Translations under genes and position numbers: made by a program
In this document: in pieces, positions 1-64,000 of the stretch
Layout: the number at the start of each line of letters is the position of its first letter
Position numbering within the stretch: the first letter of the stretch is position 1
The notes under the pieces: model-generated
The model's input: the letters and a program-made list of their open reading frames with translations, nothing else
What the model was told of the DNA's origin: nothing
The model's database searches: none
NCBI GenBank assembly: GCA_030018415.1
Contig: JASEGC010000001.1
Coordinates: 323,067-387,066 of the forward strand
Source of the DNA: Candidatus Aenigmatarchaeota archaeon
GTDB taxonomy: Archaea; Aenigmatarchaeota; Aenigmatarchaeia; CG10238-14
Direction: 5' to 3'
Length of the DNA: 64,000 nt

Positions 1-227
1 TTATCAAAACTAAAAAGGATGAAATTATAAAGAAGTTTAGACCGAATCCAATCACTTTTAACAAAATACCTAACAAACCAATTATTACAAAAGAAAGAAA
101 AAAAGAGATAGAAATCGTCTCTAAAAAGCTTCTTTTTATTCTTAGAAGAATTGTCAAGAATAGGCCAGGAACAATGAAAATAAAGGGGATCAAGATCAAT
201 GTAACAATATAATTTGCAATCATCTCA

Positions 228-1319
228 TCAACTTTCTATCAGTTTGATGTATTTTTCAGCAATTTTAGACCAGTCTAACTCCTTTTCAGCAAATCCCCCC
301 CCATTTTTCCCAAGAATTTTTCTTTTTTTAATATTTTCTGCTAAGTCTAACATTTTTTCGGTTAAATCTCTTTCATTCCCAGGCTCAAAAAGCAAACCAC
401 TATTGCTTTTTTTCACAACTTCACTCAAACCGCCCACATTTGATGCAATAATTGGTCTACCACAAGCCATAGCTTCTGCAATGACAATCGCAAAAGCTTC
501 TGAGTATTCTGAAGGAATTACTACTATATCTGAAGCTCTATAAATTTTTGGTAATTTTTTATGCTCCTTTTTACCGAGAAGCTTTACATTTGTAATTTTT
601 TCTGAACTAATAAGAGTTTTAATTTTCCTCTCCTCAGGCCCACTTCCGATAATCCATAACTCAAATCTCTCTGGGTTCAAATTTCTCATAGCTGCTAGTA
701 ATGTGTATACACCTTTCTTTTTCAGGAGTCCGCCGACGTATAAGAAAAAAATTTTTTCTTTTTCTTTAATTTTTGAAGGATAAAACAGTTTGGTATTCAC
801 ACCATTATAGATAACTTCGCTATCCAAACCTACTGTTTTTTTAACCTCTTTTTTCACAAAGTTGCTTATTGATACTATTTTGTCTGATGAACCAAACAAC
901 AAAGGATAATATAAAGGTTTTGTAAGTTCTCTCGGTCTACTTTGAAAGCAAAAAATGCTTTTGAATTTTTTTATTTTCTTTAACAGAAAAATTGAGTAAA
1001 TATCTGACCATTGACATGAAATTATAACATCAAAATTGAAATTCATCAAAAATGGGAATGATGAGATAGAAAGCGATGCTGATTCGATTAATGAACTGAT
1101 TTCCTCAAATGGTCTTCGCCCATATATCAATGATTCTCTCTTTATTATTGGAAATTTCAATAAATTAACTTTTATTTTTTTTCTTGGAGTTAAATTTTGC
1201 CCACAAATTAAATATACATCAAACCCTTTCTTTACGAATTCTCTACTAATATTTTCTGCCCAAATCTCTATTCCTCTAAATATTCTTCCATAACCAGAGC
1301 AGGGTATTAAAATTCTCAT
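228..1319 (-). CDS. Glycosyltransferase family 4 (GT-B fold)
   Basis: 363-aa ORF; C-terminal region 'EYSEAFAIVIAEAMACGRPIIASNVGGLSEVV' matches the Glycos_transf_1/GT4 signature. Confidence 0.8.
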   Translation of the reverse strand: MRILIPCSGYGRIFRGIEIWAENISREFVKKGFDVYLICGQNLTPRKKIKVNLLKFPIIKRESLIYGRRPFEEISSLIESASLSISSFPFLMNFNFDVIISCQWSDIYSIFLLKKIKKFKSIFCFQSRPRELTKPLYYPLLFGSSDKIVSISNFVKKEVKKTVGLDSEVIYNGVNTKLFYPSKIKEKEKIFFLYVGGLLKKKGVYTLLAAMRNLNPERFELWIIGSGPEERKIKTLISSEKITNVKLLGKKEHKKLPKIYRASDIVVIPSEYSEAFAIVIAEAMACGRPIIASNVGGLSEVVKKSNSGLLFEPGNERDLTEKMLDLAENIKKRKILGKNGGGFAEKELDWSKIAEKYIKLIES

Positions 1320-1326
1320 AATATTC

Positions 1327-2253
1327 CTACTTTATAATTCTTACGATTAAAAGCTCTGTAGAAACCCTTAGGATTTCTAGGATAAAAATTTTAACATGTC
1401 TGTAGATGTTGTAGCAGAAGTTCTTGAGTTTAACTTCCTTGTTCCTGAATCTATCACTTCTACTGCACAGAACATCTCCGAACACTCGTTTTTCAACTGA
1501 TATTACTGTCTCTGCTATACTACGCCTATGGTACTTCTCTTCATCGAATTCTTCGAGCATGAGTCTTCTGTACCTTCCCTTAACTCTTTTTCTTTTCCTT
1601 TCTCTAATCGGTATCATACTCTCTGCTCTGCATTCTTTTCTTGCAACCTTATGATTCTTCTCAGCATCGAATCCTTTGTCCATGCTGTAACCTCTTGGTT
1701 TCACGGCTCTATGACTTTTTCTTATCATAGAGACAGAATCCCTGTTGTCGTTCTTAGGACCCTTTCTCGTCCTCTGAGCAACTATGACTTGTTTTTCAGT
1801 ATCGACTGCTACTGAATTCTTCGTATAACCCTTTCTCTTCCTCTTCTTCTGTTTCTTGAGCTTCTTCGCGTAGTAAGCGCTCGCATGACTAGAGCTGTGT
1901 CCCGTACTGTCAATCGCTACCCAAGGATCTTTTATGTCGAATAGCTTTATACTCTCGTTGAAGATTCTGTCGAAGATGGATTAGCCAAGCCTCGCAAAGA
2001 ATTTCTGAATGGCTGAGAAATGTGGTATCCTCTTTAACTTCAAGATCTTTCTAACCTCGGACATCAACTCGAGGAGTTCAACAATTTCCCTGTACTTCAG
2101 CCTGAGCCTCTTCTTTATGCTGAGTATGCTTAGATGTTGATACTGAGTGTAGATGTGGTTCGAGAACTTGCATGAGTATGGAGGCAAAGACTTCTTGGCG
2201 ACTTTGATAACGGTCTTGACAAACTTTATAAGCTCATTTGACTTATTTTTCAT
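1327..2253 (-). pseudogene. DDE transposase (IS4/IS5-superfamily-like) interrupted by a single in-frame stop
   Basis: ORFs 1981-2253 and 1327-1728 share one frame. My translation of 1729-1980 in that frame is open and reads 'DPWVAIDSTGHSSSHASAYYAKK...KGYTKNSVAVDTEKQVIVAQ' (DDE-like core). The only interruption is the TAA at 1981-1983. N-terminal HTH-like 'HFSAIQKFFARL' and C-terminal '...EKRVFGDVLCSRSDRF' resemble IS5-type transposases. Confidence 0.55.
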
Positions 2254-2352
2254 AGGGGTTACACCTCGTTCCTTGTAAAAGGACGAACACCCCCAACTCC
2301 AATTAAAGATTAGTTATTGCAGAATTAAAGGGTTTCTACAAAGCTCGATTAA

Positions 2353-2814
2353 ATGATATTTATGAAAGTATGTATAACTTGTAGTGCTGGAGGTCATTTA
2401 ATAGAATCCTTTAGGTTATTGCCAACAGTAAAAAAATATGATTTTTTCTATTTCACCTTTTTTGTGAAACATTTAAAAAAAACACTGAAAAAATATAGAG
2501 TTTATTTTACCATAAATCCAAAAAGAGGCCCGATAAAATTTCTAAAAGTAATATTCGATTCGATAAAGGTCTTGTTAAAGGAAAAACCAAACGTTATAAT
2601 ATCAACGGGTGCTGGTGTTACAGTACCTCTATGTCTGCTAGGTAAATTTTTCTTTAGGACAAAGTTGATTTATGTCGAGTGCTCTGCACAAGTTTATAAA
2701 CCATCTTATGCAGGTAGAGTGCTTTATTGGTTTGCAGACATGTTTTTTGTTCAATGGCCTTTTTTAGCTAAAGTATATGGAAAGAAAGCAGTGTATGGTG
2801 GATTATTAATATGA
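2353..2814 (+). CDS. Alg14-like glycosyltransferase accessory subunit (membrane-anchoring half of a bipartite GT28-type enzyme)
   Basis: 153 aa; 'CSAGGHLIE' GGH motif and size typical of the Alg14/Cps14F/EpsF family; overlaps the next gene by 4 nt. Confidence 0.6.
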   Translation: MIFMKVCITCSAGGHLIESFRLLPTVKKYDFFYFTFFVKHLKKTLKKYRVYFTINPKRGPIKFLKVIFDSIKVLLKEKPNVIISTGAGVTVPLCLLGKFFFRTKLIYVECSAQVYKPSYAGRVLYWFADMFFVQWPFLAKVYGKKAVYGGLLI

Positions 2815-3305
2815 TACTGGTAACTTGTGGAACTCATGAACAACCATTTAATAGGCTTCTAAAAAAAGTTGACGAACTTGTTCGATTTAAAAAAATAGGG
2901 GAGAAAGTCATTGCACAGGTTGGTTATTCAACATATATACCAAAAAACATCGAGTATTTTAGATTTGCTGATTTTAATGAGATGGAGAAGTTATTTGGCT
3001 CTGCTAACTTGATAATAACACATGGCGGAATTGGTTCGGTTTTACTAGCTATAAGAAAAAGAAAGAAGGTGATAGTGGTGCCAAGACTGAAAAAATTCAA
3101 TGAGCATTCTGATGACCACCAGGTGCAGGTAGTTAAGGAGCTGGAACGTCAAGACCTGATACTTGCAGTGTATGATATAGATAATTTGTATGATTCTATT
3201 GTTAAATCAAAAAAATTTTCATTACCAAAAAAATCCTTCGAGCAAAATATTATAGTTAATAAAATCAGGGAAGAATTGAATCGATGGGAGAAAATCAAAT
3301 GGTAA
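2811..3305 (+). CDS. Alg13-like glycosyltransferase catalytic subunit (Glyco_tran_28_C)
   Basis: 164 aa; 'ITHGGIGSVLLAI' motif; translationally coupled to the upstream Alg14-like gene. Confidence 0.65.
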   Translation: MILVTCGTHEQPFNRLLKKVDELVRFKKIGEKVIAQVGYSTYIPKNIEYFRFADFNEMEKLFGSANLIITHGGIGSVLLAIRKRKKVIVVPRLKKFNEHSDDHQVQVVKELERQDLILAVYDIDNLYDSIVKSKKFSLPKKSFEQNIIVNKIREELNRWEKIKW

Positions 3306-4018
3306 GCGACAAGACAAGAGTAAAATTAGCAAAGCTACTGAATGTAGTACCAGCTTGGGGTTCTGCAATTGAGAGGAAGTACATAGTGTTTGATCTGTTG
3401 AACAAGAAAAAGAAGATGATTTTGGATATTGGCTGTGGGTGGGGAGATGTATCTAGGTTTCTATCAAGATTTGGTAAAAAAGCTGTTGCGGTCGACATAA
3501 TTAAAGAGAAAATCAAAACAGGAGACAATTTTTTCCATGTCCTAGCGAGTGCTGAACAATTGCCATTTAAGGATGGTTCATTTGACCAGATCTTATGCAT
3601 GGATGTGATAGAACACCTGAAAAACGACAGCATTGCAGCCTCTGAAATGGCACGAGTTCTAATAAAAAATGGCGAGGCAATAATTACAACACCATCAAAT
3701 TTTTGGAAATACCCTTATTGGGGATTTATGAGATATTTCACAACAGACGAGAAGACTTTCATCAAGCAGGCAGCGCATGTCAAGAAGGGCTACAGTTTGG
3801 AAGAGTTGAAAAGCCTGTTTAAAGGTTTTGAAGTCAAAGATTGTAAATTTTATATAAACAATGGATTTTCGGCATTTGCTTGTGACATAGAATTTTCTTA
3901 CCTCAGGGTATTGGAGAACCTAATGCTTAAGGCAATGGGACTATTTCTACTTCTTAATTTCAAATTGTCCTCAAAGGGCAGAGGAACTCATATAGGAGTC
4001 AATTTTGTTAAAAAATAA
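3284..4018 (+). CDS. Class I SAM-dependent methyltransferase
   Basis: 'LDIGCGWGDVSRFL' motif I and 'ILCMDVIEHL' motif; true start probably at the internal Met near 3299. Confidence 0.75.
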   Translation: MGENQMVSDKTRVKLAKLLNVVPAWGSAIERKYIVFDLLNKKKKMILDIGCGWGDVSRFLSRFGKKAVAVDIIKEKIKTGDNFFHVLASAEQLPFKDGSFDQILCMDVIEHLKNDSIAASEMARVLIKNGEAIITTPSNFWKYPYWGFMRYFTTDEKTFIKQAAHVKKGYSLEELKSLFKGFEVKDCKFYINNGFSAFACDIEFSYLRVLENLMLKAMGLFLLLNFKLSSKGRGTHIGVNFVKK

Positions 4019-4019
4019 T

Positions 4020-5003
4020 TCAAAATCTTTTAAAATACGGAGGATTTACCATAAACCTTCTTATCTGCAATTCTGTTACCTTCCTTCCCCTTTGTACCTT
4101 TTTTCTTAATTTTAATACTCTTGGCAAATCCTTCATAGCGTCTTTTATTGCTTTTAGATTGACCAATGAACCTCTTGCAAGACCTCTTAAAATTGATAGC
4201 ACATTCCAAGTGATAATAAATGGCGAATAGAGTATTAAAGAACTTAGAGAAAAATTTTTAATTATCATCCAAAGCCAATTTCTGTGTGCATAGTAAGCTC
4301 CCCTTTCTGAATACTTTCCCATAGTTGTGCCAACTTCATGTTGAACTGTAACAGGAACATAAACGGATTTCCACCCCCTTAATCTCATCCTCCATCCCAA
4401 ATCAGCATCTTCATTGTAAATAAAAAATTCTGAATCTAACAAACCAACATCTTCTAATGTTTTTTTTCTGTACATACAGGCAACATTGTTCACTGCAAAA
4501 ACTTCTTCAACTTTATCATATTGGCCAATGTCTTTTTCTTTCCAACCTCGGTATCTCACTAGACCATCTTTAGAAGCTATAGTACCAGCAGCGTTGATTA
4601 TCTTTGGATTACGCATAAACACAAGTTTTGGACCAATAGCACCGATTTTTTCATCAGATTCAGCTATTTTTACCATTTCCATTAACCAATTTTTATTTGG
4701 TTTTGTGTCATTTGCTAAATTGCAGATGTACTTACCTTTAGCTACTCTCATTCCAACGTTGTTACCTTCTGCACAACCAAGATTTCTTCCATTTTCTATA
4801 ATTTTTACTTCTGGATAGTTCTTTTTTACAAATTTTACTGAGTTATCTGTAGAACCATTATCGGAAAGAATAACTTCAAAACTTGGATAGGTTTGATTAA
4901 AAACAGCATCTAAACAACGCTTAATAATTTTTTTACCATTCCAATTAAGAACTACTACAGAAACTAAAGGATGCTTACTTTTTAACTTAATATTATTCAC
5001 CAA
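4020..5003 (-). CDS. Glycosyltransferase family 2
   Basis: 'VSVVVLNWNGKKIIKRCLDAVFNQTYPSFEVILSDNGSTDNS' GT2 N-terminal signature. Confidence 0.8.
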   Translation of the reverse strand: MVNNIKLKSKHPLVSVVVLNWNGKKIIKRCLDAVFNQTYPSFEVILSDNGSTDNSVKFVKKNYPEVKIIENGRNLGCAEGNNVGMRVAKGKYICNLANDTKPNKNWLMEMVKIAESDEKIGAIGPKLVFMRNPKIINAAGTIASKDGLVRYRGWKEKDIGQYDKVEEVFAVNNVACMYRKKTLEDVGLLDSEFFIYNEDADLGWRMRLRGWKSVYVPVTVQHEVGTTMGKYSERGAYYAHRNWLWMIIKNFSLSSLILYSPFIITWNVLSILRGLARGSLVNLKAIKDAMKDLPRVLKLRKKVQRGRKVTELQIRRFMVNPPYFKRF

Positions 5004-5107
5004 TAAACTAACTATTATTTAGGTTTAATAACGGATATAATTATAGAAAAATGGAGATAGACAACCGAACCTAGAGATAAACAACTAATAGAGAACTTCT
5101 TTATTTT

Positions 5108-6790
5108 TTAGTGAGTAGTGTTTAATACAATAAAAGTTCCAATCTTGAAATTTGGGTATTTTTCAATGGCATAATTCAATTGGTTTGGCAAACCAGCTAA
5201 AATATACTCGTCTATTATGGCATATCTAACATTGTATTTCAAAATGGTATCTTCAAAGGCAGTAAAGTTTTTTACTATCATATGATGTCTACTCACACTA
5301 AAAAACGGTTGGTTAGAATAAATCGCAACATCTGGTGGGGAGATGATTGTTTCATCTGGGCTAACATTATTTTTGACGAATTTAACTGTTTCTTCCAAGC
5401 CATATGATCCGTAATCGTATATCGTATCAAAAGTAGCTAAGATATGAATGCCGTTGATGTAAATGGAAGTTGCTAACAGAAGTACAACTACATAAAAAGC
5501 CAAATGATTCTGATACTTCTTATTGAAAATAAATGACAAAAGTATAACCGGTGCGAAATAAATCGCGCTAACTAATGCGACATCTCCTAAATTGTAACCC
5601 AGTCTAGGTGTTATAGTAAATGGGTCTTTTAGGAGTGATGTATAGTAAATTATCAGAAGAAACAAAATCACAACACCAAGTAAACATTGCTTTAGTTTGA
5701 TAGGTCGAATTACACCAGATACCCAATAAGCTATTAAAATGGAAAATGGGGCTAGGAGTACGTAATGGTATCTAGGGTAACCGTACGGAGCTGATGGCAA
5801 GATAATTGTATATAGAATTAAAACAAGTAGCCCATAAATTAACAAAAAATAACATTCATCTCTCTTATGTTTTGAAAACAATTTAAAAAAGAAAAATAAA
5901 CTAGTAGTGTGTATTAACACAAAAAATGCTGGAGAGAGTCTAAATGATAAAATTTGCAATATATTCAGAATGTATAATGGTTTCAAAAAGAATGTGGACG
6001 ATACAGAAGCTTGCCACTTAAAGATACAATTAAAATCAAGGTTATACACTGTTGTAGCAACGTACCATATAGAAAGCATTATAAAAATTCCAATCAACGC
6101 TATCACTATCGAATATACAATACCAAGCTTGAATTTTCCTTTTAGAATGTAATATGATAAAACTACAGGTGGCAAAAGTATGGGTGTGGTTTCTTTTACA
6201 AGGAGGCTCAATCCGAACATTAAACCAAGACCCAACAAGTATTTATTTTTTAATCTAAGATCTTTTGACTTTTTTACAATCCAAATAAATAAAAACACGA
6301 AAGAGAGGAGTACAAAATTAAGTACGGTGTTATCATTTTCTATAAGTAATGAACCACTTACAGCAAATGGGGTAATTGTATAGAAGAATATACTAAGATA
6401 CGCAAGTGCCATATTCCTTTTTCCAAACAGCTCTTTTGTTATGAGATATACTAATACAAGAGAAAATATGTTAAATAAAAATGCGAATGACCTTATAGAA
6501 ATAAACGATAGACCAAAAATACGTGTATAAGCTGTTAATAACAAAAGCCATGTTGGTATATGCCATATTGGATAGCATTCTTTTAGGTTGAAATCTTCTC
6601 CACCTCGATATATATCAAGATATAATATACCCTTATTTAACCCATCCACAACTTTCATAAAAATAGCTTCATCTTTTACAGGTGGTTTATTAAGACCACT
6701 TATAACAAAAATCAAATATAGTACAACTGATATATATGCAAGAAGCTTTGACAAAATTTGCCATGGTATTTTCTTTGTCTTCATTTTCAT
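5108..6790 (-). CDS. Polytopic membrane protein, putative GT-C fold glycosyltransferase (ArnT/PMT-like)
   Basis: 560 aa, more than 10 hydrophobic segments; sits in the glycosylation cluster; family assignment tentative. Confidence 0.4.
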   Translation of the reverse strand: MKMKTKKIPWQILSKLLAYISVVLYLIFVISGLNKPPVKDEAIFMKVVDGLNKGILYLDIYRGGEDFNLKECYPIWHIPTWLLLLTAYTRIFGLSFISIRSFAFLFNIFSLVLVYLITKELFGKRNMALAYLSIFFYTITPFAVSGSLLIENDNTVLNFVLLSFVFLFIWIVKKSKDLRLKNKYLLGLGLMFGLSLLVKETTPILLPPVVLSYYILKGKFKLGIVYSIVIALIGIFIMLSIWYVATTVYNLDFNCIFKWQASVSSTFFLKPLYILNILQILSFRLSPAFFVLIHTTSLFFFFKLFSKHKRDECYFLLIYGLLVLILYTIILPSAPYGYPRYHYVLLAPFSILIAYWVSGVIRPIKLKQCLLGVVILFLLIIYYTSLLKDPFTITPRLGYNLGDVALVSAIYFAPVILLSFIFNKKYQNHLAFYVVVLLLATSIYINGIHILATFDTIYDYGSYGLEETVKFVKNNVSPDETIISPPDVAIYSNQPFFSVSRHHMIVKNFTAFEDTILKYNVRYAIIDEYILAGLPNQLNYAIEKYPNFKIGTFIVLNTTH

Positions 6791-6804
6791 GACATCCTAA
6801 GTAA

Positions 6805-7959
6805 CTAACTACTTAGACAAGTTTCGTACAATTCTATATACTTCTTAACTATAATCCCTAGATCGAACTTTTTTGATACAAGTTTCCAACAATTTTTTGT
6901 CATTTTCTTTCGCAATGACGAATCTTCGTATAATGTTTTCATGGCACTTGTCATTTCACTTATATCAGGATTTACTAGTAGGGCGACACTATTATCAACG
7001 AGATATTTCATCTCTCCATTGTTTGTACTTATTATAGGAGTTCCACATGCCAAAGATTCCATAATAGATATGCTTATACTAGGTTCATAGGCAAAATAAT
7101 GCAATGTGGCGTCAGAACTTCTATAGTAGTTAATTAGTTCGCTTCTTTTCACAGCACCTGCTAAAATTACATTATTTTGAATGTCTAGTTTTTTGATTAA
7201 TTTTCTTAGAACTACTTCACCACCACCAAAACCAACAATTATATATTTTGCATTGTTTGCGTACTTAAGAAATTTTTCAAAAGCTAGTATAGAGTTAATT
7301 AACCCCAAAGTATTAGACTTAGAAAATATTTTAACTGATAAAAAAAGGAAATCATTTTTTTCGATGTTAAATAGGGGCCTTATATTTTTAATTTTTTTAA
7401 AAGGGTTCATAGCTTCAGTATCAATACCACTAGGAATTATTTTGATTTTTTCATGATTAATTTCCCATTTGTAAAAGTAGTTTTTAGCTAGATGTGTACT
7501 CCATGAAACTAAGTAATCATAATTTAAATGTTCGATGAAAAATTTTTCTAGTCCGAAATGAATTTTAGAGTGCATGGTGAGACGATTGGGCAAAACCTCA
7601 TTAACTAGTACATATGGCGTTTTAAATTTTCTTTTACACTTCTCTGCGAAAATTCCTTCGAAAGTGTGTTGAGAATGAATTATATCAACATCTTTAATTA
7701 GGGATTCCTTGTTTAGAAGACGAATTGCAAATTCATAATTTGTAATTGGCATATTAGTTTTACAATTTACTCTATATACCTCTGCTCTACCAAATCTACT
7801 TTTTAATTGCTCATTTGAAATACCAACGGTTATGACTTTTATTTCGTCTATTGATTTTTCTTTTTCTAAATTTTTTATAAAAGCACCAGCATACACACTA
7901 CTTCCAGCTTCAGTTTTACTACTTCTAGTAAAAGACAAGCTTAAAAAACCAAGCCTCAT
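6805..7959 (-). CDS. Glycosyltransferase family 4
   Basis: 384 aa; C-terminal 'ESLACGTPIISTNNGEMKYLV' Glycos_transf_1 motif. Confidence 0.75.
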   Translation of the reverse strand: MRLGFLSLSFTRSSKTEAGSSVYAGAFIKNLEKEKSIDEIKVITVGISNEQLKSRFGRAEVYRVNCKTNMPITNYEFAIRLLNKESLIKDVDIIHSQHTFEGIFAEKCKRKFKTPYVLVNEVLPNRLTMHSKIHFGLEKFFIEHLNYDYLVSWSTHLAKNYFYKWEINHEKIKIIPSGIDTEAMNPFKKIKNIRPLFNIEKNDFLFLSVKIFSKSNTLGLINSILAFEKFLKYANNAKYIIVGFGGGEVVLRKLIKKLDIQNNVILAGAVKRSELINYYRSSDATLHYFAYEPSISISIMESLACGTPIISTNNGEMKYLVDNSVALLVNPDISEMTSAMKTLYEDSSLRKKMTKNCWKLVSKKFDLGIIVKKYIELYETCLSS

Positions 7960-8006
7960 AATTCTCTATTAAAAGGTTTATAGATAAAATTATAAATGAT
8001 GGTTAA

Positions 8007-8969
8007 ATGACCATACTCCTAACAGGTGGAGCAGGATTTATAGGCAGCCACTTAGCAGACAAATTGCTTGAATTAGGGTACAAGGTTTGTGTTATTGATA
8101 ATTTTGATCCATATTACGAACGAAGAATAAAAGAACACAATATCAAACACAATTTTGGAAATGAAAAATATATTTTCATTGAAGGTGATATAAGGGATAC
8201 AAATCTAGTTAAAGAAACTATAAAAAAGCATGAAATCGATAGAATTTTTCATATAGCAGCAAGGGCCGGTGTTAGATTTTCTGTCGAAGACCCGTACTCT
8301 TATCACAATATTAATGTTAATGGAACATTGAGTTTATTAAAGGCTTCTCTTGAAAGTAGGATAAAACGGATAGTTTTTTCTTCTAGCTCCTCTGTTTATG
8401 GAATTAAAGAATATTTACCCGTAGACGAAAATCATCCCACTAAACCAATATCACCTTACGGAGCAAGTAAAGTAGCATGTGAGGCATTTTGTAATTCTTT
8501 TATGCATGTTTTTGGTTTACCAATAGTTATTCTTCGATATTTTACAGTTTATGGACCTAGACAAAGGCCAGACATGGCAATTCATAAGTTTTTCAGACTA
8601 GCTTTTGAAGGAAAACCAATTCAGATATATGGGGATGGAAATCAGACGAGAGATTTTACTTTTGTTTCAGATATAATAAATGGAACAATTAAAGCAATGG
8701 AAAGTAATGTTGTTGGTACTTTTAATCTCGGAAGTGGCAAAAGAATTAGTATGAATGATTTGGTTAAAATAATCGAAGACGTTACAGGTAAGGAAATAAA
8801 AAAAGAGTACTTAGAAAGGCAGAAGGGAGATGTTCCTGATACTTGGGCTGATATTAGAAAAGCCAAAAGAGCATTTGGTTACCATCCCAGGGTAGAAATT
8901 AGAGACGGTATTAAAATATTTTATAGATGGTTTGAGGAAAATGTTGTCAGTAGTAATTCCAGCTTATAA
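8007..8969 (+). CDS. NAD-dependent nucleotide-sugar epimerase/dehydratase (SDR family)
   Basis: 'LLTGGAGFIGSHLADKLL' Rossmann motif; 'YGASKVACE' YxxxK catalytic motif. Confidence 0.85.
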   Translation: MTILLTGGAGFIGSHLADKLLELGYKVCVIDNFDPYYERRIKEHNIKHNFGNEKYIFIEGDIRDTNLVKETIKKHEIDRIFHIAARAGVRFSVEDPYSYHNINVNGTLSLLKASLESRIKRIVFSSSSSVYGIKEYLPVDENHPTKPISPYGASKVACEAFCNSFMHVFGLPIVILRYFTVYGPRQRPDMAIHKFFRLAFEGKPIQIYGDGNQTRDFTFVSDIINGTIKAMESNVVGTFNLGSGKRISMNDLVKIIEDVTGKEIKKEYLERQKGDVPDTWADIRKAKRAFGYHPRVEIRDGIKIFYRWFEENVVSSNSSL

Positions 8970-9870
8970 TGAAGAAGAAAATATTAAACTACTTTACGGT
9001 AAGCTAAAACAAGTGCTGGATAAATTAAAACAGAAGTACGAGATTATTTTTGTTGATGACGGAAGTGAAGATAAAACCTTTTCTGTTCTTAGTAAGTTAG
9101 CCAAATTAGATAGGAAATTAAGAATAATCAGATTTAAAAGAAATTTTGGTCAAAGTGCAGCCATATCCGCTGGATTTCAACATGCCAAAGGAAATATTAT
9201 TATAACTCTTGATGCTGATTTACAAAACGATCCTTCAGATATACCAAAATTACTTGAAAATTTAAGTAAAGGATATGATATTGTTTGTGGTTGGAGGAAA
9301 AAAAGAAAAGACCCATTTTTCACAAAAAAACTCCCATCAACATTTTCAAATTGGGTTGCCTCTAAATTAACGGGACTTAAAATTCATGATTTTGGTTGCA
9401 CATTAAGAGCATATAAAAAAGAAGTGGTAAAAGATATGGATGTTTATGGAGAAATGCACAGGTATATTCCAGCATTAGCTAGGTTAGATGGTTATTCTGT
9501 AACAGAGGTTGAGGTAAAACATCATTCAAGAAAGCGAGGAAAAACAAAATATAACATATTCAGAATTTTTAAAGGTTTGTCGGATTTAGTTACTTTAGTT
9601 TTTATTGAAAAATTTGGAACTAGACCGGGGCATATTTTTATCAGTGCTGGAGTACTATCAGGTTTTGTTGGTTTTCTTATTTTATCAGGTCTAATAATTC
9701 ATCAAAAAATTTATAATGTACCAACAATTGTAAGACCATTGCTTTATATTTCGATTATTATGATGTTTGGTGGTGTTCAGTTTGTGACTTTTGGTATTTT
9801 GAGCGAAATGATCACAAAGCTTAGATATGAAATAAAAGGCAAATTTTATAAAATTAAAGAAATTATATAA
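8932..9870 (+). CDS. GT2 polyprenyl-phosphate glycosyltransferase (DPM1/GtrB/ArnC-like) with C-terminal TM helices
   Basis: 'VVIPAYNEEENI...DDGSEDKT...DADLQNDPSDIPKLL' plus two C-terminal hydrophobic helices. Confidence 0.75.
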   Translation: MRKMLSVVIPAYNEEENIKLLYGKLKQVLDKLKQKYEIIFVDDGSEDKTFSVLSKLAKLDRKLRIIRFKRNFGQSAAISAGFQHAKGNIIITLDADLQNDPSDIPKLLENLSKGYDIVCGWRKKRKDPFFTKKLPSTFSNWVASKLTGLKIHDFGCTLRAYKKEVVKDMDVYGEMHRYIPALARLDGYSVTEVEVKHHSRKRGKTKYNIFRIFKGLSDLVTLVFIEKFGTRPGHIFISAGVLSGFVGFLILSGLIIHQKIYNVPTIVRPLLYISIIMMFGGVQFVTFGILSEMITKLRYEIKGKFYKIKEII

Positions 9871-9930
9871 GTTTTGCACTTTTATAAAATTCTTCGTTTT
9901 CTGAGCCAAAATAATTATTGGTGATGAAAA

Positions 9931-11109
9931 ATGTTTGCAAATTTGTCTATAATACCATCTCTGGCTAAATTCAGGTCTCTATTCACAAAGCCAAGCTTTA
10001 AACATGCTGTCAAATACATACATGGGCTGATAGCAGGAGAGAGGAAAAGAAAGAATGTCAAATCGATAAACGACATGTTTCTTGATAGGAAGGATCAAAG
10101 CTCGATGAACAGGTTCTTGACAAAGTACAGATGGGATGAGAATGAGCTCAACCACCGCAGGCTTAGAACTTTTCTCATAAGAAAAAATGGTGGTGTGTTG
10201 ATCGTTGATGATTCTTTGATCGAAAAGAGCGGTAAAAGAATGGAGGGTGTTGGTTTTTTATTTGATCATTCGAAGCACAAGAACATACTCTGTCACAACA
10301 TCGTATTTACTCATTATGTCAATGGTAATGAACAGATGCCCATGCATCTCGAGCCTTATCTCAAGAAAGAAGTTGTTAAGGATTTGGGAAAGAAATTCAA
10401 AACAAAGATAGAAATCGCAATCGAGCTGCTCAAGAAAGGACTGAACTACATCAATCCATCGGTCATACTGTTTGATGCATGGTATTTAGCCAAAAAACTG
10501 GTCAAATCGCTGAAAAAACCGTGGATTTCAAGGGTTAAGACCAATAGACTTGTTTGGCAGAAAGACAGCTGGATGCCTGTAAAGAAATTGGTTAGAGCCA
10601 TAGCAATAGAAAAGTTCAGGCCGGTGGACATAAAGATCTCCGATAAGAAATATCGTTGGATAACATCACTTACTATCAAGCTAAAAGGTATTGACAAAGT
10701 CAAACTGGTTGTACTGAAAAAGAAAATCAATTCGGTCAAAGCAATCGTTCTAGCTACCAATCTAGAATGGTCTGTCCAATCGATAGTAAAAACTTATAAG
10801 AAGAGGTTCTGCATAGATGTATTTTATAGGGACTGTAAACAGTATCTCGGCTTAGGAGAGTATCAACTAAGGAAGATACAGGGGATAGTTAAACACCTAT
10901 TCCCAGTGTTCCTGGCATACTCTCTGCTAAAGAGTCTGAAACAGTCCCTATCAGGGTTTGTTAAATCAAAGCTCAGAACAATAGGTCAGCTCTGCAGAGT
11001 GCTCAAACAAAAGATATTGAGCTACTTTGTTGGTTGGACGATAGGCCTGTTCCATAAGGTTGGGTCTGTAGATAAGGTTATAAACATAGTCATAGAATGT
11101 TTAAACTAA
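9931..11109 (+). mobile_element. IS4/IS701-like DDE transposase gene, apparently intact
   Basis: 392 aa; 'VLIVDDSLIEKSGKRMEGVGFLFDHSK' DDE-region signature; inserted between a GT2 gene and a radical SAM gene; IS ends not resolved. Confidence 0.55.
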
Positions 11110-11142
11110 AAAGTACAAAAGTTATAGAAATTATAGATTAGT

Positions 11143-12546
11143 ATGAGAATCCTTTTAGTAAATCCTCCAATGAAACAGGGAGAGATTTATTCCAAATATG
11201 CTAAAGGAGCACCTTGCTTTCCACCATTGGGTTTATGTTATATAGCTTCTATGCTAGAAAAAAATCATAATATCAAAATAATTGATGGGGTCACGGAAAA
11301 ATTAACTTTACAACAACTACGGAATGCTATACAAAAATTTGATCCTGATATTGTTGGTATTACCTCGACTACGGTCAGTTTTCTTAGGGCTGTAGATACA
11401 GCAAAAGTGGTAAAATCGGTTGATAAAGATATAATTGTCATATTGGGTGGTCCTCATGTAAGTGCAATTCCAAAAGAAACTTTTGAAAATTATAAATGTT
11501 TTGATATTGGTGTAGTTGGTGAGGGGGAATATACAATGTTAGATTTGTTGCAAGCAATCGAAAAACAACGTAAGCTTAAAACCATAAGGGGAATCGTATT
11601 TAGAAAAAACAGAAAAATAATTATTACACAAGGAAGAGAGTCGATCAAAAACTTGGATGAGTTGCCATTTCCAGCGAGACACTTACTCCCAAACTTTCCA
11701 GATGTATATAATCCACCACACTATGAAAAGAGATTACCAGTAGCACATATGATTACTAGTAGAGGTTGCCCTTATAGATGCATTTTCTGTACTCAAGCTG
11801 TATTTGGAAGAACTTGGCGTGGGAATTCTCCTAAGTATATGCTGCAAGAAGTAACTCATTTAATTGAGAAGTTTAAGATAAAAGATATATTATTTCAAGA
11901 TGATCTCTTTACATTTTCTCAATTAAGGGTTATGGAATTTTGTGATTTACTAATAAATGAAAATATAGATTTAACATGGAGTTGTTCTACCAGAGTTAAT
12001 CTCGTCAACAAATTATTACTAGAGAAGATGTACAAAGCTGGATGTAGGACGATCTATTATGGAATCGAATCTGGCGATCAAAACATTTTAAATTTTATGA
12101 ATAAAGGTATTACCTTGAAACATGTTATTAAGGTCATAAATTTGACTAAATTATCTGGAATAGAATCTTATGGTTCATTTATATTAGGTTTTCCAACAGA
12201 AACTCCAGAAACCATAGAGAAAACTATAGAATTTGCACTAAAACTTCCCCTAGATGCAGTAAGCTTTCATATAACCGTTCCTTACCCAGGCACAGTATTA
12301 AGTCAGATTGCCAATCAATATGGTACTACATGCAGACCAGATGATTGGAGTCGATATAGAGGACACCCAGATGATCTTGTTTTTATTGCACATGGCTTAA
12401 CTGATAAATTTCTAATTAAAAAACAAAAAGAGGCGTATAGAAGATTTTATTTTAGATTTCCAATGATTCTCAGAAAACTTAAAGAGATTGATAGTTTAGG
12501 AAAGGTCAAGTTATATATTAACGGATTTTTGTCACTCATTTCATAA
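11143..12546 (+). CDS. Cobalamin-binding radical SAM enzyme (class B rSAM, COG1032-like)
   Basis: N-terminal Rossmann-like B12-binding region, then 'SRGCPYRCIFCTQ' CX3CX2C radical SAM motif; 467 aa. Confidence 0.8.
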   Translation: MRILLVNPPMKQGEIYSKYAKGAPCFPPLGLCYIASMLEKNHNIKIIDGVTEKLTLQQLRNAIQKFDPDIVGITSTTVSFLRAVDTAKVVKSVDKDIIVILGGPHVSAIPKETFENYKCFDIGVVGEGEYTMLDLLQAIEKQRKLKTIRGIVFRKNRKIIITQGRESIKNLDELPFPARHLLPNFPDVYNPPHYEKRLPVAHMITSRGCPYRCIFCTQAVFGRTWRGNSPKYMLQEVTHLIEKFKIKDILFQDDLFTFSQLRVMEFCDLLINENIDLTWSCSTRVNLVNKLLLEKMYKAGCRTIYYGIESGDQNILNFMNKGITLKHVIKVINLTKLSGIESYGSFILGFPTETPETIEKTIEFALKLPLDAVSFHITVPYPGTVLSQIANQYGTTCRPDDWSRYRGHPDDLVFIAHGLTDKFLIKKQKEAYRRFYFRFPMILRKLKEIDSLGKVKLYINGFLSLIS

Positions 12547-12549
12547 TAT

Positions 12550-13350
12550 GTGATTTTAATGAGCAGCATTTTCAAGAAAACCGTTGAAAGTTTTGGGTAC
12601 GAATGGCAAAAATTTCCAATACTATATCCAGTATACGAAAGTGAGTTTTTAGAATGGATAAAACCGATCAAACAAGATTTCTTCAAAGATAAACTGGTTC
12701 TTGATGCTGGATGTGGAGGGGGTAGACATAGTTATTTTGCTGCAAAATACGGAACAAAAAAAGTTATAGCCATGGATATAAGCAAGGGCGCTATAAAAGC
12801 GGCCTATAAACTTCTTAAAAATTTTAAAAATGTTAATGTAATTTGTGGTAATATTTGTAATCCACCGTTCAAACAAAAGTTTGATTTTATATATTCCATT
12901 GGTGTGTTACATCACCTTCCAGACCCAGAAAAAGGATTTAAAAACTTGGTTAAATTATTAAAACCAAACGCTACGATTTTTATTTGGGTATATGGTAAAG
13001 AAAACAATTTCGTTTTTGTGAATATGATCGATCCTATAAGAAGGTACCTTACTTCAAGATTACCTCCTAACATACAATACATAATTAGTTTTTTCCTAGG
13101 TGGTTTACTACATCTCACCACAAAAATATACAATATACTTAAGTTCTTACCTTACAGAGACTACTTCTTAAGTATCTCTAGTCACCCATTCAAGTTTAAG
13201 CATTTGACTAGCTTTGATTTCATTTCTGCGCCATCAGTTAAGTTTGTACGGAAAAATGAAATAAGAAAATGGTTTGATGATGCCAATTTTAAAAACATTA
13301 GTATTTTATGGCGTAATCGAAATAGTTGGAAAGGAATTGGTACTAAATAA
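12550..13350 (+). CDS. Class I SAM-dependent methyltransferase
   Basis: 'LVLDAGCGGGRHSYFAAKYG' motif I; 'VLHHLPDPEKGFKNL'. Confidence 0.7.
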   Translation: MILMSSIFKKTVESFGYEWQKFPILYPVYESEFLEWIKPIKQDFFKDKLVLDAGCGGGRHSYFAAKYGTKKVIAMDISKGAIKAAYKLLKNFKNVNVICGNICNPPFKQKFDFIYSIGVLHHLPDPEKGFKNLVKLLKPNATIFIWVYGKENNFVFVNMIDPIRRYLTSRLPPNIQYIISFFLGGLLHLTTKIYNILKFLPYRDYFLSISSHPFKFKHLTSFDFISAPSVKFVRKNEIRKWFDDANFKNISILWRNRNSWKGIGTK

Positions 13351-13355
13351 AAAAG

Positions 13356-15275
13356 GTGTTAAAATTGTGTGGTATCTGTGGAATTGTGGGGTTTGATGAT
13401 AGAACCTTACTTAAAAGAATGTGTAATGTTATTTACCATCGTGGTCCAGACGATTCTGGAATCTTTTTGGATAGAAATATTTGTATGGGCGCTCAATCTT
13501 TGTTTCTAACAAGAAAGATACGTCAGCCAATACGTAACGAAGATGGGTCTTTATGGTTAGTATGCGATGGTACCATTTACAATTTTCAAGAGCTAGTGCG
13601 ATACCTTGAGAGTAGAGGTCATGAGTTTTATACAAACTCCGATATCGAAGTAATTGTGCACCTCTATGAAGAGTTTGGTAATTTTTGTGTCAAAAAAATC
13701 AGGGGAACCTTCGCTTTTGGTATTTGGGATGGAACAAAAAAGAAGCTTTTTTTGGCAAGGGACAGGATAGGAGTAAAGCCATTGTATTACGTAATAATAG
13801 GTAATAATTTTTTGTTCGCTTCAGAAATCAAGTCTCTGTTACAATACGATGAGATAAAGAGAGAAATTGATACGCGAGCACTTCATTATTTTCTAACTTT
13901 TCGTTATGTACCTGGACCTAGAACAATGTTTAAAGGAATTAAGAAATTACAACCTGGCCATAATTTAACTTATAAAAAAGGAAAAGTTAAGATCTCTAAA
14001 TATTGGGATTTGAGCTATTCTCCAATCAAAGAATCGGAAAAATATTACATAGAAAGATTACAAGAACTAATTAAAGAATCTATAGAAATTAGGTTGAGAA
14101 ATGTACCCATAGCTGTTTACTTATCTGGTGGTCTTGATTCTAGTTACGTTACTGGAGTTATAAGCAATTTGGTAGATGAGCCAATAAAAACTTTTAGCGT
14201 CGGCTTTGGAGTCGAAAGGTTCGATGAACTTAAATATGCTAAAGTAATTGCCAATCATTTTAATACAGATCATCATGAGTTTATTATTGAATCAGATGCC
14301 GCAAGGCTTCTTCCAGAAATAATATGGCGTTTTGATGAGCCAATAGCAGATCCAGCGGCGATACCAACGTATTTCATTTCGAAAGAGGCTAAAAATCATG
14401 CAAAGATAATTTTTGGAGCTGAGGGTGGTGATGAGTTGTTTGGTGGCTATGAGCATTGGAAGATTATGCTAATGAGCAGAAAATATTTGAAATTTGTTCC
14501 AAAGGAGGCAATTTTTTGGTTCGCTAATAAGTTACCAAAGTTCTTATTAGATAAATTTTTTATGTACAGTTCTGTTTTAGGGGAAGAAGGGATGAGAAGA
14601 TTTTCAGATTACTTGCTTTCTATGAGCAATATAGGGAAAAGTTATCTTTCAATAATTTCAATTTTTGACGAAAAAGAAAGGAACGAACTTTGTATAAATA
14701 AAACAGGTTTTAAGATAGCCAAAAATCTTAACGACAATTACTTTAAAAATATAGATTCAAACAATCTTTTAAATCACCTGAGTTTATTCGAAATAAAAAC
14801 ACAGATGCCAGACGACCTTGCTATGAAATGGGATAAAATGTTGATGACATTTTCCTTAGAACCAGAACTACCTCTTTTAGATCATAAGCTTATGGAATTT
14901 TCTGCAACAATACCATCTTCTTTTAAGATAAGAGGATTAACAGAAAAATATATATTTCGAAAATTGATGTCTTCCTTTATTCCAAAGGAAATAGTAAAGA
15001 GGAAGAAACAAAGGTTCTTTGTTCCTATAGATTCTTGGATTGAAAAAGATTTATGGGATATAATTTGCCAGATCTTTTCTGAGCAAAATGTTCGCAGTAG
15101 GGGGTACTTTAAATGGAACTATATTTCTCATATTTTCCAAAATTTTGGAAAGTCAAAGTTGTATTATAGTCGTCAACTCTGGAATTTGTTAACTTTCGAA
15201 TTATGGCATAGAATTTTTATAGACAGTGATAATTTACGTAGACCACAATCTATACTTAAAAGGGCATTATTATGA
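13356..15275 (+). CDS. Asparagine synthase (glutamine-hydrolysing)-family amidotransferase
   Basis: 'MCGICGIVGF' Ntn Cys2 start; 'SGGLDSS' PP-loop; 639 aa. Confidence 0.85.
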   Translation: MLKLCGICGIVGFDDRTLLKRMCNVIYHRGPDDSGIFLDRNICMGAQSLFLTRKIRQPIRNEDGSLWLVCDGTIYNFQELVRYLESRGHEFYTNSDIEVIVHLYEEFGNFCVKKIRGTFAFGIWDGTKKKLFLARDRIGVKPLYYVIIGNNFLFASEIKSLLQYDEIKREIDTRALHYFLTFRYVPGPRTMFKGIKKLQPGHNLTYKKGKVKISKYWDLSYSPIKESEKYYIERLQELIKESIEIRLRNVPIAVYLSGGLDSSYVTGVISNLVDEPIKTFSVGFGVERFDELKYAKVIANHFNTDHHEFIIESDAARLLPEIIWRFDEPIADPAAIPTYFISKEAKNHAKIIFGAEGGDELFGGYEHWKIMLMSRKYLKFVPKEAIFWFANKLPKFLLDKFFMYSSVLGEEGMRRFSDYLLSMSNIGKSYLSIISIFDEKERNELCINKTGFKIAKNLNDNYFKNIDSNNLLNHLSLFEIKTQMPDDLAMKWDKMLMTFSLEPELPLLDHKLMEFSATIPSSFKIRGLTEKYIFRKLMSSFIPKEIVKRKKQRFFVPIDSWIEKDLWDIICQIFSEQNVRSRGYFKWNYISHIFQNFGKSKLYYSRQLWNLLTFELWHRIFIDSDNLRRPQSILKRALL

Positions 15276-16882
15276 TAAGAGTACTTTTTTTCATGATATT
15301 ACTCATAGGACTATTATTTTTGTTCGTTACGTTTGCTGTTAATTTTTTCTATCTTAATAGATCGATTTTTTTCTTAGGTTTTATTGTTATACTCCTATTT
15401 ACTACTTGGTTTGTTGAAGGACTACCAAAAACTAAATTCCCCAAAATTAACAACAGAGTACTATATTTTCTGTTATTTTTGTTCATTCTCACATTTTTTC
15501 ATAGTACTTTAGTTAATGTTAGCATCAGTTCAGATTTTCATGGCGATTCATTACCATTTTCTGTATATCTTTTTGAACATGGAAAAATGCCAAGTTTTGA
15601 ATATTTTATAAATTATGATGGTGGTGCATTAGTTGCACATTCTTCTAACCCTTTCTGTACATTTTTTCCAACAGTTGGTCATTTTCTACTAGGAAAAATT
15701 AGTATGAAACCTTACTTATTTGCAGATTTCCTTATCTTCCTTTTAACAACTTTGCTTCTACTATTCTTCTTACGAGACTTAAAAGAAAACTATTTCTTAG
15801 GTATAATATTATTTTTTTCTGTTCCACAAGTAGTTTTTAATTCTTTCTGGTCTTCTTGTGATTCTTCTGTGATGTTGTTTGCTTTAGCCTCTTTTTATTC
15901 GTTCTTCCTTTATTCTAAAATCAAAAATAAAAAATTGTTAATAATTACCTCATTATTTCTAACATTTACAGCTATGTCAAGATATTGGGGAATAATCTTA
16001 CTTTTACCGTTTTTCATTTATTTTCTTTTTAATAAGAAGTGGAGACAAATGATTACAATTTTAATGATGCCTATAATTATAACCTCCCTTTGGTTACTTA
16101 GAAATTATCTGGAATATAAAAATCCGATATATCCTCTCTTTCCCAAAATTTTTGATGGAAAGATGGTCGAAGGTATGAAAGAATATCTTGAACCTAGAAC
16201 CCCGACACTTGAATTATATAAAATATGGACTATCGGCTCTTTCAAAAGGTTCTGGTTAACATTTCCACTACTATTTTTTTTCTCCACTTTTGCTTGGGAT
16301 CTCAAAGATCCTATAAAATTCATAGCATCAACATTTGTAGTTTTGTATATTTTTGCTTGGTTAGTACAGGGTTTACCATCTATTTTAGGAACCATATTTC
16401 CATTATTAAACGTAGGGCTTATGTATACTGGTTTAGGTTCAAAATATTTTGTGGTGATTATTCCTTTCTTGATTATTTTATCTATAAAAAAATTTGCAAA
16501 ATTTTACACAAAATTAAACAAGTATACGAAAACTCTTTTTCTTGTTTTAATTTTCTCAATTTCGTTTATCTTTCTAATAAGAGGGAAAGGAAACAGTATT
16601 GACAGTTCAATTTACTTATATCAGAATTTCAGTAAACCATATAAAGAATTGTGGGAAGCTTTGCTTAAAGTTGATATAGAACAACTTAAAACTTTTGAAG
16701 CGCTTTATTCTTCAAACTGCTCATTAATACTTACAGATGAAACGTCGAGGGCTAGAGATTTGTCACAGGTAATAAATTCTGGGAAAGAACTAAGATACAT
16801 TTCAACATGGTCTGAAGATGTAAAAACAAAAGAAAAAGCAGATTGTTTGTTAATAAATCACAGCTTTACAAAAATTAAGTAA
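15272..16882 (+). CDS. Polytopic membrane protein (putative GT-C glycosyltransferase or glycan polymerase)
   Basis: 536 aa, many TM segments, C-terminal soluble domain; function inferred only from context. Confidence 0.35.
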   Translation: MIRVLFFMILLIGLLFLFVTFAVNFFYLNRSIFFLGFIVILLFTTWFVEGLPKTKFPKINNRVLYFLLFLFILTFFHSTLVNVSISSDFHGDSLPFSVYLFEHGKMPSFEYFINYDGGALVAHSSNPFCTFFPTVGHFLLGKISMKPYLFADFLIFLLTTLLLLFFLRDLKENYFLGIILFFSVPQVVFNSFWSSCDSSVMLFALASFYSFFLYSKIKNKKLLIITSLFLTFTAMSRYWGIILLLPFFIYFLFNKKWRQMITILMMPIIITSLWLLRNYLEYKNPIYPLFPKIFDGKMVEGMKEYLEPRTPTLELYKIWTIGSFKRFWLTFPLLFFFSTFAWDLKDPIKFIASTFVVLYIFAWLVQGLPSILGTIFPLLNVGLMYTGLGSKYFVVIIPFLIILSIKKFAKFYTKLNKYTKTLFLVLIFSISFIFLIRGKGNSIDSSIYLYQNFSKPYKELWEALLKVDIEQLKTFEALYSSNCSLILTDETSRARDLSQVINSGKELRYISTWSEDVKTKEKADCLLINHSFTKIK

Positions 16883-16921
16883 CGCTGAAAGTTTTATTTT
16901 TACTGTATAAGATTAAATTAT

Positions 16922-18805
16922 TTGATTAAAGAAATTGAGTATATGGAAATTAGAAAACCACTTCTCATACTTATAGCAATAATTTCATTTTCTTTAGTTT
17001 CTTTTCTTAAACTTTTATCTGGCTTACCAAATGCCATCGATACAGGTGCGCATTTATTTCGTTTAATTTATCTCAAGAAGCACTTGCAAGAAGGTATAGT
17101 TCCTTTGTGGAACGTTGATTGGTATGCTGGTGCACCATTTCTTCTTCTCTATGCACCACTAGCTTATTATTTTTCATCCTTCTGGCCAATAGGCGATTAC
17201 ATTTTTCTCTATAAATTTTTGGAAGTACTATTTGAAACATTTCTCACAGTTTCGGTTTATTTCCTGTCAAAGACTGTTCTTAAGAAAAGAGAATTAGCTT
17301 TGCTTTCTACCTTCTTATTTGTCATCGTACCACAAAACATCTGGAATTTTTCAGTTGTCGACAGATTCCCAACACTATTAGAAGCATTTTTCTTTGTTAG
17401 CAGTTTAATGTTTTTTATAAAATTTCTTTCTTTTCAAAAAAGTAGAGATAAAATAATCTCTGGAATATTTTCTGGTTTGGTTTTTCTCACTCAAGGTTTC
17501 GGCTATCTCTTAATGCTAATTATTTTGGTATTCTTCAAAATTATTGCTTGGAAAAAATGTAAAGTAAAGGATTTGTTTGTAATTATTCTCATCTCCTTCT
17601 TAGTAGCTTCACCATGGCTAATTCTAAGTGCAGGTAGTTTCATTTACTATCTTCAAAATCCCTATGAAATGGTTTGGATGGTCAGAAAATTTATAGATGT
17701 ACCCAGAATGGGTGCTATCCTTTTTTCATTAGGTTTACCACTTGTAGCATGCTTATTCTTAAAATTTAACTTATTAAAAAGGCTAAGATACTCCATAGCG
17801 ATTTGTTTAATTCTATTATCTCTACTTGTGTTTTTCGTTCAAATACCCTTAAAGTACAATATTACTAAACCAATAATCTCTGCTATACTTATACTCACTG
17901 CAATAGTTGTGATTACTACAAATAGAAACATCTACAAGTTCAACGAACTTTTAAAGTACTTATTTTATTTAACAATCTTTCTAGTAATTTTATCATCCTC
18001 ACTATTTCTATATTCTTTCACCTTTTTATCCTTCTTAGACCCTTATAGAGTAGCTTTTTATGCTTCAATTCCATTAGCAATAATTTCTGCTTTCATTCTT
18101 CAAAAAAATAGAGTTGGACTGACTCTTTCTATAGTAGCAATTCTAGTAGTTTCTTTGACATTCCTTTCAACTCGATACACAAAAATGTTACACATAGATG
18201 AAAATCTCATTGCTACATTAAAAAATTCGCCAGAAGAAGGAAGGCTATTAATGATCGAGCCAGAATTATGGATGCATATAGTACCAGCTTTGACAAACAA
18301 GCCTTCTATAGATGGTTTTTCTCCTTTTGAGAGATTTTTACCATATTTTAGAAACTTAGGTTTTTCTAATAACTTTGGTCTTTGGTTCGAAGGCACAACT
18401 TTAGAACAAAAGCAAGAAGTTTATAATCAAATCTTTTTAAACGTTTCTAAGTTCGCTATAAAGTACATAATTATTGCTGACAATTCTCCAATTAAACTTT
18501 CAGAATACCTAGAGTTTGAGACGATATATAATCAAAACGGGTGGAAAATTTTGAAATTAAAGCAACCAATCAGTTTTATAGAAAATGGCACTCTAACTAA
18601 GATAAGTCCAAATGAATTACTAATCTATCCTCAAGGTGACACACTTCTTCTAAAACAAACCTATTTTCCAGGTTGGCAAACTAGCTGTGGAAAAATTAAA
18701 AAATCTGTAGATGGTTTAACTATAATTGAAAATAAAAACTGTGAAAAAATAGTCTTAAAGTATAATCCTTTATCAGCTTTACCACAGCTATCGTTTAAAT
18801 CTTAA
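16922..18805 (+). CDS. Polytopic membrane protein (putative GT-C glycosyltransferase)
   Basis: 627 aa; N-terminal 'HLFRLIYLKKHLQEGIVPLWNVDWYAGAPFLLLYAPLAYY' resembles ArnT/PMT-like families; C-terminal soluble domain. Confidence 0.4.
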   Translation: MIKEIEYMEIRKPLLILIAIISFSLVSFLKLLSGLPNAIDTGAHLFRLIYLKKHLQEGIVPLWNVDWYAGAPFLLLYAPLAYYFSSFWPIGDYIFLYKFLEVLFETFLTVSVYFLSKTVLKKRELALLSTFLFVIVPQNIWNFSVVDRFPTLLEAFFFVSSLMFFIKFLSFQKSRDKIISGIFSGLVFLTQGFGYLLMLIILVFFKIIAWKKCKVKDLFVIILISFLVASPWLILSAGSFIYYLQNPYEMVWMVRKFIDVPRMGAILFSLGLPLVACLFLKFNLLKRLRYSIAICLILLSLLVFFVQIPLKYNITKPIISAILILTAIVVITTNRNIYKFNELLKYLFYLTIFLVILSSSLFLYSFTFLSFLDPYRVAFYASIPLAIISAFILQKNRVGLTLSIVAILVVSLTFLSTRYTKMLHIDENLIATLKNSPEEGRLLMIEPELWMHIVPALTNKPSIDGFSPFERFLPYFRNLGFSNNFGLWFEGTTLEQKQEVYNQIFLNVSKFAIKYIIIADNSPIKLSEYLEFETIYNQNGWKILKLKQPISFIENGTLTKISPNELLIYPQGDTLLLKQTYFPGWQTSCGKIKKSVDGLTIIENKNCEKIVLKYNPLSALPQLSFKS

Positions 18806-18823
18806 AATTTAAATATTGATAGG

Positions 18824-19525
18824 ATGTACAAAGGATTAAAAGTTTCAGTAGTCATACCAGCTTATAACGAAGAAGAAAGTATTTTCAAAACTGTAAAAGA
18901 TTTTTCTCAGCCATGTGTAGATGAGATAATAGTTGTTGATAATAATTGTACGGATAAAACCCCAGAATTAGCAAGGAAAGCCGGTGCAAAGGTAATTAAG
19001 CAACCATTACAAGGTTATGGTTTTGCTATTAGGAAAGGTTTAGAAAAAGCTAAAGGGGATGTGATAATAATCACAGAAGCAGACCAAACTTTTATTGGTA
19101 AAGATGTTTACAAGCTTTTGGCCTATATAGAAGATGCCGACATGGTTTTGGGTACAAGAACTTGTTTACAACTAGTTTCTAAAGATGCAAATATGGGTAG
19201 ATTTTTCCTATGGGGCAACATTTTCATTGCCAAATTAATTCAATTTTTCTATGGAAATGTTCGCCTAACCGATGTTGGTTGTACGATGCGTGCAATAAGA
19301 AAAAAAGCTTTAAAGAAAATTATAAAAAAATTTTTAGTTGGTGGAAGTCATTTTTCACCAGAAATGATAATCGAGGCTTTAAAGGCAAATTTAAAAATTG
19401 TAGAAGTTCCTTTGAATTACAGAAAAAGGATTGGGATTGGGAAAATTACTTCTTCTGGAAAATGGCGAGCATTTAAAGTTGGGTTGAGGATGATTTGGTT
19501 GATTTTCCAAAAAAGATTTTCATAA
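18824..19525 (+). CDS. Glycosyltransferase family 2 (DPM1-like, soluble)
   Basis: 'KVSVVIPAYNEEESI...IIVVDNNCTDKT'. Confidence 0.75.
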   Translation: MYKGLKVSVVIPAYNEEESIFKTVKDFSQPCVDEIIVVDNNCTDKTPELARKAGAKVIKQPLQGYGFAIRKGLEKAKGDVIIITEADQTFIGKDVYKLLAYIEDADMVLGTRTCLQLVSKDANMGRFFLWGNIFIAKLIQFFYGNVRLTDVGCTMRAIRKKALKKIIKKFLVGGSHFSPEMIIEALKANLKIVEVPLNYRKRIGIGKITSSGKWRAFKVGLRMIWLIFQKRFS

Positions 19526-19538
19526 GAAGAATGATATT

Positions 19539-21053
19539 ATGTCTTCAATAAAAAGAATGGTTTCAAACACATTCTACTTATTTCTAAACTTATTCTCTTC
19601 CACACTTCTAAGCATACTTTACTTCATTATTGCAGGAAAATTACTTACACCTTCTGAATACGGCATAGCAAACTCAACCATCCAGTTCGTAGCTCTAATA
19701 ACTGCCTTTTCAACGATCGGGATGACGAACGCGACATTAAAATTAGTTTCAGAATATTTTGCGACGAAAAAAATGAAAAAACTCTATGGCTCTGTCAAAT
19801 ATTGTCTAAAATTTCTTCTCGTAGCGAATATACCAATATCAGTTTTTATCTTCATATTCTCTCCAACCCTAGCCACGTATATTTTTAAAGACCCAAATCT
19901 TGCCCCACCTTTTAGAATATCTGCGTTCATGATCATGGTTTTAACTCTGAGCTCGTACTTTGGTTCAGTCATATACGGACTAGGAAAAGTAAAAATTTAC
20001 TTTTTAACAGATTTTTTGGCAAATGCTACGAAAGTACTATTAGCTGTGATTTTGATAGTATTTCTCAAATTAGGGTTCTGGGGACCTATCATCGGTTATT
20101 TTCTCGGATTAACTTTCTCGACTGTCATGAGGTTTAAAAAAATGGGAATAGAGGATGATGGTGAACCGGATAAAAAAGTTATATGGCAATATGCGCTTCC
20201 TGCCCTAATAACAACAATTTTTGGGACAATACTGACCACAACGCCAGTACTAATCCTTTCTTCTTTTTCTTCGACTACTGAAGCAGGAGTTTTTTCTTTA
20301 GTTAACGCTCTCGCTTCTTTACTCATGTTCATGCCGAACGTTCTCTACACAGCAAGTTTTCCAATATTCTCGGGTATGCACGGGAAGAAAGATCGTTCGG
20401 GGATCGAGAAACTTCTGAATGTAACGTTCAAATATGCTATTCTCATTTCAGTTCCCATATCTTTGGTTTTTATAGTTTTCCCAGAGTTCATGATAAGGCT
20501 GGTTGCAAAGCCTGCTTACCTTCCCGGCGTTACAACGTTATCTGTTCTGGGTATGGTTGGTTTGTTCTGGGGTATAGGAAATATATTACTCAATGCTTTG
20601 TATGCATTAGGCAAACCAAAGATTAACAGGAACATCATGCTAGGAACTTCTATCATTTATCTGATACTCTCTGTTCCTCTATCTATACATTATGCTTCTC
20701 TCGGCATGGCAACAACTTACCTTATAGCCATTTCATTCCTGTTTTTTTCCTCATTCTTTTTCATAAGGAAATTTTACAGGTTACATCTAGATTACAAGTA
20801 TTTAATAAAAATTCTTTCTTCCTCCTTCATCGCTTTGATAATACTGATAACTCTGATGTCTGGAAGCGATTCTGTCTACATGTTTATAATCATTTCTTTA
20901 ATCAGTTTCGCTTTCTACATATTCTTACTCCTCATCTTGAAGACTTTTGATGTGAACGATTTGAAATTCTTGAATGAGTCGAAAAAGATGTCTCCAAAAA
21001 AACTTTTATTCATTTTTGAATTCCTGGAGAAGTTATTAAAGAAGTTTTTGTGA
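19539..21053 (+). CDS. Wzx-like oligosaccharide flippase (MOP superfamily polysaccharide biosynthesis protein)
   Basis: 504 aa with about 12-14 TM helices, typical flippase length and topology. Confidence 0.6.
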   Translation: MSSIKRMVSNTFYLFLNLFSSTLLSILYFIIAGKLLTPSEYGIANSTIQFVALITAFSTIGMTNATLKLVSEYFATKKMKKLYGSVKYCLKFLLVANIPISVFIFIFSPTLATYIFKDPNLAPPFRISAFMIMVLTLSSYFGSVIYGLGKVKIYFLTDFLANATKVLLAVILIVFLKLGFWGPIIGYFLGLTFSTVMRFKKMGIEDDGEPDKKVIWQYALPALITTIFGTILTTTPVLILSSFSSTTEAGVFSLVNALASLLMFMPNVLYTASFPIFSGMHGKKDRSGIEKLLNVTFKYAILISVPISLVFIVFPEFMIRLVAKPAYLPGVTTLSVLGMVGLFWGIGNILLNALYALGKPKINRNIMLGTSIIYLILSVPLSIHYASLGMATTYLIAISFLFFSSFFFIRKFYRLHLDYKYLIKILSSSFIALIILITLMSGSDSVYMFIIISLISFAFYIFLLLILKTFDVNDLKFLNESKKMSPKKLLFIFEFLEKLLKKFL

Positions 21054-21057
21054 TCGT

Positions 21058-21459
21058 GTGAAAAAACATGTTCACAGCAAAAAATACGAGAATTTTATCA
21101 AAGGTTTATTGTTGTCTCCGAGCGTTAACTTGGGATGCGGAAGTTTCAAGATAGCAGACGTGAACATAGATGTCGAGGGAACAGTTAGTCCAGATATAAT
21201 ATGGGACTTAAACAAATTTCCATATCCTTTCAGAGAGAAAGTGTACAAAAGTGTTTTGTTGCATCACTCGTTAGAGCACTTAGAGAATCCATATAAAGTT
21301 TTGAGTGAATGTGTTAGAATACTTCAGGACGACGGCAGGATAATAATCGTCGTTCCAAGTCCACAAAATCCAAGATACAGAATGGAAAACCATAAACAAT
21401 TTTTCACCAGGAATTCCCTTAAAAATTTAGTTTCAAAATATTTTTCGAATGTACCATAA
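21058..21459 (+). CDS. SAM-dependent methyltransferase (Methyltransf_11-like), C-terminus truncated by a tandem duplication
   Basis: 'LGCGSFKIADVNIDVEG...LLHHSLEHLENPYKVL...DDGRIIIVVPS'; the stop lies at the junction of the 64-bp duplication. Confidence 0.6.
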   Translation: MKKHVHSKKYENFIKGLLLSPSVNLGCGSFKIADVNIDVEGTVSPDIIWDLNKFPYPFREKVYKSVLLHHSLEHLENPYKVLSECVRILQDDGRIIIVVPSPQNPRYRMENHKQFFTRNSLKNLVSKYFSNVP

Positions 21460-21516
21460 ACAATTTTTCACCAGGAATTCCCTTAAAAATTTAGTTTCAA
21501 AATATTTTTCGAATGT
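21389..21516. repeat. Perfect 64-bp tandem duplication (2 copies)
   Basis: Copy 1 at 21389-21452 and copy 2 at 21453-21516 are identical ('accataaacaatttttcaccaggaattcccttaaaaatttagtttcaaaatatttttcgaatgt'). Confidence 0.9.
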
Positions 21517-21637
21517 AAGAGTTTTTGGTTACAGAGGAGACACAAAAAATTTTCCAATAATAATCTGTAAACTCTTAGGAATATTCGTGCCAAATCAATT
21601 TATATGTATCGCTTCAAAAACTTGATAAAGTGATGAA

Positions 21638-23107
21638 ATGAAAATACTACTTTTGAACCCATCATTCTTACCAAGATACACAAGAGCTTCGCGCAGCCCA
21701 TGCGTGGCACGAGGAGGTACTTTTTACTATCCTTATTTTTTGGCTTATGCCTGCGGGGTTTTAGAGAAAAATGGTTTTGACGGTAAAGTTAAGCTAGTAG
21801 ATGCTGTTGCTAATGAATGGGATCATAAAAAAACCGTAAGGTTTGTTAAATTTTTTGCTCCAAATTTAGTTGTTATTGATACGTCTACACCGAGCATATA
21901 CAATGACATAGAAGTTGCAACAAAGATTAAAAAAGCTTTACCAAAGGTTCACATCAACTTAGTTGGTACTCATCCTACAAGAGTAACAGATGAAACTTTT
22001 GGTTTGTCTAAAGCTATAGATTCAATCTGTAGAGACGAGTATGATTATACTTTAGTCGATTTAGCTAAAGCTATAGAAAAAGGTAAACCTTTAAAAGGAA
22101 TAAAAGGACTTTCCTTCAGGAAAGATGGAAAAATTATTCACAATGAACCGAGGGAAAGAATTAAAAATTTAGATGAACTACCATTTGTCTCAGAAGTCTA
22201 CGAAAAACACTTTGGAATAGGAGGAATTAAAAGATATTTCTATGCTTCTTTAAAACATCCACAAGTAACAATTTTAACAGCCAGAGGATGTCCTTTCAAC
22301 TGCTTATTTTGTAATATACCGTTCAAAGCTTCCTATAGGGCGAGATCTCCCAAAAATGTAATCGAAGAATTTGAGTATATCCAAACTGAATTGCCAGAAG
22401 TTAATGAAGTGATGATAGAAGACGACACCTTTCCTATATCAAAAGAAAGAACTTTGAAGGTTTGCAAGCTTTTGAAAGAAAGAGGAATTAAATTGACATG
22501 GTCCTGTAACGCAAGAGTAAACACCGATTTGGAAACTTTGAAAGCCATGAAAGAAAGTGGTTGTCGTTTGCTTTGTGTTGGTTTTGAGTCCCCAGTTCAA
22601 TCAGTTTTGGATGAAGTACACAAAAAAACAACTGCTGAAATGCAAATCAAGTTCATGAATGATTGTAGAAAAGTTGGTTTATTGGTTAACGGTTGTTTTA
22701 TCCTTGGGATGCCTGGAGATACGAAAGAAACTATAAGAGAAACGATAGAGTTTGCGAAAAAACTAAATCCAGATACAGCACAATTCTACTCGGCTTACGC
22801 TTATCCTGGAACAGAGATGTGGGATTGGGCAAAAGAAAACGGTTATTTAACTTCAGAGAGGTATGACGCTTTGCTAACAGAAGAAGGTTATCATAAAGGA
22901 AACATTAATCTTCCTGATCTACCGGCTGAGGAAGTTGATAGATTATGCAGAGAAGCTCTAAAGGAGTTCTATCTCAGGAAAGATTACATATTTTATAAGC
23001 TTAGTCAAATCATTACCAATTTTGATGAAGCCAGAAGGACATTGATGTCAGGAAGGTTTTTTTTCAAGCATATACTCCTACCACAACCACAGGCAGCATC
23101 TCCTTAA
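21638..23107 (+). CDS. Cobalamin-binding radical SAM enzyme (paralog 2)
   Basis: 489 aa; 'ARGCPFNCLFCNIP'; near-identical N-terminus to 26806-28278 ('LLLNPSFLPRYTRASRSPCVARGGTFY'). Confidence 0.8.
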   Translation: MKILLLNPSFLPRYTRASRSPCVARGGTFYYPYFLAYACGVLEKNGFDGKVKLVDAVANEWDHKKTVRFVKFFAPNLVVIDTSTPSIYNDIEVATKIKKALPKVHINLVGTHPTRVTDETFGLSKAIDSICRDEYDYTLVDLAKAIEKGKPLKGIKGLSFRKDGKIIHNEPRERIKNLDELPFVSEVYEKHFGIGGIKRYFYASLKHPQVTILTARGCPFNCLFCNIPFKASYRARSPKNVIEEFEYIQTELPEVNEVMIEDDTFPISKERTLKVCKLLKERGIKLTWSCNARVNTDLETLKAMKESGCRLLCVGFESPVQSVLDEVHKKTTAEMQIKFMNDCRKVGLLVNGCFILGMPGDTKETIRETIEFAKKLNPDTAQFYSAYAYPGTEMWDWAKENGYLTSERYDALLTEEGYHKGNINLPDLPAEEVDRLCREALKEFYLRKDYIFYKLSQIITNFDEARRTLMSGRFFFKHILLPQPQAASP

Positions 23108-23135
23108 GTATAAATTTTCTCAAGAGTACAATCTT

Positions 23136-24128
23136 TTGAAGAAAATGTTATCAGTCATAATCCCAGCTTACAACGCAGAAAAAACGATTGCTTCTACTAT
23201 TAAGGCTTTACTAGATCAGAATTACCCAAAAAATAAATATGAAATAATAATCGTTGACGATGGGTCTGTTGACAAAACAGTTGAAGTTGCTTCCCAGTTT
23301 CCAGTAAAAGTCATAAAGTTGAAACATAATGGTCCAGCCCATGCAAGGAACATGGGAGCAAAAAAAGCCAAGGGTAGTATTATTCTCTTCACAGACTCTG
23401 ATTGCATTCCCGATAAGAATTGGATTAGAGAAATGATAAAACCCCTTAAAAATTCTGGGGTCGTTGGAGTATCAGGGACTTACAAGACCTTGAATCAAGA
23501 TAAACTCATGGCAAGGTTTATTGGATATGAGATCGAGCAAAGACATGATAACATGAAAAAACTTAAGTATATCGATTTCGTGGGAACTTTCAGTGCCGCT
23601 TACAAAAAAGATATCTTCCTTAAGTTCGGTGGTTTTGATGAAAGGTTTAAAAAAGCTTCTGGTGAAGATCCTGAGTTATCGTTTAGGATTTCGAAAGCAA
23701 GCTTAAAGATGGTTTTTAATCCCAAAGCCTTTGTTTATCATCCCCACATCGATTCGTTCTGGAAATACCTAAAATGGAAATACGAAAGAGCTGTATGGAG
23801 AAACTTGATGTACTGGGAAAAACACAAAGAAAAAGTTTTTTCAGATAGTTATACTCCTAGGATGTTGTTACCACAAATTCTTTTATCTGGTTTGGTCGTT
23901 TTAGCATCTTTGATACCGATTCTACTCGGGCAAATATCTCTTATCTTCATTCCCCTTGTTCTACTCTTGGTTATAGCTTTCATTTTCAACTTAGATGTTA
24001 TCGTCTTTATTTGGAGAAGGGAAAAAAAGTTAGCCGTATTATCTCCGCTCGTATTTTTCTTCAGGAATATTTCTGTATTGGTAGGAGTAATCGTGGGAGT
24101 TTTAAAATTTTTATTCAAGAAGTTTTAA
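23136..24128 (+). CDS. Glycosyltransferase family 2 with C-terminal TM domain
   Basis: 'LSVIIPAYNAEKTI...IIIVDDGSVDKT...FTDSDC'; paralog of 25806-26801. Confidence 0.75.
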   Translation: MKKMLSVIIPAYNAEKTIASTIKALLDQNYPKNKYEIIIVDDGSVDKTVEVASQFPVKVIKLKHNGPAHARNMGAKKAKGSIILFTDSDCIPDKNWIREMIKPLKNSGVVGVSGTYKTLNQDKLMARFIGYEIEQRHDNMKKLKYIDFVGTFSAAYKKDIFLKFGGFDERFKKASGEDPELSFRISKASLKMVFNPKAFVYHPHIDSFWKYLKWKYERAVWRNLMYWEKHKEKVFSDSYTPRMLLPQILLSGLVVLASLIPILLGQISLIFIPLVLLLVIAFIFNLDVIVFIWRREKKLAVLSPLVFFFRNISVLVGVIVGVLKFLFKKF

Positions 24129-24159
24129 CAAACTTTGATTGTACTGAAAGGATGTTTAC

Positions 24160-25773
24160 TTAAACTATCTCATAAATGATATTTCCATCACAACCTCCTT
24201 GTTGTAAGCATTGTTCCAAAGATGGCCCATTTTCGTATATCTTTTTAAAGTGTTGTGGGTTGTCTTCTAAGAATTTTACAAAATCGATGTCATAATTTTC
24301 TGAAAAGTGCTGATTTCTATAGTCGATGCTGAACTTTTGAATGAATATATGAGTGATTCCATGTTGCTTCGCCACATCTACAGTATAGTTAACATCCCTA
24401 CTCAGAGCTATGTCAGGGATTGTACCTGTTCCCACAGCATTCCTTTGGCAGTTATACAAAGCTCTCCAGCCCCAAACAGTGTATAAGGAGACATTTTTAG
24501 GAGTGTTTTCCTTCACCCAGTTGCATGCCTCGAAGAAGATAGGTGAGAATTGTTTGACTCTAAACATCACATCGAGTTTTGATCTGACATTCTGATAACT
24601 GAAGAAAAATATAGCGAGAAAAACTACAAGTGCAATGTATTTTTGGTAGTTCTTTAAAAAATTATACAGTTCTGCAAAATAAACACCAGATACTAAGGCA
24701 AATACAGGGACCCAACCTAGAGTATTTCTGGCTGTGTCTTCAGCTCTATCAGTTGAGAAATAAAACATGACAAAAAACAGTAAGAGATAAATTGCGATGT
24801 AACTAGTTACATATCTCCTCTTTGAAAATAAAATTATTAATCCGCTAAAAGTACCTAATAAAATCAACCATATGTTACCGTAGGCGAAATCTAAATAGTT
24901 AACAATGCCCATACTATAAACACTTTGTTCTGTACCTACTTGTTCTACTCGACCAGCGAAATGATATTTTTCCTCGAATTCATCCGTGGAACATTTGCTG
25001 TTATCAAAAATATTTATGAGTGGTAAATCACGACAAAGTGGGTTGTTGAAATAGTAAATATTTCTTATGAGAAAAGTGCTTGGTATTAAAATAAGAATTG
25101 ATAGTAATATGGTGTATTTTTTAATGATGTTTGAGAACTTCTTTTTTATCATCAATTCGTAAAGAAGCCCGATCAAAACGAAAGGGTAGATTGCTAAACC
25201 AGATATATCAGTTAAGAAGGCAAGGCCACCAAAAATACCAGCTAAAATCAAAATTTTTTTGTTATCATCCTTCATCGCGATAAGAAACAAAAGAAAAAAT
25301 AGAGTAACATACAATGTATACAAAGTATCCGTATAAAACAAGACAGAGTAAGTAACAAGGGAAGGTATGGTCACTGAGAAAATAGCTGCGATAAGGCCAA
25401 CTTTTTCATTCCAAATTTTTTTGGTTAGCAGGTAGACGACTATACCGATTAAAAAAGTAGTGAATGGGGTTAAAAATTTAATTATACTATCTTCATGACC
25501 CAAAAGAAGAAAGAAACTCCCTTCCAACAAGTTAAACAAAGGAGGTCTTACGAACCCACCATAATTGAGTTTTGTTTCCCCCATTCCAGTTAAAACGGGG
25601 TATTCAACTTCTTCAGCCATATACTGGGCCATTCTGGTATGAAACCCTTCATCTCCAAAAGCTATAGGAGAGTTGAAAGTAACTTGCAACTTTAAAACCA
25701 GTATAATCGAAAGAAAAACCAATAAAATAATTATTTCCGGCCTTTTAATTTCAATCGTTATTTCCTTTTCCAT
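24160..25773 (-). CDS. Polytopic membrane protein (putative GT-C glycosyltransferase) with C-terminal extracytoplasmic domain
   Basis: 537 aa, more than 10 TM segments; lies between the two rSAM/GT2 modules. Confidence 0.4.
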   Translation of the reverse strand: MEKEITIEIKRPEIIILLVFLSIILVLKLQVTFNSPIAFGDEGFHTRMAQYMAEEVEYPVLTGMGETKLNYGGFVRPPLFNLLEGSFFLLLGHEDSIIKFLTPFTTFLIGIVVYLLTKKIWNEKVGLIAAIFSVTIPSLVTYSVLFYTDTLYTLYVTLFFLLFLIAMKDDNKKILILAGIFGGLAFLTDISGLAIYPFVLIGLLYELMIKKKFSNIIKKYTILLSILILIPSTFLIRNIYYFNNPLCRDLPLINIFDNSKCSTDEFEEKYHFAGRVEQVGTEQSVYSMGIVNYLDFAYGNIWLILLGTFSGLIILFSKRRYVTSYIAIYLLLFFVMFYFSTDRAEDTARNTLGWVPVFALVSGVYFAELYNFLKNYQKYIALVVFLAIFFFSYQNVRSKLDVMFRVKQFSPIFFEACNWVKENTPKNVSLYTVWGWRALYNCQRNAVGTGTIPDIALSRDVNYTVDVAKQHGITHIFIQKFSIDYRNQHFSENYDIDFVKFLEDNPQHFKKIYENGPSLEQCLQQGGCDGNIIYEIV

Positions 25774-25805
25774 GCTTCCACTTCTAATGAATTTTAAAAA
25801 TACAG

Positions 25806-26801
25806 TTATACTAATTTATCTCTTATGAAACTTAATAAACCAAACAACAACCCGCTTGCCCACACGAATCCCCTTATAAAAAATAAGAATGCAATAAGAA
25901 TAGCAACTTTGTAATCCTTTTTTTTCAACGGAATTACAGTAGCTGGTATATGGATGATTAAAAGCACAAATGAAAAAACGAGAAATAAGAATTTTGAAAT
26001 TAAAAGAGAGAACGGAAGTAAAATATACAAGAACGGTTGAATTAAGGTTGTTATTCCTGCGTATTCATCCCCTTTCATAAATTCAGGTCTTCTTAGGTAG
26101 AGGAGAACTCTCCAGAAAGCATGATTAAATTGTTTTTTGAAGTATTCTACCAGAGATTCAGGATGCTTATGCCACACGTATGTATTCTTCAAGAAAATCA
26201 GATGGTATCCACTCTTTATTATTCTATAGCTTAAGTCGTTATCTTCTGCAGATGCAGTTTTAAAACTAGTATCGAACCCTTTCAACTTCTCAAGAATATC
26301 ACGTCGATAAGCAGTGCTATAACTGGCTAAAAAATTTGTTTTTTCACTGATCTTATTATGTCTTTGTTCTATTTCATATCCAACAAACCTAGCAATCCAG
26401 GAATTTTTATTCCATGTTTGGTACTTTACGCCCACACCAGCGACTTTTTCATTCTCGAATGGTTTTAGTATGTTTTTTAACCAATTCTTCCCGACTTTAC
26501 AATCAGAATCAAGAAAGATTACTATTTTCCCTCTAGCTTTTTTCCATCCGAGGTTTCTAGCTTCGGCTGGGCCTTTGTGTCTTTGTTTTACTAGTTTTAT
26601 CGGATAATTCTTCACTATTCTCAGCGTATTATCTTTGCTTCCATCATCGATAACGATTATTTCCACTTTCTCCCTGAATTTCTTTCTTTGTTTTAATAAA
26701 GAGTCTAAGACTTCTCTTATCGTGCTTTCAGAATTATAAGTCGGGATAACTATTGATATCATTAATCTTAAATAACTATTCAAAATATTTGTTTTTATCA
26801 T
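25806..26801 (-). CDS. Glycosyltransferase family 2 with C-terminal TM domain
   Basis: 'ISIVIPTYNSESTI...IIVIDDGSKDNT...FLDSDC'; likely true start at the internal 'MISIVIPTYN'. Confidence 0.75.
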   Translation of the reverse strand: MIKTNILNSYLRLMISIVIPTYNSESTIREVLDSLLKQRKKFREKVEIIVIDDGSKDNTLRIVKNYPIKLVKQRHKGPAEARNLGWKKARGKIVIFLDSDCKVGKNWLKNILKPFENEKVAGVGVKYQTWNKNSWIARFVGYEIEQRHNKISEKTNFLASYSTAYRRDILEKLKGFDTSFKTASAEDNDLSYRIIKSGYHLIFLKNTYVWHKHPESLVEYFKKQFNHAFWRVLLYLRRPEFMKGDEYAGITTLIQPFLYILLPFSLLISKFLFLVFSFVLLIIHIPATVIPLKKKDYKVAILIAFLFFIRGFVWASGLLFGLLSFIRDKLV

Positions 26802-26805
26802 AAGA

Positions 26806-28278
26806 GTGGTATCAATGAGAATCTTATTACTTAACCCACCTTTTTTACCGAGATACTCTAGACAGAGTAGATCGCCTTGTGTGAGTAAAGGTGGTACCTT
26901 CTATTTGCCATATTATTTGGCATATGCGGCAGGAGCTTTGGAGAAATCAGGATTTTCTGATATTAAGCTCATGGATGCTATAGCAAAGAATTGGTCTCGT
27001 AAAGAAACGATAAATTTTATCAAGTCCTTTAATCCAGATTTGATAATTGTTGATACAAGTACTCCAAGCATCCATAATGATGTCGAAGTTGCAGCTGAGA
27101 TAAAAAAAGCTTTACCAAATTCTCATGTTAACCTAGTTGGGACCCATCTAACCAGAAAAACAGAAGAAACTTTTGGTTTATCAGAAGCTATAGATTCAAT
27201 TTGTAGAGGAGAATATGATTTTACCTTAGTTGAGCTAGCCGAAGCTATAGAAAGTGAAAAACCTCTAAGAGAGATTGAAGGCTTATCTTTCAGAGAAGAT
27301 GGGAAAATTTTTCATAATCCTGAAAGACCATTGCTTACTTCAAAAGAATTGGATGAATTACCGTTTGTTTCTGAAGTCTATAAAAAACACTTGAACATAT
27401 GGGATTACTTTTATGCGTCTCTACTCTACCCACAAGTCACCATCTTAACTGCAAGAGGATGTCCGTTTAGTTGTAGCTTCTGTAACATACCTTTCAAAAA
27501 TTCTTACAGACCTAGAAGTCCAGAGAATGTGGTTGATGAATTTGAATACATTCAAGATGAATTACCGGAAGTAAGAGAAGTTATGATAGAGGACGATACT
27601 TTTCCAGTTTCAAAGAGAAGAACCATCGAAATTTCTGATTTGTTGATTAAAAGGAAAATAAAGATTTCTTGGTCATGTAATGCAAGAGTCGATACAGATT
27701 ACGAAACTTTGAAAAGAATGAAAGATGCTGGTTGCAGGCTATTATGCGTGGGGTTCGAGAGTCCTGTTCAAAAAACTCTAAACACTGTTCATAAAAAAAC
27801 AACTGCTAGAATGCAATTAGAGTTTATGAAGAATTGCAACAAACTTGGTTTACTGGTTAATGGGTGTTTTATTCTTGGCTTACCAGGAGATACAGAGGAA
27901 ACTATAAAAGAAACGATAGAATTTGCAAAAAAACTTAATCCTGATACTGTTCAATTCTATCCTCTTTTCTTATACCCAGGAACGGAAGCCTGGGATTGGG
28001 CAGAAGAAAATGGGTATCTTGCCAGCAAAGATTACTCAGCTTTGTTAACTAGAGAAGGTAAACACTTAAGTAATGCAGATTTACCTGGTTTAAACCATCT
28101 AAGGGCTACTTATCTTTGTGATAAGGCATTGAGAGAGTTCTACCTTCGACCAAAATACATTTTTTACAAACTCTTTCAGATTCTTTCCAACTTAGGAGAA
28201 GCTCAAAGGACTTTTCTTTCAGCAAAAATTTTCTTCAAGAACTTAATTTCTCCTTCCGTCCAACAAGCGTCTCTTTAA
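26806..28278 (+). CDS. Cobalamin-binding radical SAM enzyme (paralog 3)
   Basis: 490 aa; 'ARGCPFSCSFCNIP'; likely true start at 'MRILLLNPP'. Confidence 0.8.
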   Translation: MVSMRILLLNPPFLPRYSRQSRSPCVSKGGTFYLPYYLAYAAGALEKSGFSDIKLMDAIAKNWSRKETINFIKSFNPDLIIVDTSTPSIHNDVEVAAEIKKALPNSHVNLVGTHLTRKTEETFGLSEAIDSICRGEYDFTLVELAEAIESEKPLREIEGLSFREDGKIFHNPERPLLTSKELDELPFVSEVYKKHLNIWDYFYASLLYPQVTILTARGCPFSCSFCNIPFKNSYRPRSPENVVDEFEYIQDELPEVREVMIEDDTFPVSKRRTIEISDLLIKRKIKISWSCNARVDTDYETLKRMKDAGCRLLCVGFESPVQKTLNTVHKKTTARMQLEFMKNCNKLGLLVNGCFILGLPGDTEETIKETIEFAKKLNPDTVQFYPLFLYPGTEAWDWAEENGYLASKDYSALLTREGKHLSNADLPGLNHLRATYLCDKALREFYLRPKYIFYKLFQILSNLGEAQRTFLSAKIFFKNLISPSVQQASL

Positions 28279-28683
28279 ATAATTTTTGGTAAAAATTTTC
28301 CGATTTTTCTTATTATTTGAGATAATTATTTCTTAACTTAAAAAATAATTTCTTGAGGAAAATTAACAACTCTTCTAAAAATGGAACAATTGCTATTTGT
28401 CTAAATTTTACTATATGAAAATTATTATTTGTTAGCATCCTTATAAAGTTGGGTTTAGTGAAAATTTCTTATGATCTTCAAAAAATGAACATAAAATCAA
28501 GTGTTAGTATTTAGTAATTCAACCGTAATGACAAATGCCCCGATAAAAATTAGCACTGGTAAATCATAAGTTAGAAAATAAAGCTAGAGGAACATACAAT
28601 GAAAAATTTGGATTGGTTGATTTTATCAATAAACTCGAAAAATTTTATGAAAAAACTTTTTGAAGGAATTTTAATTCTTTACA

Positions 28684-29199
28684 CTAAGAAATTTTTCTAA
28701 ACGCAAAAACCCAACCTGTAGCTATTGCTGGGGTCATCTTACCAAGCAAAATATCGACCAATAAAAAATTTTTATAGAATGGTAGGAATCCTAAACTTTC
28801 ACCGAACATCGGTCTAGGGTAAAAATCAATCAATTCAAATCCATATTTTTGTAATAAAATTTTGAATTCATTTGGTTTCCAATAGTGTTTGTGTTCTTCT
28901 AGTTTCAGAAATAAATTAAGAACCTCCCAAAAGGACGATTTATTCGGTATGCTTACTATTAGCAAACCATTGGATTTAAGATGATTATGAATTTTCTTTA
29001 AACTTTTATTGGGGTATTTTAAATGCTCTAAAATATCTAAAGCGAGAATTAAGTCAAACTTTTCTTTAAAATCAATTTTTACAATTTTTCTTGCAATGTT
29101 GAGTCTATCTTTGTTAACGTTAATGCCGATAACATTCCATTTTTCGCTTAAAATCAAAGTTAACAAACCACATCCGCAACCTATATCCAGAATTAACAC
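28684..29199 (-). CDS. Class I SAM-dependent methyltransferase
   Basis: 'MLILDIGCGCGLLTLIL' motif I; 'ILALDILEHL'. Confidence 0.7.
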   Translation of the reverse strand: MLILDIGCGCGLLTLILSEKWNVIGINVNKDRLNIARKIVKIDFKEKFDLILALDILEHLKYPNKSLKKIHNHLKSNGLLIVSIPNKSSFWEVLNLFLKLEEHKHYWKPNEFKILLQKYGFELIDFYPRPMFGESLGFLPFYKNFLLVDILLGKMTPAIATGWVFAFRKIS

Positions 29200-29549
29200 T
29201 AAATGATATTTGTACTAGTCTTAAAATAGCTGAGCCAAAAAAATTTTTGCAATTAAATCATTGCTTGCTATCAAATACATTTGATGGATTTGTAAACATC
29301 CGCAGGCATGTGCATCCACATCTTTGTCTAGCTAGTTGGAATTGTTCTGTAGTCGCTATTAATCCTTTTATGTATTTGGTAACTTCATTTCTAAAAGACA
29401 AAACCTTAGTTATTCGTTCAAGCTAACCCAGTAATGTAATGTTCTTTTCCCTTAGATGCTAACCTTCACACAACCTACATTCAAATCTACTCTCTCTATA
29501 CATTTTCTTATCTCAAGGTTGTCTGCCTTTACAAATTTATAATAAATTT

Positions 29550-30498
29550 TCATTCTAGGCATAAACCATTATAAATATTTCTTAATTTTTTTGCAATTAT
29601 TTTCCAGTCTAATTTTTCTTCCGCTGTTTTTCGTGCATTTCTTTCTATTTTCTTTCTAAGCATCTCATTATACAACAATTCAACTGTTGCTTCACCGAAC
29701 TTCTTTGGATTATTCGAAGTCAAAATGCCATTATGATAGTTTTCTATAATTTCTTTGGCAACACCAACATTACTTGCAACTACGGCTTTTCCGCTAGCTA
29801 AGTATTCGCCAAGTTTAACAGGACTTCTTGAGTGGTTAGCCAAATTATCCTTCATCGGTAGTACGACCACATCTGCAGCTCCGATGAATTCAGGTACCAA
29901 TTCCCTTCTTTTATGACCAACAAAAATTACATTTCTTTCAAGTTTTAATTTTTTAACTCGTTCAAAAAATTCTATTTTCCTCGGTCCATCTCCTACAATT
30001 ATTAATTTTGCAGGAAGATCATTTACAACATATTTCATAGCGTCTATAACTATATCTAAATCGCACGACTTGTAAAGAACACCAACAAAAACAATCAGAG
30101 GACAACTGAATTTATCTCTAATTTTTGAACCCTTATATTTCGGTTTAAAAAAATCAACATCAACTCCGTTTGGTATCAAGTACACTTTTGAATTAAATTT
30201 TTCGGCTATTTTTTTAGAAAAGTGGTAACTGTTACTATCGCATCGGCTTTTCTTACGCATGATATCTGGAATGAATCCAAAAAATCCCTGAGAAAGAATG
30301 GATCGAATTCAGCGAAGCCGCCTTCCCCCTCCCAATCGTCCCAATCGAGTATTAGCTTTGCACCCTTCAATTTTGAAATAACATAAGAAGGAATAAATGA
30401 ACTCAGCAAAGGTTTAAAACAATGTACAATATCATAATCTTTCATGAATTTTATAACTTTGTAGAAAATACCATGTGAAAGTGTTAAGTACAAACTTT
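29550..30498 (-). pseudogene. GT4 glycosyltransferase, frameshifted body (C-terminal and middle parts)
   Basis: ORFs 29550-30260 (GT4 C-terminal domain 'PLIVFVGVLYKSCDLD...AADVVVLPM') and 30206-30493 (middle part) overlap out of frame; upstream half separated by an IS insertion. Confidence 0.6.
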
Positions 30499-31361
30499 AG
30501 GGGTGTGCAAAATTACAACACACCCCAGCTCTAATTCTTATGTATGAACAAAGCCTATGAAATAGTTAGACTCTTGATAAATAAAAAGATTGTTCATGAA
30601 AAACATGGAAGAGGCAGAAAGGGCTACGGAGTACTGAGGAGGGTTAGACTTCTAGCGTATGCGATGCTCAAGAGGATACACACTGACAAGGGTTTGATAG
30701 AACACTTGAAGAAGAACCCAAGAGTAACGAGAATATTGGGATTCAAGACAATTCCACACAGAACAACTATAGGAAGGTGGAAGAACCATTCTGATGCATT
30801 AAAACAAACCTTCAACAGATTGAGTGACATGATTCAATCGATGATACCGACTGAGCTTCTGATAGTAGACTCGACTCCTCTAGAGGATGATGATCCTGAT
30901 GCAAGAGTAGGCTTCTACTCCAGAGGACCATTCAAGGGATTCAAGACTCATTCGAGCATTAACCAGGCTGGCATACCTTTGAGAGCAGAAGTGACAACAG
31001 GGAACAGACACGATTGTCCATTGCTGCCAAAGTTACTAGTCAAGTCAGTCCAAACTCTGGGGGATTCAGGATATGACAGTAAGAGTAACAGGAAGGCTAT
31101 CAGGAGCATTGGTAGCAAATCAATCATAGCCAAGAACAGAAGGAGGTCGAAGAAGAGGAGATGGGTGCCGAAGATTCTCAAGAAGAAACGATACATAGTT
31201 GAACAGTTCAATTCATTACTCAAAGAAGTTCTCAGAGAATGCTGGAAGAGGTTCAGAGGATTAGAGAAGAAAGCTTCAGTAGTCTACTCAGCGTTGATAT
31301 CGATACTGTTGATTGCTCTACAAGCGATGATAAGAAAGTTAATTAATTTTGCACACATCTA
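30499..31361 (+). mobile_element. IS5-family insertion sequence inserted into a GT4 gene
   Basis: Terminal inverted repeats 'gtgtgcaaaatta' at 30503-30515 and, reverse-complemented, 31344-31356. Flanked by 10-bp direct repeats 'tacaaacttt' (30489-30498, 31362-31371) consistent with a target-site duplication. Contains a transposase ORF. Confidence 0.6.
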
Positions 31362-31386
31362 TACAAACTTTTTAAATAGGGAGTGA
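30544..31386 (+). CDS. IS5-family DDE transposase
   Basis: 280 aa; 'LLIVDSTPLED', 'GDSGYDSKSNRKAI', 'YIVEQFNSLLK' match the IS5 D-D-E blocks; ORF runs slightly past the right IR. Confidence 0.65.
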   Translation: MNKAYEIVRLLINKKIVHEKHGRGRKGYGVLRRVRLLAYAMLKRIHTDKGLIEHLKKNPRVTRILGFKTIPHRTTIGRWKNHSDALKQTFNRLSDMIQSMIPTELLIVDSTPLEDDDPDARVGFYSRGPFKGFKTHSSINQAGIPLRAEVTTGNRHDCPLLPKLLVKSVQTLGDSGYDSKSNRKAIRSIGSKSIIAKNRRRSKKRRWVPKILKKKRYIVEQFNSLLKEVLRECWKRFRGLEKKASVVYSALISILLIALQAMIRKLINFAHIYTNFLNRE

Positions 31387-31549
31387 ATTTTATGTTTAAT
31401 TCTTCAAACCACTCTCCGGCATTATTACTCTTACTACCATCAAAAACTACTTCTACATCAAATTTCTTTGAAACATTTTTTGCCAAATTCAATATTCTTG
31501 TAGCATTTCCACTAGTTATATCAGAGTAAGACATCATGCAGATTTTCAA
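31362..31549 (-). pseudogene. N-terminal fragment of the IS-disrupted GT4 glycosyltransferase
   Basis: 68-aa ORF 'MKICMMSYSDITSGNATRILNLAKNVSKKFDVEVVFDG' (typical GT4 N-terminus) ends inside the IS right end. Confidence 0.55.
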
Positions 31550-31615
31550 GCTTTCACCTATAAAACATTAATAAAAGTAACATTCAAATATCAAAGTATA
31601 TCTTAAGGCATTGGC

Positions 31616-33811
31616 ATGATAGACTTAAACAAAATAAGAAATTGGTCGATCACTCTAGGAATACTTCTTTTCATAATTTTTTTATCAACGTGGGTAAGAC
31701 TTTCAACCATAAATTCTCCTACTGTCCTCGATTACGATCCGTTTTGGTGGTATAGGTATGCAAAAATTATACTGGAAAACGGTTTTAAAATGCCAGAATG
31801 GGATATCTTGAGTTTCTACCCACCAGGAAGACCAACAGAGCCATTTCAAGGTTGGCCGTATACGATAGCAATTTTCTACAAGATATTGAATTCCCTCTCT
31901 GGAATGGATTTCACAAGAGCAGCAATCATCTCTCCATTGATAACGGTTGCTTTAATCCCGATCCCAGCCTTCTTTCTAGGAAAATTTTTAACAGGGAATA
32001 ATATAGCAGGCTTAGCTACTGCTATATTCGCTACTCTTACACCAGCCTTCATCGGAGTAAGTATGGCTGGTTACTGCGATAGTGACGCTCCAGTTGTTTT
32101 TTACTCTTTCTTCTCTGTTTTATTCACTATTCTTGCTATGAAGAAAAGGTCAATCCCCTTCTACTTTCTAGCAATCCTTGCGAATTTGATGTTTATCTAC
32201 AATTGGGGCGGAGGCTGGATTACTCTTATTTTGTTCCTTGTTTTTATTCTGACAATTATTCCATTCAGAGTTTTAGAAGATGTTATTCACACAAAAAAAC
32301 TCACTTTAAGTCTGAGTGGTGTTTTGAAGGAGGTAAAAACCCTTTTCATCCCACTGATAGTCATCATCTTGATAACTAATGTTGTAGGTTTTATACTCTG
32401 GCGAATGACCATGTTTCACTCTCTTTTCGGTGGGTTAGTGTTCACCGGGTTAGTTGGCCAACCTCTTATAGTTAACGTTTCTGTGGCTGAGTTACAACCA
32501 ATAAATGTCTTCTCGAGAGAAGGTTTTCTGGCTGTAGTAAGTAGAGTTGGTTTACTTCCAGTCATTTTAACATTTTTTGGTCTTCCACTTTTAGTATTGT
32601 ATAAATTATACAGAAGAGAGAGGATCGCTTTCGAGGAAATATTTCTTTTTCTTTGGGCTTTAGTTATGTTCTACTTGATAACCCGAGGTATAAGGTTTTC
32701 TTTACTGTTTTCTATCGCAGCTGCCACTTCAGCCGGATACGCAATCGGGAATTTCTACAATTATCTTAAAGGTAGAAACTTAGTTATTTTTTCAACTGCT
32801 TTTGGTTTGGTAGGACTCTTAATCTTGATGTTTATTTCAGACGCAATACAGATAGGTTATGCATCATCAGGAATGCTTTTGAGTCAAAATTGGTACGATA
32901 TGCTCGATTGGCTAAAAAGCAATGCTAAGAAAGATGCTATAGTAGCTACATGGTGGGATCCTGGACATATTATAGCTGGTTACACTGGCTTAAGAGTTCA
33001 TGCAGATGGTGCTCACTGTGGCCCTACCGTATGCATTCCATACAATCACAACGTCAGGATACAAGACATGGGGAGGATTATGTCCACGAGCGACGAAAAG
33101 GAAGCTATATCCATCTTGAAAAAGTACATGCAATTAACTCCAGAACAATGTCAAGAAGTTAAACAAAAATTCGGCGATATCATCCCAAAAGAAGCATGCG
33201 AACCTGCTTCAGAGATGTACTTCATTTCCAGCAATGATTTGATAGGAAAATTCACATGGATGAATTACTTTGGCGGCTACAGAGCACCTATCAAATCTAA
33301 CGCAGATTTCCAAGCTAATCCTGGAGTTTGTTGTGCCTCCACACCAAAAACAGAACCTGGTCAAATATCATGCGGAGAGTTTGCTGCTCAAGGCAAGGGA
33401 GTATGGGTGTGGTGTCCTTGGATATTCTCTTTCTCAGAAGTGAAGCAAGATCAAGAAGGTAACCCTGTCTATGTCTACGATTATGCTGGTTTAAAGATAG
33501 CGATCATCCAGAAAGGGGACAACCTTATCCCCATCTACAACAACAGATTCCTCATAAATCATCTCACCTTTTTCCCACAAGGGTCAGCTAAACCGCAAGC
33601 TATTGATTTAACAAGGCTAAACACATCATTGGAAAGAATAGATGGTTTGATATGGATAGACCCAAGCTTCAGGAATTTGATATACTTTGCACCCTCTATC
33701 AAAGACAGTATCTTCACGAGGACTTTCTTCTTCGACGGCGAGGGTTTGAAGCATTTTGATTTAGTTTACTCTAACCCAGAAATAAGGTTGTATAAACTCA
33801 ATTTTGATTAA
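31616..33811 (+). CDS. aglB: Archaeal oligosaccharyltransferase AglB (STT3 family)
   Basis: 731 aa; about 13 N-terminal TM helices, then 'ATWWDPGHIIAGYTG' (WWDYG catalytic motif) and a large C-terminal soluble domain. Confidence 0.85.
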   Translation: MIDLNKIRNWSITLGILLFIIFLSTWVRLSTINSPTVLDYDPFWWYRYAKIILENGFKMPEWDILSFYPPGRPTEPFQGWPYTIAIFYKILNSLSGMDFTRAAIISPLITVALIPIPAFFLGKFLTGNNIAGLATAIFATLTPAFIGVSMAGYCDSDAPVVFYSFFSVLFTILAMKKRSIPFYFLAILANLMFIYNWGGGWITLILFLVFILTIIPFRVLEDVIHTKKLTLSLSGVLKEVKTLFIPLIVIILITNVVGFILWRMTMFHSLFGGLVFTGLVGQPLIVNVSVAELQPINVFSREGFLAVVSRVGLLPVILTFFGLPLLVLYKLYRRERIAFEEIFLFLWALVMFYLITRGIRFSLLFSIAAATSAGYAIGNFYNYLKGRNLVIFSTAFGLVGLLILMFISDAIQIGYASSGMLLSQNWYDMLDWLKSNAKKDAIVATWWDPGHIIAGYTGLRVHADGAHCGPTVCIPYNHNVRIQDMGRIMSTSDEKEAISILKKYMQLTPEQCQEVKQKFGDIIPKEACEPASEMYFISSNDLIGKFTWMNYFGGYRAPIKSNADFQANPGVCCASTPKTEPGQISCGEFAAQGKGVWVWCPWIFSFSEVKQDQEGNPVYVYDYAGLKIAIIQKGDNLIPIYNNRFLINHLTFFPQGSAKPQAIDLTRLNTSLERIDGLIWIDPSFRNLIYFAPSIKDSIFTRTFFFDGEGLKHFDLVYSNPEIRLYKLNFD

Positions 33812-33892
33812 AAGTTCTAATTTCTTTGTTTATCAAAAAATAAAGATTTAAATAATTGCTTTTTCTTTAAAAATATATGGAGGTATGAGTTC

Positions 33893-34117
33893 ATGGCTGA
33901 AAAACCGAAAAAAGACATTCCATTGGCTCCTTTAGAGCGCTTGTTGAGGAGGGCTGGAGCAAAGAGAGTTTCGAAGTCTGCGGTGAGAGAATTTGCTCAT
34001 GTTATTGCTGATTATACGCACGATCTATCGGCTGAAGCCCTAGTGTTAGCAAAACACGCAGGTAGGAAGACAATAGTGGCAGCAGACGTGAGGATGGCAA
34101 GAAGAAAGTTAGAATAA
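33893..34117 (+). CDS. Archaeal histone (HMf-like histone fold)
   Basis: 74 aa; 'LPLAPLERLLRRAGAKRVSKSAVREFAHVIADYTHDLSAEALVLAKHAGRKTIVAADVRMA'. Confidence 0.85.
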   Translation: MAEKPKKDIPLAPLERLLRRAGAKRVSKSAVREFAHVIADYTHDLSAEALVLAKHAGRKTIVAADVRMARRKLE

Positions 34118-34151
34118 TTTTTTCAATTATTATTAAATTGTAAGTGATAAC

Positions 34152-35156
34152 ATGCTCACACTAGAAGATATACTATCAGAATTGGAAAAGAACACGAAAT
34201 ATTCCAGGAAACAATTGTACGATATGATCAAGAATAAACATGAAGAACTATCAGGCTTAGTTTCTTTAGAAGGAGCGGGTCATCTTGTGGCGAGGGATTT
34301 GGGCGTTAACCTTTTGGTACCAGAGAAAATGGTCTTGAAGATAGGCAACATAGTAAGTGGAATGAAAAACATTAGCGTTAAAGCGAGAGTGATCCAGGTT
34401 TCTGAGATTAGAGAATTCGAAAAAAAGGATGAAAAAAAAGGTAAAGTTTGTAACCTTATCCTGACAGATGGCACAGGTGAAGTTAGACTCACGTTATGGG
34501 ATAAACAGGTTGGTATGATCGAGGAAGGAAAGATAAAAGAAGGAGACGTCATCGAGGTCAAGAACGCGTTCGCAAAAGAAAACATCTTTGGTGGTGTTGA
34601 GTTAGGACTATCAAGACTAGCAAGGATAGAGAAGGTTGAGGATGACGAATCCATTCCACGTCAGATGGTTGGTTTAATGTATAAGAGGATTCCCATCAAG
34701 GATATAACAGAAGGATATTACGAGATAAAAGGCAACATCGTTCAAATCTTCAATGTTAACCCCATTTTTCAGGTTTGTCCGAACTGTAGAGTAAAAGTCG
34801 AGAAGACAAAGAAAGGATATGAATGTCCTGAACATGGAAAAGTTGAGCCCGAGAATAACATGATAATATCTGGTGTAGTGGATGATGGTACGGATACCAT
34901 CAGAGCAGTTTTCTTCAGAGAACAAGCTCAGGCTGTTTCTGGACTGGAATCTTCTGTTCTTCTGAGTATGTCGCAGGATGAAGCGATGAATCTGGTAAGA
35001 CAGAATACATTAGGCAACGAGATTGTAATGAGAGGGAGAATACAGAAGAATAAGATTTTTGATACTTTGGAGATGATTGTCAGCGATGTGAGAGAATTGG
35101 ATATAGAAGAGGAGAGTAAAAGACTGATAAATGAGATAAAGGCTCTTTCTGCGTGA
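34152..35156 (+). CDS. Replication protein A-like ssDNA-binding protein (OB folds plus C4 zinc ribbon)
   Basis: 334 aa; OB-fold-like repeats; 'CPNCRVKVEKTKKGYECPEHGK' zinc ribbon. Confidence 0.6.
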   Translation: MLTLEDILSELEKNTKYSRKQLYDMIKNKHEELSGLVSLEGAGHLVARDLGVNLLVPEKMVLKIGNIVSGMKNISVKARVIQVSEIREFEKKDEKKGKVCNLILTDGTGEVRLTLWDKQVGMIEEGKIKEGDVIEVKNAFAKENIFGGVELGLSRLARIEKVEDDESIPRQMVGLMYKRIPIKDITEGYYEIKGNIVQIFNVNPIFQVCPNCRVKVEKTKKGYECPEHGKVEPENNMIISGVVDDGTDTIRAVFFREQAQAVSGLESSVLLSMSQDEAMNLVRQNTLGNEIVMRGRIQKNKIFDTLEMIVSDVRELDIEEESKRLINEIKALSA

Positions 35157-35294
35157 ATCATTGAGCAAAAATCTAATTCAGTATTGTCAATCCGTTAAAT
35201 TGAAGAAAAAGTATAAGTAATTTATCTCTAATAGTTAATTAGAAGATTTTCTTGTTTTTAATTATTTATAAATAGAATCAAATCTCTAAAATAG

Positions 35295-36251
35295 GTGCAT
35301 GACTTGAAAGAAAAAAAAATTGAACTGGAAGACATTCCTGGTGTTGGTCCTAAACTTGCAGATAAATTAAGGGAAATGGGATTTTCTGACCCGATGTCCA
35401 TTGCAGTAGCTTCACCAAGCGAGTTAGCGAGTATTCTGGAGATAGGGGAAGTCACTGCCACGAAGATCATCAACAAAACAAGGGATATGCTTGAGATTGG
35501 TTTTACTTCTGCTGATAAAGTCTGGGAGCAGAGACAAAAGATCGGTAAGATTACAACAGGAAGTAAAGCTCTGGATGATTTATTGGGTGGGGGAGTTGAG
35601 ACTCAAGCGATAACAGAAGCATATGGAGCTTTCGGCTCAGGAAAAACTCAAATTGGGTTTCAACTTTCTTTGAACGTTCAGTTACCACCAGAAAAAGGAG
35701 GATTAAACGGAAATTGTTTGTTCATTGACACGGAAGCCACTTTTAGGCCAGATCGTGTATTACAAATGGCAAAATCGATGGGTTTGGATCCTGATAAGGC
35801 TTTGAAGAACATTTATGTCGCCAGGGCATATGATTCAGACCATGAGATTTTCCTCATAGATAAAGCCGGAGAAATGATAAAAGAAAAGAACATAAGACTC
35901 GTGATCATCGATTCTTTGACCTCACACTTCAGGGCAGATTATGTTGGAAGAGGAGAATTAGCACCTAGACAACAGAAGTTGAATAAACTGTTACATAATC
36001 TACAACGTTTAGCCGATTCTCAGAATGTAGCGATTTTTGTCACGAATCAAGTGTTAACCAACCCTGCAATTTTGTTCGGTGATCCTACGATGCCGATTGG
36101 GGGCCATGTGCTCGCGCATCAAAGTACGTATCGGGTTTATTTAAGGAAATCTTCTGGCGAAAAAAGGATTGCAAGGATGATGGATAGTCCCAATTTACCT
36201 CCTGGCGAGTGTGTGTTCAAGATTACTCCTGATGGTATCAGAGATGTTTAA
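35295..36251 (+). CDS. radA: DNA repair and recombination protein RadA
   Basis: GTG start; N-terminal HhH '[12 protein letters not shown]'; Walker A '[11 protein letters not shown]'; Walker B '[12 protein letters not shown]'. Confidence 0.9.
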
Positions 36252-36283
36252 AATATTTTAAACCCAGAATATTATGGTTTATC

Positions 36284-36946
36284 ATGTGGGTTGTTAAATT
36301 AAGGATTAAACACGACTGTACGATAGCTGTTAGATGTAAAAAATTTAAAGTGACTTCTTTTTCTTGGAGTTTAATGCCTTTTGAGAAAGGTGGTAAATCA
36401 TACACTTATCAAATGCATCATCTAGTTGGAAAGGAAGAAAACATCAAAGCATTCATCAAAGACTTGAAGGAAGATAAACGAATCACAAACTTAGAGGTTG
36501 AGAAAAACGTAATATTTTTTATTGAAGTAAGACCTAGAAAAGAAATACCGTCTTCTTTCTACAACCCAGAGATGTTTTACATTAAGCCATGCCTCGTAGA
36601 TACTGATGGATATGAAGTCTGGGAATTGGCTTCTGTTCATAGGTCAGTATTAACGAATTTGATAAGCGAGCTAGAGAAAATAAAAAAAGATTTTGAAGTT
36701 AAAATCTTGAAACTAGCAGAGACAAAGTTGAGCGATGTCTATTATCCAAGAATAACCCCGAAGTTGACCAAACAACAAAAGATAGCAATTGATTTGGCGG
36801 TTAAACATGGTTATTATTCAGTTCCTCGCAAAGCAAATTTAGAAAAACTCAGTAAAATTATGGGAGTTTCTCTTTCTACATTCCAAGAACACCTTAGAAA
36901 AGCAGAGGGTAGATTAATTCCAGATCTCCTCAAAGAGATTGAATAG
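36284..36946 (+). CDS. HTH_10 (bacterio-opsin activator-type) family transcription regulator
   Basis: C-terminal 'LTKQQKIAIDLAVKHGYYSVPRKANLEKLSKIMGVSLSTFQEHLRKAEGRLI' matches the HTH_10 pattern. Confidence 0.6.
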   Translation: MWVVKLRIKHDCTIAVRCKKFKVTSFSWSLMPFEKGGKSYTYQMHHLVGKEENIKAFIKDLKEDKRITNLEVEKNVIFFIEVRPRKEIPSSFYNPEMFYIKPCLVDTDGYEVWELASVHRSVLTNLISELEKIKKDFEVKILKLAETKLSDVYYPRITPKLTKQQKIAIDLAVKHGYYSVPRKANLEKLSKIMGVSLSTFQEHLRKAEGRLIPDLLKEIE

Positions 36947-37058
36947 GATACCTTCAAAAAACATTAGTAAATCCCCGTTTTTAATTAAATTTCTTAAAAA
37001 CCCGTAATATTACGGTAAAAAATTATACTTCTTGTAGTACTACTTTTTAGTAAATAAA

Positions 37059-37943
37059 ATGTTAGAAATATCATCACCTATCGAGAATCTAATAATCAAG
37101 AGAGCAAATGAGAAAATTTTAGACGAGAGATTGTTTCTTGGGATAAAAAACAAAATGATAACAGGAGAACAATGGTTTAGGAACCCTGATAATTGGTATA
37201 ACATAACAGCGTTTGCTAATCCACACAAAACTCCATACAGTGAACTCAGGATACTCTTTGAGAATGAGGATGAATTAAAACCTCTTTTAGATAATACTAT
37301 AAAGATTTTTTACGGTATCGGAATGGGAGAAACAGAGACTTTAATCGTCAAATGGGACCTGGAGAATAATAATTACACTGAAGTTATAGCTATAGATGCG
37401 ATAAATGTTTTTATCGAGAATTTTATTCAGATATTGAGAAATTTAAAATACAACTACTCAAAGAGTGAGATATTCTTTAGAGGGATACGTGACCTATTCG
37501 AAAATCTTAATAAAGATGATCTATTTTTTTCAAGGTCAAAGTTTGAGAATGCTACTCATATTTGTTTTGGCAACACAATCGGTAATTTTGAACAACAAAA
37601 TGAGATCTTTACAATTTTTCAGAAAAACATGGATAGAGGAGACAAACTCTTACTTGGCATTCATTTAAATAAATTTCCAGAAAAAACCTTCTCTGAGTAT
37701 GCAAACAATGTTTTGTTTAAGAAACTTATTCTCAATTCTATAAAATTTGATGGAGACCTTTATTGGAAATACAATAGAGATGATGACAGAGTCGAGGCTT
37801 GGTTCGGAGATGTTTTAGCTTTCCAATCAAAAAAATATGATTTGAAAAAACTCCTTGAGTTTGTGAAAGAATTTGGTTTAATTTCAATCAGAACTTTCGA
37901 ACATCAAGAATTCGCAGTTGTTTTGTTTGAAAAAGAAAACTAA
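37059..37943 (+). CDS. Methyltransf_33/EgtD-like family protein (putative SAM-dependent methyltransferase)
   Basis: 'FGNTIGNFEQQNEIFTIFQKNMDRGDKLLLGIHLNK' resembles the EgtD-family 'STIGNF...GD.LLIGVDL.K' block; weak assignment. Confidence 0.35.
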   Translation: MLEISSPIENLIIKRANEKILDERLFLGIKNKMITGEQWFRNPDNWYNITAFANPHKTPYSELRILFENEDELKPLLDNTIKIFYGIGMGETETLIVKWDLENNNYTEVIAIDAINVFIENFIQILRNLKYNYSKSEIFFRGIRDLFENLNKDDLFFSRSKFENATHICFGNTIGNFEQQNEIFTIFQKNMDRGDKLLLGIHLNKFPEKTFSEYANNVLFKKLILNSIKFDGDLYWKYNRDDDRVEAWFGDVLAFQSKKYDLKKLLEFVKEFGLISIRTFEHQEFAVVLFEKEN

Positions 37944-37954
37944 TTTTTTATCTA

Positions 37955-37991
37955 GGACATTGTCCACTATTTATTTACTTATGTATATAAA
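37955..37991 (+). promoter_or_regulatory. Putative promoter/operator: perfect palindrome GGACAtTGTCC followed by TATA-like box
   Basis: 'ggacattgtcc' at 37955-37965 and 'tatataa' at 37984-37990, about 35 bp upstream of the wHTH gene start at 38025. Confidence 0.4.
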
Positions 37992-38024
37992 TCTTTATAT
38001 ATTATATATGTCCAATTATAAATT

Positions 38025-38231
38025 ATGGTCAGAAAACCAGACCCAGAAAAAATTGAAAAAATAAGAAAACTGTTAAAAGAAAATCCAGAAGGTTTGTGGA
38101 TCAGAGAAATTGCAAGAAGGTCAAATTTAACAAAGTCTACAGTGAGCAAATACGTTAATGAATATATGAAAGATGAGATAGAGGATGTCTGGAAGCGTGG
38201 GTTTATAAGGATAGTGAGGTTGAAGGAATGA
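38025..38231 (+). CDS. Small winged-helix DNA-binding protein
   Basis: 68 aa; 'GLWIREIARRSNLTKSTVSKYVNEY' HTH; stop overlaps the start of the next gene (ATGA). Confidence 0.5.
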   Translation: MVRKPDPEKIEKIRKLLKENPEGLWIREIARRSNLTKSTVSKYVNEYMKDEIEDVWKRGFIRIVRLKE

Positions 38232-39715
38232 ACTGGAGAAATGGATTGAATTTCGGTCAAGCAAAATACGAAGTTATCGATAGGGACACCTTTATTCCAT
38301 ACATAAGATCTGATTTTAGGGCTGTTATTCCATTCGAGATTTTAATAGACTTTACTGAGCAAAGGCGGAATGATTTGGTTGCATTATTAAAAATTACTGA
38401 TCGAGTATCCAAAAAGAGTAATATCAGAGTAAAGAAATTGTGTAGAAGTGGCGAGAGTTTAAGTTTTTCTTTAGAAAAAGAAAGAAACCTGAAGGATATT
38501 ATCGTGAAAGTTCTGAGTATTAAAACAGTACAAGACTGTGTAAATAGAATGTCATCGAATTCAAGAGAAAACATCCCCACGTTGTCTATTCTTCCAAGTC
38601 ACACTTCAAATTATTCATTTCCGTACCAGAATTCTAAGAGAGTGACTCCTATATTTGCTTTCGAGCTAGAAGATGCGGTTTATTGCATCTCTCATTTTGG
38701 CTGGAAGAACATAATTTTCAAGAAAGAAATAATGCCAGACGAACTTACTGCCCTTGCAATTGGTCTTTACTTTGCTGAAGGCGGAAAAGTCACAGCATCT
38801 TTCACGAATTCTTCTCCAAAAATTATTAACGTTATGTTAGATTTTATAGAACAATACTCAAACATTGAAAGAGACAAAATCAACGCCAGAATATACTGTC
38901 ACACCAGACTTCAAAATAAAAAAAAGAATTTAGAAGAATTTTGGTATTCTCAAGTAGGGATTTCTAATTATGGGAGTAAGCTTCATTTGAGTGAAAATTC
39001 TAGATCACCTTGCGGAACATTAGAACTGAACTTTTGTAGTCAGATATTGAAGAATCTCTTGTGTGGTTTAATCAAAAAGGCTTTTGACGATCCTTTAACG
39101 TTCGATCCAAAAAACATAATACGAGGGATATTTTCTGGCGATGGTTGTCCGATACAACAAACTAAATATTTTATTTGCCATCATATAACCCTTGATAAAA
39201 ATTACTGGAAGAGTCAATTTGATTTTATAGACAAATTAATTTCTCGGCATGGTATACAGCTTAAAACAGTCCCATCTAATCCGAATAAAATAAAAGACCA
39301 GATCAGGGCTGTTATCTACAGTAATTGGTATACCAATATGTATTTCATGTTTCTGGATCCTTACAGGTTCGAATTAATAAACAGAGAAAAATTTGCAAGA
39401 AGATTTTTATCGTTAGAAAAAACAAGATTGTTTCTAAGTTTGGAGGACGGATGTTTAATAAAAGGGATAGATCTAGTTAATGGACTAAGACCACTTATCA
39501 GCTTGAGAAACCATGACTTCATAAATTTAGTTCAAAAGAGTCCTAAACCCAACAGAAAATACGAAGTCCAATTTTCAGAGAATGGTTTACAAGTTAGGAA
39601 AATTCTACAAGATTTTCTTAATAATGTCTATCCTAAGTATAGAAAAGAATTGGAGAATTTTAAGGTTCTATTGGGAAAGTTTGATTTGCTAGAAAAAAAC
39701 AATAGAGGATGCTAG
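38228..39715 (+). CDS. Free-standing double-motif LAGLIDADG-like (homing-endonuclease-fold) protein
   Basis: 495 aa; two motifs about 120 aa apart: 'LTALAIGLYFAEGGKVTAS' (I-DmoI-like) and 'IRGIFSGDGCPIQQTKYF...DKLISRHGI'; no intein (Hint) or intron context evident. Confidence 0.45.
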   Translation: MNWRNGLNFGQAKYEVIDRDTFIPYIRSDFRAVIPFEILIDFTEQRRNDLVALLKITDRVSKKSNIRVKKLCRSGESLSFSLEKERNLKDIIVKVLSIKTVQDCVNRMSSNSRENIPTLSILPSHTSNYSFPYQNSKRVTPIFAFELEDAVYCISHFGWKNIIFKKEIMPDELTALAIGLYFAEGGKVTASFTNSSPKIINVMLDFIEQYSNIERDKINARIYCHTRLQNKKKNLEEFWYSQVGISNYGSKLHLSENSRSPCGTLELNFCSQILKNLLCGLIKKAFDDPLTFDPKNIIRGIFSGDGCPIQQTKYFICHHITLDKNYWKSQFDFIDKLISRHGIQLKTVPSNPNKIKDQIRAVIYSNWYTNMYFMFLDPYRFELINREKFARRFLSLEKTRLFLSLEDGCLIKGIDLVNGLRPLISLRNHDFINLVQKSPKPNRKYEVQFSENGLQVRKILQDFLNNVYPKYRKELENFKVLLGKFDLLEKNNRGC

Positions 39716-39727
39716 TGGTGATTTTAG

Positions 39728-41005
39728 ATGAAAGTAGTGATGGATGCGCACATCCATTCTCGGTTTAGTAGAGCCACCAGTGGAAACATAACGATTTCGA
39801 ACTTGGAAAGGTATGGAAGGATGAAAGGTGTCAACCTCATCGGTACAGGGGATTTTACGCATCCCACGTGGTTGTCTGAGTTGAAAGAAAATTTGATAGA
39901 AGATGGTTCTGGGATATTAAAAACAAAAACAGGGTTTAATTTTATTTTGACGGCTGAAATCTCAAATATTTATGTTCAAGACGGTAAACAAAGAAGAGTT
40001 CATAATATTATCCTTTCCCCAAGCTTTGATGTTGTAGAACAAATAAATAGTGAATTATTGAAACATGGAAGATTGGATTATGACGGTAGACCGATTTTTG
40101 GTTTCACTTGTTCTGAATTAGTGGAGATGATAATGTCAATCTGTAGGGAATGTATGATTATCCCCGCTCACATACTTACCCCATGGTTCTCAATTTTTGG
40201 CTCCAAATCTGGTTTTGACTCAGTAGAAGAATGCTTCAAAGACCAGACAAAACATATTCATGCCCTAGAGACAGGCTTATCAAGCAATCCTGCCATGAAC
40301 TGGAGAGTTTCTTCTTTAGATAAATACACATTGGTTTCCTTTTCAGATGCCCACTCATGCAATCCTTGGAGGTTAGGTCGCGAGAATTGTGTATTAGATG
40401 TTAACAAACTCACTTATAAAGAAATTACTGACACCATTAAGAAAAAAGAAAAAGGGTTTTTGTTCACCACCGAATTCTTCCCTCAGGAAGGAAAGTATTT
40501 CTTCGATGGGCATAGAAACTGTAACGTATCATTACATCCAAAAGAATCGATTAAAATGAATAATTTCTGCCCCGTTTGCAAAAGAAAATTGACAGTAGGA
40601 GTGCTACATAGGATAGAAGAATTGGCCGATAGGCCCGAAGGATTCGTTCCAAAGAATGTCATACCTTTCAAGAGTTTGATACCACTTTCTGAATTGATTA
40701 AAACCATACTGAGAATAGATACGATATACTCAAAAACTGTTTGGGAAGAATACAATAAACTGATAAAGGAATTTAAGAATGAATTGAACGTTTTACTTGA
40801 CGTTCCAAAAGAAGAGTTGATGAAGGTAACTTATGAAAAGGTAGCAGATACGATAATAAAAGTCAGAGAAGGAGAAGTGAAATACATCGCTGGTTATGAT
40901 GGTGTTTATGGAAAGCCTGTGTTCGATGAAGAAGAATTTAAGAAACGTGAAGAAAAACAGAAAGACGTAAAAATTCATACTCAAAAAAGATTAATCGATT
41001 TTTAG
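39728..41005 (+). CDS. PHP-domain metal-dependent nuclease, EndoQ-like (TIGR00375-type) with C-terminal zinc ribbon
   Basis: 'MDAHIHSRFSRATSGN...NLIGTGDFTHPTW' PHP N-terminus; 'CPVCKRKLTVGVLHRIEEL' zinc finger; about 425 aa as in archaeal endonuclease Q. Confidence 0.5.
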   Translation: MKVVMDAHIHSRFSRATSGNITISNLERYGRMKGVNLIGTGDFTHPTWLSELKENLIEDGSGILKTKTGFNFILTAEISNIYVQDGKQRRVHNIILSPSFDVVEQINSELLKHGRLDYDGRPIFGFTCSELVEMIMSICRECMIIPAHILTPWFSIFGSKSGFDSVEECFKDQTKHIHALETGLSSNPAMNWRVSSLDKYTLVSFSDAHSCNPWRLGRENCVLDVNKLTYKEITDTIKKKEKGFLFTTEFFPQEGKYFFDGHRNCNVSLHPKESIKMNNFCPVCKRKLTVGVLHRIEELADRPEGFVPKNVIPFKSLIPLSELIKTILRIDTIYSKTVWEEYNKLIKEFKNELNVLLDVPKEELMKVTYEKVADTIIKVREGEVKYIAGYDGVYGKPVFDEEEFKKREEKQKDVKIHTQKRLIDF

Positions 41006-41075
41006 GGTCTGTAGTCTAATGGTAGGACACTGCTCTCACACAGCAGAGAATTGGGTTCGATTCCCAACAGACCCA
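41005..41075 (+). tRNA. tRNA-Val (anticodon CAC)
   Basis: Manual cloverleaf: acceptor GGGTCTG/CAGACCC, D arm GTCT-AATGGTA-GGAC, anticodon arm CTGCT-CTCACAC-AGCAG, T arm TTGGG-TTCGATT-CCCAA, discriminator A; no encoded CCA. Confidence 0.8.
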
Positions 41076-41153
41076 TGATTATCATCTGCAGATAAACTAG
41101 AGCGACTATTTTTATAAGACTTAGTTTTAAAGTTTATAAATGCAGCTTTCTAA

Positions 41154-41576
41154 ATGGGGTTTATGGAAGAGGTTTACAGAAAATTAGGAGAAGACGAGAA
41201 GAAAAAGGTCGAAGAAACTATCGCGAAAATCCTTTCAAAGTACAAGTTTATCGACGCGGCCCTAATTTTCGGCTCTTTTGTGACGAGAAAATTTTTCAGG
41301 GATATAGATGTGGCAATTGTTTGTGAAAAAGTAAGAGAAAAAGATTTGGAAAGAATTGCCCTTGAAATAGAGAAAAAAATCAAGATTCCGGTTGATCTAA
41401 AAGTTCTTGATGAACTTCCTCTCAAACTTAAGTTTTTTGTGATAAGACAAGGAAAACTTGTGATGGTAAACCAAAAAGAAAGATATTTTATTGTAAAACA
41501 TAGTGTTATCACTCAATTTCTTGATTTTAAGCCATTTCTCGAGAGATACACAAAAGGTGTACTAGGATGGAGTTAA
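41154..41576 (+). CDS. Minimal nucleotidyltransferase (MNT) antitoxin-like protein
   Basis: 'LIFGSFVTRKFFRDIDVAIV' GS...D.D NTase motif; 140 aa. Confidence 0.7.
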   Translation: MGFMEEVYRKLGEDEKKKVEETIAKILSKYKFIDAALIFGSFVTRKFFRDIDVAIVCEKVREKDLERIALEIEKKIKIPVDLKVLDELPLKLKFFVIRQGKLVMVNQKERYFIVKHSVITQFLDFKPFLERYTKGVLGWS

Positions 41577-41992
41577 CAGTCGAGCATTTGAAAGAGTTCA
41601 AACGTTATCTTGATGTTTGGAAGAGGTATAAAAAGGAAGTAAAGCTTAAGGATTTTACTGAGAACATAGATAAGCAGAACATGGTATTACATGCGATGTT
41701 TGTTGCGATACAATCTGCGATAGATTTGGCGAACGATATGATAGTTTCTCGTAATCTAGAAGAGCCAGAAACCTATAGAGAGACCTTTGAAATACTTGGA
41801 AAGAACAAAATAATTCCCTCTAATCTTTCCTCGAGACTTGCATCTCTCGCGGGTTTTAGAAATGTCATAGCACATGTTTACTTTAGATTAGATGCGAAGC
41901 GTGCATACAAAGTTTTTCAACATGGCTATATAACATTAGGAGAATTTGAGAAATTTATAGAAAGAATAGTGAAAAAGAGTAAGGAAAAGTAA
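41567..41992 (+). CDS. HEPN (DUF86) domain protein, toxin partner of the MNT
   Basis: 'GFRNVIAHVY' R-X4-6-H HEPN motif; overlaps the upstream MNT gene by 10 nt. Confidence 0.7.
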   Translation: MELTVEHLKEFKRYLDVWKRYKKEVKLKDFTENIDKQNMVLHAMFVAIQSAIDLANDMIVSRNLEEPETYRETFEILGKNKIIPSNLSSRLASLAGFRNVIAHVYFRLDAKRAYKVFQHGYITLGEFEKFIERIVKKSKEK

Positions 41993-42084
41993 AACCAGCT
42001 TGTGATTCCTGGAAAGTAAGAAGCTTCTTAAACTAAGAATAACCTGCTAAGGACAGTATGGAAAGCGGTTTGGCTCTACTAGAC

Positions 42085-43002
42085 TTAAGTCAAAGGCTTC
42101 TTAACGGTTATGCCTGTTGAACTGTCTACACGCCAATCGTAGTTGAAGCCCAAAGCTATGCTGAAATCCTGTTTATTCAGGATATCTGTTTTACCGAGAG
42201 TAAGAGTGCATGAAAAGCTTGCTGTTTTTCCAGCTGATAATCTTATTCCTTTCGTTTTTACTTCGTCTGGACATGATATTGTTATTCCAGTTGAACTCTT
42301 CTCTGAGATGAGTTTTATCACATCTTTAGGCTCTCCACTACCGACGTTATTTATGTCAACTCTTATAGTGTAATTTATCTGGGCTGGATCAATCACAAAG
42401 GGTCTCTCCCTTACTCCGGCATAGAGTTTTACTGCTATTGGACCACCAGTCTGACGTAATTGTGTTACGCCAGCTTTGGTAGATAAAGCCTCCTTTTCTG
42501 ATTTAGATAAACGATTCCAGTAGTCTTTCGAAACAAACGTTAATATACCTGAAACATCTGTCAAATAATTATACTCAACTCTCACGTCAAAACTGTAAGT
42601 AGTATCAGCTTTTATACCGGTTGGGGCTTTGAAAGTCCAGAAATAAGTTGCAATTTCTCCAGGAATGCCTTCTTCAGGCGGGAGTAGTTGACTTATTCCC
42701 TCTTCAGAAAATCGAAAACTTAGCTTTCCCTGTGCTACTTGCCAATCATACTCACCGGGCGGTTCCGCAAAAGTTACACCGTAGAGGCTTACGTTGATGT
42801 CTGAAGCCTTAGCTCCACCCACATTTTGAACTTCCAAGTATAGATTAACAGTGTCGCCAGCCATGATTTTATTAGCGTCAGGAGAAAAATCTGGTATGAT
42901 CAAACCATTCATTCCTACGGGTATTTCTTTTGGTTGTGTACCAAGGCATCCAGAAGCTAAGACAACGCCAATCAGCATCAACAAAAGCAAAATTCTTTTC
43001 AT
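42085..43002 (-). CDS. Secreted lipoprotein / cell-surface protein
   Basis: Signal peptide with lipobox-like 'VVLASGCLGT'; 305 aa, no recognisable enzymatic motif. Confidence 0.45.
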   Translation of the reverse strand: MKRILLLLMLIGVVLASGCLGTQPKEIPVGMNGLIIPDFSPDANKIMAGDTVNLYLEVQNVGGAKASDINVSLYGVTFAEPPGEYDWQVAQGKLSFRFSEEGISQLLPPEEGIPGEIATYFWTFKAPTGIKADTTYSFDVRVEYNYLTDVSGILTFVSKDYWNRLSKSEKEALSTKAGVTQLRQTGGPIAVKLYAGVRERPFVIDPAQINYTIRVDINNVGSGEPKDVIKLISEKSSTGITISCPDEVKTKGIRLSAGKTASFSCTLTLGKTDILNKQDFSIALGFNYDWRVDSSTGITVKKPLT

Positions 43003-43056
43003 TGTAATTCACTCATATTTTTACTTAATATTTTATGGATTCTATAATTTAAAGTT

Positions 43057-43506
43057 TCACACTCTGATACAATTCATACAATTCATAGCTATTAAAACTG
43101 TTATTATTAATAATATCAACAGAACAATCCAGATCTTCCTCTCTTTTCTGGTTTCAAACAACCATATTATGAACCCAAACCAGATGGCAAAATAAGCGAC
43201 TAAAGGAAGGTTGAATTTTAAAACCAATTCAAAGATATTGTATCCCTCAGCATAAAAAGCAGATTCTAAGCCAGCAAAAGAACTTGCTAAGAACAGACAA
43301 CCCCAGATTAATAACAACCTAGATTTCTTCTTTTCTTTTTCTAAAAAAACCCCCAGAGTGAACAAAAAACAAGACATCACCCCAGCAATCAAAGAATAAG
43401 ACAGAGCTAGGTTCGAAAACATCTTCCCATTACTAATATTCTCTATTGAATTTATATCTGATTCTTCAAAATCTTTCTCATGAACTTTCAGGATTTGTTT
43501 TATCAT
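43057..43506 (-). CDS. Small integral membrane protein
   Basis: 149 aa with about 4 hydrophobic helices. Confidence 0.35.
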   Translation of the reverse strand: MIKQILKVHEKDFEESDINSIENISNGKMFSNLALSYSLIAGVMSCFLFTLGVFLEKEKKKSRLLLIWGCLFLASSFAGLESAFYAEGYNIFELVLKFNLPLVAYFAIWFGFIIWLFETRKERKIWIVLLILLIITVLIAMNCMNCIRV

Positions 43507-44241
43507 TATTTTTTTGAGACTGGTTACAACCCTGTGAATACCGTTACTTATGCGATCATTCTTATTGCATCTGTTTACACCGTTTACAAGATATTGAAAA
43601 AATTAAAAGTCAAGATCGATAGAAGGCTTGCCTTAGCAGTATCACCTTTTGTTGTTCTTGGCAGCTCGATCAGAGTGTTAGAAGATGCTCAAATCATATC
43701 TGGATGGATTTTCTTCACACCAGGAATCTATTTCTTGATTTTTTTTATGACATTCCTCACTCTTTTGATATCCTTAACCTTAGAAAGAAAATTTCATATT
43801 TCTTACTACAAACTCATGTTCGTCGTTGGGATCGTTCTAGTCAGTCCAGTACTAGGAATTCTCAAATACAGAAATTTTTTTGGTGTTGGCTATGTTCTAC
43901 TTTACTTCATACCTTGGATAATTTTTTTGAAGATAATCCCTTGGTTGAAAGAGAATAAAATTGTTACTGGTATACATGTTTTTGATGGAACTGTCACTTC
44001 TGTTGCGATGAATTATTTCGGTTACTATGAACAGCATGTCCTGCCAAGATACATTATCGATTTGGTTGGGACGCCTTTATCATTCGTTTTCTTGAAATTC
44101 ATACTAATTCTTATCATACTGGTCTTCATCGATAGATATTCTAAGGATAAAGAATTCAACAATTATTTAAAATTGATGATAGGAATATTGGGTGCGGCAA
44201 CTGGAATAAGAGATTTTATCAGCTTATTTTGTTTGACTTAA
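43480..44241 (+). CDS. DUF63-like archaeal membrane protein
   Basis: 253 aa polytopic; pattern 'HVFDGTVTSVAMNYFGYYEQHVLPRY' reminiscent of DUF63. Confidence 0.4.
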   Translation: MNFQDLFYHYFFETGYNPVNTVTYAIILIASVYTVYKILKKLKVKIDRRLALAVSPFVVLGSSIRVLEDAQIISGWIFFTPGIYFLIFFMTFLTLLISLTLERKFHISYYKLMFVVGIVLVSPVLGILKYRNFFGVGYVLLYFIPWIIFLKIIPWLKENKIVTGIHVFDGTVTSVAMNYFGYYEQHVLPRYIIDLVGTPLSFVFLKFILILIILVFIDRYSKDKEFNNYLKLMIGILGAATGIRDFISLFCLT

Positions 44242-45347
44242 GGTTGTCTATAAAATATTGTTATCTTCGCTTTTTCTATTTTGTAAGTAGTTCCGATCTC
44301 TGTGGAGAATGAGATAGTGTTTTCCCCGCTGACCAAACCGACATCAACATACTCAAACTTCAAAGAAACACGGCCCGTAGTCTTACCTTCGTATACCTTC
44401 CGGTCGTTTATCTTAACTGTGAGATAACCATCTCCTCCCACGCTTTCAACGTAGAATTCAACCCTACCTTCTTTGAAGTTGATTATCTCGTCCCTAGACA
44501 CAGTGAATACTTCTTTCTTTTCCAGATTACCGAAAAAGTTTATACCGAATTCAACTTTATCGATTTTATAGATGCTATCAACCCAGAATTTCCAACCCGG
44601 GACAGATGTGCTTATTTCTATCACGTTGTATTCGCTCAAATATTCTCTATCGATCGGTATCCTTATCCTTCCTGGTAACACTTTTTGATTGAAGATAACT
44701 TGGTTGTTGAATTTTATGATCAGATTACCTTCGCTGTTTGTATAATAAATATCGATGATGATGAAACCATCTGTCACCAAATTCATATCTCTTTCTATAG
44801 CCCCGCCCATGTTAACTTTTTTATCTTTACTGACTTCTACATTAGTCTTACTTCTAACCGTTTCTGAGCCGGCAGCATAGGTTACTGTGAAATCGCCGAT
44901 GTAATGGGAGCGTGAGAATTCTTCAACTTTTTCAACTTCTCTGATGACAGTAACAGTTAGCGAAACAATGGCTTTACCGCCTTCAGCAGACTCAACTTCT
45001 ATCGTGCCATAATAGTCTCTTTCCTCCGTGTCATAAGGAACGGTAACAGTCACTTTAACACTCGACAAACCAGCAGATTCAAAGTTATTGTTGCTGAACT
45101 TTATCCAATTGCTTATGATGCCTTTAGCCTTCAATGTAACTAAATCTGAAGTAACGTTTATCTGAAGGAAAAAACTCTCTGTTTCGCCTCTCTTGATGGT
45201 TAAGGATTGAGAAGTCGGTGAAACAACAGGAATCTGTATTTCTGTAGGCACGCCCCACATCAAAAACATGACGATGATTATTAACAACCCTGCAATGAGG
45301 ACAAAAGCAAACTCATCTATTTTCCCTGCTCCCTTCATTCTGTCCAT
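44238..45347 (-). CDS. Membrane-anchored extracellular protein (N-terminal TM / possible class III signal peptide)
   Basis: 'MDRMKGAGKIDEFAFVLIAGLLIIIVMFLMW' then 340 aa beta-rich sequence. Confidence 0.4.
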   Translation of the reverse strand: MDRMKGAGKIDEFAFVLIAGLLIIIVMFLMWGVPTEIQIPVVSPTSQSLTIKRGETESFFLQINVTSDLVTLKAKGIISNWIKFSNNNFESAGLSSVKVTVTVPYDTEERDYYGTIEVESAEGGKAIVSLTVTVIREVEKVEEFSRSHYIGDFTVTYAAGSETVRSKTNVEVSKDKKVNMGGAIERDMNLVTDGFIIIDIYYTNSEGNLIIKFNNQVIFNQKVLPGRIRIPIDREYLSEYNVIEISTSVPGWKFWVDSIYKIDKVEFGINFFGNLEKKEVFTVSRDEIINFKEGRVEFYVESVGGDGYLTVKINDRKVYEGKTTGRVSLKFEYVDVGLVSGENTISFSTEIGTTYKIEKAKITIFYRQP

Positions 45348-45672
45348 AATCTTCTTTTGATTTGTGTACTAATATCTTTTATCACTCAATTAAAATTCAA
45401 AAAAGATTATAAATTTTAGCGATTTTGGTTCTGTTAATTTATCGGGTGTTTTGACCTCAAAACAATGAGTGTTAAGTTATCGAGGGGCACAAAATATTTT
45501 TAAAAATTAAGGTAATGGTATCCCTACACTCTCTGGAACAGGTGGAGGCTCTATAAGTTGAGGTCCCAAAAATTGATTAAAAAATATACTAATAATGAAG
45601 ATTATTATTAAAATAATTATAATAAACAAAATTATTTTCTGTATATTTTTTGCTTTTCTCATTCTACTCACC

Positions 45673-47007
45673 TCATCCAGGAACTGGCGGTCCTCCTACT
45701 TCATATTCTAATCTACAATCTTGATCAACTTTGATGAAGTATCCTTTAGTAGGTTCAAGTAGTGTTGGATTATCCCATCCTCTTTTCAATGGATTATATC
45801 TCCACAATTCATACCCCTGATATTTTATGACATGATTCTTACAAGTTCCTAAAATATCTGCCAAATAACCATCACCAGATATCATATTCCAACCTCTATA
45901 AAGTTGCTTAGAAGTAAAGGTGTATTTTGTTTCGTAAAATGACGCTCTACATTCATTATTAGAATAAACATAAACTCCATCATTTGGGATGTAATTCGGA
46001 TGAGTCCATCCATTTAAAGGATCGTAATGCCATGTTTTGAAACCTTTATACGAAATTAAATCACAACCAGCATTTTCAATATCCGTTATTAACATCGTTC
46101 TTTGTATTGATGATGAAATCATATTCCAACCTTTGTATAATTTTATTTCGAATGATTCTTCTGCAGGTATAGTTGTTGTCATTTCTATAACTGTATAGAA
46201 TCCTTGACCAATGACAACTATATCAGTAGGGAAAGTTCCAGGGGGGACGCTTGCTGCAGAAAGATCAATGATATATTCTCTTAACTCAGCATCAGTTGGA
46301 GATTTTACCTTTAAAGTAAATGATTTAGATTCTCCTGGCCAAAGAGTGATTTGAGAAGGGAAATCAGTAATAATCCACCCTTTTTGATATCTTTGAAGAC
46401 TAACATCTAAGTAAAAAGTCCCTTCACCACATGCTTCTTCATTGTTGTTTGTGATGGAAATTGTATAAGTCAAAGCTTCGCCTCTCCTACCTTCCTGAGA
46501 TTTTGGAGAGAATACGGCATATAAATTTGCAGCATGACATGTTGGAATAACTTTATAGAAGCCCTGACCAATAACATAGTAGGTTGATGGGCCAGTACCG
46601 ATTTCATAACCTGGAGCTAATAAAGCTGCTGCGAGATCGATGATATACGAATATGATAAGTATTCGGCAGTGGTAGAAGATCTTACAGATAAAGTAAAAG
46701 ATGTTGACTGACCTGGTGATAGTGTGACTGAAGAAGGCAAACCAGTAATGGTCCATCCAGTTCCATATCTTTGGAGATTAGCGGTTAGGTAAAAGGTTCC
46801 TGTGCCACATGTAGCATCATTGTTATTCTGAATGGTAACCAAGTAATTTAGAGTTTCACCTCTTGTGCCGTTCTGTTCTCTGGGTGAAAAAGTTGCAACA
46901 AGGTTTGAAGCATGACATGTTTGAGCTGCAACCATTGGAATTAAACTTATAGTCCCAATACTAACGATTGTTATAAATAAAATAAGGCTTATCAATAGCT
47001 TCTTCAT
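45673..47007 (-). CDS. Secreted cell-surface protein with two about 120-aa internal domain repeats plus two C-terminal repeats
   Basis: Signal peptide; repeat A 'CHASNLVATFSPREQNGTRGETLNYLVTIQNNNDATCGTGTFYL...' vs repeat B 'CHAANLYAVFSPKSQEGRRGEALTYTISITNNNEEACGEGTFYL...'; C-terminal 'GWNMIS...W.YDP' units. Confidence 0.5.
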   Translation of the reverse strand: MKKLLISLILFITIVSIGTISLIPMVAAQTCHASNLVATFSPREQNGTRGETLNYLVTIQNNNDATCGTGTFYLTANLQRYGTGWTITGLPSSVTLSPGQSTSFTLSVRSSTTAEYLSYSYIIDLAAALLAPGYEIGTGPSTYYVIGQGFYKVIPTCHAANLYAVFSPKSQEGRRGEALTYTISITNNNEEACGEGTFYLDVSLQRYQKGWIITDFPSQITLWPGESKSFTLKVKSPTDAELREYIIDLSAASVPPGTFPTDIVVIGQGFYTVIEMTTTIPAEESFEIKLYKGWNMISSSIQRTMLITDIENAGCDLISYKGFKTWHYDPLNGWTHPNYIPNDGVYVYSNNECRASFYETKYTFTSKQLYRGWNMISGDGYLADILGTCKNHVIKYQGYELWRYNPLKRGWDNPTLLEPTKGYFIKVDQDCRLEYEVGGPPVPG

Positions 47008-47080
47008 AAATATTAATTCAATATAATTGAATTTAAATATGACGCATGTATGTATTTAGAACGATTTTATCTCATTAAAT

Positions 47081-47470
47081 TCAAATGTTTCTGATCATTG
47101 GGATGATTGAATGTACATTTTTCTGAAATAGTGAAAATGTATCTTGGAAATAAATCTTTATAGAATTCTCAAATTCAACCGCTTTATCATAAGTTTTGAA
47201 TTCTGTCTTCATTCCTTCAGGATTCTTGATTTCTCTATTGTCAGGAGAAAACACTCGTACTACATATGAAATTTTTGGATAAGTTATTCTTCTGTATTTA
47301 CGTTTTTCTTTTCTTCTTATTCCCAGTTCCCATGGATATTTTCTCTCTTCTATTTGTCCATTATTTTCACTATTAACAGCAAGATTGATGAGCTCAATCC
47401 ATCTATTTCCTCCATTCAGTTGTAAATTAATCCCAGCTTCTTGAGCTGGTGTGTTTCCATTAAGAGACAT
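47081..47470 (-). CDS. Hypothetical protein
   Basis: 129-aa ORF, no recognisable motifs. Confidence 0.3.
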   Translation of the reverse strand: MSLNGNTPAQEAGINLQLNGGNRWIELINLAVNSENNGQIEERKYPWELGIRRKEKRKYRRITYPKISYVVRVFSPDNREIKNPEGMKTEFKTYDKAVEFENSIKIYFQDTFSLFQKNVHSIIPMIRNI

Positions 47471-47685
47471 GTGAGGTCGAATGTAATCTTCGTGGAGAAG
47501 GAAAAATTAAAGGAAAGTTTATTGGTCCTGGAAAAGGAGTTTGGATCTGGTGGAAAAAAGACGCCTTTTGATTAATTAAATTCTTGTTCTTACAGTTATT
47601 TCTGATGATCTTCTACCACTCGAAGAGTTAACAAACTTATTTTAATTGATTCACCACTCTATAAATTAACAGAACCGCGATTTTT

Positions 47686-48717
47686 ATGGAAATCATCAAG
47701 TTCAACATAAAGAAAGGGTTTGTGGTCGTTAAAATCAACGTAAACGATGACCTATGGTATTTAGAGAGTGTAATAGAACCAGGAGATTTGATTAAAAGTA
47801 AAACTTTGAGGAGTTTATTCGTGGAGAGAGAGGGTAGAAAGATTAAGGCAGAGAAGAAGCCAATGACACTGAAGGTTGAGGTGGAGAAGATCGAGTTTAA
47901 TGAATTCGCGAACCAGTTGCGTTTGAACGGAAAGATAGTAGAAGGGCCTGAGGACATTCAATTAGGCTCTTACCATACTATAGAAGTTAAACTCGGCACG
48001 ATTTTAACAATCTACAAGAAAGAATGGAAACAGTATCAAATAGACAAATTAAAGAAAGCTCAGATCACGATGCCAGATGTCCTGATTTCGGTTGTAGATT
48101 CAGATCAAGCAACTTTCGGTTTATTGAAAAGAAGCGGTGTGGAAATCTTATCAGAGTTGAGAAACCCCCATTCAATTCAAGAAGAAGATAAGCTGCTAGA
48201 ATTCTACAAAAAAATAGCTTCTGAAATAAACAAGTTCTCCCAGAATATCAGTAGTATAGTTTTAGCAGGCCCAGGGTTCACGAAAGAACATGTTCAGAAG
48301 GTTATTCAAGAGGATTATCCGAACATACACAAAAAATTGATAATCGACACGACAACATCAGCAACTAAGGCAGGAATAAATGAAATATTGAGGAGAGGAA
48401 CTTTAAACAAAGTGATAAAAGAGAGTGAGGTAGTGAAGGAAAGTCAAATCATACAAGAATTCTTTATCCATCTTCAAAAAGATGATGGCTTGTCTGTCTA
48501 TGGATTAGAACAAATAAAAGATGCTGACAGTGCTGGTGCTATAAAAACTCTACTAGTCTCGGACGAGAACATAAGGAAAGACGAAATCGACCAACTTGCT
48601 GGACGAGTAGAACAGAAAAAAGGTCAAGTTGAAATAATATCAAAGACGCATGAGCTTGGAGAACAGTTTCATAGAATGGGTGGATTAGGAGCGATATTGA
48701 GGTTTAGAATTTATTAA
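47686..48717 (+). CDS. pelA: Pelota/Dom34 mRNA surveillance protein
   Basis: 343 aa; N-terminal 'MEIIKFNIKKGFVVVKINVNDDLWYLESVIEPGDLI' Pelota pattern; eRF1-like domains. Confidence 0.85.
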   Translation: MEIIKFNIKKGFVVVKINVNDDLWYLESVIEPGDLIKSKTLRSLFVEREGRKIKAEKKPMTLKVEVEKIEFNEFANQLRLNGKIVEGPEDIQLGSYHTIEVKLGTILTIYKKEWKQYQIDKLKKAQITMPDVLISVVDSDQATFGLLKRSGVEILSELRNPHSIQEEDKLLEFYKKIASEINKFSQNISSIVLAGPGFTKEHVQKVIQEDYPNIHKKLIIDTTTSATKAGINEILRRGTLNKVIKESEVVKESQIIQEFFIHLQKDDGLSVYGLEQIKDADSAGAIKTLLVSDENIRKDEIDQLAGRVEQKKGQVEIISKTHELGEQFHRMGGLGAILRFRIY

Positions 48718-48743
48718 GGAATTAATATTACTCCTGTGGCAAA

Positions 48744-49286
48744 CTACAAAGTCAAACGTTTAATACCATAATATGTAACGCATGATTCACCATCAACAAC
48801 TGCCCAGATCATCTCACTCCTAATGTTTTGTGCAAGCCTAACAGCTCTTGATAATTCTGGAAAGGAACAAGAAAATTCTTCAGGAATTGCATGAGCAACG
48901 AATTTTGTGTGCTCAAAGGCGGCTTTAGGTCCTTTCTTTAATTTAACTCCCCTCTCGTAAATTCTAAAATCTGTCCCGAATTTAAACCCAGTCTTTACGA
49001 GAAAACCCCTATCTCTCAAGTCAGTATAAACAACCAATCTTGCATGAAAGTTTCTCTCGTTTTTGACACAATACTCATACAATTCCTCTTTCGATAATTT
49101 TTTTTTCTCATTTTCTTCTTTAACAAAAACGGCTAATTTTCCTTTATTGAACAGAAACATTGCTTCTACTAAGGTTAACTCAAGTCTATCCTCTAAAACT
49201 TTCCCGTATCCAGATTCTTCTAACTCACTAAATGCTTCTTTATCCCAAATGATCACACGCTGTTCTAACAACTCTCCTTCTAACAT
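48744..49286 (-). CDS. endA: tRNA-splicing endonuclease catalytic subunit (about 180-aa alpha-type)
   Basis: 'LRDRGFLVKTGFKFGTDFRIYERG...HTKFVAHAIPEEF' catalytic-domain signature; 180 aa. Confidence 0.8.
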   Translation of the reverse strand: MLEGELLEQRVIIWDKEAFSELEESGYGKVLEDRLELTLVEAMFLFNKGKLAVFVKEENEKKKLSKEELYEYCVKNERNFHARLVVYTDLRDRGFLVKTGFKFGTDFRIYERGVKLKKGPKAAFEHTKFVAHAIPEEFSCSFPELSRAVRLAQNIRSEMIWAVVDGESCVTYYGIKRLTL

Positions 49287-49376
49287 AATGTCCTCTATAA
49301 TCTATTGCTAATTCATTGATAAATTTAAATTTTTATCTTAAACTTCACCAACACTATGTAAAAAGTATTCTGCAGA

Positions 49377-49802
49377 CTATTTACCTACGTGTTTGAATCT
49401 TTTAACTAATTCGTTTATTCTTTTTTCTAACGATTCATTTTTCAATTTCTCTAAAAACTTCTTAAAAGATTCATATTCCTCAACAATTTTTTCAAACTGT
49501 TTAGAATTGTTAATGATAGCCTTAATCTTTCTTTCATTCCTTATCACATTCGGATTTTTTAGCAATAATTTCACATCCTTTGATTTTAACTCTACAATTT
49601 CATTTATCGAAAAATTGTGAAAAGCTTCTTTTATCTTTGGCCACTTCTTCCTGACCAAGCTCCAACTTAATCCGGATTGGAGGATTGTCAATGAAAGGAT
49701 TTCGAAGTATTCATCATCGCTAGAAGGCCCTTTCCCTGGCTTACAAACGTTAGAATCCTCTTTTGCATAAGTACATTCCCAAGGAGCGGTATGAACTTTC
49801 AT
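49377..49802 (-). CDS. DNA-3-methyladenine glycosylase I (Tag)-like protein
   Basis: 'YFEILSLTILQSGLSWSLVRKKWPKIKEAFHNFSINEIVEL' matches the Adenine_glyco pattern. Start set at the ATG (49802-49800) that overlaps the archaemetzincin TGA; the longer ORF start at 49889 is an alternative. C-terminal zinc ligands of E. coli Tag are not obvious. Confidence 0.5.
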   Translation of the reverse strand: MKVHTAPWECTYAKEDSNVCKPGKGPSSDDEYFEILSLTILQSGLSWSLVRKKWPKIKEAFHNFSINEIVELKSKDVKLLLKNPNVIRNERKIKAIINNSKQFEKIVEEYESFKKFLEKLKNESLEKRINELVKRFKHVGK

Positions 49803-50257
49803 AATCCTAATTGTAGTTTGCACATATAGCATAAATACTTTGTTTTCTTGTCTACATCCCCGACTGTGCTTGAAAAAGTCATTACACATCCTCTCTTATT
49901 GCAATGACCTAATCCGAGAGTATGACCGATTTCATGGATGCATTCTTTTATCGTCCTCTCCTCCACTAATTCTTTATCTTCAGGTTGATGCCAGAAAGTA
50001 GGGTCGAGTCTAGCTATAGATACGACAGAAACTCTTCCTTTCATCTTGGCTTGACCGAAAACGAAATTTAATCCTTCTGTATATAAATCTTCTTTCGTTA
50101 TACCCAATATTCTACCTTCAAAATTTCTCTCAAGAAATTCCAATACTTGATCGGAACGGTACTGATTTCTCAATTGATTAAAGGCAGATTTAGGTATTTT
50201 TTCTACTTGACTTATCTCACTGACCATTCGAAAAGTTGACTTTAACTCTTCTGCCAC
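49799..50257 (-). CDS. amzA: Archaemetzincin (zinc metalloprotease)
   Basis: 'ECIHEIGHTLGLGHCNKRGCVM' HExxHxxGxxH plus C-terminal CxxC. Confidence 0.85.
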   Translation of the reverse strand: MAEELKSTFRMVSEISQVEKIPKSAFNQLRNQYRSDQVLEFLERNFEGRILGITKEDLYTEGLNFVFGQAKMKGRVSVVSIARLDPTFWHQPEDKELVEERTIKECIHEIGHTLGLGHCNKRGCVMTFSSTVGDVDKKTKYLCYMCKLQLGL

Positions 50258-50358
50258 TTTTTCTAGAATTTCTTTTTGGACTTCACCTAAGGGGATTATC
50301 TTCAGTCTAATGCTTTACACCTAACTAATTTTAGGATTTTTAAAATAAAGAAACTTAT

Positions 50359-50526
50359 GGGAAGGGCGTGAATTTCAGGTTAATACCTTTTGAACACGCG
50401 ACATCTTAACCCTGCTTTTGGCAGTGCGGTCTTCAGCTTCGCCAGATGAGATCTTCGTGCGCTTACGAGAGACCTCTCCCGGACTGAGCTACCTATATGG
50501 CAATAGTTCCCATGGTTTACCTTCCC
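50359..50526 (-). ncRNA. Candidate structured ncRNA of unresolved class (GC-rich element with 7-bp terminal helix)
   Basis: 168-nt GC-rich island in AT-rich, non-coding DNA; ends 'GGGAAGG' (50359-50365) and 'CCTTCCC' (50520-50526) are perfectly complementary; internal hairpins (GAGAGGTCTCTC, GCGTG/CACGC), an 'AGTCCGGG' motif, and a C-box-like 'AGATGAGA' with a 'CTGA' 40 nt downstream. I could not fit a tRNA cloverleaf, 5S, SRP or RNase P model by eye; strand uncertain. Confidence 0.3.
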
Positions 50527-50555
50527 ATTAACTAACTTATTATGAATAAAGTTCT

Positions 50556-51239
50556 TTAAATTTTACTCAACCTATACTTAATTCCTTCTATGATGATAAA
50601 GATTAAAATCCCAAAAAACATCCTTGTAAAGTGAGAGACACGTCCTTTTCTGTATTTTACGCTTACTGGAATTTGCTTAATCTTTATCTCATTCCGTATC
50701 GCATCTCCAAGCATGGCATTTTCAATGATGTATCCTCCACGAACTCTCCCGATTTTTTTAATAGCTTTTCTAGTTAAGCCAATGTAACCGCAATTAGTGT
50801 CTTTTAAATTTGTGTTAAAAAAGAGATTGAAAAGGATCCTCCAGACAAAATTCCCCATGGCATTCGCATAAGGAACCTTCTTCCAATTTCTATATCCCAT
50901 AACAAATTCTGCTTTTTTTTCCTGCAACGGTTTAACGATTTTAACTATTTCATCGATGTAATATTGTCTATCAGTGTCAGCGACAACGACTATATCAACT
51001 TCTGGATGTTGTTTAAGAAAGTACTCAAAACCGGTATTCAAAGCATCGCCTTTACCTTTGTTTATTTCATGTCTTAGGACTGTAACTCCAGCTTGCCTTG
51101 CTAGTTCATTCGTCCTATCAGTAGAACCGTCATCGACTACTAATATCTCAGAATTAGGGAGATACTTCTTCACGTCTTTTATGACTGTTCGGATGTTTTT
51201 TTCTTCGTTGTAAGCGGGTAATAAAACTCCTATCTTCAT
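50556..51239 (-). CDS. GT2 dolichyl/polyprenyl-phosphate glycosyltransferase (AglJ/DPM1-like) with C-terminal TM helix
   Basis: 'KIGVLLPAYNEEKNI...ILVVDDGSTDRT...VVADTDRQY', C-terminal 'MFFGILIFIIIEG'; start moved to the internal ATG at 51239, which overlaps the upstream ORF stop (ATGA). Confidence 0.7.
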   Translation of the reverse strand: MKIGVLLPAYNEEKNIRTVIKDVKKYLPNSEILVVDDGSTDRTNELARQAGVTVLRHEINKGKGDALNTGFEYFLKQHPEVDIVVVADTDRQYYIDEIVKIVKPLQEKKAEFVMGYRNWKKVPYANAMGNFVWRILFNLFFNTNLKDTNCGYIGLTRKAIKKIGRVRGGYIIENAMLGDAIRNEIKIKQIPVSVKYRKGRVSHFTRMFFGILIFIIIEGIKYRLSKI

Positions 51240-51748
51240 CTTTTCACTTTGATATTCGAAATTTTTTTCAAGTTTTCCACCATCTTCAAGTATAAAATTT
51301 TGCTTATTTTCTCGCATGCATAACTGTAATGCTTCGTTACCTTATCACCAGGCTTCACGTTGACAAAATCGATCTTCAACTTTATATAATCATCAAAAAA
51401 CTCTGATTTCACGGTTGCGTTGTCTTTATCTATCAACAAAACTTCACAAGGAATTATCATACATTCTTTCAAGAGTTTTTCATCGAGAATCTGGGATTTT
51501 TTCGACATAAGAATCTTATTATGTTCGAACCTCCAGTATCTTCTAACTGCTTGTATGTTTGTAATCGATTCGACGAAATTCATAGCACGCCAAAAAATAC
51601 TTTCTATTTTCTCTAGAGGTAAGTATAGTTTTTCATCTTTGGCTGATTTGTAAAGTAATTTATGTTCTTTTTGGGTAATCTCTTTCCTTGACATAAGAAC
51701 AAACGAACATGGAAATGCGTACTTTAGAAAAAAAATTTCTGGTTTCAT
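51236..51748 (-). CDS. Hypothetical protein
   Basis: 170-aa ORF translationally coupled to the downstream GT2 gene; no motifs recognised. Confidence 0.35.
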   Translation of the reverse strand: MKPEIFFLKYAFPCSFVLMSRKEITQKEHKLLYKSAKDEKLYLPLEKIESIFWRAMNFVESITNIQAVRRYWRFEHNKILMSKKSQILDEKLLKECMIIPCEVLLIDKDNATVKSEFFDDYIKLKIDFVNVKPGDKVTKHYSYACEKISKILYLKMVENLKKISNIKVKR

Positions 51749-51782
51749 GTTTAATAATTGATGAGAGAAAAATAAATCATTC

Positions 51783-52640
51783 TTAAGCTGCAGTTACGAA
51801 TTCACTTCTAATTCTCGAGACTATGAATGCTCCTACTAGTATTAGGGCTGAACCGAGTAGCTGAATGGAGGGAGCAGGTTCATCGAGCCAAACAACACCC
51901 AAGAACAAGGAAATTACTGGGGCAAGTAATAAAAGTGGAGCTGCCTTCGAAACGTTTATGTACTTAATCCCCCAGTACCAAGTCAAGACATAGCCAAACA
52001 AGATTGTTGTGGATAACAAGAGCCTGTTCACTTGATCATAGGTAAGGGTAAGAAGTTGATATATTTTCCCTAGGAAGAGAACAGCCCCGAACAGAAAAAT
52101 AGCTCCGAAGAACATCCTGGCAAAAGTTACTACAAAATTGGATTCGCCCTTAATCATCGCTCCTCTGGCTATTGTATTCTCAACCCCCCATAAAAACGTG
52201 GCTACGATAACTAATAAATCTCCTAAAGAAGGGTTTTCCCAGAATTCTGATGGCTTAATCTCAGCTGAATGGACAATTATCGCTCCTATAAACATCAAAA
52301 CAACAGCAAAAACTTGTTTTTTTGTGACCTTTTCTTTGAGAAAGAGAAAAGCTAGGATTATCGTGTAAATAGGGAGAGTTTTGTGTAAGAATGCAGCTCT
52401 TCCACTGGTTGTTAGCTTTAGACCAGTAAAATAAAGAAGGAATGCTAATCCTCCACCTATGAAGCCTATGGCTAGAAGACATTTCCAAGGAACCTTCTTG
52501 AATTTTTTGTAATTGAACTTACTTTGAATGGGAGCTAATATGAAGAAGCCGATTCCTATGAAGATCGCTCTAGTTGCTGTGAAGATGGTGGGATCAAGAC
52601 CAGTGATAAGGAACTTATTTACTGGTATCGCAAAAACCAC
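51783..52640 (-). CDS. EamA/DMT-superfamily transporter
   Basis: 285 aa, 10 TM helices in two 5-TM halves. Confidence 0.7.
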   Translation of the reverse strand: MVFAIPVNKFLITGLDPTIFTATRAIFIGIGFFILAPIQSKFNYKKFKKVPWKCLLAIGFIGGGLAFLLYFTGLKLTTSGRAAFLHKTLPIYTIILAFLFLKEKVTKKQVFAVVLMFIGAIIVHSAEIKPSEFWENPSLGDLLVIVATFLWGVENTIARGAMIKGESNFVVTFARMFFGAIFLFGAVLFLGKIYQLLTLTYDQVNRLLLSTTILFGYVLTWYWGIKYINVSKAAPLLLLAPVISLFLGVVWLDEPAPSIQLLGSALILVGAFIVSRIRSEFVTAA

Positions 52641-53213
52641 TTATGATTGCAGTACAGATTATCAAAAAAGTCCCTAAAGTTTCTCTTCTCATCGCTTTAA
52701 ATTATGAGTTAGTTCAAATAAAATTAACTCTTCATCGTGTTATATGTTCGGGTGCGATTATACTACATTTCGCTCGTAATGTTCTTGCCTTCGACTCGCG
52801 TAATTACCGTGTTCTTAAATAAAGTATTTTATTACTAAATACAAAATTTAATTGTGAATTTGAAAGAATTTTTAGGGTTTGATTGGAAAAAAGGATTTAT
52901 TTTTTTGATACACTGGGTAATATATTTTTTCCATTTATTATCTAAGTCCTACAGTTAATTTTACTTTTAAGAATTATAACATTGTTTTATTGGTATTTCA
53001 TATCTTGTGTAAAATTTTCTCAATTTTTGTACTAATTTTAATTCCTGAACGTAGCCAACTTTTTGTCGTTGCTCTCAGCTCATGTAATTTAAATAGGTCG
53101 AACATGTTATATCTTATATAATATTGTCTATATTTTAATACTTAAGTAATTGATATATTCTCAGAAACTCGGTCATAATTTTGAGTTATATCTTTAATAT
53201 CATATTTTTAATT

Positions 53214-53840
53214 ATGCAGATAATTTGTCGTGGTGCGGAAAGCATAATACATCTGGGTCGTTATCAAGGCAAAGAAGTTATAATTAAAGAGCGAATAAAA
53301 AAGAATTACAGAATTAGTAAAATAGATGAAAAAATAAGGAAAAATCGGACGAAGAAAGAAGCTAAACTTCTGACTGAAGCCAGAAGAGTAGGGGTTCCTA
53401 CACCAAAAATACTTCTTGTAGATAATGTTGGATATAAAATAATAATGGAAAATTTGATCGATGGTAAAAGAATCAAAGAGTTCTTGAATTCATCAGATAG
53501 AAAAACAATACAAAAAACTTGTTTTGAAATTGGAAGATCTATTGGAAAACTCCATTCTATCGGCATCATTCATGGAGACCTCACAACGTCCAATATGATA
53601 CTGAGAAAAGAAAAAATCTATTTCATAGATTTTGGATTAGGATACTTCTCGAAGAAGATAGAGGATCAAGGTACAGACTTAAGGCTTTTACATGAGGCTT
53701 TGAAATCAACCCATTTCAAGATTCTTGATATTTGTTGGAAAAAAATCATGGAAGGATACAAGAAAGAGTATTCCAACGCAGATCAAATAATTAAAAAAAT
53801 CGAAGAGATTAAAAAAAGAGCTAGGTATATGGAAAGATGA
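53214..53840 (+). CDS. bud32: KEOPS complex kinase/ATPase Bud32
   Basis: 'IICRGAESIIHLG', 'IIHGDLTTSNMIL', 'IYFIDFGLG' RIO/Bud32 motifs; ORF track start at 53181 is probably upstream of the real Met at 53214. Confidence 0.75.
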   Translation: MQIICRGAESIIHLGRYQGKEVIIKERIKKNYRISKIDEKIRKNRTKKEAKLLTEARRVGVPTPKILLVDNVGYKIIMENLIDGKRIKEFLNSSDRKTIQKTCFEIGRSIGKLHSIGIIHGDLTTSNMILRKEKIYFIDFGLGYFSKKIEDQGTDLRLLHEALKSTHFKILDICWKKIMEGYKKEYSNADQIIKKIEEIKKRARYMER

Positions 53841-53900
53841 TTTAAAATATTTCAAAGGAAACCCTTAAGTATATTTATGATGAAATAAAAGGGTGTTGAT

Positions 53901-54131
53901 ATGAAGATTTTTGAGACGCTGAAGAGTAAGAATAAGTATGAAAGAGCAGAGAGTTACTGCATAGTATTTTTGTTAGCTGGATCAATCATGCTATCTGCAG
54001 GTATTGGTTTGACTGTTATAAACCCTAAAGGTATTTCCGCGATTCTTGCCATGTTGGGAAGCTTCATAGCATTTTTGTCAACTGTTGCGTTGATATTCAC
54101 TTGGCTTGCGAAAGAATTTTTCGGTGAGTGA
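53901..54131 (+). CDS. Small two-TM membrane protein
   Basis: 76-aa ORF with two hydrophobic helices, directly upstream of the S15 gene. Confidence 0.3.
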   Translation: MKIFETLKSKNKYERAESYCIVFLLAGSIMLSAGIGLTVINPKGISAILAMLGSFIAFLSTVALIFTWLAKEFFGE

Positions 54132-54593
54132 ATGGCTAGGATGCATGCAAGAAAGAAAGGAAAGGCAAGATCCAAAAGACCTTCAACCAAGACAATACCA
54201 AAATGGGTCAGGTACAGGAAGGAAGAAGTTGAAAAAATAGTCATAAAATTGGCAAAGGAAGGCAATTCTACTTCTAAGATCGGTTTAATATTACGTGATC
54301 AGTTTGGTATACCATCCGTGAAACTCATAACAAGTAAGACCATTTCTCAAATACTGAAAGATGAAAAAATTTATCCAAAATATCCTGAAGACATTTTTAA
54401 TCTATTAAAAAAATCCGTCAACTTGAGAGATCATTTGGAGAAGAATAAAGCTGACTATACTTCTAAAAGGGGTCTAGAACTTCTGGAATCAAAAATCAGA
54501 AGGCTTGGAAAATACTACGTGAAGAAAAGAGTACTTCCTCCAGATTGGAAATACGACCCAGAAAAAACGAAGTTATTAGTTCAACAGAAGTGA
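54132..54593 (+). CDS. rps15: 30S ribosomal protein S15 (uS15)
   Basis: 'MARMHARKKGKARSKRP...' archaeal S15/S13e N-terminus; 153 aa. Confidence 0.9.
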   Translation: MARMHARKKGKARSKRPSTKTIPKWVRYRKEEVEKIVIKLAKEGNSTSKIGLILRDQFGIPSVKLITSKTISQILKDEKIYPKYPEDIFNLLKKSVNLRDHLEKNKADYTSKRGLELLESKIRRLGKYYVKKRVLPPDWKYDPEKTKLLVQQK

Positions 54594-54597
54594 TGAG

Positions 54598-55155
54598 ATG
54601 CCGAAGAAAATGGGTAGAAAGGAATGGTATAGTCTGATTGCACCGAAGATGTTCAAGGAAAAAATAATAGGCGAAACACCCGTAGGTGATGCGAAAGTCT
54701 TGATCGGAAGAAGAGCACAAGTCAATTTGGTGAACCTCATCGGTGACTTGAGTAAGTATTACATCAATTTGTATTTCAGGGTGATTGATGTCAAAGAGAA
54801 AAATGCTTACACTGAATTTTCAGGTTTGGAATGTATGAGAGATTATATCTCTAGGTTTATAAGGTACGGCATTAAAAGAATAGACACGATTCAAGATCTC
54901 ACCACCAAAGACAATAAGAAAATAAGAGTTAAAACGATAATCATAACGAGTAAGAAAATTAAGAAGAGTGTTGCGGTAAATTTGAAGAAGTTTGTTGAAG
55001 ATGGATTAAAGGAGGAAGTCACAACCGGCAGGTTGGACGAATTTGTTGAGAAAATAATAGATGATACGATAAAAAAGTCGGTAATCGAAGAGGGGAACAA
55101 GATATATCCAATCAGGGCGTTTGAAATAAGAAAAATAGAGACTTCGAGTAAATGA
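54598..55155 (+). CDS. rps3ae: 30S ribosomal protein S3Ae (eS1)
   Basis: 'KEWYSLIAPKMFKEKIIGETP...IGRRAQVNL...KIYPIRAFEIRKIE' matches archaeal S3Ae. Confidence 0.8.
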   Translation: MPKKMGRKEWYSLIAPKMFKEKIIGETPVGDAKVLIGRRAQVNLVNLIGDLSKYYINLYFRVIDVKEKNAYTEFSGLECMRDYISRFIRYGIKRIDTIQDLTTKDNKKIRVKTIIITSKKIKKSVAVNLKKFVEDGLKEEVTTGRLDEFVEKIIDDTIKKSVIEEGNKIYPIRAFEIRKIETSSK

Positions 55156-56340
55156 TCATCTGACCCAAGCGAGGAAGCTGGGACCAAACAAGTTGATTAA
55201 AACCAAAGATAGAGTAAGCAAAGATAAACAATTCACCAAATATTTTGCTCCCTTACCTTTATAGAAATGTTTGACGATTGCCTCTAGCATTAGGCCACCA
55301 TCTAAAGGTTTTATCGGGAATAGATTAAAAACACCAATACCAATGTTAAGGACGAATACCCATCCGAACAATCCTAAGAACCATGATATGATGTGCAGAG
55401 TACTTTCTGGAACTACACCAAGGCCCTCAAATATGCCTTTATAGACGAATAATGTGCTTGGTTTGTTGATCCCTATGAAGGGTTTTTCTGGATTCTCTGG
55501 GTTGGGAATAGTTTTTACATGGAAAATTCCTTGGGTCGTCTCTATCTTCAAAACATCACCCACTTTTACATCTTTCATGATGTTTAAAAAATCAGCTATG
55601 GATTTAACCTCTTTGTCGTTGATTTTAATTATCGTCCCCTTCAATCCAGCATCACTCGCTCCAGTATTTTCTATGGTTTTTTCGAATACAACACCTTCAG
55701 CCGAAATAAAAGAATCGATCAAAAAATTATAGCTTAATATCAATAGGAAAAAAATTCCAGCAACGATTAAATTACCAAAACTACCTGCAGCAAAAATTCT
55801 CAGTTTTTTGACCGTAGAGAGTTTTTTTACCTGTCTTTCATCAGGATCGACGAATGCTCCTGGCAATACAAATAAAAGCAATAAACCGAAGGATTTTATC
55901 TTGATTCTTTCAGCTCTTGCCACCAAAGCATGCATCGGTTCATGTGCAAACATCACTACAAAGACTGCTATAATCCAATACCAGAATGGCACGCCTAATA
56001 TGAATCCTGGCAGTTCAATTCCACTCACTGATGGAAAAACCAGTTTAATTTCTGGCATTGCTTCTTCAGGCTTAAGAAAAAGGTTGTAGGATGAACGGAT
56101 AAGGAGGAATAAACCTGAAGCCGATGCAATAATACCCACGATTATCGCGATGTTGCCGATGATTTTCAATTTTTTTCTATGTTTATCTCCAAATTTGTAT
56201 ATCGCTTTTTTTCCCATTTTCGTCCTTCTTCTGATCAAACCAAACTTGAATTCAATGTTCTTCCTGTCCCAATAGATTAAAAATGACAGTATTCCTAAGA
56301 ATATTAGGACAGATAGCACTTCTAAGTCCATCTTTTTCAC
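55156..56340 (-). CDS. Site-2 protease family (M50) intramembrane metalloprotease with PDZ domain
   Basis: 'FAHEPMHALVA' HExxH in a TM helix; central PDZ-like region; C-terminal TM helices. Confidence 0.7.
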   Translation of the reverse strand: MKKMDLEVLSVLIFLGILSFLIYWDRKNIEFKFGLIRRRTKMGKKAIYKFGDKHRKKLKIIGNIAIIVGIIASASGLFLLIRSSYNLFLKPEEAMPEIKLVFPSVSGIELPGFILGVPFWYWIIAVFVVMFAHEPMHALVARAERIKIKSFGLLLLFVLPGAFVDPDERQVKKLSTVKKLRIFAAGSFGNLIVAGIFFLLILSYNFLIDSFISAEGVVFEKTIENTGASDAGLKGTIIKINDKEVKSIADFLNIMKDVKVGDVLKIETTQGIFHVKTIPNPENPEKPFIGINKPSTLFVYKGIFEGLGVVPESTLHIISWFLGLFGWVFVLNIGIGVFNLFPIKPLDGGLMLEAIVKHFYKGKGAKYLVNCLSLLTLSLVLINLFGPSFLAWVR

Positions 56341-56395
56341 CGTTTTAATAATACTAATTTTATTAGAAATTAATACTATAAAAAGGAATGAGAAA

Positions 56396-57130
56396 ATGGT
56401 AGTAGAATGTGTTCGAAGATCATGGGAGACTTACAGGAAAAATACGATCAGTTTTATAATCGCTGAGTTAATATCTCTGGTAATAACTGGAATGATTGCT
56501 TTAGTTGGTGTCTGGATCGTATTCAATTCTATCGGGATATCAAGCTTGATGGATTTGTATAATCTAGAATTGTTAGTAAGAAAGATAGTATCAATTCTTC
56601 CCCTCTTAACAGAACTTGCCATTTCGCTAGTCTTTTTTTTTATCGCTGGAGTTGTAAGGGCGTTTATGAATGCAGGCTTATATGGTATGGCTGCTGAATC
56701 TTTGAGAGGGAGGATAAAAGTTGACATGATGTTTCAGTCCACAAAAAACTTTGGTTTCAAAGGGATAATTTCGTCGATGATAGTTGGTATAATAGCTTTC
56801 GTGCTGTTCATGATACTTGTTATAGGTTTGAATGTATTCTTTCCTTTAACTGGAGGAATGATTGGGTTTGTAATATTTTTTTTGATAATCCTGACCTTTT
56901 CTCTTGTATATCCGGGAATTGTTGTGGATGGATTGAGTTCAACAAAAGCTATTCAAGAAAGTTTTAGCGTTTCGAAGAAAAATTATTTTGAGATTCTTGG
57001 TTTGTTGTTGTTCTATGCGTTGATGAGTTTAGTTGCTCTGATTCCGTTGATAGGAATTTTTATTTTTTGTTTTGTTATCGCTCCGATGATGAGGATAAGT
57101 CTTGTTTTCTTCTACAAGAGAAAAAAATAA
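56396..57130 (+). CDS. Polytopic membrane protein of unknown function
   Basis: 244 aa, about 6 TM helices. Confidence 0.35.
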   Translation: MVVECVRRSWETYRKNTISFIIAELISLVITGMIALVGVWIVFNSIGISSLMDLYNLELLVRKIVSILPLLTELAISLVFFFIAGVVRAFMNAGLYGMAAESLRGRIKVDMMFQSTKNFGFKGIISSMIVGIIAFVLFMILVIGLNVFFPLTGGMIGFVIFFLIILTFSLVYPGIVVDGLSSTKAIQESFSVSKKNYFEILGLLLFYALMSLVALIPLIGIFIFCFVIAPMMRISLVFFYKRKK

Positions 57131-57743
57131 GTGCACTTAAATTTTCATAGCAAATTTGGTATTAGGGAGCAACCCCTATAGGCGTAACTGATACTCAAGG
57201 TACAAATAGAGAAGTTAAGTGCCGATAAAAATATTGTAAAGACTAGAAACATACTAATTAACATGACTTCTTTTTTTTCTAATAGTTTGGACTTAATGAA
57301 TAAAATTATAAATAAAGGTATTTCTATCAAAGAAATTGAGAACCTGTTTAACGCGGACATCATAAATATACTTTCTTGAGAGTACTATTTCCCAAAGAAA
57401 AAAGTATTAGCAAAGAAGAACCCTGCCAAAAACCCAATAAATGTAACTACAAAAATAATTAAAGCATAAGTTTTTAGTTTGTACTTATAATCAAACATCT
57501 TAAATATACTAGCCCAGATTCCTTAATTGAAAATAAAATTCAAAATCAGAAAACCAACCATGATTGATACAGGCGCTGTGGGTCTACACTAACTAACACT
57601 GATACGAAGAATAATAAAATAACTATTATATCCAATCCTAATTTCTTCCATTCCTGTTTCATTAATTATTAATAGAATATCGTTTATTAAAAAGTTGTTG
57701 CCTATCTCACTTTATTTGTATGAGATTCTAACTTGTAGTTCTA

Positions 57744-57829
57744 TGCAGGGGGAGAGATTTGAACTCTCGAACTCACTAAGAGACTAGGCTCTGAACCTAG
57801 CGCATTTGACCAGACTTTGCTACCCCTGC
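57744..57829 (-). tRNA. tRNA-Leu (anticodon CAG), 86 nt, no intron
   Basis: Manual fold: GCAGGGG-TA-GCA-AAGTCTGGTCAAA-TGC-G-CTAGG-TTCAGAG-CCTAG-TCTCTTAGTGAGTTC(long variable arm)-GAGAG-TTCAAAT-CTCTC-CCCCTGC-A. Confidence 0.8.
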
Positions 57830-58109
57830 CTAATGAGTTAATATTTTCATCATTTTCCAATTCATTTTTAGTTAGAACTATACCTATATACCTTTACTTA
57901 AAAGATAAAGTACAACATCTGGTGGAAACAAATGTTTACAAGAAGAATATTTTCTTTTCTTTTTTGTTAAAAGTAATAAAGGAACATTGATATTATTTTT
58001 TCTAACCGTAATTTTCCGAACTTTTCCTGACTCTAATTTAAGTCAATTTCTATACTTCAAAATATAAATAATATCATTACTTTTTTTCACAAAGCGTAAA
58101 AAAGAACTA

Positions 58110-58235
58110 TGCAGGGACTGGGATTTGAACCCAGGAACTCAATTCTCCAAGATTCATTATATCTTTGTCTAAGAGACAGGATACCTTAACTCATTCTTAA
58201 GTCCTGCGCCTTTGACCAGACTTGGCAACCCCTGC
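58110..58235 (-). tRNA. tRNA-Leu (anticodon UAA) with two predicted introns (13 nt after position 37; 27 nt in the variable arm)
   Basis: Same acceptor/D/T architecture as the CAG isoacceptor. Anticodon arm CAGGA-CTTAAGA...TCCTG is interrupted by 'ATGAGTTAAGGTA'. Variable arm TCTCTTAG...TGAGTTC is interrupted by 'ACAAAGATATAATGAATCTTGGAGAAT'. Mature length after removal is 86 nt, equal to the CAG isoacceptor. Confidence 0.65.
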
Positions 58236-58258
58236 TTCAATAAGATATTGTAGAATAG

Positions 58259-59041
58259 TTATTTTAATTTACTTAAATCTTTTGATAATTCTTCCAACTT
58301 TTCTTCAAGGATATCCATGGATTTCAACACGATTTCTTCTGGCTTTAACCCACAAGTTGATTCGACATTAAACAAAAACTTTGTCTCATCAGCCTCAACC
58401 TTTATCGCTCCGTTAGAAAGTTCCACACATTGAAGACACATATTACATTCTAGAGGTTTATCGACTTCCAATTTTTTATTCTGGAAAACAAACACATGCT
58501 TTGGACATCTTTTCTCATAATCACTCTTGTTTCCACCCTTTCCTATGATTATATTCGGAACATTCCTGTAACCGACAACAGCGGCCTGCCATTTCGCATG
58601 CTCTTTTCCCAGATTCAACTCTGCGAATGCTTCGAGTTCTAACTCCTGTCCTTCTGTCAATTCCACGATTGGTATGTTATCATAAACAGGTCTCACTTTT
58701 TCATCTGAAGGTACCATATCGCCAGAGTAAACCATACAAGGCCCTTTTTTCTTAAGCTTAAAACTTACTTGACAATGTACACAACCTTTCCCTCCACACT
58801 TACAATTTCCCTTTAAGTTGTAGAATTTTGCATCGAAGACTAGAGGAATCAAACCAAGTCTACTTGCTATTATCTCATCCCATAGGACAGAATCATTCTT
58901 GTGAAAATCAACCCATTCTATTGCCATTGTGGGGATTTCAGAGATCATCACTCTTCTCAGTTCACCAGCGAGTGCAGGAGTTATGTCTTCGACGACAAAT
59001 CTTATTTTTTTGTCGCCTTTTTCCAGAATTTTCACTTTCAA
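58259..59041 (-). CDS. rpoD: DNA-directed RNA polymerase subunit D (Rpo3)
   Basis: 260 aa; N-terminal 'MKVKILEKGDKKIRFVVEDITPALAGELRRVMISEIPTMAIEWV'; 4-Cys cluster 'CKCGGKGCVHCQ'. Confidence 0.9.
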   Translation of the reverse strand: MKVKILEKGDKKIRFVVEDITPALAGELRRVMISEIPTMAIEWVDFHKNDSVLWDEIIASRLGLIPLVFDAKFYNLKGNCKCGGKGCVHCQVSFKLKKKGPCMVYSGDMVPSDEKVRPVYDNIPIVELTEGQELELEAFAELNLGKEHAKWQAAVVGYRNVPNIIIGKGGNKSDYEKRCPKHVFVFQNKKLEVDKPLECNMCLQCVELSNGAIKVEADETKFLFNVESTCGLKPEEIVLKSMDILEEKLEELSKDLSKLK

Positions 59042-59217
59042 TCAATCACCAGTCATCTAGATTTTCTATTGATGAAAATTTAAGTTTATAGTTTTTTATG
59101 GACACCAAAAATTGAAAAACTGATTGAAAGATTCCAATATCATACTAGAAAAAAACATTACAATTTTGGAAGAGGTTCAAATTTGCCAGAGACAAGAATT
59201 TTCTCAACAAGAATAAA

Positions 59218-59802
59218 ATGAAGCCAATTTCTAAATTAACAGAAGAAGAACTTAAGAGATGGTTCGACGTAGTTAAGGAAGTAACAAACAATTTCTCTGA
59301 TTTTGATCCAAGAATTTTAATGCAAAGTCCTCAATACATTTTAATGTTTAGCTTAGTCCTTGGTTTTGATCATAAATTTTTGCAAGGGTGTCGGACAAAA
59401 ATCCCAGAACTGTACGAGCTTGGGAGCATTTGGAGCTTCAAATGAGATGTCGGACTGCCAAAGATGTTATGAATAAAATCAGGGAATTGTTTGATAGAAT
59501 AAATCCTATAATTTCTTTTGAGACGGTTCTAAGGAATTTTAGAATATTTACTGCTTCTTCGGGCACAGGAATGTTGAAGCTGGATGAAATGGGGATTAAG
59601 GTTCTCGACTAATCATGGATTCACTATATTTGAAAAAGAAATAGTCGAACTTCTGAATGAGAATGGATGTGGGCAATTTCAAGTACACTCAATAATAGAA
59701 GGCGTGAAGAAAAGGTTTAATGTCGATTTTGTCGTTGAAAATAATTTATTTCCGAAAGTGGTTATTGAAGTTTTTACATTCAACCGAAAAAAAATTCCAT
59801 AA
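59218..59802 (+). pseudogene. Frameshifted ORF of unknown function inserted between rps11 and rpoD
   Basis: Three overlapping ORFs (59218-59445, 59388-59612, 59584-59802) in frames 1/0/1 look like one about 195-aa gene broken by two frameshifts; opposite orientation to the surrounding operon. Confidence 0.3.
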
Positions 59803-59880
59803 TTGTCATAGTAGGTTATTACTATCGGCCATAGGTTTCAAATGATAACGCTAAATATAAAGTATTTAACTAAAATAAGT

Positions 59881-60321
59881 CTAAACTCGCCTTCCCCTCC
59901 TCCCCCCCTTGCGTTTTGTTCCATCAGTTGGGATCGGTGTAACATCTTCTATAGTACCAATCTTTAACCCACTTCTTGCTAATGCTCTGATGGCAGGTTG
60001 TGCACCAGCTCCAGGAGCCTTCTTGTGATGTCCTCCCATTCCCCTCACTCTTATGTCAACACCGATGATACCCTTTTCTTTTGCATCTTCTGCTGCGCGT
60101 TTCGCTGCCAACATTGCTGGAAAAGGATCCCCCCCCTCCCTATCTTTATCCGTCATCATTCCACCAGAATACCTTGCGATAGTTTCGGCTCCAGTTATGT
60201 CAGTTATGTGAATGATCGTGTTGTTCACCGTAGAAAAAATATGGGCAATTCCCCAAGTACCTGTTTTATAGGCCTTTGTCTCGTATTTTCTTCTTTTGCT
60301 TATTCTTTCTTTTTCTGCCAT
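59881..60321 (-). CDS. rps11: 30S ribosomal protein S11 (uS11)
   Basis: '[32 protein letters not shown]...[14 protein letters not shown]'. Confidence 0.95.
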
Positions 60322-60810
60322 TCATCCACCTGTTTTCGTCGCTATTTTTAAATCTGAGCCTTTATAGAATGAAATTTTATCTTCTAACTCCCTTGTTACG
60401 ATGAAACTTGGATATATAATCTTTCTACCATCGACTGCTATGTGACCGTGAGTTATCAATTGCCTTGCATGTTTTATCGTGTTCGCTAAATTCTTCTTAG
60501 AGACGAAGGTTTGTAGTCTTCTCTCCAGTAAGTTTTCTGCAGTCAAACTCAAAACAACATCAAGGTTTGCACCATTCTCCAATAAACCCATTCTGTAAAG
60601 TTTATCTATCAATATTTTTTCTTGGTTTTTATCTCTTTTTGCCGCTAGACTTCTTGCCCTTCTCCTAAAAGATCTCAGGATTGACTCTGCTTTCCATATC
60701 TCACGTTTCTTTGTCAAACCATAAGTCTTCATCAAATCATTCTCTTTCTTTATCCTTTCACTGTCCCAAGGTGATCTTGGTTTTTGAAATTTTTTCTTTA
60801 TCTTTCTCAT
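60322..60810 (-). CDS. rps4: 30S ribosomal protein S4 (uS4)
   Basis: 'LENGANLDVVLSLTAENLLERRLQTFV...IAVDGRKIIYPSFIV' S4 domain. Confidence 0.95.
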   Translation of the reverse strand: MRKIKKKFQKPRSPWDSERIKKENDLMKTYGLTKKREIWKAESILRSFRRRARSLAAKRDKNQEKILIDKLYRMGLLENGANLDVVLSLTAENLLERRLQTFVSKKNLANTIKHARQLITHGHIAVDGRKIIYPSFIVTRELEDKISFYKGSDLKIATKTGG

Positions 60811-61280
60811 TATTTCACCTTCTTAGCAGGCATGACTTTCTTCCTAACGACACCGACACTCCTTCCTTTCCTGAAAGAGCTTCTTGTTCTTTGTCCCCTT
60901 ACAGGCAAACCAAACATGTGTCTGATACCTTTGTACGATTTTATTTTTATCATCCTTTTTATGTCCTGTTCTTGCATGAACTTTAGGTCCGAACCCGATA
61001 CATGTCTATCATCTCCAGATTCTATATCTCTTCTCCTGTTCAACATCCATTGAGGTATGCCAAATTTTGCTGGGTTTTCTATCGTTTCTTCTATTTTCTT
61101 TATCTCAGAAGCAGTCAGTGTACCTACCTTTCTGTTGCGGTCAAAGTTATGGGTTAGACAAACAGCGTTAGCCATAGCATTTCCCACACCCTTTATTCGC
61201 AAGAGAGAGGGGAATAACTGTTTCTCACCTTTAATATCCACGCCTGCAATTCTCACAATTCCTTTAATTTCCTCTGGCAT
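60810..61280 (-). CDS. rps13: 30S ribosomal protein S13 (uS13)
   Basis: 'VRIAGVDIKGEKQLFPSLLRIKGVGNAMANAVC...YKGIRHMFGLPVRGQRTRS'. Confidence 0.95.
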   Translation of the reverse strand: MPEEIKGIVRIAGVDIKGEKQLFPSLLRIKGVGNAMANAVCLTHNFDRNRKVGTLTASEIKKIEETIENPAKFGIPQWMLNRRRDIESGDDRHVSGSDLKFMQEQDIKRMIKIKSYKGIRHMFGLPVRGQRTRSSFRKGRSVGVVRKKVMPAKKVK

Positions 61281-61326
61281 ACGATCAACATTATTTTAAT
61301 GTAAAAGTTTTTAAAACTTCTTAAAA

Positions 61327-61440
61327 TGGACCGGCAGGGATTTGAACCCTGAGCCTCTTCATTGCAGCTTGAAGCTCATGCCTTTTCCGCTGAACTAAGG
61401 AAGCGATCTTGGCATCATTCTACCATTGATCTACCGGCCC
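61327..61440 (-). tRNA. tRNA-Ala (anticodon UGC) with two predicted non-canonical introns (12 nt in D arm; 30 nt at about 33/34)
   Basis: Acceptor GGGCCGG/CCGGTCC with G3:U70 wobble (Ala identity element) and discriminator A; T arm CAGGG-TTCAAAT-CCCTG. Removing 'ATGATGCCAAGA' restores D arm GATC-AATGGTA-GATC. Removing 'AGTTCAGCGGAAAAGGCATGAGCTTCAAGC' gives anticodon arm CTTCC-TTTGCAA-TGAAG and variable loop AGGCT, for a 72-nt mature tRNA. Exact splice positions ambiguous. Confidence 0.55.
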
Positions 61441-61583
61441 AAAACGTTTAATAATTAATGATATCGTTAATAGTTTCTTTTAATATGTAGATTTGGCGTG
61501 AAATATTTTTACTCGTTTATCATGAGTTTTGCCATGTTTTGATTTTAAACATCGCTAAAGACTTCGATTTTGTCCCAAGACCA

Positions 61584-61760
61584 TTACTCTTTTTTTTCAG
61601 AGAATTTAACCCATTTCACCTTCTTTGGATCTCTGCCCATTTTCCAATTTTTTTCACATTTTTTTGAACAAAAATATCTAATAGTGCCTGATTTGAGAAC
61701 TAACATTTTTCCTCTACCTGGACTTAACCTCCCTCCACAAAAGGAACACCTCAAAATCAT
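61584..61760 (-). CDS. rpl24e: 50S ribosomal protein L24e (eL24)
   Basis: 58-aa ORF absent from the ORF track: '[58 protein letters not shown]'; zinc-ribbon C-x2-C...C-x3-C; its ATG overlaps the S28e TGA (ATGA). Confidence 0.8.
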
Positions 61761-61966
61761 CTACCTTCCATCTTACCTGCAGCTTCCATTTCAGTCTCTC
61801 TTAACATCAGTATATCTCCTTGTCTTATTGGTCCGAAGACATTCCTTATCAGTATTTTTCCCCTGTCAACACCATCTAAAACTCTACACCTTACTCGCAT
61901 CACTCCTCTTACACCTGTTCTACCTAACAATTGAACAACTTCTGCTGGTACTGCTTCCTCCGGCAT
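61757..61966 (-). CDS. rps28e: 30S ribosomal protein S28e (eS28)
   Basis: '[55 protein letters not shown]'. Confidence 0.9.
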
Positions 61967-61970
61967 CCTA

Positions 61971-62327
61971 TCACTTCATCGTTTTTATTTTTCTGATGAT
62001 ATCCTCGACTAAATCCTTGGCTTCTCCCGGTTCGACGACACAAGCCGAGGCCGTGCTTACGTTGATACCGACAGCTCTACCTAATTCTTCTTTAGATGGG
62101 ACATAGACATAATCACACTTTTTCTCTTCACAGAGGATTGGTAAATGCATAACAATCTCTTTAGGTTCTACATCCTTCGCGATAACAACCAATTTTGCCA
62201 CTCCTCTTTCGATAGCTTTAGTAGTTTCATTAGTTCCTTTCTTTATTTTTCCGGTATTCTTAGCTATTTCTATGGCTTGCAAAACTTTATCGATCAAATC
62301 TTTGGGTATCTCAAACTCAGTCATCAA
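61971..62327 (-). CDS. rpl7ae: 50S ribosomal protein L7Ae (K-turn binding)
   Basis: '[60 protein letters not shown]'. Confidence 0.9.
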
Positions 62328-62397
62328 ATTTCACCTCCTCTAAAGGATCGATCTTCATCACCCGATAAACAAAACAAGTATTTAATATTTATAAATT

Positions 62398-64000
62398 TTA
62401 CCTGTGTGTGAAATAGAGGACTAGTCTTGGTTTTGTCTGATCAATCCTGGTAAATCCTATTCTTATTAGCTGTATCCTATCATCAACTTTAAGTTTTTTA
62501 ATTTCAGGTTCTGCTACACATTCTTTCACACTACCGTCAGACATGACAATTTTTATCGGAACATTCTCTTCAGAAACCCATTGTATCTTCGGCATTTTCA
62601 TCACAAGTTTTTTGGATGTAAATTTCGCCTTTCTATCGAGCTTGACGTTAAACAAACCAATCAGACGAATTTCCTTCCCTTTAAATTTGTCAAAATCTTC
62701 TCTCGAGATTAAAATCTTGTTGAGGTTAACTGGTATCTCTCTAAAACCCCTTTTTGGGAAATCAGGATGCAGATGAACTTTAACTTTGTCTATCTCAGGG
62801 GCATCAATGATTTTAATCTCTTCAGGATTAAAAACAGCAAAGTATCTGTTGCATTTTGAATCGATGACACTCCTGTTGAAACTTTCTAATACATCCCAAG
62901 TTAACATGGATTCTGTTTTAGTAACACCAGTCGATATCAAGAATTCTTTTATCCCTTCTGGGTCAAAACCTCTTTTTTTCAAGGCTATCAATGTAGTCAA
63001 CCTAGGGTCATCCCATCCCGTCAGTTCTTTACTCCGGATCATTTCTCTGATTTGTCTACCAGAAGACGGAACGCCTTCCAAGTTGAACCTTGCCATTTCG
63101 GTTATGTAAGTAATTTTTAGACCAACAGCTTTTTGAATGAATTGTTGTAATTCCTTTCTCATCTCGAATTCCTTTGACCTGACTCTATGTGTCACGCCTT
63201 CCCAACCATCAATTAATGCTGTAGCAAAATCGTACATCGGCCAAACTCTGTATTTGTTTATAGTCCTGGGATGTGGATGATCTATAATCCTCATGATACT
63301 TGGATCTCTCATCGCAGCATTCTTATGGTCCATTGAAATTTTTATCCTGACAGAAGCCTCACCTTCTTTGAAGGTTGTGAACATTTTTTTCCACAGTTCG
63401 AAGTTTTTTTCAACAGGATTATTCCTGCATTTACACTCGATCATGAACCTTCTATTTTTTTTGATTTCACTCTGTTCACATACACAAACGTAAGCCTTGT
63501 TTTCCTTAATCAACTTTTCAGTAGCTTTGTAGAATTCTTCGAGATGATCAGAAGTATAATCTAACTTATCCCATTTTATGCCCAACCATTTTAGACCATT
63601 GATGATTGCATCATAGTATTCATTTTTAACTAATTTTGGGTTTGTATCCTCGAATCGGGTGATAAACTTGCCTTTATACTTCTTAGCATACAGATAGTTG
63701 ACTAACGCAGCCTTTGCATGGCCGAGATGCGGATATTTGCTGGGTTCAGGTGGAAATACAGTCACGACTTTACCAATTTTAGCATTCGGCAAATCTGGTA
63801 GTTCTTTTTTCTCTTCAACTTTTTTTTCAACAGTAACTCCAATTTTTTTAATCTCATTTTGTTGTCTTTCTTTATTCCAAGAGTTTACTTCAGTAACAGT
63901 TTTTTTAATTTCAGGAATTAGTTCCTTAATTTTATTCCTAAACTCTGGTTTCTCAGCAACAATCTTTCCTAGAACTGCCTGTACGTCAGCTTTGCCATCA
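62398..64000 (-). CDS. gltX: Glutamyl-tRNA synthetase, archaeal/eukaryotic type (5' end beyond window edge)
   Basis: HIGH motif 'PHLGHAKAA', 'RFEDTNP', C-terminal anticodon-binding beta-barrels; the reading frame stays open upstream of the annotated Met through 64000 ('...NEIKKIGVTVEKKVEEKKELPDLPNAKIG'), matching the archaeal GluRS N-terminal extension. Confidence 0.8.
   Translation of the reverse strand, partial: DGKADVQAVLGKIVAEKPEFRNKIKELIPEIKKTVTEVNSWNKERQQNEIKKIGVTVEKKVEEKKELPDLPNAKIGKVVTVFPPEPSKYPHLGHAKAALVNYLYAKKYKGKFITRFEDTNPKLVKNEYYDAIINGLKWLGIKWDKLDYTSDHLEEFYKATEKLIKENKAYVCVCEQSEIKKNRRFMIECKCRNNPVEKNFELWKKMFTTFKEGEASVRIKISMDHKNAAMRDPSIMRIIDHPHPRTINKYRVWPMYDFATALIDGWEGVTHRVRSKEFEMRKELQQFIQKAVGLKITYITEMARFNLEGVPSSGRQIREMIRSKELTGWDDPRLTTLIALKKRGFDPEGIKEFLISTGVTKTESMLTWDVLESFNRSVIDSKCNRYFAVFNPEEIKIIDAPEIDKVKVHLHPDFPKRGFREIPVNLNKILISREDFDKFKGKEIRLIGLFNVKLDRKAKFTSKKLVMKMPKIQWVSEENVPIKIVMSDGSVKECVAEPEIKKLKVDDRIQLIRIGFTRIDQTKPRLVLYFTHR

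Follow-up and report, generated by a model that had tools for sequence, protein, structure and literature searches.

Organelles are well known to contain free-standing LAGLIDADG genes. In phages, free-standing homing endonuclease genes that adjoin their target are represented by the Seg and Mob genes of T4 and by F-CphI of a cyanophage, which lies beside psbA; these belong to the GIY-YIG or HNH families. WhiA, a LAGLIDADG protein that is universal in Gram-positive bacteria, has lost the catalytic acidic residues. For cellular archaeal chromosomes, little has been documented, to our knowledge, on LAGLIDADG genes that stand free of introns and inteins. Full-text literature searches returned neither a link between LAGLIDADG proteins and Endonuclease Q (EndoQ) nor a description in DPANN archaea of the family reported here. 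In fungal mitochondria, free-standing LAGLIDADG and GIY-YIG homing endonuclease genes (HEGs) are found beside partly duplicated atp6 or cob genes (PMC6279837).

The gene at 38228-39715 (+) of the window, the 64-kb stretch of DNA analysed here, encodes a 495-aa protein. Its open reading frame, profile searches, an AlphaFold model and Foldseek comparisons identify it as a putative free-standing, single-chain LAGLIDADG endonuclease gene. The first-pass annotation had noted two LAGLIDADG-type motifs in this frame, and both are found. The first, LAIGLYFAEGG, covers residues 176-186 (nt 38753-38785), and its catalytic position is taken by E184 (nt 38777-38779). The second, IIRGIFSGDGC, covers residues 297-307 (nt 39116-39148), with D305 (nt 39140-39142) as the corresponding residue, 121 residues from E184. 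The retention of the catalytic acids, proposed earlier as a check of the assignment, is evident from an alignment of 17 homologs: the stretch LYFAEGGK, which includes E184, shows no variation, and an acidic residue occupies position 305 throughout (D in 13 homologs, E in four). The gene is placed between protein-coding genes as a separate open reading frame with its own start codon. That it does not lie within an intein or intron, as had been stated, agrees with the lack of a Hint or intein match in Pfam and with an Rfam search of the 64-kb window at the gathering threshold, in which three tRNAs and nothing else were detected. The 495-aa protein gave no match to Pfam and NCBIfam at E ≤ 1, and a direct PDB sequence search with it returned nothing useful. 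Because these direct searches were uninformative, the evidence for the fold comes from the structural model and from the profiles of relatives.

The AlphaFold model of the 495-aa protein has a pLDDT of 88.3 and a pTM of 0.87. Foldseek aligns it with I-DmoI (TMt 0.50-0.57), WhiA (3hyj, TMt 0.58) and PI-SceI, all with a probability of 1.0, and the two motifs coincide with the C-terminal ends of two helices, 172-184 and 294-305. A wider-family profile matches I-Tsp061I (2dch, 4.9e-5) and I-DmoI (5e-3), and 27 of the 46 wider-family relatives match Pfam LAGLIDADG_3 (best E 3.8e-11). The LAGLIDADG fold that had been proposed from the motifs is supported by the model and its structural matches. The two-domain core is placed at approximately residues 170-395 (38735-39412, +) by Foldseek, the family profile and the Pfam matches of the relatives. 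Judged by sequence and model, the protein is a member of the LAGLIDADG superfamily with a two-domain fold and both catalytic acids kept, and endonuclease activity is predicted.

The core had been described as flanked by extensions of about 170 aa at the N-terminus and about 150 aa at the C-terminus. The former length stands; the latter is about 100 aa, since the core stops near residue 395. The identities of the extensions, which had been missed, are according to the models an AbrB-like barrel and a MarR-like winged helix, respectively. The predicted N-terminal swapped-hairpin barrel occupies approximately residues 15-105 (38270-38542, +). The AlphaFold model of residues 1-170 has a pLDDT of 85.5, and its top Foldseek match is PhS018 (2glw; TMt 0.61, rmsd 3.1 Å, probability 1.0, with a weak E of 0.056); the remaining matches, for example norovirus P domains, are noise. 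Pfam MazE_antitoxin (PF04014) is matched by three of the 46 relatives, with a best E of 7.7e-7. The C-terminal winged helix (approximately residues 397-450) is followed by a long helix (451-484), and together they are encoded at 39416-39679 (+). In profile searches it matches the MarR/SlyA structures 3nrv (E 0.0097) and 1lj9 (SlyA, E 1.2e-6), and the helix-helix-strand-strand pattern of residues 413-449 in the AlphaFold model agrees with a MarR-type winged helix. The region is missing in the short-form clade P0014-P0017.

The LAGLIDADG gene is preceded by a small gene at 38025-38231 (+), which encodes a 68-aa winged-helix protein, a putative cassette repressor. The protein is of the HTH_24 type (26.5 bits against a Pfam cut-off of 21.9, E 4.6e-6), and orthologs with 55-66% identity occupy the same position in loci L004/5, L010/17 and L024. 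The stop codon of this gene and the start codon of the 495-aa gene overlap in an ATGA at 38228-38231; the overlap had been reported before, and it supports the translational coupling that had been proposed.

Upstream of this pair, a perfect GGACAtTGTCC palindrome and a TATA-like box had been recognized, and both are present. The palindrome lies at 37955-37965 and reads on either strand. Directly 5′ of it, a distal, T-rich TATA-like box, TTTTTTATCTA, can be read off the sequence at 37944-37954 (+); in the orthologous cassettes this place is taken by TTTATATA or TTAATA. By itself the palindrome is not significant, because GGACA-N0-4-TGTCC, which occurs once in the 64-kb window with 0.12 matches expected, gives at least one match in 12 of 100 shuffles. 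GGACA-N1-3-TGTCC is also found at the 5′ boundary of the cassette in four independent lineages (L004/5, L006/9, L010/17 and L024), and eight of the nine matches in all loci and the window (402,744 nt) lie at the cassette promoter. The small winged-helix protein probably uses the palindrome as its operator, since five independent lineages keep it in the interval from the TATA box to the start. A second, proximal TATA box, TTTATATA at 37994-38001 (+), is centred 27 nt 5′ of the ATG of the small gene, which corresponds to a leaderless geometry. Its spacing matches that of L004, where the TATA box, the palindrome and 12 nt come before the ATG. When the window (TTTATATA-TTATATATGTCC-AATTATAAATT-ATG) is aligned by eye with L004 (TTTATATA-GGACAATGTCC-CATTATATATGT-ATG), a TGTCC half-site is recognized at 38009-38013 (+), a likely operator remnant in a proximal copy of the promoter.

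The unit reaches past the coordinates given in the first-pass annotation: the cassette is locked to the downstream gene, a partner that had been missed. This gene, at 39728-41005 (+), encodes EndoQ, a PHP-domain repair nuclease. Its product aligns with PfuEndoQ (5zb8) over the full length, from the PHP domain through the Zn-binding CxxC region to the C-terminal domain (residues 4-414; phmmer E 5.4e-53), and scores 197.9 bits against TIGR00375, under the equivalog cut-off of 326.6. In one source it carries the name 'endonuclease Q family protein'. Loci of relatives were collected by a scan of genome contigs with one peptide pattern, which gave four loci, and by a metagenome scan, which was of greater help. 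Examination of the homologs and their genomic contexts, suggested at the time of the first reading, places EndoQ next to the LAGLIDADG gene in all 21 distinct related loci with enough flank; it lies directly downstream on the same strand in 20 of them and is convergent in one. In nearly all loci the LAGLIDADG stop codon and the EndoQ start codon overlap, abut or are separated by a short spacer. The arrangement is best read as co-transcription of EndoQ, as a host gene, with the cassette. The segment 37944-41005 is accordingly best explained as one putative operon, consisting of a promoter with an operator, the small winged-helix gene, the LAGLIDADG gene and EndoQ. As the best explanation of these contexts, the EndoQ 5′ end in DPANN archaea would also be the only known address of the cassette; distant relatives from the wider family adjoin other housekeeping genes (Pelota, AP endonuclease and GTPase).

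We propose, with moderate confidence, that the promoter and operator, the winged-helix gene and the LAGLIDADG gene form a homing-type selfish mobile cassette aimed at the EndoQ 5′ end in DPANN archaea. The evidence for its mobility is comparative. EndoQ has thousands of homologs in DPANN archaea, with at least 8000 EndoQ clusters at E < 1e-40, and a LAGLIDADG neighbour is found in only about 30 (less than about 1%). At 59-65% identity, more than 120 EndoQ clusters are nearer to the EndoQ of the window than is any EndoQ linked to a cassette, for which the maximum is 57%, and the LAGLIDADG gene is absent beside the three closest relatives of the window EndoQ that were looked up. EndoQ can therefore do without the LAGLIDADG gene. 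This speaks against the somewhat unlikely alternative that the LAGLIDADG protein has been domesticated, either as a WhiA-like regulator that acts on the EndoQ operon through its AbrB and winged-helix domains or as a partner nuclease of EndoQ in repair.

Mobility of the cassette is a second argument against domestication. An empty site is seen in L038, where the spacer measures 41 nt versus about 1.33 kb in L031 and L035; the EndoQ of L038/L039 is 87% identical to that of L031, and both flanks are syntenic. L038 could represent a precise loss instead of a never-invaded site. The LAGLIDADG proteins of L026, L028, L030, L032 and L033 share 57-66% identity with those of L025, L031 and L035, and the EndoQs of the same two groups share 30-34%. 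The pairwise identities of the LAGLIDADG proteins and of the EndoQs show a Spearman correlation of 0.03, and the neighbour-joining trees of the two proteins, drawn without bootstrap values, disagree. In six of six pairs the LAGLIDADG gene has a lower dS than the adjacent EndoQ gene; with values near saturation, this comparison is weak. By these sequence comparisons, the cassette is one that has moved between deeply divergent EndoQ lineages. The first-pass annotation had left the choice between a domesticated endonuclease and a small selfish module under autoregulation. The empty site, the tree incongruence, the sporadic occurrence and the EndoQ stubs described below favour the autoregulated selfish module, and domestication is favoured less.

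In about 12 loci a decayed stub of the EndoQ 5′ end is located directly upstream of the cassette. The stub encodes 43 aa in L001/19/21 (E 1e-21) and 24 aa in L034 (E 4e-7); further N-terminal EndoQ stubs are found in L006, L024, L011, L026/28/30/32, L025 and L040, and several stubs contain stop codons. In L040 and L025 a type-1-like stub stands 5′ of a type-2 EndoQ. The stub is not the product of a simple LAGLIDADG cut, because such a cut leaves a 4-nt overhang. It may be either the displaced 5′ end of the resident gene or an arm carried along by the element. In the window, tblastn and an N-terminal HMM detected no EndoQ stub upstream of 38025. Two further ideas about the EndoQ 5′ end were rejected. 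The unusual PHP motifs of cassette-linked EndoQs, such as DAHIH of the window and DLQIH of the L026 group, are not regarded as immunity mutations against the endonuclease, since they are common in cassette-free EndoQs: among 119 sequences, DLQ[IV]H occurs in 29 and DAHIH in at least five. A chimeric EndoQ with a 5′ segment brought in by the element is not supported either, as the functional N-termini are type-specific from the first codons; they agree with the empty-site allele L038.

The stubs also bear on two other explanations. It is improbable that the LAGLIDADG gene and EndoQ move as a pair, as a mobile gene-replacement unit that overwrites the resident EndoQ except for its 5′ stub. Such a unit would account for the canonical type-1 stub (MKIIADLHIHSHY) 5′ of a type-2 EndoQ in L006, for the L001 stub, whose identity with the complete downstream EndoQ, over the first 43 residues of the latter, is only 48%, and for the constant contiguity of the two genes. 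However, close LAGLIDADG relatives precede both deep EndoQ types, so the two genes have not co-diverged, and between L031 or L035 and the empty L038, where EndoQ and the flanks are shared, the 1.3-kb LAGLIDADG segment is the sole difference. A search for displaced 3′ pieces of EndoQ on the downstream side of the cassette was also negative. The second explanation is very improbable. In it, an intein or intron formerly sat in EndoQ at the PHP motif, and the present cassette is what remains of it after its conversion into a gene of its own. In its favour, the stubs terminate within or shortly after the conserved ADLHIHS motif, which is the kind of site typical for inteins, and PI-SceI is the top Foldseek match for the whole model. 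The alignment with PI-SceI has, however, an rmsd of about 25 Å, and the match is confined to the endonuclease core. The N-terminal domain is probably an AbrB-like barrel and not of the Hint type, the gene uses a promoter and a start codon of its own, a complete EndoQ lies downstream, and the Pfam and Rfam searches mentioned above gave neither an intein match nor an intron in the window.

Several observations speak for domestication. The open reading frames are intact, and the pairwise dN/dS of the LAGLIDADG gene in close relatives is 0.10-0.27, so the protein is maintained by purifying selection. The window cassette shares synteny on its upstream, RadA side with L010/L017 at a protein identity of only 55%. 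This synteny, together with the absence of a stub, suggests that the window copy has long been inherited vertically in an intact state, which counts against a purely selfish gene without continued homing. The window cassette looks old: the stub is gone, the promoter is duplicated and the RadA side is common with L010/L017. The close stop-start junction with EndoQ in nearly all loci is likewise compatible with domestication, and three DNA-binding modules tightly coupled to EndoQ would suit a regulator too. A LAGLIDADG core with a C-terminal helix-turn-helix parallels WhiA, and the conserved operator-like site could be bound by the LAGLIDADG protein itself; in L006 the palindrome is present and the small winged-helix gene is absent. 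In contrast to WhiA, both catalytic acids are present, the Pfam models WhiA_N, LAGLIDADG_WhiA and HTH_WhiA do not match the window protein, and LAGLIDADG_WhiA is touched by only two of the 46 wider-family members.

In the proposed homing-type cassette, the LAGLIDADG enzyme would cut cassette-free EndoQ alleles in or near the 5′ end, and the cassette would be copied in by repair off a cassette-bearing copy, with the stub as the left and the EndoQ body as the right homology arm. Placed last in the new operon, EndoQ would still be expressed from the TATA box of the cassette. A promoter carried by the cassette would keep the cost to the host low and would put a penalty on simple cassette loss. The 68-aa protein would bind GGACA-N-TGTCC, which is flanked by the TATA box and the start site, and thereby throttle transcription of the cassette. 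It is possible, and we suggest it tentatively, that this is an undescribed cellular homing element, in which a free-standing LAGLIDADG cassette goes in precisely at the EndoQ start codon in deeply divergent DPANN lineages, uses the stub as a portable homology arm, puts a repressor-controlled promoter of its own in place of the EndoQ promoter and thereby makes the host gene dependent on it. In a still bolder version, the LAGLIDADG endonuclease might have been co-opted with EndoQ as a two-nuclease module for repair or defence.

If the homing model is true, the locus would be a clean natural case of a selfish nuclease that can enter a protein-coding locus with no recourse to splicing: it inserts at the start codon and brings a promoter along. 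Homing needs DNA exchange between cells; the model therefore implies that DPANN archaea exchange and recombine DNA, a process so far backed by little direct evidence. With about 30 diverged single-chain LAGLIDADG scaffolds, to which AbrB and winged-helix modules are added, the family could supply new rare-cutting specificities. For genome annotation, short orphan open reading frames upstream of such cassettes are explained as EndoQ 5′ stubs.

Among the described proteins, I-DmoI and I-Tsp061I have the same core fold, with two LAGLIDADG motifs per chain, each ending in an acidic residue. They are encoded in rRNA introns and consist of the core only (about 180-220 aa), whereas the window protein is free-standing, has 495 aa and carries in addition a predicted AbrB-like barrel, a small beta domain and a MarR-like winged helix; in sequence, about 12-14% of positions are identical. 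HO endonuclease and PI-SceI resemble it in having, besides the LAGLIDADG core, further DNA-binding parts that lengthen the recognition site, but in place of Hint and zinc fingers the window protein has the AbrB-like barrel and the winged helix. WhiA shares the order of two LAGLIDADG domains and a C-terminal helix-turn-helix; the window protein differs in keeping both acids and in its sporadic occurrence. With the Seg, Mob and F-CphI genes the cassette has in common that it is an independent gene with its own promoter, beside a conserved gene and present or absent among relatives. Those are phage genes of the GIY-YIG or HNH type, while here a LAGLIDADG gene resides in cellular DPANN genomes, beside the same gene, EndoQ, whose transcription it would take over. 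The HEGs of fungal mitochondria are similar in that a fragment of the host gene is left next to a free-standing gene. Their fragment is a C-terminal piece located downstream; the EndoQ stub is N-terminal, includes the start codon and lies upstream, and the new promoter is supplied by the element.

The ORF at 38228–39715 is a genuine gene for a 495-aa protein, which has the same sequence as the database entry 'hypothetical protein QMD36_02175'. Direct sequence searches of Pfam, NCBIfam and the PDB with this protein gave no match. Its motifs LAIGLYFAEGG (residues 176–186) and IIRGIFSGDGC (residues 297–307) match the LAGLIDADG pattern position by position. The catalytic acidic residues in both motifs are conserved in an alignment of 17 homologs (35–55% identity), in which LYFAEGGK never varies and only D or E occurs at the second acidic position. 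From this alignment AlphaFold gave a confident model (pLDDT 88.3, pTM 0.87), whose top Foldseek matches in the PDB are all LAGLIDADG proteins (probability ~1.0), namely PI-SceI, I-DmoI (TMt 0.50–0.57) and the N-terminal domain of WhiA (TMt 0.58). When 1.8 billion representative proteins were searched with a profile, a wider family emerged, with 505 matches at E ≤ 0.001. Pfam LAGLIDADG_3 is matched by 27 of 46 sampled members, and the wider-family profile matches the known structures of I-Tsp061I (2dch, 4.9e-5) and I-DmoI (about 5e-3). The fold proposed in the first-pass annotation is upheld by the model, Foldseek and this profile, despite the empty direct Pfam search.

The N-terminal 170 residues were modelled separately (pLDDT 85.5). 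The best match is PhS018 (2glw; TMt 0.61, rmsd 3.1 Å, probability 1.0, weak E 0.056), itself a single-chain AbrB-like swapped-hairpin barrel, and relatives of the 495-aa protein match Pfam MazE_antitoxin/SpoVT-AbrB. Residues 118–165 form a small beta domain joining the putative barrel to the LAGLIDADG core. The C-terminal region (about residues 397–484) comprises a MarR-like winged helix and, after it, a long helix; this region is absent from the short-form clade, whose proteins have about 415–425 aa. The barrel and the winged helix would thus flank the catalytic-looking core as two accessory modules for DNA binding. The protein can hardly be an intein or intron relic, since Hint blocks are absent, the N-terminal domain is probably AbrB-like and transcription would start from a promoter of the gene's own; it was rightly placed outside any such element from the start.

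The gene following the LAGLIDADG stop codon by 12 nt (39728–41005, 425 aa) encodes a protein homologous over its full length to Pyrococcus furiosus Endonuclease Q (EndoQ; 5zb8, E 5.4e-53). Enzymes of this type are PHP-domain nucleases and nick DNA on the 5′ side of deaminated bases (PMC4357722). Related loci were gathered from protein look-ups and from genome and metagenome scans. EndoQ lies directly 3′ of the LAGLIDADG gene on the same strand in 20 of the 21 distinct loci with enough flank, mostly with an ATGA or a 13-nt overlap at the junction. The remaining locus, L022 (390–2840), is the only one with the LAGLIDADG gene at the EndoQ 3′ end, the abutting genes being convergent; there, two direct GGACA half-sites (305, 312) 5′ of the TATA box replace the palindrome described below. 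The LAGLIDADG–wHTH pair first recognized as the unit stands; its coordinates left out the partner EndoQ. Nearly all copies of the LAGLIDADG gene are intact (in that of locus L021 the frame is disrupted near codon 30), and its pairwise dN/dS is 0.10–0.27, compared with 0.04–0.12 for EndoQ. The intact frames, these ratios and the conserved acidic residues all suggest a functional enzyme rather than a relic. Gln takes the place of the first PHP-motif His (DLQIH or DLQVH) in 29 of 119 sampled EndoQs. The variant is found in many DPANN EndoQs, including N-termini at the cassette loci L026, L028, L030, L032 and L033 and among the protein sequences P0166–P0284; DPANN EndoQs thus do not strictly conserve the metal-binding motif of the characterised EndoQ.

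The first base of a tRNA gene (41005–41075, 70.4 bits) is also the third of the EndoQ stop codon, so that the right edge of the operon abuts the tRNA. Just downstream, at 41154–41992, overlapping genes for a minimal nucleotidyltransferase (Polbeta, E 4.8e-16) and a HepT-like HEPN RNase (E 3.3e-27) form a putative, typical MNT/HEPN toxin–antitoxin module. Directly upstream of the cassette, a gene at 37059–37943 encodes a histidine-specific SAM methyltransferase-like protein (Methyltransf_33, E 2.4e-8), which scores far under the cut-off of the EgtD model; the gene is not conserved beside the cassette in other loci. RadA is encoded 1–3 kb before the cassette in the window (35295–36251) and at the loci L010 (4030–4971; also L017; 73% identity) and L007 (858–3380); the L007 RadA itself contains an intein with a LAGLIDADG_3 domain.

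The 68-aa ORF at 38025–38231 passed the Pfam HTH_24 cut-off (26.5 bits against 21.9), and its TGA (38229–38231) overlaps the LAGLIDADG ATG (38228–38230) as originally described. The perfect palindrome GGACAtTGTCC (37955–37965), likewise reported earlier together with a TATA-like box, begins 11 nt past the stop of the methyltransferase-like gene and is directly preceded by a T-rich box (37944–37954). The proximal TATA box TTTATATA (37994–38001), centred 27 nt before the wHTH ATG, is followed by a TGTCC half-site (38009–38013). The window carries the promoter module twice: in the distal copy the palindrome is perfect, and the proximal one has the correct TATA-to-ATG geometry and a half-site only. 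In long-form cassettes TTTATATA or TTAATA is immediately followed by GGACA-N1-3-TGTCC; short-form promoters read TTTATATAGARGTATATCC...ATTATA..ATG. The palindrome lies 12–17 nt before the wHTH ATG at L004, L010/17 and L024, and at L006, which has no wHTH gene, the LAGLIDADG gene starts ~60 nt past it. Across all loci plus the window (402,744 nt) the pattern occurs 9 times, 8 of them at a cassette promoter, spanning five independent lineages. Between TATA box and leaderless start, the palindrome occupies the classic position of an archaeal repressor site, and small wHTH orthologs are confined to long-form cassettes with the palindrome. In the simplest reading, the small wHTH protein would autoregulate through this putative operator. 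The L006 cassette (5893–5940; = L009) carries two tandem operator-like copies, TAATGGCACAGTTGCACC and TAATGGGACAGTTGTCCC; having no wHTH gene, it may bind another protein there, perhaps the LAGLIDADG protein itself. At L018 (135–340), the small wHTH gene is interrupted by a GC-rich insert of ~330 nt matching Rfam HEARO over the full model length (56 bits, E 3.6e-10; below the gathering score of 83). HEARO is an RNA associated with IscB-type HNH nucleases; no nuclease ORF was seen on this short contig.

EndoQ genes abound in DPANN archaea, with at least 8000 clusters of the window type (type 1) at E < 1e-40 and 2663 of the second deep type (type 2) at E ≤ 1e-60. The LAGLIDADG family has just ~17 clusters at 90% identity and a few more from scans. 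More than 120 EndoQs share 59–65% identity with the window EndoQ, whereas cassette-linked ones reach at most 57%, and the LAGLIDADG gene is absent beside the three closest EndoQs looked up. L038/L039, from a Nanoarchaeota MAG, has an EndoQ that shares 87% identity with the EndoQ of the cassette locus L031. Both flanks are syntenic, with a 305-aa gene upstream (62% identity) and PAC2, Nop10, eIF2-alpha, S27e, L44 and GINS downstream. The spacer before the EndoQ ATG is 41 nt in L038, compared with ~1.33 kb including the cassette in L031 and L035, and in L031 the native spacer (TTATTTCTTTTTTAT...) can still be discerned left of the cassette. L038/L039 thus appears to be an empty site. The short-form proteins of L026, L028, L030, L032 and L033 are 57–66% identical to those of L025, L031 and L035, while the EndoQs of the two groups belong to the two deep types and are only 30–34% identical; the long-form pair L004/L006 shows the same mismatch. 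Pairwise identities of LAGLIDADG proteins and EndoQs are uncorrelated (Spearman 0.03), and their trees (NJ, without bootstrap support) are incongruent. Movement of both genes as one pair is quite improbable in view of the empty-site comparison and this incongruence. The LAGLIDADG gene has a lower dS than the adjoining EndoQ in all 6 close pairs, which, with values near saturation, weakly fits a later spread of the cassette. Distant AbrB–LAGLIDADG–wHTH relatives adjoin other housekeeping genes (Pelota, AP endonuclease, YchF-like GTPase), as would be expected of free-standing endonuclease genes with different addresses. The cassette is sporadic and, on this comparative evidence, appears mobile.

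At about a dozen loci, a fragment with an ATG start and the canonical EndoQ N-terminus adjoins the cassette on its upstream side, and the conserved promoter begins immediately 3′ of this stub. The stubs of L001, L019 and L021 (37–43 aa, E 1e-16 to 1e-21) are 48% identical to the complete downstream gene, and that of L034 has 24 aa (E 4e-7). The others are MKIIADLHIHSHYL-stop (L006), MKLFDADLHFHG (L024), MFADLHIHG (L011), MDIIGDLQIHTR (L026), MIIADLQIHC-stop (L028), MEIIADL-stop-LH (L030), MDFIADLQLHSRT-stop (L032), MFADL (L025) and MIIADLHDNK (L040). Decay of the stubs is evident from in-frame stop codons. A type-1-like stub precedes a functional type 2 EndoQ (MSDFIECNVDLHMHG) in L025 and L040, so the stub moved with the cassette at least in these lineages. 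The stubs may be either insertion scars or portable homology arms; both readings would link the history of the cassette to the EndoQ 5′ end. No stub was found at the window copy.

On the basis of the modelled fold, catalytic residues, EndoQ linkage, presence and absence, tree incongruence, stubs, conserved putative operator and purifying selection, we favour, with some reserve, a homing-type cassette whose endonuclease is aimed at cassette-free EndoQ alleles. It would cut these near their 5′ end, the cassette would be copied in through repair, and it would then drive EndoQ from its own regulated promoter. Between the two options offered by the first-pass annotation, the selfish module is thus the better supported. 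That the protein was domesticated, as a WhiA-like regulator or a partner in repair, is rather unlikely: the window copy, apparently old, intact and vertically inherited, speaks for it, and the sporadic distribution and the retained active site speak against it.

The literature searched holds no prior report combining a putative AbrB-like barrel and a winged helix fused to the core, a strict address at the EndoQ start codon, a portable 5′ stub, a wHTH and operator module, and presence in DPANN chromosomes. The predicted core would work like I-DmoI-type single-chain enzymes, and the life style of the cassette resembles that of phage free-standing homing endonuclease genes (HEGs) adjoining their target gene. 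In fungal mitochondria, partial duplications of atp6 and cob lie beside free-standing HEGs (PMC6279837). There too a fragment of the host gene is left beside the element; the duplicated piece, however, is the 3′ end (PMC6279837), whereas the EndoQ stubs are 5′ ends.

Follow-up and report, generated by a model that had tools for sequence, protein, structure and literature searches.

A candidate tRNA-Phe(GAA) gene with five short introns in a Candidatus Aenigmatarchaeota genome

A GC-rich element between two protein-coding genes

What does a short, GC-rich, seemingly non-coding gap encode in the genome of a Candidatus Aenigmatarchaeota archaeon? The 168-nt segment 50359-50526 of the window (the whole 64,000-nt stretch analysed here) has a GC content of 50.6%, compared with 34.2% across the window, and the 150-nt GC profile reaches its maximum of 0.49 at the element vs ~0.30-0.35 in the flanks. 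The neighbours on its two sides are:

49799-50257, minus strand: ORF for Peptidase_M54 (archaemetzincin)
50556-51317, minus strand: ORF for a GT2 protein

The archaemetzincin ORF gave no match in an exact-protein look-up, probably owing to a differing called start codon. An earlier note on this DNA had reported the GC jump in the gap between these genes, exactly complementary segment ends (GGGAAGG/CCTTCCC) and internal hairpins; the jump is real, both flanking ORFs were found, the ends form a perfect 7-bp helix and the hairpins are in the sequence. Folding of the minus strand gave -61.1 kcal/mol (z = -3.97), with none of 200 shuffles equally stable, and the plus strand reached a z of only -1.65. 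By inspection the note had matched the element to no tRNA cloverleaf and to none of 5S, SRP and RNase P RNA, and the Rfam scan returned nothing at gathering score and no credible match: three weak matches at E<=10, at 9.7-18.5 bits (gathering scores 60-150).

The best reading of these data, which we hold with considerable confidence, is that the element encodes tRNA-Phe(GAA), on the minus strand from 50526 to 50358, in a gene broken up by five short bulge-helix-bulge (BHB) introns. The coordinates are thereby corrected, the functional unit being on the minus strand and including the discriminator base at 50358. Among the candidates listed earlier, the unusual tRNA has survived, and the split or permuted tRNA, the C/D-box sRNA and the novel RNA have not. 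The cloverleaf had escaped the first reading because the gene lies on the opposite strand and introns account for 95 of its 169 nt.

Gene architecture and the spliced product

The proposed parts of the gene are given below in the direction of transcription; element position n corresponds to window position 50527-n.

50527-50560, minus strand: AT-rich spacer with TATA-like stretches, from the GT2 stop codon to the gene; presumed promoter and short leader
50358-50526, minus strand: whole tRNA-Phe(GAA) gene, 169 nt including discriminator A73 (50358), CCA not encoded
50523-50526, minus strand: exon 1, 4 nt, GGGA, tRNA positions 1-4, collinear with the 5' end of intronless orthologues
50495-50522, minus strand: intron 1, 28 nt, AGGTAAACCATGGGAACTATTGCCATAT, position 4/5, placed by its BHB and by relatives; central helix ATGG/CCAT (4/4 paired), bulges GAA and ATA
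50476-50494, minus strand: exon 2, 19 nt, positions 5-22; remaining acceptor strand, U8 A9, 5' strand of the D stem, D loop AGTCCGGGA, G22
50464-50475, minus strand: intron 2, 12 nt, AGGTCTCTCGTA, interrupting the D stem at position 22/23; CGGG/CTCG as central helix (4/4), AGA and TAA as bulges
50456-50463, minus strand: exon 3, 8-nt micro-exon AGCGCACG, positions 23-30
50438-50455, minus strand: intron 3, 18 nt, AAGATCTCATCTGGCGAA, interrupting the anticodon stem at position 30/31; CGCA/GGCG as central helix (3/4), CGA and AAG as bulges, outer helices 2 and 4 bp long
50426-50437, minus strand: exon 4, 12 nt, positions 31-42; anticodon loop CTGAAGA, anticodon GAA at 50432-50434
50406-50425, minus strand: intron 4, 20 nt, ACTGCCAAAAGCAGGGTTAA, position 42/43; GACC/GGTT as central helix (4/4), GCA and AAG as bulges, CTGC/GCAG as inner helix
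50389-50405, minus strand: exon 5, 17 nt, covering positions 43-59, with G43, the variable loop ATGTC, the T-stem strand GCGTG and TTCAAA of the T loop
50372-50388, minus strand: intron 5, 17 nt, AGGTATTAACCTGAAAT, position 59/60 in the T loop, canonical hBHBh' motif; TTCA/TGAA as central helix (4/4), AAA and ATT as bulges, outer helices 5 and 3 bp long
50358-50371, minus strand: exon 6, 14 nt, covering positions 60-73, with T60, the T-stem strand CACGC, the acceptor strand CCTTCCC and A73
50342-50353, minus strand: T-rich tract TTTCTTTATTTT, 4 nt past the gene, likely an archaeal transcription stop by sequence reading

The GC content of the exons is 62% and that of the introns 41%. Removal of the five segments in silico leaves 74 nt, which ARAGORN calls as tRNA-Phe(gaa) with a standard cloverleaf, comprising an acceptor stem of 7 bp, a D stem of 4 bp, an anticodon stem of 5 bp with a 7-nt loop and a T stem of 5 bp with a 7-nt loop; the last of these, TTCAAAT, is restored by the removal of intron 5. 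A single mismatch is left, A28-C42 in the anticodon stem, and it is also found in an intronless orthologue (L147). The nucleotides conserved for tertiary structure (U8, A14, G18 G19, U33, G53, T54 Psi55 C56, A58 and C61) are all there, as T8, A14, G18 G19 in the D loop, T33 and G53-TTCAAAT-C61. Phenylalanine identity in Archaea and Eukarya depends on the anticodon GAA, G20 and A73, and this set is complete, with G20 in the D loop. The unspliced gene, on the other hand, is invisible to the same tools: the Rfam tRNA model RF00005 gave no match at gathering score or at E<=10, and ARAGORN made no call, intron options included.

The archaeal BHB consists of two opposite 3-nt bulges separated by a 4-bp helix, and is cut after the second base of the bulge. 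At all five introns the junctions are fixed by homology, the 3-nt bulges are in register and each junction falls two bases into its bulge. Introns 1 and 2 are of the relaxed bulge-helix-loop type, and intron 5 is fully canonical. The weak points are an A-G mismatch in the central helix of intron 3 and the outer helices of intron 2, which are just 1 bp long. The 5' cut site of intron 1 is ambiguous because ATGGGAA occurs twice, so that the first or the second copy could be used, and the bases at -2 and -1 (AT) upstream of the gene are able to join its BHB. As an alternative, only 50495-50507 (13 nt) would be excised and 50512-50526 would form a 15-nt 5' leader; both routes lead to the same mature tRNA. 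The upstream flank ..TTGAT|GGG is common to exon 1 and the intronless orthologues, and the spacer as a whole is collinear with theirs.

Nearest-neighbour folding of the full-length precursor treats the five motifs unequally. For intron 1 (second copy) and intron 4 the motifs have base-pair probabilities of 0.54-0.93 (0.66-0.93 for intron 4), compared with at most 0.05 for the central helix of intron 5 and values near 0 for the BHBs of introns 2 and 3. A competing long helix (element positions 45-49/81-85, 51-57/73-79 and 59-62/69-72) is ~18 kcal/mol more stable. The intron-2 motif reaches a probability of 0.9 in a nascent 66-nt transcript, and introns 2 and 3 probably depend on folding that is ordered or takes place during transcription. 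The folding result is further mitigated by the arrangement of these two introns being kept in two relatives (L004 and L036).

A homology-free search, in which BHB-compatible deletions were passed through a cloverleaf filter, recovers the same product. It also found some 'solution' in 21 of 51 interior-shuffled sequences and is thus unspecific, so the case rests on the orthologues instead. A two-intron solution was sought in the middle region and none was found. One other assignment was tried and rejected: a tRNA-Thr(CGU) built on the minus-strand arm GGTCT-CTCGTAA-AGACC with a 30-nt canonical intron has a D arm 3 nt short, no BHB fits it, and the orthologues place the anticodon loop at CTGAAGA. 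Elsewhere in the window, 61327-61440 may hold a second hidden tRNA, for which no clear anticodon region was found.

Orthologues and rival explanations

In related Ca. Aenigmatarchaeota (DPANN) genomes, the orthologous slot has the order GT2 - tRNA - archaemetzincin - EndA, or lies directly upstream of EndA, and it holds tRNA-Phe. Intron numbers differ among these loci: none in L006, L144/145, L146, L147/148 and L149; one in L143 and L139/140; two in L004, L005, L137/138, L141, L007 and L008; and three in L036. Four or five introns were found in none of the ~17 related loci examined; the present gene shares its locus and individual introns with relatives carrying 0-3 introns but differs from them in having five. 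Taken together, introns are present or absent at nine or more positions of this gene. On the Rfam tRNA model the intronless orthologues reach 57-66 bits, and ARAGORN calls them as tRNA-Phe; the Rfam score drops with intron number from there to nothing, and ARAGORN finds only the orthologues with 0-1 introns.

The spliced sequence is identical to L147 and to L146 at 68 of 74 positions each, and to the four intronless genes compared at 64-68 of 74. Positions 8-48 (TAGCTCAGTCCGGGAGAGCGCACGGCTGAAGACCGCGATGTC, 41 nt) are identical to L147 across the junctions of introns 2, 3 and 4. Every intron, or one at its site, was also found independently in other samples. Intron 1 recurs as an identical insert in L143, and L139/L140 have a 36-nt variant of it; these loci and L146 have the same mature sequence, and L146 is without the insert. 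L004 and L036 have homologues of intron 2, of 13 and 12 nt respectively, and in both the exon 3 octamer lies between the same two introns; the octamer is contiguous in the intronless L147 and L144. An intron at position 30/31 ending in GCGAA|G was found in L004, L036, L005 and nine metagenome contigs, the ending being GGCGAA in all except L005; the contigs have a higher G+C and different tRNA-Phe sequences, and their inner helices vary but are all paired by reading. The pattern used for the metagenome scan, GCGAAGCTGAAGACCG, was too generic, giving 120 matches that were mostly unrelated GC-rich coding DNA, with about a dozen tRNA-Phe genes among them, L036 included. Intron 4 is identical in L036 and has a 22-nt version in L008, where the inner helix is CTAG/CTAG vs CTGC/GCAG here, amounting to two compensatory pair changes. 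At the intron-5 site, L137/138 carry a 17-nt intron with inner helix AGCT/AGCT vs AGGT/ACCT, again compensatory.

Conservation and covariation in relatives, on which the earlier note had made its structured RNA depend, are both present. Across 12 sequences, spliced or intronless, the cloverleaf is paired in 98.8% of cells, and 10 of its pairs have changes in both partners; controls slid by 1-3 columns are paired in 37-50% of cells.

The same data bear on what else the element could be. A decaying pseudogene, in which a former tRNA-Phe has accumulated insertions and goes unprocessed while an intact copy elsewhere supplies the tRNA, would be in keeping with the disfavoured folding of the BHBs of introns 2 and 3 and with the A-C mismatch in the anticodon stem, and the search for other tRNA-Phe genes covered 64 kb of the genome. 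Yet all 74 exon bases keep the full cloverleaf at the identity to intronless orthologues given above, and the mismatch is shared with one of these. Five inserts exactly in BHB register are not expected of random insertions, the same introns persist across species with compensatory helix changes, and the conserved site beside endA is apparently the single one for tRNA-Phe in every relative examined; we therefore consider decay unlikely. Less likely still is a chimeric assembly of intron-bearing strain variants. The source is indeed a metagenome-assembled genome, and relatives with different intron subsets co-occur in nature, but of the genomes compared only this one has the exon sequence with GCGTG/CACGC T stem and GGGAAGG acceptor, and with five introns inside 169 nt, about one short read, a chimera is very improbable. 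The same 168 nt also occur with 100% identity in a 25-kb Logan contig of SRR23186779 that agrees with the window across this region, although both may have been assembled from one set of reads.

Two further readings are given hardly any weight. A plus-strand C/D-box sRNA, or another novel structured RNA, had been suggested by a C-box-like AGATGAGA at 50444 and a CTGA at 50484, 40 nt apart on the plus strand, together with the terminal helix. Both motifs are there, but the first is not a genuine C box. An archaeal C/D-box sRNA has a C box (RUGAUGA) near its 5' end, a D box (CUGA) near its 3' end and a kink-turn, and RTGATGA does not occur within 50359-50526 on either strand. The likeness is superficial: like such an RNA, the element is short, intergenic and richer in GC, and it has a terminal helix and a CTGA. 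It differs in lacking a C box and an internal Rfam match, and in its strand. The sole Rfam C/D-box match, to snR71 (18.5 bits vs a gathering score of 60), lies outside at 50552-50637, and the plus-strand fold is no better than shuffles. In reverse complement, the first motif is a part of intron 3 (TCTCATCT) and the second belongs to the D loop (GCTCAGTCC), and all homologues are ordinary tRNA-Phe genes on the opposite strand. The chances of a split or circularly permuted gene, with pieces joined in trans or after circularization, are similarly slim. Such tRNA genes exist in DPANN and Crenarchaeota (PMC5829648), and the duplicated 5' segment ATGGGAA might be taken as a trace of one, but each exon occurs once and in 5'-to-3' order within one 169-nt unit bounded by the acceptor helix. 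No exon is missing, and a trans partner is therefore unnecessary.

Proposed processing and its significance

The enzyme that would process an intron-bearing tRNA-Phe precursor is encoded nearby:

48744-49286, minus strand: endA, tRNA-splicing endonuclease, 180 aa, 1.07 kb downstream of the tRNA gene

The protein matches the Pfam families tRNA_int_endo_N (E 3.7e-14) and tRNA_int_endo (E 1.7e-23), and its best solved relative is Methanocaldococcus jannaschii EndA (1a79, E 1.5e-33). In the alignment it has a Lys-rich 6-residue insert in common with the enzymes of Nanoarchaeum equitans (3iey) and ARMAN-2 (4fz2), flanked by positions that we take to be the catalytic Tyr and His; the loop reads KLKKGPK. 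A lysine-rich loop in DPANN EndA has been linked to more disrupted tRNA genes (PMC5829648, PMC3239211).

The combined data suggest a model in which a single precursor would be transcribed from the AT-rich spacer after the GT2 gene. EndA, with a loop of the kind linked in the literature to tolerance of relaxed motifs, would cut at ten sites. Base pairing within the tRNA body would hold the short exons in place, GGGA with the acceptor UCCC and the octamer of exon 3 as part of the D and anticodon stems. The exons would then be joined by an RtcB-type ligase, with CCA added later. The duplicated 5' strand (GGGAAGG...ATGGGAA) may serve as a stand-in that holds the 3' acceptor strand for as long as the true 5' end is engaged in the intron-1 BHB, and is then removed as leader. 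Transcription, cleavage and ligation of the precursor are all deduced from the DNA sequence.

The closest precedents are found in the Thermoproteales (Crenarchaeota; for example Pyrobaculum calidifontis, Thermofilum and Caldivirga), where tRNA genes are likewise spliced in cis and carry several short BHB or relaxed-BHB introns at non-canonical stem and loop positions; closely spaced introns can require ordered removal, and standard finders miss or mis-score such genes (PMC8450103, PMC4033280). Archaeal tRNA genes are stated to have 'up to three' introns in the tRNAscan-SE 2.0 paper of 2021 and 'a maximum of three' in a 2014 review (PMC8450103, PMC4033280), and a tRNA gene with more than three was not found in the open-access literature searched, DPANN included. 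The present gene differs from those of the Thermoproteales, with their published maximum of three, in having five introns, exons of 4 and 8 nt and a DPANN host. The enzymes differ too: an (alpha-beta)2 EndA with a Crenarchaea-specific loop in the Thermoproteales, and here a 180-aa alpha-type subunit with a lysine-rich insert in the C-terminal domain. N. equitans, with split tRNAs, and ARMAN-1/2, with non-canonical introns, belong to the same superphylum and have the EndA 'L3' loop (PMC3239211), with which the insert was aligned here; in N. equitans gene halves are trans-spliced, whereas here everything is in cis. Outside the Archaea, nuclear tRNA genes of Cyanidioschyzon merolae have up to three BHB-type introns each, in the D arm, anticodon loop and T loop, and stepwise removal has been shown experimentally, including for a two-intron tRNA-Phe(GAA) (PMC3728597). 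This organism is a eukaryote with a heterotetrameric endonuclease and three introns at most, and no homology to the introns described here is implied.

It is rather likely that, of all cis-spliced tRNA genes described to date, this is the most fragmented, with five BHB introns in a 74-nt tRNA, all processed by a DPANN alpha-type EndA with a lysine-rich loop, in a lineage that varies at nine or more intron positions. Five introns and exons down to 4 and 8 nt would raise the known limit and put the tolerance of EndA and ligase to the test. Multi-intron tRNA genes escape routine annotation, and an essential tRNA would therefore count as missing. For DPANN genomes whose tRNA sets are incomplete, Kaneta et al. 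(2018) predicted 'unidentified disrupted tRNA genes' (PMC5829648), a suspicion that the present case matches, and genes hidden in this way affect quality criteria based on tRNA counts as well as inferences of host dependence in DPANN. If the reading is correct, the locus would offer a natural system for following tRNA intron gain and loss, in which relatives with 0, 1, 2, 3 or 5 introns in one gene make up a dated series of such events, and L146, L143 and L139, with identical mature sequence with or without an intron, bear directly on the origin of archaeal tRNA introns.

Reading of the element as a tRNA-Phe gene

The element at 50359-50526 has a GC content of 50.6%, against 34.2% across the window, and lies between the Peptidase_M54 and GT2 ORFs. 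Its ends are complementary (5' GGGAAGG, 3' CCTTCCC), and the plus strand carries AGATGAGA with CTGA at a distance of 40 nt; the description in the earlier note was accurate. The minus strand folds at -61.1 kcal/mol, far more stably than its shuffles (z = -3.97), which is not the case for the plus strand (z = -1.65). The proposed Rfam check returned nothing at gathering score for the element, with three tRNAs found elsewhere in the window, and at E<=10 the region 50250-50650 gave just three weak matches (9.7-18.5 bits versus gathering scores of 60-150). ARAGORN called no tRNA on the unspliced element, with intron options on or off.

The minus-strand sequence is GGGAAGG-TA...TAGCTCAGTCCGGGAGAG...GCGTGTTCAAA...TCACGC-CCTTCCC-A. 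It contains the acceptor stem, a D arm of textbook form and the T arm of a tRNA, all three split by additional sequence. Alignment of the window sequence to uninterrupted relatives resolved six exons and five inserts (element position n is window position 50527-n).

Exons, element 1-4, 33-51, 64-71, 90-101, 122-138 and 156-169, minus strand, from alignment to orthologues
Introns, element 5-32, 52-63, 72-89, 102-121 and 139-155, minus strand, from alignment to orthologues
endA, window 48744-49286, minus strand, neighbouring ORF for a tRNA-splicing endonuclease

Splicing in silico yields the 74-mer GGGAAGGTAGCTCAGTCCGGGAGAGCGCACGGCTGAAGACCGCGATGTCGCGTGTTCAAATCACGCCCTTCCCA, which ARAGORN calls as tRNA-Phe(gaa) and which shares 68/74 positions with each of two orthologous loci, L146 and L147. 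Positions 8-48, spanning three of the five junctions, are exactly those of the intronless L147, where the A28-C42 mismatch of the spliced sequence is also present. Among 12 spliced or intronless orthologues, cloverleaf pairing held in 98.8% of cells, with 10 pairs changed on both sides, compared with 37-50% when the columns were slid by 1-3 as a control. Enumeration of introns without homology was not specific. We are confident, short of certainty, that the element is a five-intron tRNA-Phe gene; the earlier suggestion of an unusual tRNA stands, and those of a C/D box RNA, a split or permuted tRNA and a novel RNA do not.

Structure and distribution of the introns

[quoted passage not shown] Its features were scored at the junctions fixed by homology.

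BHB features of the five introns (junction in tRNA numbering; central helix; bulges; remarks)
Intron 1; 4/5; ATGG/CCAT, 4/4; GAA, ATA; relaxed, bulge-helix-loop
Intron 2; 22/23; CGGG/CTCG, 4/4; AGA, TAA; bulge-helix-loop
Intron 3; 30/31; CGCA/GGCG, 3/4; CGA, AAG; inner helix AGAT/ATCT
Intron 4; 42/43; GACC/GGTT, 4/4; GCA, AAG; inner helix CTGC/GCAG
Intron 5; 59/60; TTCA/TGAA, 4/4; AAA, ATT; outer helices of 5 and 3 bp, fully canonical

Judged by this geometry, the five inserts are predicted BHB introns, and excision of intron 5 in silico regains the T loop TTCAAAT. There are two candidate cut sites for intron 1, as ATGGGAA is present both at element -2 to 5 and at 14 to 20. Cutting at the first copy, which lines up with the 5' end of the intronless orthologues, would remove a 28-nt intron from a BHB that lacks outer helices. 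Cutting at the second would remove 13 nt from a motif whose outer helix is conserved (ACC/GGT here, TACT/GGTA in L139), and the 15-nt leader left behind would have to be trimmed; both routes give an identical tRNA.

A search for relatives of EndA led to contigs of Candidatus Aenigmatarchaeota and archaeal MAGs, in which a tRNA-Phe(GAA) gene occupies the same slot, either immediately upstream of endA or flanked by GT2 and archaemetzincin. The GT2 protein of the window shows 100% identity to an NCBI entry from a Ca. Aenigmarchaeota MAG. Uninterrupted copies (L006, L144/145, L146, L147/148 and L149) were called as tRNA-Phe(gaa) by ARAGORN and scored 57-66 bits with the Rfam tRNA model. Each of the five introns was found independently at other loci. 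L143 has an identical intron 1 and L139/140 a 36-nt variant of it, and the intronless L146 has exactly the mature sequence of these carriers. Introns 2 and 3 are present in L004 and L036, and intron 4 is identical in L036 and a 22-nt form in L008, with the inner helix CTGC/GCAG replaced by CTAG/CTAG. L137/138 has a 17-nt intron at 59/60 with the inner helix AGCT/AGCT instead of AGGT/ACCT. Nine metagenome contigs with a higher GC content (0.36-0.57; L026, L035, L041, L047, L061, L075, L082, L134 and L136) have tRNA-Phe(GAA) genes of different sequence that also carry an intron at 30/31, with the conserved 3' end GGCGAA|G. The inner helices of these introns are unrelated in sequence and, in our reading, all paired, and the distribution suggests that the 30/31 site in tRNA-Phe is either ancient or repeatedly used by introns. 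Family-wide there are at least nine intron positions (4/5, D loop, 22/23, 29/30, 30/31, 37/38, 42/43, variable loop and 59/60), with zero, one, two or three introns per gene, and five in the window gene only.

All five introns start with A and three with AGGT, and AG(G/A)TCTC is common to introns 2 and 3 (window 50438-50482, element 45-89). The shared motif, the pairing between introns and the shared starts may point to descent of the introns from a common source, or to a folding intermediate. The intron-1 variant of L139/L140 (L139 3728-3762) has an extra hairpin, AGGGTTCAAACCCT, which resembles a tRNA T arm and may preserve a sign of the insert's origin.

Precursor folding, EndA and proposed processing

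Nearest-neighbour folding of the full precursor populated the acceptor stem, the T stem, the second-copy intron-1 motif and the intron-4 motif. The intron-5 central helix had a probability of 0.05, and the intron-2 and intron-3 motifs of ~0. A competing long helix, pairing the D loop and intron 2 with intron 3, is ~18 kcal/mol better and is the dominant feature of the fold predicted for this gene, as it is for L004 and L036. In our reading, substitutions in intron 3 of L004 would weaken this helix while retaining the BHB inner helix. The intron-2 motif forms at 0.9 within the first 66 nt, and ordered or co-transcriptional cutting is therefore plausible.

The EndA subunit is of the alpha type and 180 aa long, with the M. 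jannaschii enzyme 1a79 as its nearest solved relative (E = 1.5e-33). A six-residue lysine-rich insert, YERGVKLKKGPKAAFEH, lies between the presumed catalytic Tyr and His; its alignment to N. equitans 3iey is gapless, and that to ARMAN-2 4fz2 almost gapless. The N. equitans and ARMAN enzymes have a lysine-rich insert at one common site of the C-terminal domain (Fujishima et al. 2011, PMC3239211), and our alignment places the present insert at that site. Such an insert ('L3') has been tied to a wide range of substrates and, in DPANN, to a larger number of disrupted tRNA genes (Kaneta et al. 2018, PMC5829648). The tRNA-Phe and endA genes are linked on the same strand in all relatives examined (window 48744-50526; L006, L007, L008, L139, L144, L146 and L147), 77 to ~155 nt apart in L006-L008 and with one or two small genes between them elsewhere.

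Processing would probably proceed from a single precursor, starting in the AT-rich 30-nt spacer 3' of the GT2 stop codon and ending at the T tract 50342-50353. EndA would cleave at ten bulges, with the exons kept in place within the tRNA body by base pairing: the GGGA exon pairs with UCCC, and the 8-nt micro-exon has partners in the D stem as well as in the anticodon stem. The exons would then be joined by an RtcB-type ligase before CCA addition.

Other probable interrupted tRNA genes and known precedents

What looks like a second hidden tRNA gene lies on the minus strand at window 61327-61440 (GGGCCGG-TA-GATC-AATGGTA-GA[12-nt insert]TC...CAGGG-TTCAAAT-CCCTG-CCGGTCC-A). It carries G3-U70, the alanine identity mark, and its length of 114 nt implies at least two inserts; both ARAGORN and Rfam missed it. 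Its probable orthologues are the tRNA-Ala genes L006 1337-1430 and L007 2082-2175, each with one anticodon-loop insert, and L036 2178-2249, which has no intron. A class II, Leu-like tRNA (window 58110-58235, minus strand, anticodon loop CTTA...) has two inserts, one of 16 nt within the anticodon loop and another, of ~40 nt, in the variable region. It scored only 39.1 bits with Rfam and was missed by ARAGORN, and a similar gene lies at L036 4567-4693. Interruption of tRNA genes seems to be frequent in this genome, which may also hold another tRNA-Phe gene elsewhere.

Multi-intron BHB tRNA genes are known from Thermoproteales and the red alga C. merolae, with a stated maximum of three introns per gene (PMC8450103, PMC4033280, PMC3728597); the present gene has five. 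No report of a tRNA gene with four or five introns was found in the open-access literature, which does not prove that none exists. For DPANN genomes, the incompleteness of tRNA sets has been taken as a sign of disrupted genes not yet identified (Kaneta et al. 2018, PMC5829648), and the window tRNA-Phe gene is one of these. The proposed splicing mechanism is a known one. New features are the extent to which the gene is fragmented, its micro-exons, the lineage of the host and the duplication of the 5' strand.

Follow-up and report, generated by a model that had tools for sequence, protein, structure and literature searches.

A tRNA-Leu(UAA) gene with two predicted bulge-helix-bulge introns, one of them in the variable arm, in an Aenigmatarchaeota archaeon

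The introns of archaeal tRNA genes are marked by the bulge-helix-bulge (BHB) motif, in which two 3-nt bulges surround a 4-bp helix, and relaxed variants without one bulge are also described (PMC3239211). The exon-intron borders lie between residues 2 and 3 of the bulges (PMC4307357). According to PMC4033280 and PMC8450103, which summarise the work of Sugahara et al. (2008), multi-intron tRNA genes occur in the Thermoproteales, for example in Pyrobaculum. Older reviews state a maximum of three introns per tRNA gene. The non-canonical positions on record are 3/4, 20/21, 22/23, 25/26, 29/30, 30/31, 45/46, 53/54, 56/57 and 59/60 (PMC4090602). In the position lists consulted here (PMC4090602) there is no site inside the hairpin loop of the long variable arm of class II tRNAs.

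ARMAN-2/Micrarchaeum, Pacearchaeota and Woesearchaeota also have disrupted tRNA genes, in which BHB introns of the strict and the relaxed form occupy non-canonical positions, and it was noted that DPANN tRNA sets are often incompletely predicted by the standard tools (PMC3239211, PMC5829648). It is reported that variants of the DPANN endonuclease EndA carrying special inserts correlate with increased tRNA gene disruption, and a DPANN insert named L3 is described in the same paper (PMC5829648). [quoted passage not shown] Introns of the variable region have been found in tRNA-Lys of Aeropyrum pernix (PMC4307357), and one was found in the variable arm of a nuclear tRNA of the red alga Cyanidioschyzon merolae (PMC3728597).

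In this study, we analysed a tRNA-Leu(UAA) gene within a 64,000-nucleotide stretch of DNA (the window, by which we mean the whole stretch). Multi-intron tRNAs are already documented in DPANN, Thermoproteales and Asgard archaea, and this gene is a further case; the variable-arm position is rare, but it is the kind of intron expected in this archaeal group. As in the Thermoproteales, several BHB introns are predicted in one gene, one at 37/38 and at least one at a non-canonical position, and the positions turn over between close relatives, whereas the host here is a mesophile-like, AT-rich DPANN archaeon and not a hyperthermophilic crenarchaeon. With ARMAN-2 and the other DPANN archaea it shares the superphylum, the strict and relaxed BHB introns and the failure of the standard tools. 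However, the genome sets of those studies left out the Aenigmatarchaeota (PMC3239211, PMC5829648), and the ARMAN-2 examples shown lie in the T-loop (53/54, 59/60), while the insert in the window lies in the variable arm. The A. pernix cases concern class I tRNAs, in which a short variable loop is interrupted (45/46), whereas the predicted intron in the window splits a long variable-arm hairpin loop, and its motif makes use of the variable-arm stem, paired in a shifted register. The Asgard archaea, with their intron-rich tRNA sets, belong to a different superphylum. Our analysis of the sequence suggests that both inserts are, very probably, introns that an endonuclease removes from a functional tRNA-Leu(UAA) in an archaeon of the Aenigmatarchaeota (DPANN).

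The gene and its genomic setting

The gene occupies 58110-58235 on the minus strand, a strand that the preliminary description had not given, and would yield a 126-nt precursor of tRNA-Leu(UAA). The features are listed below from upstream to downstream. Read in the order given, the exon and intron sequences make up the RNA from 5' to 3', with the exon-intron junctions between consecutive sequences.

58259-59041, minus strand: rpoD (RNA polymerase subunit D/Rpb3; Pfam RNA_pol_A_bac and RNA_pol_L), directly upstream, the synteny anchor
58259-58267, minus strand: A/T-rich box TTAAAATAA, lying 24-32 nt ahead of the tRNA 5' end and sharing bases with the rpoD stop codon
58110-58235, minus strand: the whole tRNA-Leu(UAA) gene (Rfam RF00005, 39.1 bits, model positions 1-71)
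58196-58235, minus strand: exon 1, GCAGGGGUUGCCAAGUCUGGUCAAAGGCGCAGGACUUAAG, 40 nt, with the 5' strand of the acceptor, the D-arm, the 5' strand of the anticodon stem and bases 32-37
58183-58195, minus strand: predicted intron 1, AAUGAGUUAAGGU, 13 nt, at the canonical position 37/38, after G37
58169-58182, minus strand: exon 2, AUCCUGUCUCUUAG, 14 nt, with base 38, the 3' strand of the anticodon stem and the 5' half of the variable arm
58142-58168, minus strand: predicted intron 2, ACAAAGAUAUAAUGAAUCUUGGAGAAU, 27 nt, in the variable-arm loop, between UUAG and U
58110-58141, minus strand: exon 3, UGAGUUCCUGGGUUCAAAUCCCAGUCCCUGCA, 32 nt, with the 3' half of the variable arm, the T-arm, the 3' strand of the acceptor and A73
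58098-58103, minus strand: stretch of six T, the first of them 7 nt past A73
57744-57829, minus strand: tRNA-Leu(CAG), intronless, 86 nt (ARAGORN; Rfam 55.5 bits), the reference used in the preliminary description

The order of the genes is tRNA-Ala, S13, S4, S11, rpoD, tRNA-Leu(UAA), tRNA-Leu(CAG). Hadesarchaea, Methanothrix and other archaea likewise have a tRNA-Leu gene directly behind rpoD, in their case an intronless 85-86-mer. The content of the window is archaeal, with AglB/STT3, RadA, an RPA-like protein, the ribosomal proteins S13, S4, S11, S3Ae and S15, and RpoD, and a class I GluRS is also encoded. The GC content of the window is 31-38%, in an AT-rich lineage with 34% GC. No gene for EndA or for the ligase RtcB was found among the 50 open reading frames of the window that were scanned for Pfam families.

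A second disrupted gene, tRNA-Ala(GGC) at 61327-61440, has three non-canonical introns of the BHB type, and it was missed by both ARAGORN and Rfam. An exact-protein look-up gave no match for RpoD, and for S13 and S11 it gave one Logan contig (SRR23186779), which is 100% identical to positions 58202-61352 of the window. The ends of this contig fall inside both of the intron-bearing tRNA genes, and it therefore gives no independent view of the introns.

The tRNA model of Rfam matched the minus strand of 58110-58235 from end to end, with 39.1 bits for a gathering score of 29; in its alignment the anticodon loop holds 16 additional bases and the variable region a long insertion. In its default mode ARAGORN missed the gene, and its whole output for the window was a tRNA-Val(CAC) at 41005-41075 and the tRNA-Leu(CAG) at 57744-57829 on the minus strand. 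The preliminary description had read the gene as a tRNA-Leu(UAA) with two introns, 40 nt longer than the intronless tRNA-Leu(CAG) and divided into 13 nt after position 37 (canonical) and 27 nt in the variable arm (non-canonical). The Rfam match and the junctions defined by homology bear out this reading; the difference is 126 - 86 = 40 nt, and the division is exact.

Computed removal of the 13-nt and the 27-nt insert leaves the 86-nt sequence that had been predicted for the spliced form. Its fold is a cloverleaf that includes a variable-arm hairpin (-31.9 kcal/mol), and ARAGORN calls the sequence tRNA-Leu(UAA). Every stem of this spliced form is intact, and the only pair that is not Watson-Crick is the G7-U66 wobble. 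It has the features of a class II tRNA-Leu, namely the variable-arm hairpin CUC-UUAGU-GAG, A73 as the discriminator, the anticodon UAA (58197-58199, within exon 1) and the D-loop AGUCUGGUCAA, with G18G19 and extra bases. The T-arm, in exon 3, reads CUGGG UUCAAAU CCCAG, and CCA is absent from the gene sequence. The insert in the variable arm is flanked by UCUCUUAG on the 5' side and UGAGUUC on the 3' side, and the spliced arm, UCUCUUAGUGAGUUC, is the same as the arm of tRNA-Leu(CAG).

The D and T arms of the two leucine tRNAs had been described as shared. This holds for the sequences of the D-loop and the T-loop, but the stems differ by paired changes, with GCC/GGC in the UAA gene and GCA/UGC in the CAG gene for the D-stem, and CUGGG/CCCAG and GAGAG/CUCUC for the T-stem. 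The tRNA-Leu(CAG) gene lies downstream at a measured distance of 280 nt, and the earlier figure of 270 bp has to be corrected.

The box TTAAAATAA is a possible candidate for the archaeal TATA element of the gene, and the T run on its 3' side is likely an archaeal oligo-T terminator. In the 27 open reading frames of the window with Pfam support, UUA is the most frequent leucine codon (32% of the leucine codons), and the product of the tRNA-Leu(UAA) gene would therefore be needed.

Bulge-helix-bulge geometry at the junctions

The junctions were fixed independently by alignment to intronless genes, and the geometry was examined with a BHB scan written for this analysis. At the exon-intron junctions, whose folding had been proposed as a check, the scan gave a strict motif for intron 2 and a relaxed form for intron 1.

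For intron 2, the scan recovered the homology-defined junctions exactly, between positions 67 and 68 and between positions 94 and 95 of the precursor. The motif is a strict 3-4-3 hBHBh' form, with an outer helix h of 2 bp (UC/GA), a central helix H with four of four pairs (UCUU/GAGA), and the bulges AGA and AUU, in each of which the junction falls between bases 2 and 3. The inner helix h', CAA(A)GAU/AUCUUG, consists of 3 + 3 bp (CAA/UUG and GAU/AUC, separated by a bulged A) and closes a 7-nt loop, AUAAUGA.

Intron 1 has the relaxed hBH (bulge-helix-loop) form, which is usual for very short introns. Its central helix pairs C32-U33-U34-A35 (CUUA) with UAAG of the intron in all four positions, and the outer helix has 6 bp in the scan. 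The 3' bulge, GUA with the junction after GU, adjoins the anticodon stem, and the 5' site falls within a 7-nt hairpin loop. The 5' bulge forms part of this loop because the inner helix is absent.

Such geometry is frequent by chance, and shuffled 126-mers gave a mean of 2.5 scan hits each when h and h' of at least 2 bp were accepted; a BHB motif is thus informative only at junctions that have been fixed independently. When the 27 nt of intron 2 alone were shuffled in 200,000 trials, a full BHB at the homology-fixed junctions appeared in 0.3%. When both junctions of intron 2 were slid by 1-4 nt in either direction, the motif was lost.

Unconstrained RNAfold of the precursor recovered the helix and the 3-nt bulge of intron 1, and it recovered neither the cloverleaf nor the variable-arm BHB. 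The nearest-neighbour energy of the cloverleaf with both BHB motifs is -29.1 kcal/mol, as against -36.0 kcal/mol for the best cloverleaf-constrained fold and -42.6 kcal/mol for the unconstrained optimum, so that the variable-arm BHB is not the predicted ground state. Energy minimisation alone is no usable test for BHB motifs. The best cloverleaf-constrained fold pairs the variable-arm region differently from the BHB and favours an extended pairing of the arm (CUCU/GGAG with AGA/UCU) by about 7 kcal/mol. This would agree with a mature tRNA from which the canonical 13-nt intron alone is spliced out and which keeps the 27-nt insert, its variable arm measuring about 42 nt. Class II tRNAs tolerate variation in the length of the variable arm, which also speaks for such a form, but when intron 1 alone is taken out, ARAGORN does not accept the sequence as a plain tRNA, and further evidence against it comes from the related genes.

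Related tRNA-Leu(UAA) genes

The RpoD of the window is 68-78% identical to that of four MAGs (L001 to L004), two of which are labelled Candidatus Aenigmatarchaeota, which agrees with the DPANN lineage that had been guessed beforehand. Against more distant members of Candidatus Aenigmatarchaeota the identity is 47-55%. In the syntenic tRNA-Leu(UAA) genes of all four MAGs (the gene sequence of L003 being incomplete) the 37/38 intron is present and the variable arm is uninterrupted, and no insert was found at the variable-arm site in the orthologues of L001, L002 and L004. The first 34 nt of exon 1, up to the 5' strand of the anticodon stem, are identical in L001 and L002, and the remaining exon sequence matches as well. 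Their 15-nt variable region is letter-identical to the predicted spliced arm of the window gene.

In the four relatives the second intron is another one, which measures about 26-31 nt and separates the 5' strand of the anticodon stem from base 32; in L001 and L002 it follows the 34 nt mentioned above and stands ahead of CUUAAG. Since this second intron sits elsewhere, non-canonical intron positions appear to turn over among close relatives. In L001, L002 and L004 the canonical intron is AAUGACUUGGGAA, of 13 nt, and compared with intron 1 of the window its central helix is kept through changes from U-A to U-G. Across 15 related tRNA-Leu(UAA) genes the 37/38 intron has lengths of 13 to 50 nt and, on its side of the central helix, different sequences (UAAG, UGGG, UAGG, UGAG); four of four pairs are formed in 10 genes and three of four in the other 5. 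These sequences indicate that the canonical 37/38 intron is old in the clade. Some of the longer orthologous 37/38 introns bear CUGA/UGAUGA motifs.

Metagenome contigs were scanned with a pattern for an insert of 10-40 nt within the variable arm of tRNA-Leu(UAA). The matches were two more tRNA-Leu(UAA) genes, L081 and L082, which are split at the identical junction between UUAG and U by inserts of 33 nt and 24 nt, respectively. Their central helices are UCUU/AAGA and UCUU/GAGA, with the bulges AGA and AAU (the junction again after the second base) and the outer pairs UC/GA. The inner helices, UGGUG/CACCA and ACCUUUU/AAAAGGU, are unrelated to each other and to that of the window. The same site thus recurs elsewhere with unrelated intron interiors: the inner helices have 3(+3), 5 and 7 bp, and the geometry of H and the bulges is common to all three introns (n = 3). 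Shuffling of the introns gave an equal or better motif at the fixed junctions with a probability of 1.3e-4 for L081 and 2.5e-5 for L082 (0.013% and 0.0025%). Synteny of L081 and L082 was checked against RpoD, with no match.

A count of pairs over the three variable-arm regions gave pairing in 18 of 18 cells for H and h, and in 33-67% once the partner was slid. In this count of three sequences no two-sided covariation was found in the central or the outer helix, the exon strand being constant. When the three regions were aligned with MAFFT, RNAalifold gave only the mature variable-arm stem and no evidence of covariation, because the intron interiors cannot be aligned.

These genes also bear on the extended variable arm. 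The alternative pairing that RNAfold favours is not possible in L081 or L082, while the 3-4-3 BHB is kept in all three genes. A structure that is kept while sequence and length drift suggests a recognition element and not a retained arm, and together with the short variable region of the closest orthologues it makes retention of the 27-nt insert very unlikely. The comparison of sequences is the strongest of the lines of evidence.

Other readings, predicted processing and significance

It may also be asked whether the locus is a decaying pseudogene in which insertions have accumulated, while a working tRNA-Leu(UAA) gene lies elsewhere in the genome. The low Rfam score (39.1 bits), the failure of ARAGORN to find the gene and a view restricted to 64 kb of the genome would fit this. 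Against it, the spliced form has all of its stems intact, the location downstream of rpoD is conserved across archaea, and both insertions fall exactly within BHB motifs. Moreover, UUA is the leading leucine codon here, and archaea are said in a passage of PMC4307357 to have usually one gene per anticodon. We regard a pseudogene as highly improbable.

In its intron mode (-i), ARAGORN parses the region as a tRNA-Leu(UAG) with a single 42-nt intron starting from base 39. The anticodon UAG differs from that of all the orthologues, which have UAA; the junctions of this parse are missing from the BHB hits of the geometry scan; and it throws out the conserved block AUCCUGUCUCUUAG, which is exon in every related gene. 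There is hardly any chance that it is correct.

Group I introns are classic in the tRNA-Leu(UAA) of cyanobacteria and plastids, where the ribozyme core of at least 200 nt lies in the anticodon loop. Self-splicing inserts of this type have nothing but the host gene in common with the present case and can practically be dismissed, as group I ribozymes are all far larger than 13 and 27 nt, the host is archaeal, and no Rfam intron family was found in the region at E <= 1.

The archaeal intron of the tRNA-Trp type that contains a C/D box guide RNA carries pairs of box C (RUGAUGA) and box D (CUGA) together with guide sequences. Introns 1 and 2 were rejected as guide RNAs of this kind, since the boxes are absent from both sequences, both are too small and neither has an Rfam hit. 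A match to snoR66 at 58127-58169 scored 19.3 bits against a gathering score of 43.

Returning to two spliced introns as the preferred reading, we infer splicing itself from the sequence and the predicted BHB geometry, and the following course may be proposed. The gene would be transcribed as a precursor of about 126 nt, probably from its own promoter, and the transcript would probably end at the T6 run. EndA would recognise the BHB at each intron-exon boundary and cut between bases 2 and 3 of the 3-nt bulges, with four cuts in all, and a ligase of the RtcB type would join the three exons. The product, a class II tRNA of 86 nt, would read UUA. In the variable-arm BHB, the 3' end of the intron, GAGA, is predicted to pair with UCUU of the 5' strand of the arm. 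The strands of the arm would thus pair one register off in the precursor (UC/GA), and the stem would re-form as CUC/GAG after excision. Either order of the two splicing events would be possible, because the two motifs lie in separate, non-overlapping arms.

The practical consequence concerns annotation. The standard detectors miss or mis-parse essential tRNA genes in this lineage, as seen with tRNA-Leu(UAA) and the three-intron tRNA-Ala. Estimates of completeness and of codon capacity for DPANN MAGs will therefore be wrong without BHB-aware searches and comparison with orthologues. The gene adds the Aenigmatarchaeota to the lineages with multi-intron tRNAs and documents the variable-arm loop as an intron site of a class II tRNA. 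It also indicates that intron positions turn over rapidly among relatives at 68-78% RpoD identity to the window, in line with the published view that the specificity of the endonuclease evolves together with the disruption of tRNA genes. The biological import is modest and will not surprise a specialist: it is one more data point on intron turnover, of use for annotation in DPANN.

A wider proposal may be made tentatively, although on balance we lean against it: that the variable-arm loop of tRNA-Leu(UAA) is a conserved, uncatalogued intron site in divergent DPANN-like archaea, and that this clade has tRNA genes more fragmented than those described in the sources consulted here. If this were true, the Aenigmatarchaeota-like archaea would offer a natural system for ordered, multi-step tRNA splicing and for the gain and loss of introns.

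More striking than the gene itself are some by-products of the analysis. One is the three-intron tRNA-Ala of the window, and the others are the two metagenome genes, of which L081 appears to hold five inserts and L082 four, each within a single tRNA-Leu gene.

Introns of the tRNA-Ala(GGC) gene

The gene upstream of S13 encodes tRNA-Ala(GGC) and includes the G3:U70 identity pair; it went undetected by ARAGORN and by Rfam, the latter even at a cutoff of E <= 0.5. Compared with the 72-nt intronless orthologues at the related loci L005 (2410-2481) and L008 (2403-2474), the gene carries three inserts, and position 37/38 is free of insert. The inserts were judged against the bulge-helix-bulge (BHB) motif; a bar marks the predicted splice junction.

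61327-61440, - strand: tRNA-Ala(GGC) gene, 114 nt
Insert 1: D-loop, 12 nt; central helix UGGU/GCCA, bulges AG|A and AG|A
Insert 2: 33/34, 14 nt; strict hBHBh' motif (with outer and inner helices), central helix UUCC/GGAA
Insert 3: 39/40, 16 nt; relaxed motif, three of the four central helix pairs forming after removal of the second intron

Splicing in silico gave a 72-mer that folds into a perfect cloverleaf and is called tRNA-Ala(GGC) by ARAGORN. The 33/34 and 39/40 sites are common to another related locus, L017. In L004, one of the closest metagenome-assembled genomes, the short variable loop of the tRNA-Ala(GGC) gene (2395-2480, + strand) is interrupted by an insert of 14 nt, AG|AGCAUUGCCCGUAA|GCC, where a central helix GCGG/CCGU and bulges AG|A and AA|G were recognized by hand and eye only. 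The bulge sequences of this insert were also observed to be those at the tRNA-Leu variable-arm site.

The intron mode of ARAGORN returned confident, wrong calls at two genes of the window, namely tRNA-Phe(GAA) with one 21-nt intron at 61327-61440 and tRNA-Leu(UAG) with one 42-nt intron at 58110-58235. Such miscalls are an annotation hazard in genomes with tRNA genes of this kind.

Fragmented tRNA-Leu(UAA) genes in related sequences

Two metagenomic tRNA-Leu(UAA) genes, L081 and L082, share the variable-arm intron site of the window gene and are far more split up.

L081, 424-672, + strand: tRNA-Leu(UAA), 249 nt; five apparent inserts (8/9, 3' side of the D-arm, 37/38, variable arm and T-loop)
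L082, about 331-535, - strand: tRNA-Leu(UAA), about 204 nt; four apparent inserts (D-arm, near 31/32, 37/38 and variable arm)

After in-silico splicing, both L081 and L082 were called tRNA-Leu(UAA) by ARAGORN, and a strict BHB was found at only some of their junctions. RpoD was absent near both genes. Three introns per archaeal tRNA gene is the maximum given in reviews, and a 2024 Asgard table has room for four. L012 belongs to a more distant relative, with 47% identity in RpoD. Its syntenic tRNA-Leu(UAA) gene (about 4818-5145, + strand) combines a D-arm insert, a 39-nt intron at 37/38 and a T-loop insert of roughly 190 nt, inside which repeat units of the form AAGGGAAGG(C/T)GCAGA(G/A)C(A/T)TGAA(A/T)TCCCTTATCAACCC were found.

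The longer 37/38 introns of orthologous tRNA-Leu(UAA) genes (28-49 nt; related loci L005, L006, L008, L013, L016 and L017) contain CUGA and (A/G)UGAUGA-like motifs, as in L006 (...CAAGAUGAUGAAAU...), L013 (...CUCUGAUUGAUGAAG...) and L017 (...CCCUGAGUUAUGGAUGAUGAGAG...), reminiscent of boxes D' and C' in C/D guide RNAs. None of these motifs was present within the 13-nt 37/38 intron of the window.

Neighbourhood of rpoD

The interval between S11 and rpoD in the window (59042-59880) comprises 840 nt without a long ORF. Three small ORFs of 72-75 aa, overlapping and in different frames, lie antisense to the operon in this interval and look like the remnant of a frameshifted gene.

59218-59445, + strand: small antisense ORF
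59388-59612, + strand: small antisense ORF
59584-59802, + strand: small antisense ORF

L001, which ranked first in the RpoD search at 75% identity (L002 has 78%), was the one relative compared for this spacing. Between its tRNA-Ala gene and the start of rpoD there are about 1540 nt, of which S13, S4 and S11 coding sequence takes about 1400 nt, so there is no space for an insert of the 840-nt type. In L001 (4780-8643), rpoD and the downstream tRNA-Leu(UAA) gene are 3.9 kb apart, against 24 nt in the window. At the head of the spacer is an ORF that, judged by eye, resembles an integrase at its N-terminus (MKNEQLISQFLQYMTAKGIGKGRLNNYK...); the length of the spacer and this ORF at its start suggest that a putative element was inserted beside the tRNA-Leu(UAA) gene.

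The same S11-rpoD interval sequence was found in L083, an independent Logan assembly contig of run SRR23186779, which matches window 58202-61352 at 100% identity and ends in the T-arm of tRNA-Ala at one side and the anticodon stem of tRNA-Leu(UAA) at the other. SRR23186779 is thus a public sample containing the organism of the window.

Glycosylation island

A large glycosylation island with many GT1, GT2 and GT4 glycosyltransferases occupies window 1-33800. Three paralogous B12-binding radical SAM genes and two DDE transposases are scattered through it.

9931-11109: DDE transposase
11143-12546: B12-binding radical SAM gene
21638-23107: B12-binding radical SAM gene
26806-28278: B12-binding radical SAM gene
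30544-31386: DDE transposase

The island further contains Alg14/Alg13-like proteins, PMT_2 and STT3 proteins, a flippase and an asparagine synthase.

Follow-up and report, generated by a model that had tools for sequence, protein, structure and literature searches.

Which alanine tRNA does an archaeon of the Aenigmarchaeota (DPANN) encode ahead of its S13 operon, and in how many pieces? The gene in question occupies positions 61327..61440 on the minus strand of the window, the whole stretch of 64,000 nt of DNA that was analysed. Archaeal tRNA genes with up to three non-canonical introns are well known in the Thermoproteales, and multiple introns occur in ARMAN and in Nanoarchaeum (PMC4033280; PMC3239211). 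"Missing" tRNAs are a recognised problem in DPANN genomes (PMC5829648). A sequence-only reading of the window had proposed tRNA-Ala(UGC) with two introns, one of 12 nt in the D arm and one of 30 nt at position 33/34, and with the anticodon loop UUUGCAA.

In this study, we arrive at a different tRNA. We propose that the gene encodes tRNA-Ala(GGC) and that it is interrupted by three predicted protein-spliced introns of the BHB type, a reading to which we assign a probability of roughly 0.8. Hereby the anticodon would lie on an exon of six nucleotides.

Results

The gene and its surroundings

The gene comprises 114 nt, namely four exons and three introns in the proposed reading. Read along the minus strand from window position 61440 to 61327, it is GGGCCGGTAGATCAATGGTAGAATGATGCCAAGATCGCTTCCTTAGTTCAGCGGAAAAGGCATGAGCTTCAAGCTGCAATGAAGAGGCTCAGGGTTCAAATCCCTGCCGGTCCA. 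Its acceptor stem has 7 bp (GGGCCGG / CCGGTCC, followed by A) with G3:U70 and the discriminator A73, the identity elements of tRNA-Ala, and its T arm is CAGGG-TTCAAAT-CCCTG. Both had been recognised in the sequence-only reading and are present on the minus strand as described. CCA is not encoded. ARAGORN run over the window called only a tRNA-Val and one tRNA-Leu and nothing at 61327-61440; Rfam, at the gathering threshold and at an E-value of 10, added a second tRNA-Leu and gave no match at 61327-61440. An independent Logan assembly of SRR23186779 contains the same 114 nt together with an identical upstream flank, and the window sequence is thus no accident of assembly. Upstream of the tRNA gene are the genes for L7Ae, S28e and L24e; directly downstream, at its 3' side, follow S13, S4, S11 and RNA polymerase subunit D. 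The G+C content of the window is about 34%.

Relatives were collected by scanning genome contigs with S13, by scanning metagenome contigs with a query taken from the 3' portion of the tRNA, and by looking up three S13 homologues. About 70 distinct tRNA-Ala genes were obtained in total from these sources. Nine distinct relatives (L012, L025, L030, L064, L077, L027, L036, which is identical to L080, L058 and L067) have the unusual anticodon region of the window gene, with predicted introns at 33/34 and 39/40, and were aligned with it. In all ten genes the pair 3:70 is G:U. The invariant blocks of this alignment are GCTTCCTTA; GG.. (GGAA, GGGA or GGAG) followed by AA; GGCATGAG; CTGC; and GAAGAGGCTC. 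Between them lie stretches that vary in sequence and length, as one would expect if exons and BHB strands alternate with intron loops that are free to change.

Proposed exons and introns of tRNA-Ala(GGC)

Within the gene we use the coordinate g, which is 61441 minus the window coordinate; all features lie on the minus strand. Exon 1 (GGGCCGGTAGATCAATGGTAG; 61420..61440) holds the 5' strand of the acceptor stem, positions 8-9, the 5' strand of the D stem, the D loop and G22. Those of its bases that have a counterpart in the ten-gene alignment are invariant with the exception of one D-loop position. The predicted intron D follows at position 22/23 (12 nt, AATGATGCCAAG; 61408..61419, g22-33), with the helix TGGT:GCCA; moving its cuts by 1-2 nt leaves the product unchanged. 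Exon 2 (ATCGCTTCCTT; 61397..61407) continues with the 3' strand of the D stem, G26, the 5' strand CTTCC of the anticodon stem, U32 and U33, and is invariant in 10/10 genes. It is followed at position 33/34 by the predicted intron A (14 nt, AGTTCAGCGGAAAA; 61383..61396, g45-58; helix TTCC:GGAA). Exon 3 is a micro-exon of 6 nt, GGCATG (61377..61382), which supplies the anticodon G34 G35 C36 as well as A37, U38 and G39. It too is invariant in 10/10 genes, while the loops of the neighbouring introns vary. The predicted intron B interrupts position 39/40 (16 nt, AGCTTCAAGCTGCAAT; 61361..61376, g65-80; helix GGCA:TGCA). Exon 4 (GAAGAGGCTCAGGGTTCAAATCCCTGCCGGTCCA; 61327..61360) provides positions 40-43, the variable loop, the T arm, the 3' strand of the acceptor stem and A73.

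Removal of the three introns yields a product of 72 nt, GGGCCGGTAGATCAATGGTAGATCGCTTCCTTGGCATGGAAGAGGCTCAGGGTTCAAATCCCTGCCGGTCCA. ARAGORN calls this 72-mer as tRNA-Ala(ggc), with a perfect 5-bp anticodon stem (CTTCC/GGAAG) and the loop TTGGCAT. The product has an anticodon of the NGC type, a 7-nt loop, U33 and R37. Apart from a few substitutions in stems and loops it equals the spliced or intron-less products of orthologues such as L031 and L012. All 72 exon bases of the window gene are intact.

The anticodon is where this result departs from the sequence-only reading. [quoted passage not shown] The 3' border was misplaced and the number of introns is three rather than two: the supposed single intron at 33/34 gives way to two, of 14 nt and 16 nt, with GGCATG between them. 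The anticodon UGC does not survive, the 'TGC' being the intron strand of the BHB helix of intron B. The short repeats GCTTC and AAGCT, which had been thought to make the borders ambiguous, are parts of the exon and intron helices. An alternative BHB fold of the whole sequence, which had been envisaged with a single intron, does in substance exist, with three.

We consider tRNA-Ala(UGC) very improbable. ARAGORN does accept its 72-nt product as tRNA-Ala(tgc), an alignment to intron-less templates with the fewest gaps picks it as well, and the A that follows TGC would give a normal A37. This A is found in the window gene alone; 9/9 relatives have T there, and position 37 would be a pyrimidine in all nine. 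Comparison with relatives further shows that C31.U39 of this product is a mismatch, the pair 31:39 being unpaired in 10/10 genes, as against C:G at 31:39 in 10/10 genes when the anticodon is GGC. The combination of a 7-nt loop, a fully paired stem and an R37 kept in the homologues is not found for UGC. A BHB search at the 30-nt junction returned 2/4 helix pairs, which is chance level (4496/20000 shuffles were as good), and the invariant GGCATG is left unexplained inside an 'intron'. Moreover, the syntenic gene is GGC at every related locus read. On one relative contig of 723 kb, a two-intron gene (L027) is accompanied by a distinct tRNA-Ala(UGC) gene that is free of introns (L046).

An intron-less tRNA-Ala(UGC) from a metagenome (L043, Ga0209323_10155267) shares its last 32 nt with the window gene. 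In SRR23186779, the 3' end of the window gene coincides with a break between two Logan unitigs (the 3' end of L089 and the 5' end of L001), as expected if another gene in SRR23186779 shares that 3' end. Such a gene could be the organism's own UGC isoacceptor.

Predicted splice motifs at the three junctions

The archaeal BHB motif consists of two 3-nt bulges and a 4-bp helix, and enzymes of broad specificity accept the relaxed forms hBH, HBh' and BHL. Cuts were placed after the second base of each 3-nt bulge flanking the 4-bp helix. This rule agrees with the structure of ARMAN-2 EndA bound to RNA, in which A13-U14-A15 form the bulge, with the scissile phosphate at A15, between bulge bases 2 and 3 (PMC12397907).

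All three junctions of the GGC reading form BHB-like motifs above chance level, as judged by 20000 intron shuffles each (a slash marks the cut). Intron A has the helix TTCC:GGAA, the bulges TT/A and AA/G, the outer pairs G26:C36 and C27:G35 and the inner pairs G:C and U:G; 53/20000 shuffles were as good. For intron B, with the helix GGCA:TGCA, the bulges TG/A and AT/G and the inner helix GCT:AGC, the figure is 62/20000. Its helix has 3/4 bp in the window gene, namely 3 bp and a G.A. In the nine relatives the helix is GGCA:TGCT with 4 bp, G.U standing where the window gene has G34.A; among the ten aligned genes this mismatch occurs in the window gene only. Intron D (TGGT:GCCA, bulges AG/A and AG/A, one outer and one weak inner pair) was matched by 333/20000 shuffles and is called BHL-like, as its 5' bulge belongs to a short loop.

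The helix of intron A pairs to 100% in 10/10 genes, with U:A to U:G changes. That of intron B is paired in 97.5% of the alignment cells, and its second inner pair has one change from C:G to G:U. Since the BHB helices hardly vary, covariation support is thin; the predicted motifs rest on conservation plus geometry, covariation proper being weak. About half of the canonical introns of the relatives also fail a strict test for a 4-bp helix, which means that relaxed motifs are normal in the lineage.

In a blind search, any segments bounded by a strict BHB were taken out, at most two from each gene, and every product was examined for a full cloverleaf, U33 and R37. A GGC solution with two introns was found in 9/9 distinct relatives and was the sole solution in eight of them. 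For the full window gene the strict search (4-bp helix, depth 3) gave no full cloverleaf, because the helix of intron B contains G.A. When a single helix mismatch was tolerated, three solutions were obtained, GGC, AGC and AGT, and only GGC and AGC fit the identity of tRNA-Ala.

The AGC solution has the same three introns, with intron A cut one base further 3' (g46-59) so that A34 results. Either border is permitted by the sequence, and ARAGORN chooses this one on the sequence spliced for D and B only. Yet the helix, read from the sequence, becomes UCCU:GAAA with a C.A mismatch, and the orthologues without intron A have G34. Archaea are not known to use A34 tRNAs. We regard tRNA-Ala(AGC) as extremely improbable and retain the border that leaves GGC.

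Several other partitions of the gene were tried and rejected. The MFE fold of the 114-mer is cloverleaf-like with extended D and anticodon arms. It contains a 4-bp helix (g49-52:73-76) with 3-nt loops, from which introns at g48-71 or g55-78 can be derived; their products are unusable. A strict BHB at g36-62 (GCTT:GAGC, inner helix CCTT:AAGG) has good geometry, but once this segment is removed the D stem is disrupted and the loop has 8 nt. When the 29 nt that separate the GCTTC direct repeats are deleted, the stem is perfect, yet the loop again has 8 nt, AGCTGCAA.

The predicted intron in the D arm

Once the 12-nt segment is taken out, the D arm reads GATC-AATGGTA-GATC, identical to that of related intron-less genes. 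On this point the sequence-only reading was right. Within the ten-gene family intron D is confined to the window gene. In the wider clade, three other tRNA-Ala genes have an intron at this site that is arranged in the same way, namely L026 (CGGT:GCCG), L050 (CGGT:GTCG) and L065 (CGGT:ATCG, with a 7-bp inner helix). Compared with the window gene, all three have C instead of T in the exon and G instead of A at the partner base in the intron. Position 22/23 is a recognised non-canonical site of tRNA introns (PMC4090602). A shorter intron of 10 nt (g23-32, helix GGTA:TGCC) was rejected; it leaves a D arm of 17 nt, compared with 15 nt in the relatives, and (C/T)GGT is the register found in the homologous introns.

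These features bear on the possibility that the gene is decaying or inefficiently spliced, i.e. that an ancestral two-intron tRNA-Ala(GGC) acquired the D insertion and a T to A change in intron B and no longer matures properly. The mismatch G34.A and the D insertion are indeed unique to the window gene among the ten. In addition, the primary transcript favours another fold, its MFE structure scoring -45.0 against about -31.5 kcal/mol for the BHB-compatible fold when the latter is scored with its stated pairs alone. Decay would hardly be expected to spare 72/72 exon bases, however, and the sole stem difference in the exons is compensatory: the T-stem pair 50:64 is A:U in the window gene and C:G or G:C in the relatives. 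The D insertion is itself a symmetric BHB at a site which other tRNA-Ala genes use, the relaxed motifs are of a kind normal in the lineage, and the gene keeps its conserved place in front of the S13 operon. Decay or inefficient splicing thus appears quite improbable to us, and we continue with a gene that would be spliced to tRNA-Ala(GGC).

Intron architectures at the S13 locus

At every related locus for which the gene was read, a tRNA-Ala(GGC) lies immediately 5' of S13. Such loci include L002-L004, L038, L040, L041, L031, L022 and L090-L094, in addition to the two-intron family. These orthologues share the locus and a nearly identical predicted mature tRNA with the window gene and differ from it in their introns. 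L004 and L094 are intron-less; L003, L038 and L090-L093 are examples with one canonical intron at 37/38; L012, L027 and others have the pair at 33/34 and 39/40 without intron D. All three introns together occur in the window gene only.

Taken over the relatives, five intron architectures occur at the L24e - tRNA-Ala(GGC) - S13 locus (L002-L094): none; 37/38 only; D arm and 37/38; 33/34 and 39/40; and D arm, 33/34 and 39/40. They make it a good system for the study of tRNA intron gain and loss.

The intron architecture does not track S13 similarity. The nearest S13 relatives (77-83% identity) have a canonical 37/38 intron alone or none, so that the architecture of the window gene is not shared with close kin. 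Elsewhere the A and B pair adjoins S13 proteins of just 44-58% identity. A search for closer relatives found no S13 between 83% and 100% identity, and hence no sister strains in which intron D and the T to A change could be traced.

Two further observations were made among the collected genes. The tRNA-Ala(GGC) of L002 (4860-4946), L003 (4864-4947), L016, L041, L091-L094, L053 and L054 has C33 (loop TCGGCAT) rather than the near-universal U33; in those of these genes that have the canonical intron, C33 pairs with an intron G in the BHB helix. The metagenome genes L014, L071 and L056 carry much longer insertions. These are either D-arm insertions of 37-47 nt combined with 46 nt in the anticodon arm, or one canonical intron of 97 nt.

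A second disrupted tRNA gene is present in the window. This tRNA-Leu(UAA) of 126 nt (58110-58235, minus strand) was missed by ARAGORN and scores 39 bits with Rfam. It has two BHB introns. The first is canonical and 13 nt long (58183-58195), with the helix CTTA:TAAG and a 6-bp outer helix; the second, of 27 nt (58142-58168), is located in the loop of the variable arm and has the helix TCTT:GAGA. The adjacent tRNA-Leu(CAG) at 57744-57829 is intron-less.

A splicing endonuclease and a probable order of splicing

Introns of the BHB type call for a splicing endonuclease, and the window encodes one. EndA, a tRNA-splicing endonuclease of 180 aa (48744..49286, minus strand), has the N-terminal and the catalytic domain (PF02778 and PF01974, both above cut-offs). 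Its best solved relative is the homotetrameric EndA of M. jannaschii (1a79). Between the catalytic Tyr and His it has a Lys-rich insert of 6 residues (KLKKGPKAAF region), which aligns without gaps to N. equitans 3iey_A and ARMAN-2 4fz2_A and is missing in M. jannaschii 1a79. Kaneta et al. link DPANN EndAs with an 'L3' loop to more frequent disruption of tRNA genes (PMC5829648), and the insert may correspond to this loop. Broad-specificity EndAs owe their cleavage of relaxed or non-canonical motifs to a lineage-specific loop insertion, for which this insert is a candidate. Enzymes of the alpha4 type are classically described as requiring strict, canonical BHBs (PMC3239211); that the window EndA resembles this type counts against three relaxed introns. 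Encoded 12 kb from the tRNA gene, EndA is nevertheless presumed to be the enzyme which probably removes all three.

The likely course of events in the anticodon arm can be outlined from the pairings. In the primary transcript the motif of intron A would form, U28-C31 pairing with the GGAA of the intron, and G35 and C36 with C27 and G26. EndA would cut both of the 3-nt bulges that flank the 4-bp helix, in each case behind the second base, and an RtcB-type ligase would join the exons. U33 would then adjoin G34 and the arm could refold, with C31, U32 and U33 pairing with G43, A42 and A41, and G34-A37 with UGC(U/A) of the intron, thereby presenting intron B. This outer helix of intron B (C31:G43, U32:A42, U33:A41) has 0 bp in the primary transcript and 3 bp once intron A is removed. 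As it is possible only after U33 has been joined to G34, intron A is probably removed from the anticodon arm first, and its flanking exons ligated, before intron B is excised. Such an order would prevent the free release of the micro-exon, whose 6 nt are anchored by just one pair in the mature fold. Genes with up to three introns, and introns that require prior removal of a neighbour, are documented (PMC8450103).

Discussion

tRNAs with three introns are known already. What is new is a probable case from the Aenigmarchaeota with an unusually small micro-exon carrying the anticodon. One close likeness is to Thermoproteales such as Pyrobaculum and Thermofilum, which have up to three short protein-spliced introns per gene, relaxed BHB motifs and some non-canonical sites including the D arm, and in which neighbouring introns are removed in order (PMC8450103). 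In contrast to these, the window gene belongs to a DPANN lineage with a mesophile-like genome of 34% G+C, its EndA is a single alpha-type unit without the crenarchaeal loop, and just 6 nt separate two of its introns, between which the anticodon is isolated. The common tRNA intron sites given in a review include neither 33/34 nor 39/40.

Other DPANN archaea, namely ARMAN-2 (Ca. Micrarchaeum) and Nanoarchaeum equitans, resemble the window organism in having many non-canonical and multiple introns; in ARMAN-2 two introns are located within one T loop (PMC3239211). Their EndAs share the insertion between Tyr and His with that of the window. They differ in their architecture, the enzyme of ARMAN-2 being of the three-unit epsilon2 type and that of N. 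equitans an alpha-beta heterotetramer; in the window just the alpha unit of 180 aa is seen, with alpha4 of M. jannaschii as its nearest relative.

A stronger claim may be considered, namely that the anticodon of an essential tRNA resides on a 6-nt micro-exon between 33/34 and 39/40, that it is assembled in a fixed order of cutting, ligation, refolding and renewed cutting, and that this is achieved by an alpha4-like DPANN enzyme of a type classically deemed unable to do so. We advance it tentatively and consider it doubtful as a whole. If true, the occurrence of the A and B pair in distant S13 relatives and not in close ones would point to lateral spread or to repeated loss of tRNA introns at one orthologous locus.

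For genome analysis the gene has a practical side. ARAGORN and Rfam are blind to it and a naive alignment gives the wrong anticodon, so that the annotation of this MAG would lack or mislabel tRNA-Ala(GGC). tRNAs that are missed or mis-typed in this way affect completeness estimates and inferences on codon usage in DPANN genomes. For the biology of tRNA splicing, the window offers a compact natural test case: three tiny introns, probably removed in a fixed order, a micro-exon and, close by, the gene of the cognate endonuclease. It may be used to learn how far a single-subunit DPANN EndA with an extra loop handles relaxed, non-canonical motifs.
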